Part shown: positions 1-8,984 of the stretch, one piece after another
Position numbering within the stretch: position 1 is the stretch's first letter
Layout of the letters: the number at the start of each line of letters is the position of its first letter
Made by a program: the position numbers and the translations under genes
Virus record (IMG/VR): IMGVR_UViG_2600254977_000009
Length of the DNA stretch: 8,984 nt
Direction: 5' to 3' (one strand)
From: a virus
Lineage: Duplodnaviria > Heunggongvirae > Uroviricota > Caudoviricetes
Notes under the pieces: model-generated
Database searches by the model: none
Seen by the model: only the letters and a program-made list of their open reading frames with translations
Told to the model about the DNA's origin: nothing

Positions 1-186
1 GAGCTTTTCGTTTTCGATATCAGTTTCCCTCTGCGCATACCACTGAATTGCCATGGCAGTATCAAATACAGATTCAATGCCCTTACTGCCTTTGGAGACG
101 CAAGGGAGCCCCTGAGACTGCCAGCGTTCAATCGTCCGCGGGTCCACGTTAAAAATTTCGGCAAGCCTCTTTTTATTAACCTTCAT
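1..186 (-). CDS. nu1: Terminase small subunit (lambda Nu1-like), N-terminal 62 codons only; the rest lies beyond the window start
   Basis: Reverse complement of 1..186 reads from ATG (186..184) as [62 protein letters not shown] with no stop before the window edge. This closely resembles the N-terminal DNA-binding region of lambda gpNu1 as I remember it (MEVNKKQLADIF...WYAERDAEIENEKL). The start sits about 175 bp from cosN, as in lambda. Confidence 0.85.
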
Positions 187-420
187 AGAACAACCCATTA
201 TCAAATACAAGGCCCGACATGAAAACGCCAGAAAAAGGCATTTTCGGACACTTTCATGTCGGACATTTATGAATGCAATATTAAAAAAAACAAAAAGTTA
301 TATTCGAGAAGTACCGACACGATTTTCCCTGAAAAATTTTCATAAATAGTGAAAAACCGCGAGGTCGCCGCCCCGTAACCTGTCGGATCACCGGAAAGGA
401 CCCGTAAAGCGATAATGATT
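187..420. other. Lambda-type cos site (cosB toward Nu1, cosN cohesive end at 362..373, cosQ side to the right)
   Basis: Plus strand 362..373 is aggtcgccgccc, the reverse complement of GGGCGGCGACCT, which is the 12-nt lambda cohesive end. Flanks (cgtaacctgtcggatcaccgg on one side, cgcggtttttcactatttatg in reverse complement on the other) match my recollection of the lambda right and left ends. Position directly upstream of the Nu1 start is as expected. Confidence 0.8.
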
Positions 421-572
421 ATCATCTACATATCACAACGTGCGTGGAGGCCATCAAACCACGTCAAATAATCAATTATGACGCAGGTATCGTATTAATT
501 GATCTGCATCAACCTAACGTAAAAACAACTTCAGACAATACAAATCAGCGACACTGAATACAGGGCAACCTC

Positions 573-806
573 ATGTCAACGAAGAACAGAACCCGCAGAA
601 CAACAACCCGCAACATCCGCTTTCCTAACCAAATGATTGAACAAATTAACATCGCTCTTGTTCAAAAAGGGTCCGGGAATTTCTCAGCCTGGGTCATTGA
701 AGCCTGCCGCCGGAGACTGTGCTCAGAAAAAAGAGTTTCGCCTGAAGCAAACAAAGAAAAGAGTGACATTACTGAATTGCTCAGAAAACAGGTCAGACCA
801 GATTGA
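573..806 (+). CDS. ynfO: YnfO-like small basic protein (77 aa), possible ribbon-helix-helix DNA binder
   Basis: ORF-track protein MSTKNRTRRTTTRNIRFPNQMIEQINIALVQKGSGNFSAWVIEACRRRL... matches my memory of E. coli Qin prophage YnfO. It sits next to the Nu1 homolog as ynfO does in Qin. The basic N-terminus followed by a strand-helix-helix-like pattern is my inference. The Shine-Dalgarno is weak. Confidence 0.6.
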   Translation: MSTKNRTRRTTTRNIRFPNQMIEQINIALVQKGSGNFSAWVIEACRRRLCSEKRVSPEANKEKSDITELLRKQVRPD

Positions 807-863
807 AGCAATTTAGATAATCGTGCAGACTACCCCCCCTCATATCACATGGAAGGTACTACA

Positions 864-1274
864 ATGGCTCAGATTGCCATTTTTAAACAAATATTCGATA
901 AAGTGCGAAATAATTTAAACTATCACTGGTTTTATTCTGAACTAAAACGTCACAATGTCTCACATTACATTTACTATTTAGCCACAGAGAATATTCATCT
1001 TGTTCTTGAAAACGATAATACGGTTTTAATAAAAGGACAGGGTAAGGTTGTAAATGTAAGATTTTCAAAAAATAAATGCCTTATAGAAGCCACCTTAAAA
1101 GGATTCAAATCAGGAGAGTTATCATTTTACGAATACAGGAAAAATCTTGCTACAGCAGGGGTTTTCAGATGGATTACAAATATCCACGAAAACAAAAGGT
1201 ATTACTATACCTTTGATAATTCATTACTCTTTACTGAGAACATTCAGAACACTACACAAATATTTCCGCACTAA
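864..1274 (+). CDS. ydfO: DUF1398 family protein (YdfO/YbcV-like), AT-rich moron gene
   Basis: Frame of ORF 849..1274. I prefer the second in-frame ATG at 864 because GGAAGG lies 7 nt upstream, whereas the ATG at 849 has no SD. The protein ([18 protein letters not shown]...[24 protein letters not shown]) resembles YdfO/YbcV-type prophage proteins as I recall them. Gene order Nu1 - YnfO-like - YdfO-like mirrors Qin. The DNA is visibly AT-rich compared with the flanks. Confidence 0.65.
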
Positions 1275-1581
1275 ATCATAACGTCCGGTTTCTTCCGTGC
1301 CAGAACCGGACTCGCTGGCATGATGAAATATGTGTACCCGGTAACCCCGGTGTGCATCGTTTTTGATTATTCCCCCACACTTGTGCAGAAGGAGTTCCCC
1401 GTCAGGCTACAGTCATAATTAATGCAAGAGTACAGCGACGATACAGCGCACAGAAATAAATCAGGTATCCATTGACTTCACAAAGACGGTACATAGCATC
1501 GACAGGAGTAATTGCGTAAATTGAACTCTTGGCACACTTTAGCCACCGGCGAATCTTCAGCGGATTATCCTTGGCCGGTTT

Positions 1582-2046
1582 TTATCTGAGGCATTGCTCT
1601 CGAATGTATAGCTGTGCCCCTTCAAGTTGTTTTTGCATTATTATCAGTCGCGCTCTGAGGGTGAAATAATCCCGTTCAGCGGTGTCTGCCAGTCGGGGGG
1701 AGGCTGCATTATCCACGCCGGAGGCGGTGGTGGCTTCACGCACTGACTGACAGACTGCTTTGATGTGCAACCGACGACGACCAGCGGCAACATCATCACG
1801 CAGAGCATCATTTTCAGCTTTCGCATCAGCTAACTCCTTCGTGTATTTTGCATCGAGCGCAGCAACATCACGCTGACGCATCTGCATGTCAGTAATTGCC
1901 GCGTTCGCCAGCTTCAGTTCTCTGACATTTTTGTCGCGCTGGGCTTTGTAGGTAATGGCGTTATCACGGTAATGATTCAGCCCCAGACTAAGCGCACCAC
2001 AGGCCACCAGCAGGGCAATGATGACCACGCACAGTACGCGGTTCAT
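1582..2046 (-). CDS. Rz: Spanin inner-membrane subunit Rz (i-spanin)
   Basis: 154-aa ORF with an N-terminal TM segment and coiled-coil periplasmic region. Long stretches ([17 protein letters not shown]...[86 protein letters not shown]) are essentially identical to lambda Rz as I remember it. Confidence 0.95.
1644..1826 (-). CDS. Rz1: Spanin outer-membrane lipoprotein Rz1 (o-spanin), embedded in Rz in the +1 frame
   Basis: 60-aa ORF entirely inside Rz. Lipobox LVVVGC followed by a proline-rich region ([59 protein letters not shown]) matches lambda Rz1. Confidence 0.9.
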
Positions 2047-2047
2047 T

Positions 2048-2185
2048 TCACCACCAGCGTATCTGACCGATGAAATAACCAGAGGCCATAATCACAAACA
2101 CCAGCCAGATAAGAATGAACTTCCAGGTGGATAATTTTTCAGCCATCACTCGAATCTCCCGAATCAGTTTGCTAAAATCAAACAC
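2048..2185 (-). CDS. Candidate small membrane peptide (45 aa from GTG at 2185, or 32 aa from ATG at 2146), translationally coupled to Rz
   Basis: Not in the ORF track because it is under 60 aa. Minus-strand reading: AAGGAG, 5 nt, GTG TTT GAT TTT AGC AAA CTG ATT CGG GAG ATT CGA GTG ATG GCT GAA AAA ... TGG TGG TGA, giving (M)[44 protein letters not shown]. It has a hydrophobic TM-like core and an aromatic C-terminus. Its TGA stop (2050..2048) abuts the Rz ATG (2046..2044) as TGAAATG. The internal ATG at 2146 has GGGAG 9 nt upstream. Confidence 0.4.
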
Positions 2186-2225
2186 ACTTTCTCCTTTGAC
2201 TTTTCCGGAGTCAGGAAACACAAAA

Positions 2226-2255
2226 CCCCGCTTGGTGCCAACAAACGGGGTTTTT
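2226..2255. terminator. Bidirectional intrinsic terminator between endolysin and the small ORF/Rz
   Basis: Plus strand caaaa-CCCCG-cttggtgccaacaaa-CGGGG-ttttt. A 5-bp GC stem (with an inner ttgg/ccaa pairing) is flanked by a T-run on the plus strand and an A-run upstream, so the minus strand reads hairpin + TTTTG. Confidence 0.5.
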
Positions 2256-2344
2256 ACTTTTATTCACTTACGTTTCGCCACTTCGCAGGATTTCATGTTA
2301 TCCGCCCGCGTGGCCATGCCTTATTTTTCAGCAAAATATTCTGC

Positions 2345-2909
2345 TTATCTGTCGATACCCCAGCACGCCAGCGCGCTCTCCTGGTCACGACGGGATACCT
2401 GACCGTAGCAGTTGTTTGAACGAATACGGCAGTCTCTGCCACCGTCCTTAATCCACCAGCGAATCGCCTCACACGCTCCCCTGCGATCACCTGCATTAAT
2501 TCGTTTATAAAACGTCGACGGGAAACACTTACCGGGACCAATGTTGTACGGACAGAATGACGCGATCCCCGCTTTCTGGGGTTCGCTCAATGGCACTTTG
2601 ATGTTTTTCTCCACCCATGCCAGCGCCTTATCACGCTCAATGGCGTTGACCTGGTCGCATTTTTCCTTCGACAGTTTCATACCGGGAAAAACGGGTTTTC
2701 CATCCACCATCGTGGCCCCCCGACAGATGGTCCAGTTGCCGGAACCATCGCGGTATGCCGTAGTGTGGTTACCCTCTTTTTCATCCAGAAACTGGTCAAG
2801 TATCNNNNNNNNNNNNNNNNNNNTGGTCAAGTATCTGAGGAGCTGATGCGCCTGCTCCAATCAGCGCCAGAACTGCAGCTGACAGGCCGTATTTGATTTT
2901 TGCGTTCAT
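2345..2909 (-). CDS. R: SAR endolysin (phage lysozyme, T4-lysozyme/GH24-like fold), reading frame interrupted by a 19-N assembly gap
   Basis: Minus-strand ATG at 2909..2907 gives MNAKIKYGLSAAVLALIGAGASAPQILDQ..., a Gly/Ala-rich weakly hydrophobic signal-anchor-release (SAR) N-terminus. After the N-run the ORF-track frame continues ILDQFLDEKEGNHTTAYRDGSGNWTICRGAT...CWGIDR, with an E...D...T spacing that looks like the catalytic triad of phage lysozymes. The two halves are in different frames only because of the artificial N-run. Confidence 0.85.
2805..2823. other. Assembly gap (19 N) flanked by a duplicated 12-13 nt sequence
   Basis: ctggtcaagtatc immediately precedes the N-run and tggtcaagtatc immediately follows it. 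This is the signature of overlapping contig ends joined by a scaffolding gap rather than missing biology. Confidence 0.9.
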
Positions 2910-3014
2910 GGATATTTATCAGGATTTATCGGTTTCTGAACCCTGGATATGTTTATCTGTCCCGGCCTGTTGAATCAGGCGGGGAAAAGGTAAAGACAAT
3001 CAAGAGGATTATTT

Positions 3015-3287
3015 ATGGACAATAGCACCATTTCTCTACAGGAGTTGCTCGACTGCATTTCCAGGCTTCGGGATGATGTAAATGCCCTCACTGTTGCATT
3101 TTCACATCTGGCCTTATCAATTCCCAGGGAGCAAATGCTGCCAACGCTGGCATCCATTCATTTTGAATCACGCAACCCCAAATGGTCCCAGGAACAACAA
3201 AATTCTTTCAAGTGGCTGGCGGCATTGCTGGAAGAAAATTATGCTGGCAAAACTACCATTTCGGCGGAGTCTTCAGGGAACCAGTAA
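3015..3287 (+). CDS. Hypothetical 90-aa protein on the opposite strand inside the lysis cassette
   Basis: ORF-track protein MDNSTISLQELLDCISRLRDDVNALTVAFSHLALSIPREQML... The ATG at 3015 is preceded by AAGAGGA at a 7-nt spacing (caatcaagaggattatttATG). Its 3' end overlaps the 3' end of the convergent YdfR-like ORF by 35 nt, so one of the two may be wrong or degraded. I do not recognise the protein. Confidence 0.4.
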   Translation: MDNSTISLQELLDCISRLRDDVNALTVAFSHLALSIPREQMLPTLASIHFESRNPKWSQEQQNSFKWLAALLEENYAGKTTISAESSGNQ

Positions 3288-3597
3288 TCCTTCCCGGTAG
3301 CTTTCCTTTGTAGGTTATCCATACATTCTGCGCCTCTAAAATTACGGGGCGCTTTTCCGGCGACTGCTCATCCCCTTCACATAACCCGGCAGCGACATCC
3401 AGGAAGACCTGTCTGATGCTCCTTCTGGCCGCTGCCTCATAAAACTCCAGCGCAGCACCTTCAACACGGTCCAGCGAGATGTCCAGGTCAAAAATTTCAC
3501 CGTCAAAGCGTTCTTTGTCCTGTAATGCTAAAGTTACCGTAACTTTATTCTCAAAATTGCGGATCCCTTTCACAATCAGTTCATAGTTTTGAGTCAT
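3253..3597 (-). CDS. ydfR: YdfR-like (DUF1327) protein between holin and endolysin
   Basis: The N-terminal ~70 aa (MTQNYELIVKGIRNFENKVTVTLALQDKERFDGEIFDLDISLDRVEGAALEFYEAAARRSIRQVFLDVA) resemble the Qin prophage protein YdfR as I recall it. Position between the holin and lysozyme is the same as ydfR between essQ and rrrQ. The C-terminal ~40 aa look unrelated and overlap the plus-strand ORF, so this may be frameshifted or truncated. Confidence 0.65.
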   Translation of the reverse strand: MTQNYELIVKGIRNFENKVTVTLALQDKERFDGEIFDLDISLDRVEGAALEFYEAAARRSIRQVFLDVAAGLCEGDEQSPEKRPVILEAQNVWITYKGKLPGRITGSLKTPPKW

Positions 3598-3601
3598 TGA
3601 A

Positions 3602-3817
3602 TTACTCTCCCCGTGCCGCCTTACGACGGTCCTCTCTGATTTTGAAATACAGGTTAGTCAGATATGTCAGCAGCCCAAACAGCAGACTCCCCAGCACGCC
3701 TATTGCCGCCCACTGAGACGGGGAAACCCTGTCCAGCAACTGCAGGAACCAGTAGCCCGTTCCCACCGCTGACGTGGTGTATGACACACCTGTTGTGATT
3801 TTTTCCATCTGGTCCAT
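3602..3817 (-). CDS. S: Class II holin, phage-21 S-type pinholin (71 aa) with a dual-start motif
   Basis: From ATG at 3817: [71 protein letters not shown]. It has two TM segments and a charged C-tail, and is near-identical to S21/EssD-type pinholins as I remember them. Met1 and Met4 (MDQM) fit the holin/antiholin dual-start pattern. GGGAGACGGGG lies upstream of the ATG. The longer ORF-track start at 3922 has no such support. Confidence 0.85.
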
Positions 3818-3850
3818 ACCCCGTCTCCCGTTATCCGGAAGCTGAAAACA

Positions 3851-3881
3851 ATAAAAAAGCCACCAGTTAACTACTGATGGC
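3851..3881 (-). terminator. Candidate intrinsic terminator about 35 nt upstream of the holin start
   Basis: Minus strand reads GCCATCAG-tagttaa-CTGGTGGC followed by TTTTTTATTGTTTTC (plus strand ataaaaaagccaccagttaactactgatggc). The stem is 8 bp with one mismatch. Confidence 0.5.
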
Positions 3882-4085
3882 TCTGATAACTCATGCAAGC
3901 GTCTCAGACGACCCACTGACACTACCGGTGAGTTTAACGATACCTTCCATTTGACTGGCTCACTTTTTATGATGATGCCGGTGCATTTATCTCCAGCGCC
4001 AGACTTTCTATCTCAACGCCATACGTTACATTTTTGGTAATATCCATCAGCGTCAGTGCATTTAGTCCCACTGCCAGACTGTCTT

Positions 4086-4313
4086 TTATGGCCTGGAATG
4101 CCGGGCCAGTACGATGACGTAGTACCAATCCGGCTCAGTTGCACCACTGACCACCACATCACCTTCTGCTGCAATCGCCTGCATCAGGGTATAAGGGGTT
4201 ATGGCCACCGGACTACCAAACGGCTGCCAGCCCTCCTTCAGTTTTTGTGTCAGTCGTTTCGCAAGGTCTGACGGCGATACCGCCCTGACCACGTCATAGT
4301 GTTTAAATGCCAT
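4086..4313 (-). CDS. Small conserved prophage protein (75 aa), possibly DUF1737-like
   Basis: ORF MAFKHYDVVRAVSPSDLAKRLTQKLKEGWQPFGSPVAITPYTLMQAIAAEGDVVVSGATEPDWYYVIVLARHSRP. The ATG at 4313 is preceded by a strong SD (GGGAGGATTC then ATG). The family assignment is from memory of small proteins found upstream of holins in Stx-type phages and is uncertain. Confidence 0.65.
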   Translation of the reverse strand: MAFKHYDVVRAVSPSDLAKRLTQKLKEGWQPFGSPVAITPYTLMQAIAAEGDVVVSGATEPDWYYVIVLARHSRP

Positions 4314-4506
4314 GAATCCTCCCGGCCGGGATAATATTGTGAGTAAAATAAGGAGCGGGCTGAAGTCCGGAAGTTACAGGACAATGGCAGAAGAGAGACG
4401 ACAGCCCGCAATTCGAAAAAGACCGCGCAGTTGCGCAGAGTGATTACTATGGGGTATTATTCGCCAGCTGAAATATTACTTCACGTTTTATTGTTTATTC
4501 CTTGCC

Positions 4507-4535
4507 GCCCGCGTCTCCCAGCGCGGGCTTTTTTT
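4507..4535 (+). terminator. Strong plus-strand intrinsic terminator (antisense to the late operon)
   Basis: GCCCGCG-tctcccag-CGCGGGC followed by TTTTTTT. A perfect 7-bp GC-rich stem with an 8-nt loop and a 7-T run on the plus strand. Confidence 0.6.
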
Positions 4536-4544
4536 GCCCACAAG

Positions 4545-4776
4545 AAAACCCCTCCGGAGAGGGGCTAAAGCCGCGTATCTGTATCATCATGCACATGGTG
4601 CCGGGTGCCTCCCGGTGAGTTCAGCCCGGTGCCACTAAACCCGCGTCATTCTCGTTTTGATAATCAGAGATTATACCGTCACCAGTCGCCCCTCCGCTCA
4701 GGGGGATTCACCATGCGAAATTTTTTTAACAAATGCCCAGTCTGACAGGCAACTGTCAACTTACTGAATTGTGAGC
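4545..4776 (-). repeat. Copy A of a ~220-230 bp block-conserved element; on the minus strand it ends in an intrinsic terminator
   Basis: Shares identical or near-identical blocks with copy B: cccctccggagaggggct, catggtgccgggtgcctcccggtga, gcccctccgc(t/a)cagggggattcaccatgc, ttttaacaaa, gtcaac, ctgaattgtgag. The blocks are separated by divergent spacers of unequal length. Minus-strand 3' end: CCCCTC-tccg-GAGGGG then TTTTCTTG (plus 4541..4564). Confidence 0.7.
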
Positions 4777-4810
4777 AACATAGCATTTAACGGGGAACCT
4801 GTTTTCTGCA

Positions 4811-4839
4811 GTAAAAAGGCCCACCGGAGCGGATGGGCC
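4811..4839 (-). terminator. Candidate intrinsic terminator between the two repeat copies
   Basis: Minus strand GGCCCA-tccgctccgg-TGGGCC followed by TTTTTACTG (plus strand gtaaaaaggcccaccggagcggatgggcc). Confidence 0.45.
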
Positions 4840-5030
4840 TGGAAGGATAGCGGTCATGTGATGCCGGTTTCCCGGTAACTCAGCACCGGTATCTGAGTCA
4901 ACGTTTTCTCTACTGGGTCATTTCCGATACGCCCTGCCTGCTGACAGGCTTTCATCACATCTGAAAATATAGCACCCTGACTGATACTGTAGTACCTAAG
5001 GTTCCAGAAACTGTGATGTATCCGGCACAG

Positions 5031-5245
5031 AAAAGCCCCTCCGGAGAGGGGCTGGAGAGTGGCGCTATGTGCCATTGCATGGTGCCGGGTGCCTCCCGGT
5101 GAATTCAGTACCAGCACCTGAATCCGCGATTATCCCATATACCTACTCGCTGATTGCCCCTCCGCACAGGGGGATTCACCATGCCAGTTTCTTTTAACAA
5201 ACTCCCCGCAAACCAGACAACAGTCAACCGCCTGAATTGTGAGAC
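5031..5245 (-). repeat. Copy B of the block-conserved element; on the minus strand it ends in an intrinsic terminator
   Basis: Same conserved blocks as copy A in the same order. Minus-strand 3' end: GCCCCTC-tccg-GAGGGGC then TTTTCTGTG (plus 5027..5052). Short ORFs that can be drawn through the two copies differ in frame and length, which argues against coding. Confidence 0.7.
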
Positions 5246-5288
5246 ATTTAAAAAAAAGCCCGCAAAAGCGAGCCAGGGAAAATAAGTG

Positions 5289-5365
5289 TGGCGCGTTGTA
5301 CTGGATTCGAACCAGTGACCGATTGCTTAGAAGGCAATTGCTCTGTCCGGCTGAGCTAACAACGC
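5289..5365 (-). tRNA. argO: tRNA-Arg (anticodon UCU), canonical cloverleaf
   Basis: Reverse complement GCGTTGT-TA-GCTC-AGCCGGACA-GAGC-A-ATTGC-CTTCTAA-GCAAT-CGGTC-ACTGG-TTCGAAT-CCAGT-ACAACGC-G-CCA. All four stems pair perfectly and the anticodon loop is CU-UCU-AA. Gene name is by analogy to the ileZ-argN-argO cluster of lambdoid/Stx prophages. Confidence 0.9.
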
Positions 5366-5378
5366 AGGATACAGATAA

Positions 5379-5455
5379 TGGACCGCCTTCGGGGACCCGA
5401 ACTCCGCGCAACCAGCTTCGAAGGCTGGCGCTCTTTCCTGATGAGCTAATGGCGG
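5379..5455 (-). tRNA. argN: tRNA-Arg (anticodon read as UCG), with non-canonical features
   Basis: Reverse complement CCGCCAT-TA-GCTC-ATCAGGAAA-GAGC-G-CCAGC-CTTCGAA-GCTGG-TTGCG-CGGAG-TTCGGGT-CCCCG-AAGGCGG-T-CCA. D and anticodon stems are perfect. The acceptor stem has one A:A mismatch, the T-stem one A:C mismatch, and the T-loop is TTCGGGT rather than TTCRANY. Position between the two good tRNAs supports a real or slightly degenerate tRNA. Confidence 0.6.
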
Positions 5456-5462
5456 TATGTGA

Positions 5463-5538
5463 TGGTGGCCCTTGCTGGATTTGAACCAGCGACCTGGCGA
5501 TTATGAGTCGCTCGCTCTCACCACTGAGCTAAAGGGCC
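5463..5538 (-). tRNA. ileZ: tRNA-Ile2 (anticodon CAU, lysidine type); a tRNA-Met is not excluded from sequence alone
   Basis: Reverse complement GGCCCTT-TA-GCTC-AGTGGTGA-GAGC-G-AGCGA-CTCATAA-TCGCC-AGGTC-GCTGG-TTCAAAT-CCAGC-AAGGGCC-A-CCA. Very similar to E. coli ileX/ileY (tRNA-Ile2) as I recall it. It is the first gene of the prophage ileZ-argN-argO arrangement. Confidence 0.85.
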
Positions 5539-5587
5539 GGGAGCAGAATAATAATGGTGCGTAATTAATTCTGCAATCTCATCCGTT

Positions 5588-8984: not shown

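Follow-up and report, generated by a model that had tools for sequence, protein, structure and literature searches.

Independent ynfO and DUF1398 genes in a prophage locus that probably represents a compact Qin-type form of the lambda-family right-end accessory region

Two genes on the plus strand (573-806, and 1274 as the end of a second gene starting at 864 or 849) lie between cos and Rz, antisense to the late operon, in an 8,984-nt stretch of viral DNA (IMG/VR record IMGVR_UViG_2600254977_000009, hereafter the window). This locus is probably a compact Qin-type form of the accessory region at the right end of lambda-family phages, in which two independent and non-essential genes, ynfO and a DUF1398 gene, have been joined by mosaic recombination. 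The ynfO and ydfO-type genes are already catalogued and are carried by lambda and by the majority of E. coli prophages. The pair is an ordinary feature: K-12 has it annotated as ynfO-ydfO, lambda possesses both genes, and each is found in at least half of the complete E. coli genomes. Its interest lies in the fact that two of the commonest E. coli prophage genes are still without a function, as an earlier note on this DNA also held, with one structure solved since 2006, and that the annotation of reference lambda misses a 64-aa ORF, conserved and under selection, that lies 200 bp inside the right end.

Layout of the locus

The earlier note had described two genes reading against the late operon, the second of them AT-rich. 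Both ORFs were confirmed on the plus strand (Table 1), and the windowed GC check gave 31.1% for the second (ORF2) vs 49.2% for the window, the lowest value of any 411-nt stretch in all 8984 bases (z = −3.9); the GC content of the first (ORF1) is 44.9%. The locus is 100% identical in DNA to prophages of UTI89, S88 and APEC O1, in which the genes are annotated as 'ynfO' and 'DUF1398 domain-containing protein'. The lysozyme and holin genes lie on the minus strand, as do Rz and Rz1, and the prophage looks intact, with a full lysis cassette, terminase, and head and tail genes. On the terminase side, the sequence AGGACCC at about 394-400 is presumably the reverse complement of the cosQ sequence, and the inverted repeat at 471-503, situated 70-100 nt 5' of ynfO, has the same sequence in lambda. 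No ORF of at least 40 aa, Bor-like or other, was found on the minus strand between 1275 and 1581, and Rfam gave no RNA family match in 150-1700.

Table 1 Features of the right-end region and their positions in the window
Feature	Position	Strand	Basis and remarks
Nu1-type terminase small subunit gene, 5' part	1-186	−	Pfam Phage_Nu1 4.4e-25; RefSeq 'terminase small subunit' in UTI89; runs off window
cosN cohesive-end sequence AGGTCGCCGCCC	362-373		Reverse complement of lambda GGGCGGCGACCT; read directly
Inverted repeat ATCAATTATGACG / CGTATTAATTGAT	471-503		85% complementary (repeat search); candidate operator/promoter element
ynfO, 77 aa, DUF3950 / YlcI-YnfO	573-806	+	Profiles; RefSeq name
AACAGGTCAGACCAGAT with palindrome GGTCAGACC	787-803 (palindrome 789-801)		Equals published PdhR SELEX box
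DUF1398 5' control region/leader, ~75 nt	790-863	+	Alignment of DUF1398 upstream regions
DUF1398 gene (ydfO/ybcV/lambdap78 type), 136 aa	864-1274	+	Pfam; PDB 2HH8; alternative ATG at 849 gives 141 aa
Hairpin GTCCGGTT-13 nt-AACCGGAC	1283-1311		Directly 3' of DUF1398 stop; kept in lambda
Conserved non-coding block, ~120 nt	1332-1450		Between accessory slot and Rz
Rz spanin gene	1582-2046	−	Pfam Phage_lysis 1.4e-52; end of lysis cassette
Rz1	1644-1826	−	Embedded in Rz

ynfO and its product

The ORF1 product matches Pfam DUF3950 (PF13132; 2e-20, 72.8 bits, curated cut-off 25) and NCBIfam YlcI/YnfO (NF041551; 35.2 bits, curated cut-off 30), and the RefSeq name for an identical protein is ynfO. YnfO consists of a conserved basic N-terminal domain (codons 1-50, 573-722) and a variable tail, here of the Qin type (codons 51-77), with a mosaic joint at codon ~50, and the tail would be supplied by the adjoining mosaic block. 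The N-terminal domain is nearly invariant among phages and, judged from a dN/dS of 0.10 over codons 1-50 compared to the phage 2851 homologue (dS 0.81), is under strong purifying selection. Together with the dN/dS of 0.33 for ORF2 against lambda, this value indicates that both ORFs are real genes.

The N-terminal domain most likely would form a DNA-binding dimer of the Arc/Mnt ribbon-helix-helix kind, as suggested by structural modelling and profile alignment. The AF2 model (pLDDT 66.6) contains an extended segment at residues 13-18 followed by helices at 19-32 and 34-52, where pLDDT is ~80. Alignment by hhalign of YnfO 11-34 with residues 8-31 of the Arc family falls in ribbon-helix-helix register with a P of 0.0036 and a probability of only 9%, and a P of 0.012 was obtained with the single Arc sequence. 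Similar to Arc/Mnt of P22 (PF03869), YnfO is small and basic, and its N-I-R-F-P lies on the N-L-R-W-P of Arc, after which come helix A, a Gly turn and helix B. Unlike these repressors, it has no significant sequence-family match and carries an additional basic arm at the N-terminus and a variable tail at the C-terminus. For YnfO, both Foldseek against the PDB and a profile search of PDB sequences returned nothing, and Pfam at E ≤ 10 returned DUF3950 only. The earlier note's reading of the first protein as a small basic DNA binder is counted as probably correct, and the ribbon-helix-helix assignment as weak. Candidate operator sites, judged by their sequence, are the inverted repeat at 471-503 and the palindrome at 789-801.

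The ynfO gene is the last one before cos, reads away from it and encodes a small basic, putatively DNA-binding product. DNA resembling ynfO occurs in 3787 of 5426 complete E. coli genomes, in up to 12 places per genome. The DUF3950 gene always adjoins the packaging start in divergent orientation, and it does so with two unrelated modules, Nu1 at about −390 and HNH-TerS at −42. A distant DUF3950 match in phage vB_KppS-Ant, lying antisense inside another gene, was dropped.

The DUF1398 gene and its control region

ORF2 matches Pfam DUF1398 (PF07166) over the entire profile (1-119 of 119; 3.3e-43, 147 bits, curated cut-off 22) and the structure of E. coli YdfO, PDB 2HH8, with an E value of 2e-69, assigning it to the YdfO fold. 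These matches agree with the family names given in the earlier note, as does the length of 136-141 aa, which depends on the start codon. A start at 849 would give 141 aa; the better one at 864, giving 136 aa, is preceded at 8 nt by GGAAGG, is used by RefSeq and is the only one kept in ycgX. The product is a small soluble alpha/beta protein. None of Asp, Glu, His or Cys is invariant across the family, which shows no catalytic signature; given the lack of a conserved catalytic residue set, DUF1398 probably works by binding to some component of the lysogen, and we infer a host-modulating role. DUF1398 of the ORF2 lineage is present in 2717 of 5426 complete E. coli genomes.

Dispensability for lytic growth was shown in lambda, in which the counterpart lambdap78 was non-essential by CRISPRi with normal plating (EOP ~1.9; PMC10695390). 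A report in which ydfO was essential only by TraDIS (PMC5821084) was set aside as a probable mapping or insertion-bias artefact. Protection from oxidative stress by over-expressed YdfO, credited by PMC4077768 to Wang 2010, was likewise not adopted; ydfO is absent from the main text of PMC3105296.

About 75 nt upstream of the gene are conserved in the window, lambdap78, K-12 ydfO, ybcV and ycgX. Identity among the DUF1398 genes begins at AGGTCAGACCAGATTGAA, and the sequence further 5' is unrelated between groups. The PdhR box AACAGGTCAGACCAGAT, which overlaps the last ynfO codons, marks the start of this region, and its palindrome is flanked by an inverted repeat (772-781/807-816). A −10-like GATAAT (816-821) and a Shine-Dalgarno sequence, GGAAGG (851-856), were read by eye in the leader. 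A consensus scan of the plus strand detected no strong sigma-70 site for either gene and no T-run terminator, nor was a canonical terminator found between or after the two genes in the window; the hairpin at 1283-1311 lacks a T-run and is therefore not a canonical intrinsic terminator. The DUF1398 gene would be an AT-rich cassette bringing its own control region from the PdhR-box palindrome onwards.

Expression of the K-12 copies is conditional. SELEX located a PdhR box inside K-12 ynfO>ydfO, and ybcV mRNA was 10-fold lower in a pdhR mutant (PMC7660256). The DLP12 gene ybcV rose >1000-fold on expression of T4 MotB, in a paper whose title refers to altered H-NS-dependent repression (PMC7827196), and ydfO was induced 12- to 116-fold by ionic liquid (PMC4077768), all of these data being from cryptic prophages of K-12 and not from the UTI89-type prophage of the window. 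The K-12 copies would be strongly repressed, with the repression lifted by a treatment that its authors link to H-NS, conditionally induced and dependent on PdhR. The K-12 DUF1398 copies appear to be largely silent in the laboratory.

Relationship to Qin, lambda and morons

The closest arrangement in K-12 is that of Qin (b4533, b1549), where nohA, a Nu1 homologue, diverges from a 234-nt ynfO, followed after a 57-nt spacer by a 411-nt DUF1398 gene, with the same type of YnfO tail and the PdhR box AACAGGTCAGACCAGAT. The window differs in that Rz follows after ~300 nt in an intact-looking prophage, whereas Qin has gnsB/ynfN/cspI cargo, and its DUF1398 allele shares about 78-80% aa identity with the Qin-type entries P0008-P0011.

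In lambda, both genes are also opposite to the late operon between Rz and cos, beside bor. Over the 340 nt nearest cos, which take in ynfO codons 1-48, identity is ~99%, as it is for positions 430-572 with the lambda right end; the region preceding DUF1398 and the hairpin after it are conserved too. The lambdap78 product shares 75.6% aa identity with that of ORF2, and a YlcI-type ORF of 64 aa, lacking a RefSeq annotation, is found at 48109-48303 (complement). Differences are a ~590-bp insert with lambdap79/ybcW between the genes, another, shorter YlcI tail and bor downstream, so that the window corresponds to the right end of lambda without bor and without the ~590-bp lambdap79 insert. The borD-ybcV-ybcW-ylcI-nohD order of DLP12 has the same layout as the lambda right end. 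The earlier note had placed the pair in the slot where lambda carries bor; the position is right, but the wording is imprecise, as lambda has homologues of both genes beside bor.

Like bor and lom, the lambdoid morons, a concept reportedly due to Hendrix and Juhala, the DUF1398 gene shows deviant composition (31% GC in ORF2 vs 49% in the window), presence/absence polymorphism (ORF2 is absent from phage 2851 and most DUF3950 phages), presumed independence of the late operon and dispensability for lytic growth. Bor, however, is an expressed lipoprotein with a serum resistance phenotype, and for the genes in the window no canonical promoter or terminator was detected: the conserved 75 nt 5' of DUF1398 hold GATAAT and the PdhR box, a hairpin follows the second gene, and the consensus scan gave neither a sigma-70 site nor a T-run terminator on the plus strand.

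Independence of the two genes

A two-gene regulator-plus-effector unit, raised in the earlier note, was not sustained. In the set of 316 related DUF3950 loci, sorted by YnfO tail type, DUF1398 follows DUF3950 only with Qin-type CSEKRVSPEANKEKSDITELLRKQ[IV]RPD tails, at about +42/43 nt, and loci with other tails never have DUF1398 next and usually have no co-directional gene downstream. Among phage records, DUF3950 occurs in 152 and DUF1398 in 43. In phage 2851, a hairpin with a T-run, by eye an intrinsic terminator, lies within ~170 nt of the DUF3950 gene. DUF1398 genes also stand alone, such as ybcV in DLP12, ycgX next to bluR and orphans in Kluyvera, Klebsiella, Salmonella and Raoultella. 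As each gene is found without the other and DUF1398 has its own upstream region, the locus consists of two juxtaposed units and not of an operon or toxin-antitoxin pair. This independence narrows future work, with YnfO to be examined for DNA binding and DUF1398 as a single gene de-repressed under certain conditions, instead of both as one 'system'.

We therefore regard as unlikely an operon of the regulator-plus-effector or toxin-antitoxin-like kind, in which a ribbon-helix-helix YnfO would neutralise or control DUF1398 through its tail, despite several points in its favour. The genes share strand and frame across a gap of 42-57 nt, the Qin-type tail and DUF1398 occur together in 126 of 127 loci, and a conserved N-terminal DNA-binding domain with a variable tail recalls ribbon-helix-helix antitoxins of the ParD/RelB/CcdA type. 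The conserved adjacency and co-inheritance of type II toxin-antitoxin pairs were not observed, since most DUF3950 genes lack DUF1398, orphan DUF1398 genes are common and the lambda pair is split; in lambda and DLP12 the two genes are separated by ~690 bp that include a gene in the opposite orientation. Apparent YnfO-DUF1398 fusions (cluster P0013, 233 aa, 761 members) are gene-calling artefacts in which the junction TGA, present in the contigs, was read as Trp; translation of these contigs did not reproduce the query. The production of YdfO for an NMR structure, and a glycogen screen in which a clone over-expressing ybcV was scored (PMC2853380), argue against strong DUF1398 toxicity.

Two side observations concern the junction. 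The linkage between Qin-type tail and DUF1398 is also what a tail-effector interaction would produce, and not solely physical linkage. ORF1 and ORF2 are separated in frame by a single TGA, so that read-through is formally possible; a shared frame is expected in ~17% of cases by chance.

Other readings of the locus

The position and orientation of the pair, like those of bor, and its AT-rich, accessory character, polymorphic in related phages, would suit an anti-phage defence or superinfection exclusion function expressed from the lysogen at a classical moron position. We consider this very unlikely. K-12 is the standard permissive coliphage host, and it carries three DUF1398 and two DUF3950 genes; both genes are also in lambda itself. 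Neither an enzymatic nor a membrane signature was seen, and PADLOC-DB yielded no significant match, with none for ORF1 and Csx23 as the best for ORF2 (E 0.026, 12.6 bits; next 0.04). We found no publication tying ydfO, ybcV, ycgX, ynfO or ylcI to defence. On the other side, lambdap79 triggers the Vulcan defence system (bioRxiv 10.64898/2026.09.04.749371), which indicates that the lambda right-end region does take part in phage-host conflict. A virion or morphogenesis role for DUF1398, suggested by the 'head protein' label of PHROG 413 and by product names in RefSeq lambda and GenBank, including 'putative envelope protein', is extremely improbable: these labels go back to entries 'Predicted by GeneMark', the gene is antisense to the late operon, its sequence shows by eye no signal peptide or hydrophobic segment, paralogues are found beyond prophages, or in any case in diverse non-phage surroundings, and silencing of lambdap78 left plating normal as described above.

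The location of ynfO, 200 bp from the right cohesive end and reading inward, could also point to a role of YnfO/YlcI at the genome end, as a DNA binder linked to cos and packaging or as the product of the first gene entering the cell, the right end of lambda being injected first. Its constant place beside the packaging start with two unrelated modules and its nearly invariant N-terminal domain agree with such a role. Against it, the regions 5' of the Nu1-type and HNH-type DUF3950 genes share no motif above chance that could be a common operator, the 7-mer TAACGTA being all they have in common (~chance level), and the YlcI ORF, unannotated in reference lambda, has no reported phenotype; lambda packaging has no known requirement beyond cos, terminase and IHF. 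We hold this role to be highly improbable. Conservation and position would also fit a broader scheme, which we think distinctly unlikely, in which YlcI/YnfO is a trans-acting regulator common to co-resident lambdoid prophages, for instance via the palindrome 5' of every DUF1398 gene, and the DUF1398 proteins are effectors released under stress, with the host or incoming phages as targets. The preferred reading remains that of two independent accessory genes brought together by mosaic recombination.

The conserved block on the Rz side

The block at 1332-1450 did not behave as a structured RNA, with z-scores of −1.1 and +0.3 and a positive covariation term, and this assignment was rejected as unsupported. 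Of the 232 related loci that have the block, 96 lack DUF1398, and its lambda counterpart sits between lambdap78 and bor.

Gene layout and identity

The two genes between cos and Rz are already known, as the ynfO-ydfO (Qin-type) version of lambda's right-end accessory region. Both lie where the earlier note had placed them, on the plus strand and against the late operon, in a window oriented in reverse of the lambda map (see the table). Its description of the second gene as markedly AT-rich was borne out by a windowed GC check, in which ORF2 (31.1% GC, compared with 44.9% for ORF1 and 49.2% for the window) was the lowest-GC 411-nt window within 8984 bases (z −3.9), thus confirming the observation. 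The start of ORF2 at 864 was preferred over 849 given a GGAAGG 8 nt upstream and its agreement with the RefSeq start; it is also the sole start kept in the distant paralogue ycgX.

Features of the window with their coordinates
Feature	Position	Strand	Remark
Nu1-type terminase small subunit start	1-186	−	ORF, profile and annotation
Lambda cohesive-end sequence	362-373		read from sequence
ORF1, 77 aa	573-806	+	between cos and Rz
ORF2, 141/136 aa	849/864-1274	+	between cos and Rz
Rz / Rz1	1582-2046 / 1644-1826	−
Lysozyme gene	2345-2860	−
Run of 19 N	2805-2823		masked or unknown bases
90-aa hypothetical protein gene	3015-3287	+	PHROG 2411
YdfR/DUF1327 gene	3253-3597	−
P21-type holin gene		−
sRNA family STnc100, two copies	4536-4745 and 5023-5213	−	161 and 136 bits
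Three tRNA genes	5292-5538	−	Arg, Arg, Ile in UTI89 annotation

The proposed family assignments, YnfO-like and DUF1398, were right: ORF1 matched Pfam DUF3950 (2e-20) and NCBIfam YlcI/YnfO, both above cut-off, and ORF2 matched DUF1398 (3.3e-43) and PDB 2HH8, the NMR structure of E. coli YdfO (2e-69). Over positions 430-1560 the DNA matches prophages of UTI89, S88, APEC O1 and the E. coli type strain at 100% identity; their annotation names the genes ynfO and 'DUF1398 domain-containing protein'. Both are real genes: dN/dS came to 0.10 over codons 1-50 of ynfO, compared with its phage 2851 homologue (dS 0.81), and to 0.33 for ORF2 compared with the lambda homologue. Of 5426 complete E. coli genomes, 2717 carry DUF1398 genes of the ORF2 lineage (3411 places), 3787 carry ynfO-like DNA (8365 places, at most 12 in one genome) and 2169 carry full-length Qin-type ynfO. 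The genes were also seen in many ENA contigs of ~3.5 kb, with varying ORF lengths, and in 'plasmids' or proteins labelled Staphylococcus, Bacillus, Acinetobacter, Synechocystis, Campylobacter phage and even a spider; all of these look to us like probable contamination of assemblies by lambda control DNA (right-end amplicon).

Comparison with Qin, lambda and DLP12

The architecture is shared with K-12 Qin, in which nohA is divergent from ynfO (234 nt), followed by a 57-nt spacer and ydfO (411 nt). The suggestion that the pair occupies the slot where lambda carries bor is imprecise: lambda carries bor and also both genes. The DUF1398 gene of lambda is lambdap78 (47042-47575, complement; 75.6% aa identity to ORF2), and its DUF3950 gene is a YlcI-type ORF of 64 aa (48109-48303, complement; 2710-2904, minus strand, in our lambda locus L002), ~200 bp from the right cohesive end, with 94.5% identity to YnfO over 55 residues. 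This ORF has no annotation in the RefSeq NC_001416 and J02459 records; the DLP12 copy is named ylcI in the K-12 annotation, and the YlcI-type domain shows purifying selection (dN/dS ~0.08-0.10 relative to phage 2851). DLP12 has the lambda layout (borD-ybcV-ybcW-ylcI-nohD).

In DNA alignment, the cos-side sequences of window and lambda are ~99% identical up to and including ynfO codon ~48, after which the window lacks ~590 bp that hold lambdap79 in lambda; homology restarts exactly at AGGTCAGACCAGATTGAA and runs through DUF1398 and the downstream hairpin. A 2026 preprint reports that lambda evades the Vulcan defence system by lambdap79 deletion via recombination with Qin (bioRxiv 10.64898/2026.09.04.749371), which gives a compact arrangement as in the window.

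Two independent units

We scored 316 DUF3950 loci from IMG/VR and other records with HMMs. The tail CSEKRVSPEANKEKSDITELLRKQ[IV]RPD was the only type with DUF1398 next to it, at about +42/43 nt, and DUF1398 was present in 126 of the 127 such loci having enough sequence. No DUF1398 was found within 1.5 kb of the tails STESSGMNYIIK, INEKYSQFVPNKDKHDQSTCSDRFT, AADIKYARQLTIKKNDTQYALRWLFI, ATDATHLRPASM.. and TSEKRAYTSIQSDDG, which mostly had no co-directional ORF downstream either. The phage 2851 DUF3950 gene has a good Shine-Dalgarno sequence and, within ~170 nt downstream, a hairpin and T-run that we took, by eye, for an intrinsic terminator. What stays constant beside DUF3950 is the packaging-module start (Nu1 at ~ −390, or HNH then TerS at −42). 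Conversely, DUF1398 stands alone in DLP12, beside bluR (ycgX) and, in varied contexts, in Kluyvera, Klebsiella, Salmonella diarizonae, Raoultella and Pseudocitrobacter.

When the upstream regions of five DUF1398 genes were aligned (window, L002, L032, L033 and L344; alignment A7), they proved to share a conserved segment of ~75 nt (790-863 in the window, starting at AGGTCAGACCAGATTGAAG), kept even in chromosomal ycgX (43% aa identity); DNA farther upstream is unrelated between groups, indicating that DUF1398 carries its own 5' region along. Here this region overlaps the last ynfO codons, and the mosaic joint falls where the conserved YnfO domain ends. The segment is a probable shared control element, judged from sequence, and holds the palindrome reported as a PdhR box.

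The regulator-plus-effector arrangement raised in the earlier note, or a toxin-antitoxin pair, would couple the two genes. The strict association of the Qin-type tail with DUF1398 fits physical linkage and interaction alike and cannot distinguish between them. ORF1 and ORF2 also share one frame, separated by one TGA (804-806, inside the inverted repeat 772-781/807-816) and 14 sense codons; this is probably a coincidence, with about 0.17 expected by chance and no genuine fusion seen. What looked like a natural fusion of YnfO with DUF1398 (protein cluster P0013, 233 aa, 761 members) was rejected as an artefact, as the contigs carry the TGA at the junction; this and the like clusters P0428 and P0431 (loci L026-L031, e.g. 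L026 1274-1975), from a metagenome protein collection, evidently arose from a TGA-as-Trp code used on short AT-rich contigs. Because each gene is found alone and DUF1398 moves with its own 5' region, with the joint at the YnfO-domain end, a coupled pair is not supported by conservation, and ynfO and the DUF1398 gene are independent units.

A further conserved block of ~120 nt (1332-1450) recurs in 232 related loci, of which 96 lack DUF1398; in lambda it lies between lambdap78 and bor. No RNA structure or covariation was seen in it, and the region gave no Rfam match; as a guess, promoter or terminator signals serving the adjoining accessory slot may lie within this block.

Predicted properties of the proteins

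The first 50 residues of YnfO (MSxKNRTRRTTTRNIRFPNQMIEQINIALxQKGSGNFSAWVIEACRRRL) are near-invariant across all variants, and the tails wholly different. The AlphaFold model (pLDDT ~80 in the core, 66.6 overall) has an extended stretch at 13-18 and helices at 19-32 and 34-52, the topology of a ribbon-helix-helix monomer. With hhalign, YnfO 11-34 aligned on Arc 8-31 (RNIRFP with FNLRWP), with P 0.012 for Arc by itself and 0.0036 for an alignment of the Arc family; Mnt by itself gave 0.2. Searches by Pfam, PDB profile and Foldseek gave no supporting match. We regard an Arc-like DNA binder as likely but not established; its candidate sites would be the palindrome 789-801 and, upstream of ynfO, the inverted repeat 471-503.

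Distant DUF1398 members share no invariant Asp, Glu, His or Cys; what they conserve are aromatic and aliphatic residues, Gly and Asn, a pattern that favours a binding protein over an enzyme. Reading the sequence by eye showed no hydrophobic segment. Database labels that call the product 'head protein' (PHROG 413, RefSeq) or 'putative envelope protein' go back to GeneMark predictions and clash with the gene's orientation and with lambdap78 being non-essential by CRISPRi (PMC10695390).

Expression of the K-12 copies and proposed roles

Over-expression of T4 MotB raised DLP12 ybcV and ybcW more than 1000-fold, in a study whose title refers to altered H-NS-dependent repression (PMC7827196), and the ionic liquid [C2mim]Cl raised ydfO by 12-fold (array) to 116-fold (qPCR) in a growth-phase-dependent manner (PMC4077768). 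Genomic SELEX placed PdhR boxes between ybcV and ybcW and inside ynfO>ydfO, and ybcV mRNA fell 10-fold in a pdhR mutant (PMC7660256); the ynfO>ydfO box, AACAGGTCAGACCAGAT, was found at 787-803 of the window. DicC induction alters ydfO, ybcV over-expression gave a glycogen phenotype (PMC2853380) and ybcV::Kan strains are viable. No function was assigned in any of these studies. PADLOC gave no significant match for either protein, and no literature tying ynfO/DUF1398 genes to defence was found.

Most likely, YnfO would be a small Arc-like DNA-binding protein with its gene at the genome end, and the AT-rich DUF1398 gene would normally be repressed, with conditional expression of a non-enzymatic cytoplasmic protein that putatively acts in the lysogen; the evidence underlies the first half only of each statement.

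Other features of the window

The run of N falls within the lysozyme gene and accounts for the X residues in its translation. Inside the lysis cassette, a further gene against the late operon encodes the 90-aa hypothetical protein, which has no Pfam match and is annotated by RefSeq in UTI89; it is convergent with the YdfR/DUF1327 gene and overlaps its 3' end. Downstream of the DNA methyltransferase gene come the tRNA genes, an order shared with Stx-type lambdoid phages.

What the first reader, a model, noticed from the sequence alone, without database searches (positions are those of the whole stretch)
2048..2255. Small membrane-peptide ORF coupled to Rz, preceded by a bidirectional terminator, inside the lysis cassette
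About 300 bp separate the endolysin stop from the Rz start, whereas in lambda these genes are adjacent. The gap holds a bidirectional intrinsic terminator (2226..2255) and a 32-45 codon ORF with an SD, a hydrophobic TM-like core and a WW C-terminus. Its stop abuts the Rz start as TGAAATG. A small membrane protein at this position could modulate lysis timing or spanin function, or could be a toxin-like peptide. It is too short to appear in the ORF track.
Basis: seen in the sequence. Interest (0 to 1): 0.55.

Follow-up and report, generated by a model that had tools for sequence, protein, structure and literature searches.

The report
Mobile small membrane-peptide gene cassette
The gap between the endolysin and Rz genes holds a real, strongly conserved 45-codon gene for a small membrane peptide, always preceded by a two-way terminator hairpin; the same unit sits in many unrelated temperate phages, often far from lysis genes, and nobody has assigned it a function.

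Summary
On the minus strand a 298-nt gap separates the endolysin stop (2345) from the Rz start (2046). It holds a bidirectional terminator hairpin (2222-2254), an SD, a GTG-started 45-codon ORF (2185-2048) with an internal ATG giving 32 codons, one TM helix and a C-terminal RWW. The stop lies 1 nt before the Rz ATG.

The ORF is a real gene. dN/dS is 0.05-0.3 at saturated dS, and only this frame stays open. It matches phrog_6632 (unknown function); databases call it hypothetical.

It is not spanin-specific. Hairpin, leader and ORF travel as one roughly 220-240-bp moron-like cassette across Enterobacterales and Pseudomonas phages. It sits between five endolysin types and two Rz families, but also between baseplate genes and in other tail and non-lysis contexts.

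Synonymous sites are frozen in codons 3-6 and 9-12 (pS 0.00 and 0.14, against about 0.8 elsewhere). This fits an antisense extended -10 promoter (TGcTAAAAT), whose roughly 75-nt RNA would cover the RBS and end at the hairpin, and an internal SD for Met14.

Best reading: a late-expressed, tightly restrained, membrane-active peptide with type-I-toxin-like antisense control. Its function and the antisense RNA are inferred, not shown.

The parts
2345..2909 (-). SAR-type lysozyme R (endolysin); upstream neighbour. Interrupted by an N-run at 2806-2823.
   Evidence: ORF list. Annotated as rrrQ/lysozyme in identical UTI89 and ATCC 11775 DNA.
2256..2344 (-). R-proximal part of the spacer. Not part of the cassette: shared with prophages that carry a different insert at this junction.
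   Evidence: Sakai Sp15 has the same first ~90 nt after R, then diverges exactly where the hairpin begins. Alignment A1.
2218..2266 (.). Bidirectional intrinsic-terminator hairpin (stem 2222-2230 with 2246-2254) with flanking A/T tracts. This is the 5' boundary of the cassette.
   Evidence: Terminator scan. Fold energies -18.9 and -15.6 kcal/mol. Kept with compensatory changes in all relatives. The A-tract, which is the T-tract of the other strand, is conserved in every context.
2186..2221 (-). Leader of about 36 nt with SD AAAGGAG (2197-2191). The SD can pair with an upstream CUCC/UGACU segment, forming an SD-sequestering hairpin.
   Evidence: Folds. The hairpin is kept with four different stem sequences in relatives. 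Covariation counts for helix 1.
2048..2185 (-). 45-codon gene, GTG start: [45 protein letters not shown]. An amphipathic N-helix, one TM helix and RWW at the C-terminus.
   Evidence: phrog_6632, E 1.4e-29. WP_000459345.1 annotated in some genomes. dN/dS 0.05-0.3. AF2 helices 4-17 and 20-44. Hydropathy.
2144..2160 (-). Internal SD-like GGGAG (2160-2156) 9 nt upstream of the invariant ATG14 (2146-2144). A possible second start giving a 32-aa product.
   Evidence: E10 GAG 34/34, R12 CGA 35/35 and M14 35/35 are invariant. pS for codons 9-12 is 0.14. The Serratia version starts at Met14.
2150..2178 (+). Putative antisense promoter: weak -35 TCGAAT (2150-2155), 17-nt spacer, extended -10 TGcTAAAAT (2170-2178). 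It lies opposite codons 3-12.
   Evidence: TGCTAAnAT is present at this position in all 31 unique orthologues (32 rows printed), including Pseudomonas phages. pS for codons 3-6 is 0.00. Not listed by the two-hexamer scan because the -35 is weak. Inferred, not shown.
2185..2260 (+). Putative cis-antisense RNA of ~75 nt: single-stranded 5' end, an anti-SD hairpin, then the terminator hairpin and U-tail.
   Evidence: The 2185-2264 stretch has MFE -23.2 kcal/mol, z = -3.8. Covariance model R1 scores 81 bits at 2180-2264(+). No Rfam family matches. Transcription is not shown.
1582..2046 (-). Rz (i-spanin). Its ATG lies 1 nt after the small ORF's stop, and the WW-stop codons UGGUGGUGA double as an SD-like sequence. 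Rz1 is embedded at 1644-1826.
   Evidence: PF03245, E 1.4e-52. ORF list, with an Rz1 lipobox VVGC.

Best explanation
The spacer contains a self-contained, horizontally mobile cassette of roughly 220-240 bp, a moron. Its parts, in order, are a bidirectional intrinsic terminator, a leader of about 36 nt whose SD can be sequestered in a small hairpin, and a GUG-initiated 45-codon gene. The gene encodes a tail-anchored inner-membrane peptide: a cytoplasmic amphipathic helix, one TM helix, and RWW at the periplasmic face.

Shown:
- The gene is real and under purifying selection.
- Hairpin, leader and ORF move as one unit between unrelated late-gene junctions.
- No sense-strand promoter is detectable between the hairpin and the ORF.
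- Codons 3-6 and 9-12 are frozen at synonymous sites.

Inferred:
- The peptide is made only when late transcription reads through the terminator. In this prophage that transcription would be Q-antiterminated.
- Expression is otherwise kept very low by four restraints: the terminator, the weak start codon, the occluded SD, and a cis-antisense RNA of about 75 nt. That RNA would start from an extended -10 promoter opposite codons 3-6, cover the SD and start codon, and end at the same hairpin.
- A second product of 32 aa may start at Met14.
- So many restraints on a small hydrophobic peptide suggest a dose-sensitive, membrane-active factor that acts late in infection, resembling a type I toxin or a holin. 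Here it could add to membrane depolarisation and lysis, and its translation would also deliver ribosomes to Rz.

My confidence by step is about 0.9 that it is a real, mobile, conserved gene cassette. It is about 0.5 that the antisense RNA exists, and about 0.35 that the peptide is a membrane-damaging or lysis-promoting factor.
For: Gene reality:
- Pairwise dN/dS is 0.05-0.3 with dS saturated, and this is the only frame open in all relatives.
- It makes a full-length match to phrog_6632.
- Homologues of 45 aa occur in Escherichia, Salmonella, Citrobacter, Enterobacter, Klebsiella, Edwardsiella, Yersinia, Sodalis, Brenneria, Izhakiella and Pseudomonas aeruginosa.

Mobility:
- K-12 Qin has R overlapping Rz with no spacer.
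- Sakai Sp15, Sp9, Sp10 and Sp12 carry a different insert at the same junction.
- The alignment shows similarity starting at the hairpin and ending at the Rz ATG.
- Among 96 distinct flank combinations, about 63 are endolysin|Rz, about 19 are baseplate spike|wedge and 5 are Pseudomonas tail regions. The endolysin|Rz cases span 5 endolysin types and 2 Rz families.
- Cassette GC is 2-10 points below its flanks.

Hairpin:
- It is conserved with compensatory changes. 91.6% of cells are paired, against at most 58% when slid, and 10 of 18 pairs change on both sides, against 3.5 in shuffles.
- T-tracts are kept on both strands in every context.

No sense promoter: none is found on the minus strand between R and the ORF.

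Antisense promoter:
- TGCTAAnAT lies opposite codons 3-6 in all 31 unique orthologues, including GC-rich Pseudomonas phages.
- D3 GAT, S5 AGC and R12 CGA are each 35/35, while codons 22-43 use 2-5 synonyms each.
- pS is 0.00 for codons 3-6, 0.14 for codons 9-12 and 0.77-0.86 for codons 22-45.
- Paralogous small ORFs behind the same type of leader also have an antisense -10-like hexamer there, although the amino acids differ.

The RNA folds like an sRNA (z = -3.8).

Late-operon setting: a Q antiterminator (PF03589) lies at 7210-7737(-).

Peptide shape: helices 4-17 and 20-44, pLDDT 83.6, with an N-flank net charge of +2.

Precedent: the hokW-sokW type I system of prophage Sp5 aids lysis and phage release (PMC8621323).
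Against: - There is no direct evidence of transcription from the plus strand, of translation, or of toxicity.
- The -35 of the proposed antisense promoter is weak (3 of 6), and the consensus scan did not call the promoter.
- AT-rich codons just after a start codon can also be selected for translation initiation, which could explain part of the synonymous constraint.
- The strand on which the small leader hairpin is selected could not be decided. Summed energies are -224 (antisense) and -236 (sense), and the Pseudomonas and enteric variants point in opposite ways.
- Classical type I toxin genes have their own promoter, and none is seen here.
- There is no similarity to Hok, Ldr, TisB, Fst or any holin family.
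- In myovirus baseplate operons an efficient sense-direction terminator should be polar on essential genes, so sense termination may be weak or incidental.
- Occurrence in tail and baseplate clusters gives no contextual support for a lysis role.
- The pair counts come from an alignment fitted to the model, and it includes 5 reverse-strand hits.
Confidence: 0.5

Rival explanations
1. A dedicated lysis-cassette accessory. A small inner-membrane protein partners with the i-spanin Rz, or tunes the pinholin/SAR-endolysin system as an antiholin or releasin would, and is co-translated with Rz.
For: About two thirds of distinct contexts are endolysin|Rz junctions. In those contexts the stop is always 1 nt from the Rz ATG. 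The alternative insert at this junction in O157 prophages also ends with an unrelated 48-aa TM ORF just before Rz. The possible dual start resembles holin/antiholin pairs.
Against: The same cassette sits between baseplate spike and wedge genes in viable phages such as SEN34 and pPE4. It also lies in Pseudomonas tail regions, after tail-fibre and Baseplate_J/DUF2612 genes, and after LPD38 proteins. It accompanies two unrelated Rz families and five endolysin types, so no specific partner is conserved. There is no homology to holins or releasins.
Confidence: 0.2
2. A lysogen-benefit moron. The peptide would be made from the prophage and protect the host, for example by superinfection exclusion or abortive infection at the inner membrane.
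For: The distribution is patchy and moron-like, and GC is lower than in the flanks. Small prophage membrane proteins with such roles are known, for example HK97 gp15 and P22 SieA (own knowledge). If the antisense promoter is real, the cassette has at least one lysogen-active promoter.
Against: No sense-strand promoter is found, and a terminator lies directly upstream. The GUG start and occluded SD argue for very low expression in the lysogen. There is no PADLOC match.
Confidence: 0.12
3. The RNA is the main product. A prophage-expressed antisense or trans-acting sRNA has the hairpin as its terminator, and the peptide is secondary.
For: The antisense -10, the fixed spacing and the antisense T-tract are conserved. 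The RNA folds like an sRNA with a U-tail. Prophages of E. coli encode many Hfq-bound sRNAs (PMC4104026).
Against: The peptide is itself under strong purifying selection along its whole length, including the TM part that lies outside the RNA. The Serratia and Dryocola versions keep the peptide core but lack the hairpin and leader. No Rfam family matches.
Confidence: 0.1
4. A passive spacer. An ordinary terminator follows R, and a fortuitous or merely 'coupling' leader ORF is needed only to bring ribosomes to Rz.
For: The arrangement is TGAAATG, and the WW-stop codons form an SD-like GGUGGUGA for Rz.
Against: The amino-acid sequence is conserved at saturated synonymous divergence across orders of bacteria. 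The unit occurs where no coupling exists. Qin shows that Rz needs no such spacer.
Confidence: 0.03

Closest known systems
phrog_6632 / RefSeq WP_000459345.1 ('hypothetical protein', 'phage protein')
   Same: This is the same protein family. The HMM match is full length (E 1.4e-29), and the identical protein is annotated in ATCC 11775.
   Different: The family has no function, description or literature. PGAP annotates it in some genomes and omits it from identical DNA in others. The hairpin and leader association and the synonymous constraint were not described in anything I found.
Type I toxin-antitoxin modules (hok/sok; symE/symR; ibs/sib; hokW-sokW of prophage Sp5)
   Same: Both involve a small hydrophobic peptide under 60 aa. 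The predicted cis-antisense RNA of about 75 nt would cover the SD and start codon. As I recall it, SymR likewise starts a few nucleotides inside symE. HokW assists prophage-mediated lysis (PMC8621323).
   Different: There is no toxin promoter of its own, and the gene is embedded in a late operon. The TM helix is C-terminal rather than N-terminal. There is no sequence similarity to any toxin family. Neither the antisense RNA nor toxicity has been demonstrated.
Phage morons (Juhala et al. 2000; definition quoted in PMC2629481)
   Same: It is an extra gene present or absent between genes that are adjacent in relatives. Its GC is lower than its flanks, it carries an intrinsic terminator, and it lies in late operons.
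   Different: Canonical morons run promoter, gene, terminator and are expressed from the prophage. Here the terminator comes first, and the only promoter-like element points backwards.
P22 sar RNA / ant and lambda oop RNA (own knowledge; sar is cited in PMC2629481)
   Same: These are short phage antisense RNAs (about 69 and 77 nt) that start inside or next to a gene and pair with its RBS or 3' end to hold expression down.
   Different: Their targets and sequences differ, and their existence here is only predicted.
Holin/antiholin dual-start genes (lambda S105/S107, S21 68/71) and P2 LysA
   Same: These are small membrane proteins in lysis cassettes. Two in-frame starts give products that differ in N-terminal charge. 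P2 lysA lies between the endolysin gene and the Rz-equivalent gene (own knowledge).
   Different: Here the two starts are 13 codons apart. There is a single C-terminal TM helix with almost no periplasmic domain. There is no homology, and many copies are not in lysis cassettes.

Membership tests
phrog_6632 (45-aa phage protein, unknown function) | Significant full-length match to the family HMM | tested here: met
   E 1.4e-29; residues 13-57 of the 57-aa ORF match profile positions 1-45 of 45.
Intrinsic (Rho-independent) terminator, bidirectional | A GC-rich stem-loop followed by a T-run, on each strand | tested here: met
   The scan lists it on the minus strand. Energies are -18.9 and -15.6 kcal/mol, with TTTTGTGTTT on the minus strand and TTTTTACTTTTATT on the plus strand. 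It is conserved with covariation.
Intrinsic (Rho-independent) terminator, bidirectional | It actually terminates transcription in vivo or in vitro | not testable with these tools
   This needs in vitro transcription or 3'-end mapping.
Type I toxin-antitoxin system | A small (<60 aa) hydrophobic membrane peptide | tested here: met
   45 aa; Kyte-Doolittle 19-mer mean 2.13 at residues 24-42; AF2 TM helix at 20-44.
Type I toxin-antitoxin system | An antisense RNA that base-pairs with the toxin mRNA | tested here: inconclusive
   There is a conserved antisense extended -10, a conserved antisense terminator and fixed spacing. No transcript data were available, and the promoter scan did not call it.
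Type I toxin-antitoxin system | The toxin gene has its own promoter | tested here: not met
   No promoter-like site lies on the minus strand between 2344 and 2186. Nothing upstream of the hairpin is conserved across contexts.
Type I toxin-antitoxin system | The peptide is toxic when over-expressed and is neutralised by the RNA | not testable with these tools
   This requires an expression experiment.
Type I toxin-antitoxin system | Homology to a described toxin family (Hok/Gef, Ldr, TisB, Fst and others) | tested here: not met
   No Pfam or NCBIfam hit at E <= 1 apart from a chance TM match.
Holin / antiholin | Membership of a holin family by sequence | tested here: not met
   No holin Pfam or PHROG hit. 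The cassette's own holin is the S21-type gene at 3602-3817.
Holin / antiholin | Constant location in a lysis cassette | tested here: not met
   About one third of distinct contexts are baseplate, tail or other junctions.
Holin / antiholin | A dual-start motif producing two isoforms | tested here: inconclusive
   GTG1 and the invariant ATG14 each have an SD. GGAG or GAGG is kept 8-9 nt before ATG14. Translation was not measured.
Spanin-associated factor | Obligate linkage to an Rz/Rz1 gene pair | tested here: not met
   It is found next to two unrelated Rz families, and in many loci with no Rz nearby.
Moron | Presence/absence polymorphism between genes that are adjacent in related phages | tested here: met
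   Qin has rrrQ overlapping rzpQ. Sakai prophages carry another insert. The mosaic boundaries lie at the hairpin and at the Rz ATG.
Moron | Its own promoter upstream and terminator downstream, giving independent expression from the prophage | tested here: not met
   The terminator is upstream, there is no sense promoter, and nothing separates the ORF from Rz.

The most novel reading that the evidence does not exclude
The cassette would found an undescribed class of type-I-toxin-like modules that live inside phage late operons. The prophage would constitutively make a ~75-nt antisense RNA that silences the membrane peptide. That RNA could also act in trans on the homologous leader of related superinfecting phages, blocking the peptide and the essential late gene translationally coupled to it (Rz here, baseplate genes elsewhere). 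During lytic growth, read-through transcription would overwhelm the RNA, and two isoforms (45 and 32 aa) would form a toxin/antitoxin-like or holin/antiholin-like pair that helps set lysis time. Tandem arrays of 'hairpin + small RWW-ended TM ORF' units in some phages would make this a diversified superfamily.
Probability: 0.12. Interest if true: 0.8.

Novelty: new variant of a known kind. Interest (0 to 1): 0.55.

Why it matters
About 16% of complete E. coli genomes (871 of 5426) carry nearly the whole spacer, and 37% carry part of it. Carriers include Stx1 and Stx2 phages such as H-19B and uropathogenic strains such as UTI89. Relatives reach Salmonella, Yersinia, Klebsiella and Pseudomonas aeruginosa prophages.

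Annotation pipelines call the gene inconsistently, and no function is known. A strongly conserved, tightly restrained membrane peptide that is expressed with late genes could affect lysis timing, and with it phage and Shiga-toxin release.

If the antisense RNA is real, this would be a type-I-toxin-like module of unusual design (terminator first, no toxin promoter) hidden in late operons. It would also be a clear case of synonymous sites in a phage gene being frozen by an overlapping regulatory element. Every prediction can be tested with simple genetics in plaque-forming carriers such as SPN3UB and SEN34.

Tried and rejected
1. The promoter-like site the scan found on the plus strand at 2063..2092 (CTGACC-18-CATAAT) was considered as the antisense promoter. 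I rejected it because it lies in variable TM codons and is absent from relatives.

2. Longer ORF versions (57 aa from GTG 2221; 65-72 aa in some databases) were rejected. In-frame stops lie just upstream of the GTG in most relatives.

3. Rfam at E <= 1 gave nothing in 2048-2266.

4. Pfam, NCBIfam and PADLOC gave no family for the peptide.

5. Three literature searches found nothing on this ORF.

6. I looked for experimental support for the antisense RNA in the Hfq-CRAC sRNA table of O157 Sakai (PMC4104026). EcOnc10, EcOnc11 and EcOnc12 looked promising, being antisense and about 5 kb from the PR' site. They map just downstream of Rz in Sp12, Sp10 and Sp9, and those prophages carry the other insert (ant plus a 48-aa ORF), so they say nothing about this cassette. 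I did not read the second half of that table.

7. Deciding the strand of the small leader hairpin from G-U versus A-C asymmetry gave no clear answer.

8. A sense promoter overlapping or preceding the hairpin was looked for by eye across 31 leaders. No conserved TAnnnT hexamer was present.

9. One DNA search pattern had the wrong spacing and found nothing; it is uninformative.

10. I did not run a fold search on the AF2 model, because a two-helix peptide would give meaningless matches.
Full report
**Orientation and check of the observation.**
The lysis cassette runs on the minus strand. In order it contains:
- an S21-type holin (3817-3602, PF04971);
- a YdfR/DUF1327 gene (3597-3253);
- a lysozyme with an N-terminal SAR-like segment (2909-2345, interrupted by an N-run);
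- the gap in question;
- Rz (2046-1582, PF03245, E 1.4e-52) with Rz1 embedded (1826-1644).

A Q antiterminator (PF03589) lies upstream at 7737-7210.

The gap is 298 nt.
- A hairpin, AAAACCCCG...CGGGGTTTT, at 2222-2254 with T-runs on both strands. Fold energies are -18.9 kcal/mol on the minus strand and -15.6 on the plus strand.
- An SD, AAAGGAG (2197-2191), 5 nt before GTG 2185.
- An in-frame ATG at 2146.
- A stop, TGA, at 2050-2048, followed by one base and the Rz ATG.

The window is 100% identical to a prophage of UTI89, ATCC 11775 and many ST95-type strains. About 95% identical DNA occurs in Stx phages, including H-19B. PGAP annotates the 45-aa product (WP_000459345.1, hypothetical protein) in some of these genomes and omits it from identical DNA in others.

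**It is a real gene.**
The 45-aa form matches phrog_6632 (unknown function) over its full length, E 1.4e-29. It matches no Pfam, NCBIfam or PADLOC family.

Homologues of 45 aa occur in:
- E. coli, E. albertii and E. fergusonii;
- Salmonella, Citrobacter, Enterobacter and Klebsiella;
- Edwardsiella, Yersinia, Izhakiella and Sodalis;
- Brenneria, Symbiopectobacterium and Providencia.

At about 49% identity they also occur in Pseudomonas aeruginosa phages. Every database name is 'hypothetical' or 'phage protein'.

Nei-Gojobori dN/dS between divergent members is 0.05-0.3 with synonymous sites saturated. For example, the window against E. fergusonii shows 16 synonymous and 9 non-synonymous differences. 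Of the six frames, only this one is open in all members.

The start is GTG (TTG in a few) in all full-length (45-codon) members. In most relatives an in-frame stop lies a few codons upstream. The conserved product is therefore the 45-aa form, not the 57-72-aa versions found in some records.

The peptide has three parts:
- an amphipathic helix at residues 4-17;
- a break at 18-19, usually Pro-Asn;
- a hydrophobic helix at 20-44 that ends in an invariant RWW (AF2 mean pLDDT 83.6).

The N-flank has a net charge of +2. This predicts an N-in, tail-anchored topology.

**It is one mobile unit, not a spanin accessory.**
In an alignment of the window with Salmonella and E. fergusonii loci, similarity to the most divergent locus (E. 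fergusonii) begins at the A-tract before the hairpin. It ends exactly at the ATG of the downstream gene.

K-12 Qin has rrrQ overlapping rzpQ with no spacer. Sakai prophages Sp15, Sp9, Sp10 and Sp12 share the first ~90 nt after R. From the hairpin position onward they carry a different insert: an antirepressor gene plus an unrelated 48-aa TM ORF.

The cassette is found between five endolysin types and two Rz families:
- P21-type holin with lysozyme;
- HP1-type holin with lysozyme;
- holin_8 with GH19;
- holin_3_1 with GH108;
- holin_3_1 with an unassigned 138-aa protein;
- Rz families PF03245 and PF10721.

It also lies in places unrelated to lysis:
- between the baseplate spike and the next baseplate gene, in Salmonella phage SEN34, pPE4, Yersinia, Serratia and Dryocola;
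- after Baseplate_J/DUF2612;
- after a tail-fibre gene;
- after LPD38 proteins;
- in the minor-tail region of Pseudomonas phage YMC11/02/R656.

Among 96 distinct flank combinations in the fetched loci, about 63 are endolysin|Rz, about 19 are spike|wedge and 5 are Pseudomonas tail regions. The sample is dominated by E. coli.

The 1-nt abutment to the next gene is seen only in the Rz contexts. Elsewhere the downstream gene is 7-30 nt away, with its own SD where one is visible.

Cassette GC is 2-10 points below that of its flanks. This is the behaviour of a moron.

**The hairpin belongs to the gene.**
In 31 unique leaders the arrangement is constant: an A-rich tract, a GC stem, a variable loop, the second stem arm, a T-rich tract, about 36 nt, SD, then start.

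The stem base covaries: AU in 13-16 rows, GC in 11-15 and CG in 3 (the two figures are from the two alignments, A4 and A6).

A second, small hairpin overlaps the SD in the leader. It is kept with four different stem sequences: CUCC/GGAG, CCUUG/CAAGG, CCCCAUG/CAUGAGG and CGUUA/UAACG.

On an alignment fitted to a covariance model, 91.6% of cells pair, against at most 58% when partners are slid. Ten of 18 pairs change on both sides, against 3.5 in shuffles. Two caveats apply: the alignment was fitted to the model, and five rows are reverse-strand hits.

The covariance model also found extra copies of the leader in four loci. Each is followed by another small tail-anchored TM ORF of 50-59 aa, and three of the four end in (I/V)(R/K)WW. 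Some phages therefore carry tandem 'hairpin + small ORF' units.

**There is extra constraint on the 5' third of the ORF.**
Codon choice is invariant at D3 GAT (35/35), S5 AGC (35/35), E10 GAG (34/34), R12 CGA (35/35) and M14 (35/35). Position 4 is always NTT. This holds even in GC-rich Pseudomonas phages. By contrast, codons 22-43 each use 2-5 synonymous codons.

Among ten divergent representatives, pS varies sharply along the ORF:

| Codons | Mean pS |
|---|---|
| 3-6 | 0.00 |
| 9-12 | 0.14 |
| 22-45 | 0.77-0.86 |

In 44 of 45 pairs the 5' part is the slower one.

Two elements fit these islands of constraint.

First, on the opposite strand codons 3-6 read TTGCTAAAATC. That is an extended -10, TGcTAAAAT, at 2170-2178(+), and it is present in all 31 unique orthologues. 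A weak -35, TCGAAT, lies 17 nt upstream.
- Transcription from it would start opposite the start codon.
- It would run through the anti-SD and stop at the hairpin, giving an RNA of about 75 nt.
- That RNA folds as a 5' tail, a stem-loop and a terminator (MFE -23.2 kcal/mol, z = -3.8).

This reading explains why the antisense T-tract and the hairpin-to-start distance are conserved in every context. It also explains why S5 is always AGC: the C is the G of the TG motif, which AT-richness alone does not account for. Paralogous ORFs with different amino acids at these positions still show an antisense TAnnnT there, two of five with TGn.

Second, GGAG or GAGG is kept 8-9 nt before the invariant ATG14. 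It lies in the spacer of the proposed promoter, so the promoter does not explain it. The Serratia version of the gene starts exactly at Met14 and lacks the hairpin. A 32-aa second product is therefore plausible.

**What could not be shown.**
- No transcript, translation or phenotype data were available.
- The two-hexamer promoter scan did not list the antisense promoter.
- The strand on which the small hairpin is selected is undecided.
- Rfam has no matching family.
- The O157 Hfq-CRAC table offered no test, because the Sakai prophages I checked lack this cassette.

**Mechanism proposed.**
No sense promoter is detectable between R and the ORF, and nothing upstream of the hairpin is conserved. 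I therefore infer that the peptide is made only from late transcripts that read through the terminator. In lambdoid carriers these are Q-antiterminated.

A terminator, a GUG start, an occluded SD and probably a cis-antisense RNA are stacked on a 45-aa hydrophobic peptide. That much restraint suggests a product tolerated only at low dose or only late: a membrane-active peptide in the manner of type I toxins or holins. A type I toxin in a Stx prophage has been shown to assist lysis and phage release (hokW-sokW, PMC8621323).

In this locus, translation of the ORF would also deliver ribosomes to Rz. The WW-stop codons UGGUGGUGA resemble an SD.

Two rival readings remain possible, each weakened by specific evidence. 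A lysis-specific accessory is weakened by the non-lysis contexts. A lysogen-expressed defence moron is weakened by the missing sense promoter. A purely passive spacer is excluded by the selection on the protein.

**Novelty and verdict.**
The gene is already catalogued as a hypothetical protein family. I found no description of it as a terminator-first mobile cassette, of its spread from enterobacterial to Pseudomonas phages, or of the frozen synonymous sites with their antisense-promoter and dual-start reading.

I class it as a new variant of a known kind: a moron, or type-I-toxin-like small membrane peptide. Interest is moderate (0.55). The structure and conservation are solid. The function and the antisense RNA are hypotheses with clear, inexpensive tests.

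Noticed in passing
window 2806-2823: An 18-base N-run lies inside the endolysin gene. It is flanked on both sides by the same 12-mer, tggtcaagtatc, which looks like a masked or assembly-gap artefact. ATCC 11775 annotates this gene as frameshifted, whereas UTI89 has it intact.
   Followed up: no
window 4536-4745, 5023-5213 (and weakly 4811-4984), minus strand; tRNAs at 5292-5365, 5382-5455, 5466-5538, minus strand: There are two strong copies and one weak copy of the Rfam sRNA STnc100 (161, 136 and 30 bits), plus three tRNA genes. They lie between the DNA methylase / Q region and the holin, at the moron insertion site downstream of PR'.
   Followed up: no
window 3015-3287 (+) and 3253-3597 (-): A 90-aa ORF on the opposite strand (phrog_2411, E 5.5e-55; PGAP WP_001351274.1) converges on the YdfR/DUF1327 gene, which sits between holin and endolysin, and overlaps its 3' end by 35 nt. 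Both are of unknown function.
   Followed up: partly
L107 3749-4464 (O157 Sakai Sp15); same in L189, L190, L191 (Sp10, Sp9, Sp12): An alternative insert occupies the same R|Rz junction: an antirepressor gene followed, with overlapping stop and start, by an unrelated 48-aa single-TM ORF (ECs_5741: MGWLMISDKLITLVKSLCVLVGISFLVMLVAIFFSTAWRVLTLSGLVG). That ORF ends 9 nt before Rz. A small TM ORF immediately before Rz therefore recurs with a different sequence.
   Followed up: partly
L010 3676-3907; L026 2523-2746; L127 2093-2354; L144 2191-2418: These are tandem units of the same type of hairpin and leader, each followed by another small tail-anchored TM ORF of 50-59 aa. Two of them share a GG(K/Q)MSEKGAD motif with an internal Met, and three end in (I/V)(R/K)WW. 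This suggests a wider superfamily of such cassettes.
   Followed up: partly
window 7210-7737 (-) and 7718-8029 (-): Two adjacent, overlapping ORFs both hit the Q antiterminator family PF03589 (E 1e-27 and 8e-16). This could be a split or duplicated Q gene.
   Followed up: no
L189 ~2520-2570 (Sakai 1946819-1946867, minus); equivalents in Sp9 and Sp12: The Hfq-bound sites EcOnc10, EcOnc11 and EcOnc12 of Tree et al. 2014 have near-identical read counts. They map just downstream of Rz on the strand opposite the late operon, at the 3' side of a small hypothetical gene (ECs_1967 and equivalents).
   Followed up: partly
window 3856-3884 (-): A second terminator-like hairpin (12 pairs, then TTTATTGTTT) lies just upstream of the holin start, inside the long version of the holin ORF.
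   Followed up: no

Follow-up and report, generated by a model that had tools for sequence, protein, structure and literature searches.

Morons are accessory genes that reportedly sit in the late operons of temperate phages, bor and lom of lambda being examples, with others in HK97 and HK022. They are considered to have their own expression signals, and lytic growth does not require them; in lambda, bor neighbours the lysis genes and is encoded on the strand opposite to theirs. A second comparable arrangement has reportedly been described in T4-type phages, in which mobile cassettes consist of small ORFs flanked by 'PeSL' units, each combining a promoter and a stem-loop. Anti-CRISPR and anti-defence loci provide a third point of comparison, as they encode diverse small acidic proteins behind a conserved regulatory region.

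We analysed an 8,984-nt window of a Caudoviricetes record (IMG/VR record IMGVR_UViG_2600254977_000009) that is 100% identical to the chromosome of Escherichia coli ATCC 11775 and spans the late region of a lambdoid prophage. The flanking lysis genes are all encoded on the minus strand. A first-pass annotation, made from the sequence alone, had placed a plus-strand ORF of 90 codons inside this minus-strand cassette, and the ORF list, Pfam and RefSeq bear this out. The ORF begins with an ATG at 3015, ends with a stop codon at 3285-3287 and overlaps the 3' end of the ydfR ORF by the 35 nt (3253-3287) that the annotation had reported. The genes of the region and the exchangeable module described below are as follows.

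1582-2046, minus strand: Rz/Rz1 spanin genes (ORF list, Pfam, RefSeq).
2375-2909, minus strand: SAR-type lysozyme gene rrrQ (Pfam Phage_lysozyme), divergent from the 90-aa ORF.
2954-3261, no strand assigned: exchangeable module of ~300 bp, the slot-variant-specific sequence between shared flanks.
3015-3287, plus strand: coding sequence of the 90-aa protein (WP_001351274.1; Ybl58; phrog_2411).
3253-3597, minus strand: DUF1327/YdfR-family gene, 114-aa form (Pfam and PHROG matches).
3602-3817, minus strand: S21-type class II holin gene (ORF list, Pfam, RefSeq).

The 90-aa product is annotated as hypothetical protein WP_001351274.1 in the RefSeq record of ATCC 11775, and its exact sequence is named Ybl58 in UniProt. 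It matches the phrog_2411 profile over its full length (residues 1-90 against positions 1-90 of 90, E 5.5e-55); this family has no assigned function, Pfam or NCBIfam model, or solved structure. The gene product is thus already catalogued, without characterisation, in RefSeq, UniProt and PHROGs, and morons are likewise an established concept. We favour the reading that the Ybl58 gene is probably carried on an autonomous accessory cassette of the moron type, located in an exchange slot between the endolysin and DUF1327/YdfR genes and expressed independently of lysis. Like morons, it occurs in only some collinear phages and lies between late genes, and it shares with lambda bor a position beside the lysis genes on the opposite strand. 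It differs from morons in that its promoter and terminator are candidates only and in that its 3' end overlaps the neighbouring gene. Unlike Bor and Lom, which are envelope proteins with known phenotypes, Ybl58 is predicted to be soluble and helical and is uncharacterised.

Comparison with collinear lysis cassettes by BLAST places the left junction of the module at 2953-2965 and the right junction at 3258-3262. Similarity to three related cassettes (L003, L028 and L029) stops at 2953 and restarts at 3261-3262, and similarity to the cassette of AR_0114 (L002) stops at 2965 and restarts at 3258. The module is missing from AR_0114, where 63 bp separate ydfR from the lysozyme gene, and from a K-12-like Qin prophage (L027), where ydfR overlaps rrrQ. 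In other phages the same slot holds unrelated plus-strand ORFs: one of 86 aa (phrog_2572) in L003 and L029, and one of 104 aa (phrog_1853) in Stx2 phage 86 (L028). Neither has detectable kinship to the 90-aa protein. The gene is therefore present in some collinear genomes and missing from others, with sharp junctions, as is characteristic of a moron. The insertion proposed by the first-pass annotation agrees with these data to the extent that the module is missing or replaced in collinear cassettes at fixed junctions. The pattern looks like cassette exchange between conserved flanks, in which histories of insertion and of deletion or exchange are not separable.

The consequences for YdfR are smaller than first proposed. 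The annotation had suggested that an inserted gene displaced the native 3' end of ydfR, leaving a protein that no longer resembles its family over its last ~40 residues. Such a loss of resemblance is seen only against the 103-aa YdfR of K-12, with which DNA similarity ends at position 3392 (BLAST). Pfam DUF1327 covers residues 1-112 of the YdfR encoded here, and phrog_406 covers residues 1-114 of 114. Moreover, the ~45 C-terminal residues unlike K-12 are common to the long YdfR forms and to AR_0114, a relative without the plus-strand ORF. The YdfR proteins agree closely up to ...GSLKTPP (residue 111; ...GSLKMPP in L028) and then diverge. The window protein ends TPP-KW* and that of AR_0114 ends TPP-ESQP*, and the long forms (211 aa and 268 aa) continue as TPP-TALRSE... 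in L029 and MPP-STLRSE... in L028. Judged from these endings, the cassette junction cuts YdfR after residue 111 relative to the 211-268-aa forms. The displacement of the neighbour's 3' end thus stands in so far as YdfR is cut exactly at the junction, but it concerns the last 2-5 residues rather than ~40. The last 26 nt of the 90-aa ORF lie within shared ydfR sequence, which agrees with the variable, predicted-disordered tail of its product. Separately, the ending G(S/D)LK(T/K)PP, like that of YdfR, recurs in small convergent minus-strand ORFs of other phages, although this similarity is weak (pairwise E 0.007-0.016).

Ybl58 is predicted to be a soluble, acidic three-helix protein. An AlphaFold model built from an alignment that includes distant relatives (pLDDT 82) has three amphipathic helices (residues 8-34, 38-52 and 59-77) and a disordered tail (residues 81-90). 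The sequence is net acidic and contains no long hydrophobic run. The conserved core spans approximately residues 5-77, and residues 81-90 are encoded partly antisense to the 3' end of ydfR. Searches with the protein returned no match in Pfam, only a sub-threshold Mip match in NCBIfam (E 0.08), a best PDB sequence profile hit at E 0.5 and no Foldseek match below E 0.5 in BFVD. A holin-like, antiholin-like or type I toxin-like membrane protein was rejected, as there is no transmembrane segment and no holin-family match. We also considered the anti-adaptor family IraP (PF10796), on account of size and helicity, and rejected it (hhalign probability 0.3%, no Pfam match); iraM, which is present in a related prophage, was a further reason for considering it. 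Our searches of the literature for Ybl58, its accessions, DUF1327, the leader sequences described below and lysis-cassette morons returned nothing relevant. Since Ybl58 has no membrane segment, catalytic motif or DNA-binding fold, it may act by binding another protein, of host origin or encoded by a competing mobile element; this suggestion draws on its small size and fold class.

By aligning the upstream regions of distant Ybl58 homologues and of other slot ORFs, we identified a structured leader that precedes small ORFs in many prophages. An exact 15-mer from this leader occurs in more than 120 IMG/VR contigs, roughly as many as chance would give; even so, the whole ~130-nt leader context is present around 94 of the 121 matches read. 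In order, the leader comprises an opposite-strand intrinsic terminator, a CTG-N9-CAG dyad, a -10-like TAnnnT motif, two hairpins (hairpins 2 and 3), a Shine-Dalgarno sequence (SD) and an ATG. The opposite-strand terminator is found in most canonical leaders; the lysis-slot copies, including the window, are without it. The TAnnnT motif is nearly invariant (T 94%, A 98%, T 94%) and lies 7-9 nt before the start of a (T)CAGCCC motif. We do not claim SOS regulation through the dyad, which is one base short of the LexA box CTG-N10-CAG.

Covariation supports the two hairpins. Hairpin 2 has both-sided changes in all seven of its pairs, with 97% of cells paired; slid controls gave 26-48% paired for the leader structure as a whole. 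The U.G pair in the commonest form of hairpin 2 would be A.C on the other strand, and the structure thus belongs to the plus-strand RNA. Hairpin 3, with loop GGAUGGCUGAUUA, is constrained within the 15-mer-selected set by how the sequences were collected, but its stem also covaries in sequences outside that set. The GGCUGA of its loop is complementary to the 5' UCAGCC, and a pseudoknot between the two is possible; both segments are invariant, partly as a result of sequence selection.

By BLAST, the small ORFs behind the leader fall into at least 19 unrelated clusters (64 unique proteins), and most encode 64-99 aa. Long ORFs neighbouring these cassettes are on the opposite strand in 235 of 248 cases (95%), and the sites are variable hot spots. 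Approximately 226 E. coli genomes carry the canonical leader, and there is no annotated feature beneath it among the 40 matches listed. No cargo family matched a known function. The phrog_2411 profile matches other leader-cassette proteins only weakly (best 13 bits, E 2.4e-4 among 64 sequences), and a common superfamily is not established. These cassettes resemble the PeSL arrangement in that a conserved promoter-proximal sequence and a stem-loop precede many unrelated small ORFs, and the leader could likewise serve as a recombination point for the shuffling of cargo. They differ from PeSL cassettes in occurring in temperate enterobacterial prophages antisense to late genes, in having two covarying hairpins and a possible pseudoknot, and in mostly beginning with an opposite-strand terminator.

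The distant protein homologues of Ybl58 in L010, L014 and L018 carry the full leader. A covariance model of the leader (R1) finds L018, L028, L014 and L029 (E 3e-15 to 2e-4), whereas a search of 105 kb with default filters did not find the window. With the filters off, a 251-nt search gave a weak score of 12.8 bits at 2945-3013. The window has an equivalent of hairpin 2 at the homologous position (2965-2980), just past the predicted transcription start, with a shorter loop. Its CAGCCC motif is degenerate (TCTGTCCC), although a TATGTT is present and aligned to TAnnnT, and hairpin 3 is absent. Given the weak R1 score, we treat the window leader as a degenerate relative of the family rather than a member.

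We tentatively propose that these loci form a new class of exchangeable cassettes of temperate enterobacterial phages in which many unrelated small ORFs, antisense to late genes, would be driven by a common ~130-nt unit, the Ybl58 gene being one cargo among them. As parts of this same tentative proposal, the leader RNA would be a cis-regulator of timing, for example restricting expression to the lysogen or to early infection, and the cargo would be conflict or host-modulating factors.

A narrower reading is that Ybl58 itself serves inter-element conflict, excluding or countering other phages or host defence, as one of many fast-diversifying cargoes behind the shared leader. The diversity of unrelated ORF clusters behind the leader, the hot-spot sites, the 95% antisense orientation and the three unrelated ORF families found in the window's slot across phages are all consistent with it, as is the presence of this small, acidic protein on plasmids and islands too. 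Anti-CRISPR loci are alike in that their proteins are small, hypervariable and often acidic and are encoded in mobile elements behind a control region that is conserved. Unlike at those loci, however, no linked aca-type HTH regulator gene was seen, and there is no sequence similarity. No PADLOC defence family matches the window protein at E up to 1, and one distant homologue has a single weak match (E 0.005, 13.6 bits). The lack of a PADLOC match, the lack of a known function in any cargo family, and within-family selection that is purifying rather than diversifying all weigh against this reading, which we regard as unlikely. We know of no anti-defence activity for any leader-cassette cargo.

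Returning to the favoured moron reading, the window contains several candidate signals through which the Ybl58 gene could be expressed on its own.

2913-2953, plus strand: conserved upstream element ATATTTATCAGGAT...CCCTGGATATGTT (alignments, BLAST).
2948-2953, plus strand: candidate -10 TATGTT, aligned to the near-invariant TAnnnT of the leader family.
2965-2980, plus strand: hairpin GCCTG-TTGAAT-CAGGC in the predicted 5' UTR (minimum-free-energy fold; covariance-model alignment to hairpin 2).
3002-3008, plus strand: Shine-Dalgarno sequence AAGAGGA, with a six-base spacer (from sequence).
3330-3358, plus strand: candidate terminator GCGCCTC-TAAAATTAC-GGGGCGC followed by TTTTCC (minimum-free-energy fold; inferred).

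The locus varies least in the 55 nt immediately upstream of the lysozyme start codon (2911-2965), where 11% of sites are variable among 38 unique copies. The element at 2913-2953 is common to slot variants with other ORFs and to the Klebsiella and Atlantibacter prophage leaders, and positions 2861-2953 have 88-94% BLAST identity to L003, L028 and L029. From the candidate -10 TATGTT, transcription is predicted to start near 2960-2962; the -35 region of this candidate promoter is poor. The corresponding hexamer in the ORF-less AR_0114 reads CAGGTT, which fits a loss of function after loss of the cargo in this one lineage. An alternative -10, GACAAT at 2995-3000, reads TACAAT or TATAAT in most relatives and has a TTGAAT 19 nt upstream; we rate it lower, as it would place the start within the SD. 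Scans for consensus sigma-70 promoters and for terminators reported neither for the ORF, and neither the ORF nor the canonical leader matches an Rfam family.

Relative to the GCCAG/CTGGC form, the stem at 2965-2980 carries a compensatory T:A to A:T change. The SD that the first-pass annotation had pointed out is present just upstream of the ATG, and its GAGGA is kept in the prophage copies and in a chromosomal island copy beside iha; a plasmid copy (L005) reads AAGATGA. The candidate terminator hairpin lies inside ydfR, 43 nt past the stop codon of the ORF, and the terminator scan is silent on it because its loop is longer than 8 nt. The iha-island copy keeps GCGCCTC...GAGGCGC-TTTG where homology ends, though ydfR has decayed there. 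In the window, neither the leader nor the 3'-region RNA folds significantly more stably than shuffled sequences (z -1.84 and -0.91).

Taken together as a mechanism, plus-strand transcription of the Ybl58 gene would begin near 2960 from its own promoter, with the candidate -10 at 2948-2953 and the hairpin at 2965-2980 early in the transcript. Translation would proceed from the AAGAGGA SD, and the transcript would end near the 3330-3358 hairpin. From the conservation of these signals, we infer that the protein would be made in the lysogen independently of the Q-dependent late transcript. After induction, convergent late transcription would oppose transcription of the Ybl58 gene. One observation at this particular locus counts against the favoured reading: the lysozyme gene is flagged 'frameshifted' by RefSeq (the window has an N-run at 2806-2824), and the lysis cassette of ATCC 11775 is itself defective as a result.

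The Ybl58 gene is widespread in E. coli. We identified it in 1131 of 5426 complete E. coli genomes (~21%), BL21(DE3) included, using a 341-nt query (2960-3300, the ORF and its immediate flanks) at 80% coverage or more. All 80 IMG/VR loci fetched place it in this lysozyme/ydfR context. Apart from a single partial fragment labelled Pseudomonas, a word-indexed search returned Escherichia and Shigella sequences only. More distant relatives, at 25-34% identity, came from an exhaustive profile search, and all of these homologues (P0062-P0075) match the phrog_2411 profile. Their settings include the following.

Klebsiella prophage: after an Rz-like gene, opposite strand.
Atlantibacter prophage: between tail genes M and L, opposite strand.
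Sodalis ligni: chromosome.
Contigs: between dinI and bssS.

Two further paralogous lineages occur in E. coli. The first lies in an IS-rich pathogenicity island, beside the adhesin/siderophore-receptor gene iha; its ORF core is intact and 74% identical, whereas the flanking traces of the lysozyme start and the 3' end of ydfR are 59-65% identical and now noncoding. The second, 65% identical, lies 308 bp downstream of a glycosyltransferase-linked AIDA-type autotransporter gene, on chromosomes and on 73 mostly conjugative E. coli plasmids. The gene thus stays intact outside phages and lysis cassettes, and its retention without the surrounding lysis genes argues against a lysis-specific role.

This distribution bears directly on the idea that the position of the gene is functional and that Ybl58 regulates the lysis cassette itself, for example by restraining the pinholin, the SAR endolysin or YdfR from the cytoplasm. 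Such a role would explain why the gene always lies between the endolysin and ydfR genes in E. coli prophages, and why its 3' end overlaps ydfR. Intact homologues nonetheless lie away from lysis genes (within a tail operon, next to adhesin genes, on plasmids and at chromosomal loci), and many functional lysis cassettes are without the gene, including those of AR_0114 and of K-12 Qin. Moreover, SAR endolysins act in the periplasm, whereas Ybl58 has no membrane segment. A direct role in lysis is unlikely, and a regulator specific to the lysis cassette is improbable.

Several lines of evidence show that the 90-aa ORF is a genuine gene under purifying selection. It is intact (90 or 89 aa) in 37 of 38 unique copies from IMG/VR and RefSeq prophages, in which codon positions 1, 2 and 3 are variable at 20, 15 and 44% of sites, respectively. 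The neighbouring ydfR is less constrained (36, 27 and 54%). Pairwise dN/dS is 0.14-0.41 in all ten comparisons among five copies (the window, BL21(DE3), an ST131-type prophage, the island copy beside iha and a plasmid copy), with differences concentrated at codon position 3. Because one antisense frame has the same wobble positions as the plus frame, we also examined the stop codons themselves. Of 47 diverse copies, 44 keep the plus frame open, among them all ten divergent ones, whereas each of the other frames is interrupted by stops in about half of the copies or more. The first-pass annotation had envisaged that the frame might prove unconserved, with substitutions following the minus-strand codon positions; the frame is instead conserved and biased towards position 3.

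These same data set the standing of a reading in which the plus-strand RNA is the product, either regulating ydfR or the late transcript in antisense or causing transcriptional interference, with the protein incidental. Such a transcript would be convergent with the late operon and have complementarity to 35 nt or more of ydfR, and the upstream region is more conserved than the coding region. However, the codon-position bias, the low dN/dS and a frame kept at 25-34% identity in unrelated contexts show that the protein is under selection, and the plasmid and island copies have no ydfR to regulate; we consider this reading very improbable. That the ORF arose by chance or is the shadow of a minus-strand gene is effectively refuted: the wobble-sharing minus frame is open throughout in 24 of 47 copies, and the window has a 60-aa minus-strand ORF at 2975-3157, but in each divergent homologue that frame is interrupted by 1-4 stops and the plus frame is open, and the protein has a full-length PHROG profile and four exact variants, all those looked up, on at least 1000 contigs each.

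The Ybl58 gene is thus carried by about one-fifth of sequenced E. coli, including BL21(DE3), ST131 and O157 strains, and by conjugative plasmids beside adhesin genes. It is under selection but has no known function, related fold or literature, which makes it an inexpensive and clearly delimited target for work on small proteins. The slot in which it lies shows lambdoid lysis cassettes swapping accessory genes and, in doing so, remodelling the C-terminal end of the adjacent DUF1327 protein. Less expected than the ORF itself are the shared structured leader and the class of cassettes that it would define. If confirmed, the leader would be a new conserved cis-regulatory RNA and a handle for the systematic discovery of accessory small proteins in prophages.

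One conserved leader of ~130 nt recurs in prophages of enterobacteria, upstream of small ORFs that belong to at least 19 unrelated families. Its parts are an opposite-strand terminator, a CTG-N9-CAG dyad, TAnnnT and two covarying hairpins, with a possible UCAGCC/GGCUGA pseudoknot; leader sequences were selected with a 15-mer, which introduces a bias in hairpin 3 and the pseudoknot. Leader cassettes are antisense to neighbouring genes in 95% of cases. No Rfam entry corresponds to the leader, and our literature search on it found no paper. The canonical leader motif was not found in the window, where positions 2911-3014 hold a degenerate version. Leader copies were identified at the following loci:

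L010:5827-6026, L014:645-844, L018:5835-6034, loci with distant homologues of the 90-aa protein
L028:1180-1360, Stx2 phage 86
L110-L229, IMG/VR loci

In other phages, the endolysin-DUF1327 slot (window 2954-3261) is occupied by different plus-strand ORFs that are unrelated to the 90-aa gene. The accompanying DUF1327 genes are long (211-268 aa) or pseudogenised.

L003:1624-1884 and L029:1322-1582, plus strand, phrog_2572 ORF (86 aa)
L028:1335-1649, plus strand, phrog_1853 ORF (104 aa)

In other phages, small convergent ORFs of 62-85 aa run into the homologues of the plus-strand ORF and overlap them at the 3' end. Their N-termini are coiled-coil-like, and two of the three have C-termini, GDLKKPPSY and GDILIPLES, that weakly resemble (E about 0.01) that of YdfR (...G(S/D)LK(T/K)PPxx).

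L010:6261-6476, L019:1630-1818 and L014:1068-1325, minus strand, convergent small ORFs (compare window 3253-3320)

Paralogues of the 90-aa protein adjoin adhesin genes, both in an island and on plasmids. The paralogue linked to an AIDA-type autotransporter is carried by chromosomes and by 73 plasmids, most of which are conjugative.

L004:4017-4289, paralogue divergent from iha, within an IS-rich island
L005:4014-4283 and L021-L026:6001-6270, paralogue 308 bp 3' of genes for a TibC-type glycosyltransferase and an AIDA-type autotransporter

The lysozyme gene of the window is interrupted by a 19-N run (2806-2824) that is flanked on both sides by a 12-nt direct repeat, TGGTCAAGTATC. Because RefSeq labels rrrQ of E. 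coli ATCC 11775 as frameshifted, the lysis cassette of the window is probably defective.

Several further features were observed in this neighbourhood. Upstream of the holin gene, the STnc100 sRNA is present in two full copies (161 and 136 bits) and in one partial copy that scores weakly (30 bits); three prophage tRNA genes separate these copies from a DNA methyltransferase gene. Between the spanin and terminase genes, within the minus-strand late region, YlcI/YnfO family and DUF1398 genes form a further opposite-strand accessory block. L002, a related prophage without the 90-aa gene, has yet another opposite-strand accessory gene, iraM, in the same neighbourhood.

Window 4536-4745, 5023-5213 and 4811-4984, minus strand, STnc100 copies
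Window 5292-5538, minus strand, three tRNA genes (RefSeq: Arg, Arg, Ile)
Window 573-806 and 849-1274, plus strand, YlcI/YnfO family gene and DUF1398 gene
L002:2901-3236, plus strand, anti-adaptor gene iraM, upstream of the holin region

Opposite the 90-aa gene (window 3015-3287), the minus-strand frame that shares its wobble positions is open over the entire gene in 24 of 47 copies, and the listed ORF at 2975-3157 is part of this frame. It is a typical shadow ORF and a possible source of error for gene callers or for tests based on codon position.

Follow-up and report, generated by a model that had tools for sequence, protein, structure and literature searches.

The question raised by this locus was what fills about 1 kb of a prophage in which no ORF has a convincing start signal. 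The window, i.e., the whole stretch of 8,984 nucleotides analysed here, is 100% identical to UTI89 across the interval 4314-5288, which corresponds to NC_007946 1,404,878-1,405,852. The tRNA cluster on one side (5289-5538, minus strand; ARAGORN, Rfam tRNA matches, and the RefSeq annotation of the identical UTI89 sequence) is of the ileZ-argN-argO type and comprises tRNA-Ile2(CAT) at 5463-5538, labeled tRNA Met by ARAGORN, tRNA-Arg(TCG) at 5379-5455, and tRNA-Arg(TCT) at 5289-5365, all on the minus strand; therefore, "downstream" here means towards lower coordinates. In this direction, the interval is followed by a 75-aa ORF (4086-4313, minus) and by the class II holin, the first lysis gene (3602-3817, minus; Pfam Phage_holin_2_1, E 3.7e-32; RefSeq WP_000372595.1), which sets the downstream limit of the moron slot. 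Q lies at 7210-8031. The order of tRNAs, small ORF, and holin given by a previous sequence-only reading was correct. We consider it highly probable that the interval is an sRNA gene cluster, consisting of units A, B, and C plus PapR, in the moron slot of a lambdoid prophage.

The 75-aa ORF has a good GGAGG ribosome-binding site and a Pfam DUF1737 match (E 2e-16), is annotated as partial in RefSeq, and covers positions 1-82 of the 634-position phrog_143. By blastn, its region aligned to positions 7003-7239 and 8731-9281 of the comparison sequence L007, with a 1,491-bp internal deletion and a junction overlap at 4094-4109. Judged from these alignments, the small ORF is the deletion remnant of a nanS-p/DUF6645/SASA-type esterase gene.

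The claim that the interval itself carries no credible protein gene held. The longest ORFs have 87, 93, and 81 aa with GTG or TTG start codons, and the Pfam search of the interval ORFs returned no match above threshold. The RefSeq annotation of the interval is a single 42-codon pseudo "hypothetical protein" fragment at 5069-5194. Two PHROG matches were found, each exactly over the RNA genes described below: phrog_23557 (E 7e-30), a 55-aa ORF family overlying unit B, and phrog_24488 (E 4e-11), whose ORFs are on the plus strand over units A and C. The ORFs of both matches failed the coding test and were rejected as protein genes.

The two repeat copies reported from the letters alone were confirmed as three co-linear blocks of 88, 31, and 28 nt (80-97% identity, spacing 468-487), which together make up one ~200-nt unit present twice. 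A further, divergent copy (unit B), present besides the two obvious ones, had been overlooked. The terminator excess was also borne out, as the scan resulted in 11 terminator-like sites in the interval against 2.0 ± 1.3 in shuffles. On the minus strand, we located the terminator of the tRNA cluster (hairpin 5274-5257 plus T-run, block 5251-5281) and those of units A (5053-5034), B (4840-4817), and C (4566-4547), whereas the minus-strand site at 4438-4423 corresponds to a hairpin within PapR seen from the opposite strand. The strong plus-strand terminator noticed earlier is present at 4507-4528; that it belongs to PapR, a published sRNA gene, had been missed. In a generic sigma-70 scan, the minus strand of the interval gave no promoter.

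Units A (5023-5246, minus) and C (4536-4785, minus) are STnc100-family sRNA genes. Against a curated gathering score of 47 bits for Rfam STnc100 (RF02076), unit A scored 136.3 bits (E 1e-30) at 5213-5023 and unit C 161 bits (E 4.6e-37) at 4745-4536, both over the full length of the model (1-206). Our own model, R1, scored them at 197.6 and 198 bits, respectively. Unit A begins with a conserved upstream block (5246-5214), followed by a TGn+TAAAAG box (5199-5191) and a predicted 5' end near 5184; this box and 5' end were placed via the alignment with the distant homologue PasD1, whose mapped 5' end is approximate. The corresponding elements of unit C are the upstream block 4785-4746, a TGn+TAAAAA box (4731-4723), and a predicted 5' end near 4716. 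The conserved upstream block contains a TTGACA/TTGACT, which is not a standard -35 because 25 nt separate it from the A/T-rich box. In view of an RpoN signal in Salmonella ChIP data, a sigma-54 promoter was also considered, but no GG-N10-GC match was seen by eye.

Homologues of these two units have been studied in other strains. All 11 STnc100 copies of EDL933 are transcribed according to RNA-seq, and STnc100_4 is Northern-positive; in Salmonella, ChIP-exo places sigma factors, including the RpoN signal, at STnc100 copies. The Sp5 homologue EcOnc27 crosslinks to Hfq (Hfq-CRAC; Tree et al. 2014). The literature holds no validated STnc100 target; what has been reported is limited to changes in fimZ/espA when sRNA103 is overexpressed and, in silico, an 11-nt match to stxB.

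RNAalifold applied to six units from four phages recovered the Rfam architecture independently. The shared core is a four-way junction formed by the closing helix P1 and the hairpins P2, P4, and P5. Each late-strand unit adds a hypervariable internal segment, a variable 3' linker, and its own intrinsic terminator, and each has a TGn plus A/T-rich, -10-like box ~7 nt ahead of the first helix. In the covariation test, 96.6% of the cells were paired, and 19 of 38 pairs showed double-sided changes, compared with 5.3 ± 1.8 in shuffles (0/500) and 1-5 in slid controls. Neither unit B nor PasD went into model R1, which detected PasD1/PasD2 (E about 2e-9, 41-42 bits) and three unit-B homologues (E 3e-8 to 5e-7, 32-37 bits). 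The complete superfamily fold, with four-way junction, linker, intrinsic terminator, and covariation, was found. For an sRNA that acts simply by base pairing, the STnc100 core shows unusual conservation and structure, so that another mode of action is conceivable.

Unit B (4807-4984, minus) lies between units A and C. It matched RF02076 over the full length with 30.1 bits (E 3.2e-4); because this score is below the 47-bit gathering cut-off, we classified it as a divergent paralogue of the STnc100/PasD superfamily and not as an Rfam member. R1, from which it had been left out, detected it over the full length with 32.5 bits (E 5e-7). The unit has a TGcTATATT extended -10-like box (4974-4966), with the 5' end predicted near 4960. 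Compensatory changes preserve all its helices, and, folded alone, it adopts the family architecture (z -2.8). Covariation evidence for the unit itself is thin, as just two alleles of it are known. The differences between these alleles are spread 8/10/9 over the codon positions of the overlying ORF (pN/pS 0.60), and the residues that change lie at compensatory RNA pairs; with no coding signature, unit B was rejected as a protein gene. It was likewise rejected as PasD, to which it has no similarity by blastn and from which it differs in linker and terminator. In viral contigs, the A-B-C triplet was kept as a module in 72 of 72 testable cases, despite 74-100% variation in the flanking units.

On the plus strand, the seven PapR/"RipA" oligos of Khandige et al. 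2015 (S3 Table), used for cloning, knockout, and probing, map to 4300-4579, five of them exactly and two with a single 1-nt indel. The exact matches include the cloning oligos pSK1_F (4356-4375) and pSK1_R (4514-4535), which delimit a 180-nt gene at 4356-4535; the PapR Northern probe maps to 4393-4427 with one 1-nt indel. The second probe of the same study (RipB/C271) had no match in the window. The deletion arm used there (4510-4579) extends over the terminator of unit C, which the deletion may therefore disturb. By sequence identity, the plus-strand RNA is PapR, the same gene as in UTI89. There, PapR needs Hfq for its stability, is activated at the transcriptional level by LRP, and represses papI through base pairing (Khandige et al. 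2015, PMC4546395). The gene is preceded by a TAAAAT box (4344-4349) and contains the internal hairpin (4423-4438) and a CCUUGCC seed (4500-4506), directly followed by the terminator. PapR and unit C are convergent, their 3' ends abutting at 4535/4536 with the terminators back to back.

Over 182 nt, PapR is 93% identical, seed included, to the EPEC RIL-seq candidate E2348C_1409.E2348C_1408.IGR, a homologue for which Hfq-dependent chimeras with the 5'UTRs of cfa and dppA, formed via CCUUGCC, are reported. It shares its first 83 nt alone with the Sp5 locus, and its 3' module is not homologous to AsxR. Other identities were rejected: neither AsxR (RF02703) nor AgvB (RF02702) gave an Rfam match at E<=1 in 3800-5700, and the OmrA-B match was weak (25 bits, E 0.05) and below threshold. 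One RNA carries three names: PapR in UPEC, E2348C_1409.E2348C_1408.IGR in EPEC, and EcOnc08/21/42 in EHEC. In a search by term, the EPEC paper, a 2021 review, and a 2026 preprint neither mentioned PapR nor linked it to the EPEC IGR or EcOnc08/21/42. Similarly, the accessible text of Khandige et al. 2015 does not describe PapR as the convergent partner of STnc100 in the moron slot, a layout in which it can now be placed.

The sequence-only reading had named this position as that of stxAB in Stx phages, and the alignment to Sakai Sp5 (L002) bore this out. Window positions 5300-5251 align to L002 5006-5054 and positions 5246-5170 to L002 6390-6466; where the window has 4 nt (5247-5250), Sp5 has the 1,335-bp stx2AB cassette (L002 5055-6389), with stx2A/B annotated at L002 5108-6348. 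The place of stxAB between ileZ-argN-argO and STnc100/nanS-p is therefore empty here, and the exact empty stx site is now visible in a non-Stx relative. The tRNA terminator block (5251-5281) directly precedes the stx2 cassette in Sp5 as well, and the Sp5 order continues from stx2AB to STnc100 (207.7 bits, 75 nt after stx2B) and a convergent AsxR (88 bits).

Other relatives showed how variable the slot is. One unit is present in Sp5, phi296, and PP6, and three are present in UTI89, PhiR5_2, and L009. The phi296 unit combines a C-type internal segment with an A-type 3' linker. In E2348/69 PP6, an A-type unit is fused directly to PapR, as if A and C had recombined at the terminator they share. 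Across different relatives, the slot contains stx2AB, ISEc13, iraM, or an esterase deletion, whereas the units lay between the Q-dependent promoter and the lysis genes in all the relatives examined.

The cluster is a known kind of prophage cargo, as convergent sRNA pairs in this slot have already been described in at least eight Sakai prophages (Tree et al. 2014). As in the EcOnc27/AsxR and EcOnc06/AgvB dyads of that study, the 3' ends abut, with one gene on the late strand and one on the opposite strand, and the pair lies downstream of Q, between the moron position and the DUF1737/nanS-p ORF; unit C and PapR reproduce this arrangement, including the DUF1737 remnant. The partner differs, however, being the 180-nt, mRNA-targeting PapR instead of a 51-60-nt anti-sRNA of the AsxR/AgvB class, which is defined by this length, a conserved ~42-nt 3' region, and an Rfam match. 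Rfam STnc100 overlaps EcOnc27 of Sakai Sp5 and sRNA103 of EDL933, with which units A and C share the fold, the late-strand orientation, and the place before nanS-p/holin. Compared with Sp5, there are three tandem units here instead of one, no protein cargo lies upstream, and the internal variable segment and 3' linker differ in each unit.

The P1/P2/P4/P5 core and the A/T-rich box before P1 are also found in PasD1/PasD2 of EPEC E2348/69. Unit B differs from PasD in the variable segment, linker, and terminator and lacks its UGUGAG seed. PasD is Northern-positive, and RIL-seq recovered it in numerous chimeras, with a defined seed (Pearl Mizrahi et al. 2021). A preprint independently reports PasD-STnc100 structural homology and describes PasD copies as distal, never tandem (Zhu, Shabalina & Storz 2026). 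PasB (L005), located among tail genes, was discarded as irrelevant.

Adjacent paralogous sRNA genes with a conserved and a divergent part are also exemplified by OmrA/OmrB and PrrF1/PrrF2. The analogy, for which the same preprint also cites them, is functional only: these are unrelated families of core-genome genes, whereas the array described here belongs to a phage, as cargo, and has three members plus a fourth gene that converges on them.

According to the explanation we favor, the sRNA cluster fills the moron slot between Q/methylase/tRNAs and the lysis cassette, and its late strand would carry three independent STnc100-superfamily sRNA genes. Their RNAs would be made in the lysogen from their own predicted promoters; homologues of units A and C are transcribed in lysogens. 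The RNAs may act in trans on different targets via their variable segments. The unit terminators, together with the tRNA terminator, would bar lysogen-state transcription from the lysis genes, and, after induction, Q-modified polymerase would presumably read through all of them.

This explanation has to be weighed against a reading of the STnc100-type units as mainly cis-acting structured elements of the late/tRNA transcription unit and not as trans regulators. As a terminator/insulator stack, they could shield the lysis genes while the phage is a lysogen; alternatively, they could serve to process or stabilise the Q-dependent late mRNA and cargo located upstream, such as stx. The invariant position, the five-fold terminator enrichment, a core highly conserved even in its loops, which is atypical of seed-plus-terminator sRNAs, and the lack of a validated trans target for STnc100 in the literature would all fit such a role, to which we assign a small chance. 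However, homologues accumulate as discrete RNAs in Northern blots (STnc100_4, PasD), EcOnc27 is bound by Hfq, the PasD chimeras have a defined seed, and a simple terminator needs neither a 150-nt covarying junction nor hypervariable segments. A cis role and a trans role of the units are not mutually exclusive.

The idea that the repeats are without function, being scars or exchange substrates that border the place of a lost gene such as stx, was largely refuted by the Sp5 comparison. There, the cargo lies between the tRNA terminator and the upstream block, or promoter region, of a single STnc100 unit, without two flanking copies. Since stx2AB sits upstream of this one copy, the repeats are RNA cargo, which was another suggestion of the sequence-only reading and agrees with the Rfam STnc100 matches, R1, and the covariation. 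Every unit also has its own terminator, the units score as a curated RNA family and show strong compensatory covariation, and the triplet is conserved in all the testable viral contigs. What speaks for scars is the copy number of one or three, the mosaic units, including the PP6 recombinant, and the hotspot character of the slot; by the first two of these, the notion of the units as recombination substrates is partly true, but not that of cargo-border scars, and we regard the scar explanation as improbable. Still less probable, in our view, is that the interval holds decayed or small protein genes, namely phrog_23557 over unit B and phrog_24488 over units A and C. Besides the PHROG E-values, this proposal can draw on a CDS annotated over unit B in PhiR5_2 and on the RefSeq pseudo-CDS; yet the PhiR5_2 start codon is ATA in the window, without a usable ribosome-binding site, the allele differences show no codon-position bias and fall on compensatory pairs, the ORFs lack a Pfam match above threshold, and they coincide exactly with covarying RNA helices.

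The reading as an sRNA cluster corrects the annotation, as the "gene-free" 1 kb becomes four RNA genes where RefSeq is blank save for the pseudo-CDS, and two PHROG protein families seem to have been derived from RNA genes. The established picture of sRNAs encoded by prophages is not overturned. Modest novelty lies in unit B, a divergent STnc100-type paralogue always found in the middle of the triplet, in the fixed triplet arrangement, and in the identification of PapR with the EPEC and EHEC RNAs. More speculatively, and with the odds in our estimate against it, unit B might represent an expressed and so far undescribed third STnc100/PasD subfamily, and the fold might serve as a modular chassis, a conserved four-way-junction core with swappable target-recognition segments reshuffled by phage recombination. 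If so, ExPEC prophages would use three differently armed copies in a fixed arrangement, together with PapR, as a four-gene regulatory RNA island that reprograms host gene expression, with fimbriae, cfa, and dppA among the targets.

Nearly all 975 bp of the interval were assigned to RNA elements, leaving 4, ~38, and ~21 nt. The 1-kb stretch occurs in ~350 complete E. coli genomes, and parts of it in more than half.

The three tRNAs were placed on the minus strand by ARAGORN, so the late genes of the phage run from high to low coordinates. The UTI89 RefSeq annotation was transferred to the window by subtracting 687 from the coordinates of the UTI89 region (L001). The minus-strand order is RusA, antiterminator Q (7210-8031), a 65-aa ORF, a DNA methyltransferase (5588-6637), tRNA-Ile/Arg/Arg, the interval at 4314-5288, a partial DUF1737 ORF (4086-4313), a class II holin (3602-3817), YdfR, lysozyme, and an Rz-type lysis protein, an order that places the interval in the "moron" slot of a lambdoid late operon. 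Its sequence recurs with 100% identity in a prophage of UTI89, S88, IHE3034, NU14, ATCC 11775, and many other strains. Some part of it is present in 2,869, and at least 80% of it in 353, of 5,426 complete E. coli genomes. The CAT-anticodon tRNA (5463-5538), called Met by ARAGORN and Ile by RefSeq, is of the ileZ type, read as Ile once lysidine-modified, and agrees with the ileZ-argN-argO cluster named in the sequence-only reading.

That reading had noted direct repeats and several terminators in the interval. The repeats were confirmed as three co-linear blocks with 80-97% identity, and 11 terminator-like sites were counted against 2.0 +/- 1.3 expected, a five-fold enrichment. Rfam identified both repeat copies as full-length STnc100 (RF02076; gathering score 47 bits) on the minus strand, namely unit A at 5213-5023 (136 bits) and unit C at 4745-4536 (161 bits). 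A permissive Rfam scan resulted in a third match between them, unit B at 4984-4811, which is full length but sub-threshold (30 bits, E 3e-4) and stops exactly at the 4840-4817 terminator. The proposal that the repeats are themselves cargo, as non-coding RNA, is borne out by the two full-length STnc100 copies and by their covarying structure.

For the covariation analysis, the seed alignment comprised six strong units from the window, Sakai Sp5, phage phi296, and phage PhiR5_2. RNAalifold on these units gave the fold known from Rfam, in which closing helix P1 and hairpin P2 are followed by a hypervariable segment with a 3-bp closing helix, then by hairpins P4 and P5, the linker, and the terminator. 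The covariance model was built from the six units only, and PasD and unit-B sequences were unseen by it. It recovered the EPEC sRNAs PasD2 and PasD1 at full length (42 and 41 bits, E about 2e-9) and found unit B in PhiR5_2, E. coli 51008369SK1, and the window (37, 37, and 32.5 bits; E 3e-8 to 5e-7), again at full length. In the 15-sequence alignment that resulted, 96.6% of cells were paired, and double-sided changes occurred in 19 of 38 pairs versus 5.3 +/- 1.8 in shuffles (0/500) and 1-5 with slid partners. Having been fitted to the model, this alignment favours the structure, a bias that the slid controls carry too. Four of the eight P1 pairs of unit B were changed on both sides relative to STnc100 (AUGUGAUG/CAUCACAU vs GCAUGGUG/CACCAUGC), paired changes in P2 separate its two known alleles, and the unit by itself folds to the family shape (z = -2.8). 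The two alleles account for its presence in 673 of 5,426 complete E. coli genomes. A triplet census of IMG/VR, conducted with the variable segment of unit B, resulted in 80 loci. All 72 full-length copies with assessable flanks lay between two same-strand STnc100-type units, 74-100% identical to those of the window, and the downstream unit was missing only beside three to four truncated copies.

The claim that 4314-5288 carries no credible protein gene was confirmed. No ORF in it has a Pfam match, the start codon of the longest ORFs is GTG or TTG, and the sole RefSeq protein annotation is a 42-codon plus-strand pseudo-CDS (5069-5194) that coincides with an RNA gene. Protein families have nevertheless been assigned here: PHROGs matches include phrog_23557, a 55-aa family in sense over unit B (4857-5015, minus; E 7e-30), and phrog_24488 ORFs antisense over units C and A (4605-4742 and 5069-5194, plus), and the PhiR5_2 annotation places a CDS over unit B. 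The start codon of that CDS reads ATA in the window, the 27 inter-allele differences are spread 8/10/9 across the three codon positions with a pN/pS of 0.60, and amino-acid changes fall on compensatory RNA pairs; the allele comparison gave no coding signature for the phrog_23557 ORF. Both PHROGs families are most likely annotation artefacts over RNA genes, and, like the RefSeq pseudo-CDS, they look spurious.

The plus strand harbors a different sRNA. Seven PapR oligos (Khandige et al. 2015; called RipA in the oligo table) have a counterpart in the window, an exact one for five and one with a single 1-nt indel for the other two. They comprise cloning primers (4356-4375 and 4514-4535), knockout arms (4327-4397 and 4510-4579), a Northern probe (4393-4427), and primer-extension primers (4300-4321 and 4487-4508). 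PapR is therefore the plus strand of 4356-4535, preceded by a TAAAAT box that ends 7 nt ahead of the gene. In UTI89, this RNA depends on Hfq, is activated by LRP, and is induced within host cells; its target papI, the phase regulator of P fimbriae, is repressed (Khandige et al. 2015). The plus strand of 4354-4535 also matches E2348C_1409.E2348C_1408.IGR, an sRNA candidate from EPEC RIL-seq, with 93% identity across 182 nt. The chimera partners of that candidate include the cfa 5'UTR (767) and dppA 5'UTR (197), its targets share GGCA[A/G]GG pairing with CCUUGCC, and its listed EHEC homologues are EcOnc08/21/42 (Table S6, Pearl Mizrahi et al. 2021). CCUUGCC is window 4500-4506, directly ahead of the plus-strand terminator. 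The consulted papers on PapR, EPEC RIL-seq, and PasD do not connect PapR with the EPEC or EHEC RNA names or with the moron-slot dyads. The strong plus-strand terminator of the sequence-only reading stands and belongs to PapR. The terminator-like site at 4438-4423 on the minus strand is a hairpin within PapR. The published deletion arm at 4510-4579 covers the PapR terminator together with the terminator and 3' end of unit C, so the resistance cassette abuts unit C; it might affect unit C expression and could confound papR-deletion phenotypes.

In Stx phages, as the sequence-only reading stated, the slot holds stxAB. Sakai Sp5 (L002) has, in order, tRNAs, stx2A/B (5108-6348), STnc100 (6423-6628; 208 bits, 75 nt after stx2B), a convergent AsxR (6630-6682), and nanS-p. 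Window 5300-5251 aligns with L002 5006-5054 and window 5246-5170 with L002 6390-6466, so the 1,335-bp stx2 cassette corresponds to a 4-nt gap at window 5247-5250. The repeats had also been proposed as scars at cargo borders, but the Sp5 cassette does not have two flanking repeat copies, which refutes this reading. Their proposed role as recombination substrates holds in part: the phi296 unit is a mosaic with a C-type internal segment and an A-type linker, so recombination among units is real, but it acts on functional modules. Phage phi296 carries one unit, PapR, and an intact NanS gene, the triplet is present in PhiR5_2 and 51008369SK1, and PapR shares its first 83 nt with the Sp5 locus and nothing beyond. 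E2348/69 PP6 (L007) has a single A-type unit interrupted by ISEc13, then PapR, then a 617-aa DUF6645 esterase. The split unit occupies L007 5049-5111 and 6621-6797, with the transposase at 5112-6485; the PapR homologue next to it is uninterrupted, and it is this RNA that RIL-seq detected. In 51008369SK1 (L009), iraM (anti-adaptor for RpoS degradation; 2896-3231) lies convergently on the opposite strand in place of PapR, so the convergent position is itself an exchangeable cargo slot.

The small ORF before the holin (4086-4313) is a 75-aa DUF1737 fragment (Pfam E 2e-16) matching positions 1-82 of 634 of phrog_143. Compared with PP6, 1,491 bp are missing (L007 7240-8730), with a 16-nt junction overlap at window 4094-4109. 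The ORF is the remnant of a roughly 617-aa nanS-p/DUF6645-type esterase gene after internal deletion. The deletion also occurs in 51008369SK1.

This type of locus is not new: Rfam already contains STnc100, PapR has been characterised in UTI89, and convergent sRNA pairs of the moron slot have been published (Tree et al. 2014). Our additions are modest: unit B is described as a divergent paralogue with an obligate triplet context, the empty stx site is located exactly, the different names of PapR are united, and ORF families that are probably spurious are flagged.

Every late-strand unit has a separate terminator, and unit C and PapR lie tail to tail (3' ends 4536 and 4535). An invariant TTGTTAAAA box (TGn+TAAAAA/G) in STnc100, and TGcTATATT in unit B, each lie about 7 nt ahead of P1; judging from these conserved boxes, each late-strand unit would have its own promoter. 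The approximate PasD1 5' end, deduced from RNA-seq coverage and Northern size (Pearl Mizrahi et al. 2021), falls on the first P1 nucleotide, 8 nt past its TAAAAA box, which predicts 5' ends near 5184, 4960, and 4716. Lysogen expression and Hfq association have been reported for identical or homologous RNAs (Tree et al. 2014; PasD and STnc100 literature), as has sigma-factor binding for STnc100 copies in Salmonella. Target recognition probably resides in the hypervariable internal segment and the variable linker, and the terminators would shield the lysis genes from lysogen-state transcription. Q-modified polymerase passes terminators in lambda; by analogy, it would read through those of the slot on induction.

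A ~30-nt conserved block (CTCACAATTCAG..GTTGAC[A/T]) precedes units A and C (5214-5246 and 4746-4785) and the Sp5 unit (L002 6390-6422), and is absent before unit B. With 25 nt between its TTGACA and the A/T-rich box, the spacing exceeds that of a normal -35; the block may serve as an alternative promoter or bind a regulator. HUS-predictive features were reported to be lost through two changes past stx2B, T<->C at +90 and deletion of a T at +103 (PMC12711010). With an approximate numbering offset, these polymorphisms map within 1 nt of two features at L002 6436-6451: the TGT of the conserved TTTGTTAAAAAAA box, the predicted -10 region of the Sp5 STnc100 unit, and the TTT run directly ahead of P1. 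By their position in the sequence, they may alter the promoter or start site of this sRNA. A strong GC-rich hairpin with a T-run after it (CCCGCCGCCTGGCGGG TTTTTT; 7112-7127, minus strand) lies some 85-100 nt downstream of where Q ends (stop codon at 7210). This hairpin, which has no Rfam match, is a candidate tR' and would terminate a short PR' leader RNA like lambda 6S RNA or StxS.

Follow-up and report, generated by a model that had tools for sequence, protein, structure and literature searches.

The DNA analysed here (8,984 nucleotides of the IMG/VR virus record IMGVR_UViG_2600254977_000009, referred to at its full length as the window) corresponds to the late region of a lambdoid prophage carried by B2 extraintestinal Escherichia coli (ExPEC) strains such as UTI89. 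Taken together with the UTI89 annotation of the identical locus, the minus strand carries in order Q, a methylase gene, three tRNA genes, three small RNA (sRNA) genes that we call B, M and A, a truncated nanS-p esterase gene and the holin gene. The phage tRNA genes (5289..5538, minus strand), recognized by ARAGORN, by Rfam and from the annotation of UTI89 and of an Stx2a phage, bear a CAT anticodon (tRNA-Ile in RefSeq), Arg-TCG and Arg-TCT, and the same cluster precedes stx2A in Stx2 phages. A terminator scan places an intrinsic terminator at the close of the tRNA cluster, directly upstream of gene B (5257..5274, minus strand). In the Stx2a phage this slot holds stx2AB and then one STnc100 copy, and comparison of the two loci shows B and M filling the stx2AB position. 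The location between Q and holin in a lambdoid prophage bears out the original prediction that the repeated element occupies a cargo site.

Beyond the sRNA genes lies a 5' fragment of a nanS-p/SASA sialate esterase gene comprising its DUF1737 part (4086..4313, minus strand). It is annotated in UTI89 as a 'DUF1737 domain-containing protein, missing C-terminus' and shares 94% identity with the opening 220 nt of yjhS from LC567834; Stx2 phages carry a complete esterase gene after the sRNA. The convergent partner is a candidate sRNA gene resembling EcOnc08/21/42 (4431..4535, plus strand), to which a probe match, a terminator (4507-4528) and a promoter-like site (4307-4335) point. The EcOnc08/21/42 Northern probe matches at 28 of 31 positions, in the orientation that puts the RNA on the plus strand, and Rfam returns a weak OmrA-B-like match of 25 bits. 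This partner had been overlooked in the original prediction. Convergent 'dyad' arrangements have been described previously (PMC4104026; PMC7873438).

Copies A (4545-4776) and B (5031-5245) had been recognized from sequence alone as two divergent versions of one element that share six ordered blocks of up to 29 nt. Pairwise alignment upholds the collinear arrangement, at 71.5% identity, although the longest exact block is 25 nt rather than 29. The six blocks begin at A/B positions 4549/5036 (18 nt), 4594/5078 (25 nt), 4688/5156 (10 nt), 4699/5167 (18 nt), 4724/5192 (10 nt) and 4764/5232 (12 nt); in a shuffle control (n=200), the longest exact match was 12 nt, with a mean of 7.5. The complementary segments CATGGTG (at 4594 and 5078) and CACCATG (at 4709 and 5177), as well as CCGGG/CCCGG and CCCCT/AGGGG, are placed as had been claimed and are the P1, P6 and P2 helices, respectively, of the corresponding Rfam model. 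Likewise, the GC hairpin and T-run proposed to end each copy on the minus strand are intrinsic terminators at 4566..4547 (A) and 5053..5034 (B). The U tails after the terminators are short, at 4-5 U, which is suboptimal for Hfq. The suggestion that the middle of each copy forms its own hairpin holds for A, in which ataatc/gattat sits in a cassette that B does not have, but attcag/ctgaat in B is the P5 helix conserved throughout the family, which A forms as gttcag...ctaaac with a compensatory change.

Both copies are members of STnc100/EcOnc05, a catalogued family of prophage-encoded Hfq-binding sRNAs. We computed this membership from Rfam model RF02076 (STnc100), whose gathering score is 47 bits. 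Copy A scores 161 bits (E 4.6e-37; 4745..4536, minus strand) and copy B 136.3 bits (E 1e-30; 5213..5023, minus strand), both far above the threshold, and each covers model positions 1-206 of 206, so that both are full-length family members. With R1, a covariance model that we built without M, copy B scores 158.1 bits and copy A 136.4 bits. Gene B (5027..5185, minus strand) is of the EcOnc05 type and is delimited by Rfam, R1, its minimum free energy (MFE) fold, the terminator and EcOnc probes. Within its P1 closing helix, GCAUGGUG/CACCAUGC, lie P2, an interior cassette, P5 and P6, and the scaffold is followed by the 3' tail CAAUGGCACAUAGCGCCACUCUCC and the terminator. Gene A (4540..4717, minus strand), placed in the STnc100 family by Rfam, R1, MFE fold and terminator, has the same scaffold with a longer interior cassette that contains the extra hairpin AUAAUC/GAUUAU, and has the tail UGCAUGAUGAUACAGAUACGCGGCUUU. 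The Northern probe for EcOnc05 matches copy B at 35 of 35 positions (5121-5155), and that for EcOnc06 at 34 of 35 (5108-5142). Copy A has 87% identity with the STnc100 copy that follows stx2B in the Stx2a phage LC567834.

For expression, Hfq binding and seed position we draw on published work with homologues. In E. coli O157 Sakai, the Hfq-bound sRNA EcOnc05 was recovered by Hfq-CRAC and gives a Northern band of ~222 nt (Tree et al. 2014, PMC4104026). Hfq-CRAC and Northern blots have been reported for the EcOnc05 and EcOnc06 RNAs (PMC4104026 supplement; PMC7873438) and verify members of the STnc100 family more widely (PMC4104026; PMC5331693; PMC7873438). In strain EDL933, 11 STnc100 copies are transcribed, with Northern confirmation for one, and an RpoD ChIP-exo signal has been reported at STnc100 promoters of Salmonella LT2. 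Function or target has been established for none of the STnc100-type members; for EcOnc27, which is sRNA103 (Gruber and Sperandio 2015, as cited in PMC7873438 and PMC12711010), reports are limited to altered fimZ and espA transcript levels upon overexpression.

The 254 bp between copies A and B, which had been taken for a spacer, is a third and diverged copy of the family with its own terminator. Gene M (4811..4961, minus strand) is a member of the STnc100/PasD superfamily delimited by a sub-threshold Rfam match, R1, its MFE fold and the terminator at 4840..4817. Its score against RF02076 is 30.1 bits (E 0.0015), which is under the gathering score of 47, and against R1, 40.8 bits (E 4.5e-8). 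M forms P1 as AUGUGAUG/CAUCACAU, P2 as GCCUG/CAGGC, P5 as GACUCAG/CUGAGUU and P6 as CCGG-GAAA-CCGG, and it carries the tail GACCGCUAUCCUUCCA and a possible extended -10 element, TGCTATATT, at 4974..4966. Four double changes distinguish its P1 from that of STnc100, and P2, P5 and P6 are rebuilt in different sequence. Thus, most helices are kept by compensatory changes despite little sequence identity, which together with the R1 match places M in the superfamily. Among 5426 E. coli genomes, 673 carry M, in one of two variants at 100% and 86% identity. In all 11 occurrences of our data set it is sandwiched between two STnc100-type genes; these represent two lineages, with M at 86% identity, and the genes flanking M differ from one lineage to the other.

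Folded singly, A, B and M each adopt the same MFE architecture, in which a closing helix surrounds internal hairpins and a terminator hairpin follows, and the folds together with the pairing and compensatory changes give all three the STnc100 consensus structure. Single-sequence folding is only modestly better than for shuffled controls (z = -1.2, -1.7 and -2.45, the last for M), and such thermodynamic scores are insufficient alone, so that the support for structure comes from covariation. Among 22 non-redundant relatives, 93.4% of cells pair, compared with at most 53% when partners are slid, and four of the seven P5 pairs are compensatory. Among 76 distinct superfamily members the fraction is 96.3%, against at most 52% in the slid control, a paired fraction inflated by fitting the alignment to the structure of the model. 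Double changes occur in 24 of 33 pairs of this larger alignment (P1 5/8, P2 4/5, P5 7/7 and terminator 8/8), with the M-containing rows contributing those in P1 and P2; the support for P6 consists of conservation and one-sided changes. Judged by this covariation, the RNA structure of the family is under selection. The forecast that this is a structured RNA on the minus strand and not a decaying gene is thereby supported by the full-length RF02076 matches, by the covariation check proposed for its helices and by the published detection of family members, including EcOnc05 with its exact probe match in copy B; a repeated protein-binding module need not be invoked.

The family is built as a mosaic of a constant 5' scaffold, interchangeable interior cassettes, interchangeable 3' tails and a terminator. 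Recombinants join the A body to the B tail (L209), another body to the A tail (L138) and an STnc100 body to a PasD-type tail (L154). By analogy with PasD, the swappable tails are likely to be seeds. Among STnc100-type copies, P1, P2, P6 and the loops are near-invariant in sequence, beyond what pairing needs.

The blocks upstream of both genes can be read as promoters. For B (5186..5245, minus strand), conserved upstream positions suggest a -35 element TTGTCT at 5220..5215, TGT-TAAAAG at 5199..5191 and a start at G 5184, with a conserved CTCACAATTCAG..GTTGAC block further upstream. The equivalent positions of A (4718..4776, minus strand) suggest TTGCCT at 4752..4747, TGT-TAAAAA at 4731..4723 and a start at G 4716, and the A block is near-identical to that of the stx2-adjacent copy. 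Across 61 distinct upstream sequences, the most conserved positions are TTTGTTAAAA and TTGyCT. The arrangement TTGyCT-N18-TGT-TAAAAr has the right spacing, and the start that it predicts coincides with the 5' end that RNA-seq gives for the homologue PasD2; we infer from this that A and B may have sigma-70 promoters with these 5' ends. A scan of the minus strand of the window returned no consensus promoter. The proposed -10 elements, TAAAAA and TAAAAG, do without the usual final T. An upstream TTGACA/TTGACT was rejected as the -35 element, being 24 nt from the conserved TTAAAA and less conserved than TTGyCT. Because the RNAs predicted from these starts (158-178 nt) are shorter than the Northern sizes of homologues (~177-247 nt), and the Rfam model starts ~30 nt further upstream, the 5' ends are to be read as uncertain.

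The element is found in 2562 of 5426 complete E. coli genomes, in which carriers have 1-10 copies with a median of 1. In UTI89, in the Stx2a phage and in the four E. coli contexts sampled it is placed after Q and ahead of the lysis genes; more precisely, all copies in the four contexts are between Q and esterase/holin or in what is left of this region after decay, and phage matches are all to lambdoid or Stx phages. The 15-base pattern CATGGTGAATCCNCCT was effective as a search on viral contigs. In species-wide genomes it produced chance matches in unrelated phyla, and the 9 of at least 121 listed matches that passed a loose second-motif filter belonged to unrelated taxa.

We consider it probable, at roughly 0.8, that B, M and A are three tandem, independently transcribed, Hfq-dependent sRNA genes of the STnc100/EcOnc05/PasD superfamily in the moron slot of a lambdoid prophage. 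The slot has the Q-controlled late promoter and its tRNAs on one side and the lysis genes on the other, with B and M in place of stx2AB. From a sigma-70 promoter, each gene would yield an RNA of ~150-180 nt that begins with a multi-helix 5' scaffold, in which P1 would close around P2, P5 and P6 and, where present, a cassette hairpin. A 3' tail of 15-30 nt, predicted to be largely single-stranded, would come next, followed by the Rho-independent terminator with its U tail. By analogy with PasD, the tail may base-pair on Hfq with trans-encoded mRNAs (or sRNAs), and, since no two of the tails are related, the array would provide three regulators, each with targets of its own. When the 3' tails were compared with both strands of the window, only their self-antisense sites exceeded shuffled controls, and no target is evident there. 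The array would be expressed in the lysogen without prophage induction, and upon induction the Q-modified polymerase would read through its terminators to the lysis genes.

An alternative is that these RNAs serve as sponges, or as decoys for proteins, by way of the invariant 5' scaffold, in the manner of the neighbouring anti-sRNAs AgvB and AsxR, rather than as seed-bearing regulators of mRNAs. The near-invariance of P1, P2, P6 and the loops in STnc100-type copies fits this proposal, as do the anti-sRNAs encoded at the same type of locus and the reported presence of STnc100 in outer-membrane vesicles. However, in M and PasD the scaffold varies freely in sequence but retains its helices, the seed of PasD homologues has been mapped to the 3' tail and they engage many mRNAs on Hfq (PMC8550237; 10.64898/2026.05.13.724894), and AgvB/AsxR-like sequence was not found in the window. 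We therefore regard a sponge or decoy role as unlikely. Slightly less likely in our estimation is a role mainly in cis, in which stacked intrinsic terminators or insulators silence the lysis genes in the lysogen, only Q-modified polymerase passes and the RNA is a by-product. Four successive minus-strand terminators from the tRNAs to holin (5274..5257, 5053..5034, 4840..4817 and 4566..4547), together with the location downstream of Q, favour such an arrangement. Yet a terminator needs only ~30 nt, and the ~120 nt of covarying 5' scaffold, the promoter-like upstream blocks and the abundant Hfq-bound transcripts of homologues are left unexplained. Terminator function in cis can coexist with sRNA function.

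It has also to be asked whether the blocks serve at the DNA level, as homology anchors or mosaic joints for the exchange of lambdoid cargo (e.g. stx), with RNA structure being incidental. The mosaicism is strong, invariant blocks flank interchangeable cassettes and tails in the recombinants described above, and the outer members of the trio vary between lineages. The double changes in P1, P2, P5 and the terminator nevertheless preserve pairing and not sequence, and M retains most helices at little sequence identity. Pairing that is kept while sequence changes indicates selection on RNA, which makes this explanation very improbable; recombination at conserved blocks would rather be a consequence.

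There is even less to recommend the small protein genes that could be read from plus-strand ORFs at 4605-4745 and 5069-5197 or from the AUG of GCAUGGUG on the minus strand. Such ORFs exist, PGAP and RefSeq place a partial 'hypothetical protein' over copy B and a pseudo-CDS, respectively, and some EDL933 STnc100 copies carry ribosome footprints. As had been noticed at the outset, however, the small ORFs change frame and length: those on the plus strand (46 and 42 aa) read the conserved blocks in different frames to give unrelated peptides, the minus-strand ORF has 11 codons in A, 25 in B, 8 in PasD and only AUG-UGA in M, and conservation tracks base pairing while ignoring codon position. Coding on either strand was accordingly rejected for inconsistent frame and length. 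Finally, the lead that this might be a generic enterobacterial intergenic repeat (ERIC/IRU) with no site-specific function is effectively refuted, since the match of GTGAATCCCC to the start of the ERIC core gives out after 10-16 nt, the element is absent from 2864 of 5426 (53%) complete E. coli genomes and has a median of one copy in carriers, and it is confined in the contexts sampled to the Q-to-holin region rather than scattered through host chromosomes.

As a discovery, three tandem sRNA genes of this superfamily carry little weight, for the two copies are textbook family members at a known position, with identical sequence in hundreds of sequenced genomes; STnc100 genes at the stx slot are a real, ordinary and previously described feature. 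Their practical value lies elsewhere. In RefSeq these sRNA genes are unannotated or covered by a spurious pseudo-CDS or 'hypothetical protein', and the current Rfam model misses both the diverged middle member and PasD-like relatives. Furthermore, UTI89-type ExPEC has a three-sRNA array at the slot that holds Shiga toxin in EHEC phages, which offers a clean test case for the role of these sRNAs, free of toxin and induction biology. More tentatively, the trio (STnc100-type, M, STnc100-type) may be a fixed three-gene cassette that replaces toxin cargo, with M as a third deep lineage, unannotated by current models, of a superfamily built from a modular scaffold and an exchangeable seed. If true, recombination at invariant blocks would reshuffle tails and cassettes and thereby allow prophages to re-target host regulation quickly.

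Among known systems, ERIC/IRU repeats have a core inverted repeat of ~44 nt within a ~127-bp element. Against a core reconstructed from the standard ERIC1R/ERIC2 primers, the 10-mer GTGAATCCCC is identical to the first 10 nt and copy A matches at 14 of 16 nt, and the shared 10-mer lies beside a small GC hairpin. Membership was rejected, with only 10-16 nt of core aligning and the copies not being dispersed in core-genome intergenic regions; distribution and copy number differ accordingly. AgvB and AsxR (RF02702, RF02703) are encoded at the same moron site and convergent to STnc100-type sRNAs, but they are a different family of 51-60 nt with a conserved 3' part of ~42 nt (..GTATCTCATGC..TTGCCCGAACCCA.TCGGGC). 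Neither model matches at E<=10 within 4314-4560 or at E<=1 in the whole window, and the best local alignments score 13 and 12 at unrelated sites. An AgvB/AsxR-type partner within the window was therefore set aside in favour of the EcOnc08-like one.

PasD1 and PasD2 of EPEC E2348/69 are Hfq-dependent and Northern-verified, and their seed immediately precedes the terminator (Pearl Mizrahi et al. 2021, PMC8550237; Zhu, Shabalina and Storz 2026 preprint, 10.64898/2026.05.13.724894), and a common origin with STnc100 has already been proposed in the latter. Architecture and slot (Q ... sRNA ... esterase/holin) are as here, the 5' module GCAUGGUGAAUCC is common to both, and PasD scores 38-41 bits on RF02076, which is sub-threshold, and 64 bits on R1. 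Alignment shows only the 5' module and the helices to be shared, whereas the interior, the tail and the terminator differ in sequence. The window lacks the PasD seed CCUUGUGAG, and the best match of the PasD probe in it is 12/24 at an unrelated site.

The O157 sRNAs EcOnc04, EcOnc05, EcOnc06 and EcOnc27 have the moron site and the convergent-partner layout in common with the present locus, and the EcOnc05 and EcOnc06 probe sequences fall within copy B, exactly and with one mismatch, respectively; the tail type of Sakai EcOnc27, searched for with its probe, was not found within the window. The differences are that the host here is a B2 extraintestinal E. coli whose prophage has no stx, that three family members stand in tandem instead of one, and that the partner resembles EcOnc08 and not the anti-sRNA AsxR. 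In its promoter block and its tail, the stx2-adjacent copy of the Stx2a phage resembles copy A. Compared with STnc100 itself (RF02076), whose Rfam model begins ~30 nt before the 5' end deduced from PasD, the helices and terminator of the model are present in A and B, nothing essential differs and the prophage context is that reported for the family, whereas M, at 30 bits, would escape annotation with the current model. The unannotated third member M and the recurring three-gene array are minor additions to a known family.

When the whole window is scanned against Rfam, both copies of the repeated element match a known RNA family along its full length. On the minus strand, copy A (4745..4536; 161 bits, E 4.6e-37) and copy B (5213..5023; 136.3 bits, E 1e-30) match RF02076 (STnc100) far above its gathering score of 47 bits, and the interval between them, called M, gives a sub-threshold match (4984..4811; 30.1 bits, E 0.0015). 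STnc100 is treated in the literature as a prophage-encoded sRNA family. In EDL933, 11 copies are transcribed and one has been confirmed by Northern analysis (PMC5331693). The Hfq-bound sRNA EcOnc27, also called sRNA103, is an STnc100 copy located 75 nt downstream of stx2B, and its overexpression increases fimZ and espA transcript levels (PMC12370729, PMC12711010, PMC7873438). Moreover, a 2026 preprint relates the EPEC sRNAs PasD1 and PasD2 to STnc100 (Zhu et al., 10.64898/2026.05.13.724894). We mapped the Northern probes from the supplement of Tree et al. 2014 (PMC4104026) onto the window. The EcOnc05 probe matches 35 of 35 nucleotides at 5121-5155, inside copy B and with the RNA on the minus strand, and the EcOnc06 probe matches 34 of 35. 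Because of these matches, copy B is, as judged by sequence, the same sRNA type as the Hfq-crosslinked, Northern-detected RNA of O157 Sakai.

The original prediction described two copies sharing six blocks in the same order, and pairwise alignment bears this out. Identity between copies A (4545-4776) and B (5031-5245) is 71.5%, and six exact collinear blocks of 18, 25, 10, 18, 10 and 12 nt are shared, whereas the longest match of A to shuffled B is at most 12 nt; the largest of the blocks measures 25 nt, not the 29 nt first reported. The complementary ends (CATGGTG at 4594 and 5078, CACCATG at 4709 and 5177) and two GC hairpins per copy lie where they were predicted, and a minus-strand GC hairpin with a T run closes each copy (4566..4547 in A, 5053..5034 in B). 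The suggestion of a different local hairpin in each copy holds for ataatc/gattat, which sits in the exchangeable interior segment (the cassette) of A and is absent from B, but not for attcag/ctgaat of B, which is the conserved helix P5 and is also present in A.

Folded singly, the three elements only modestly exceed the stability of shuffled sequences (z = -1.2, -1.7 and, for M, -2.45), and for this reason the structure test was made comparative. Family members gathered from viral contigs formed 31 clusters, of which two were false positives, leaving 29 non-redundant variants. A MAFFT alignment of 20 of these with A and B, onto which the Rfam helices were mapped through copy A, pairs in 93.4% of cells, versus 40-53% with partners slid by 1-3 columns. 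Compensatory changes affect four of seven pairs in P5 and three of five in the terminator core, and the closing helix P1 and the inner helices P2 and P6 are nearly invariant and hence uninformative. A second alignment that includes diverged members (123 hits, 76 distinct) is model-based, and its 96.3% of pairing cells (at most 52% when slid) are biased upward by the fit to the structure, although the slid controls and the independent MAFFT result agree with it. Here double changes occur in 24 of 33 pairs (P1 5/8, P2 4/5, P5 7/7, terminator 8/8), and changes in P6 are one-sided only. Covariation, proposed at the outset as a check, is thus present as double changes that preserve pairing.

The sequence separating A and B is not a spacer but a third, diverged member of the STnc100/PasD sRNA superfamily. 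M (minus strand, 4961..4811) has its own terminator (4840..4817), and single-sequence folding gives the family architecture of an 8-bp closing helix, three internal hairpins, a single-stranded tail and the terminator. Its helices are re-formed from different sequence, most of them kept through compensatory changes: P1 is AUGUGAUG/CAUCACAU versus GCAUGGUG/CACCAUGC in the family, with four double changes that preserve pairing, P2 is GCCUG/CAGGC, P5 is GACUCAG/CUGAGUU and P6 is CCGG-GAAA-CCGG. A covariance model built without M, from STnc100-type and PasD-type sequences only, scores it at 40.8 bits (E about 4.5e-8). Two variants of M, one 100% and the other 86% identical, are carried by 673 of 5426 E. 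coli genomes; the 86% variant lies in a differently organised prophage, yet there too it has an STnc100 copy on either side (138 and 132.5 bits), and all 11 occurrences among the loci collected here are sandwiched in this manner. We found no description of M or of the recurring X-M-Y trio in the literature consulted. Among viral contigs and genomes, other tandem arrays include four consecutive copies in one locus (L127, 2270-3351, minus strand) and pairs in three others (L192, 1391-1838; L246, 3000-3440; L158). Multiple copies have been ascribed, for PasA and PasD, to repeated acquisition and not tandem duplication (Zhu et al. preprint).

Across the non-redundant set, members are assembled from an invariant 5' segment GCAUGGUGAAUCCCCCUGnGCGGnGGGGC, one of several unrelated interior cassettes, a conserved P5-P6-CACCAUG segment, one of several unrelated 3' tails and a terminator. 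Some collected loci are recombinant: L209 (1869-2042) joins the A body to the B tail, L138 (3086-3261) joins another body to the A tail, and L154 (5429-5622) and L148 (526-733) attach a PasD-type tail and terminator to an STnc100 body. By their sequences, these members indicate that modules may be exchanged at the invariant blocks. The tails of A (UGCAUGAUGAUACAGAUACGCGGCUUU), B (CAAUGGCACAUAGCGCCACUCUCC) and M (GACCGCUAUCCUUCCA) are mutually unrelated, and the experimentally inferred PasD seed (UGUGAG) sits in the tail just 5' of the terminator. We infer that the tails would serve as seeds, and that the array would encode three regulators of differing specificity. A scan of the window for targets of the three tails returned trivial antisense sites only.

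Upstream conservation, compared over 61 distinct sequences, is strongest in two elements: TTTGTTAAAA, which stops 6-7 nt short of the G of GCAUGGUG, and the hexamer TTGyCT, which precedes TTTGTTAAAA by 17-18 nt. The equivalent place in PasD-type copies reads TTGACT-17-TTAAAA. That G of GCAUGGUG is also where RNA-seq puts the 5' end of PasD2 (741157 in NC_011601). Predicted promoters on the minus strand would accordingly place the -35, -10 and start at 4752..4747, 4728..4723 and 4716 for A, and at 5220..5215, 5196..5191 and 5184 for B, and M has a promoter-like TGCTATATT (4974..4966, minus strand) with a putative start near 4961. These -10 hexamers are atypical, a simple promoter scan reports no minus-strand promoters in the window, the predicted RNAs of 158-178 nt are shorter than the published Northern sizes of homologues (about 177-247 nt), and the Rfam model reaches about 30 nt upstream of the predicted 5' end. 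Most STnc100-type copies, but not PasD-type copies, also carry a CTCACAATTCAG(N4)GTTGAC block upstream of the putative -35 (4753-4776 and 5221-5245, minus strand). The block is not correctly spaced to serve as a -35 element; a regulator could bind there.

The best-supported reading is that A, B and M are three independent 'moron' sRNA genes. Each would comprise its own promoter, structured RNA and terminator, be expressed in the lysogen, and act in trans through Hfq and its variable tail; on induction, Q-modified polymerase would read through the terminators. The position of the elements is also compatible with a terminator stack acting purely in cis, but this would leave the scaffold, the upstream conservation and the abundant transcripts unexplained. 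Conceivably, the invariant scaffold is a sponge or protein decoy. The mosaicism of the family fits the suggestion that the elements are recombination anchors at the DNA level, but the pairing-preserving double changes contradict this as a primary function. A coding explanation is rejected because plus-strand ORFs read the common blocks in differing frames and give unrelated peptides, as the frame shifts noted originally had implied.

Of 5426 complete E. coli genomes, 2562 contain sequence resembling copy A, and each of these has it at 1-10 places (median 1). Four hits spanning the identity range were sampled for context. In three of them, Q, RusA or DUF1133 precedes the copy and the esterase and holin genes follow it; the fourth is in a remnant riddled with IS elements, next to a fragment of DUF3927, the small gene found ahead of the sRNAs in several intact prophages. 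All 110 phage records matching copy B are Escherichia, Shigella or Stx lambdoid phages. With a median of one place per carrier and sampled hits in the Q-to-holin interval or a remnant, a generic host repeat is rejected, as is the once-suspected ERIC/IRU identity, where the likeness is a 10-mer (14/16 nt in A) and nothing beyond. Annotation pipelines place pseudo-CDSs or 'hypothetical proteins' antisense over the sRNA genes (window 5069-5194, plus strand; locus L003 3301-3699, minus strand). The five sequenced E. coli phages that carry M label it 'hypothetical protein', RefSeq leaves M unannotated, and the RefSeq records examined hold no ncRNA feature over these genes.

Window positions 4400-5600 are 100% identical in UTI89, S88, IHE3034, ATCC 11775 and other chromosomes, and coverage of this interval reaches 80% or more in 318 of 5426 complete E. 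coli genomes. The minus-strand order in UTI89 is RusA, the Q antiterminator, a small ORF, a DNA methyltransferase, three tRNAs, the B-M-A region, a DUF1737/SASA esterase 5' fragment, holin, YdfR, lysozyme and Rz. The first phage tRNA (5463-5538, minus strand) has a CAT anticodon and is called tRNA-Met by ARAGORN and tRNA-Ile by RefSeq; the latter name presumably reflects a lysidine-modified anticodon, as in the ileZ-argN-argO cluster of Stx phages. Gene coordinates in UTI89 and the window are offset by 601 from 3253 upward and by 632 below about 2909, which implies an indel of ~31 bp between UTI89 and the source of the window, near the lysozyme gene's 5' end (~2860-3253).

The Stx2a phage LC567834 has the same backbone and carries stx2A, stx2B, one STnc100 copy (153.8 bits) and then a full esterase gene. 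By pairwise BLAST, window 5251-8730 corresponds to its Q-to-tRNA block, 4545-4774 to its STnc100 copy (87% identity) and 4094-4313 to the first 220 nt of its esterase gene. Because these junctions flank 4775-5250, the 476 bp holding copy B and M lie exactly at the place of the 1.3-kb stx2AB, and the term 'cargo site' used in the original prediction is apt. The full nanS-p/SASA sialate esterase gene (~1.9 kb) follows the sRNA in Stx2 phages and E2348/69, whereas the window keeps only its first ~220 nt, the DUF1737 part (4086-4313, minus strand).

Convergent 'dyads' of Hfq-binding sRNAs have been reported at the moron site of at least eight Sakai prophages (Tree et al. 2014, PMC4104026; PMC7873438), and EcOnc05 and EcOnc08 give neighbouring, convergent peaks in Sakai Sp4 (Tree et al. 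2014, PMC4104026). A plus-strand terminator (4507-4528) faces copy A in the window, and the EcOnc08/21/42 probe matches 28 of 31 nucleotides at 4431-4461 in an orientation that puts the RNA on the plus strand. The candidate convergent sRNA would span ~4431-4535 (plus strand), with a promoter-like site at 4307-4335; its only Rfam signal is a weak OmrA-B-like match (25 bits). The surrounding spacer (4314-4544) recurs in 1367 E. coli genomes and is multicopy in O157 strains, and Rfam and sequence matching detected no AgvB/AsxR-type anti-sRNA in the window. The arrangement resembles the Sakai dyads, being a convergent pair with a candidate EcOnc08-like partner. Copies A and B are already known in all checkable respects, namely their family, structure model, position beside or replacing stx and convergent partner, and Hfq binding is already known for identical or near-identical homologues. 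M and its trio are incremental additions to this known system.
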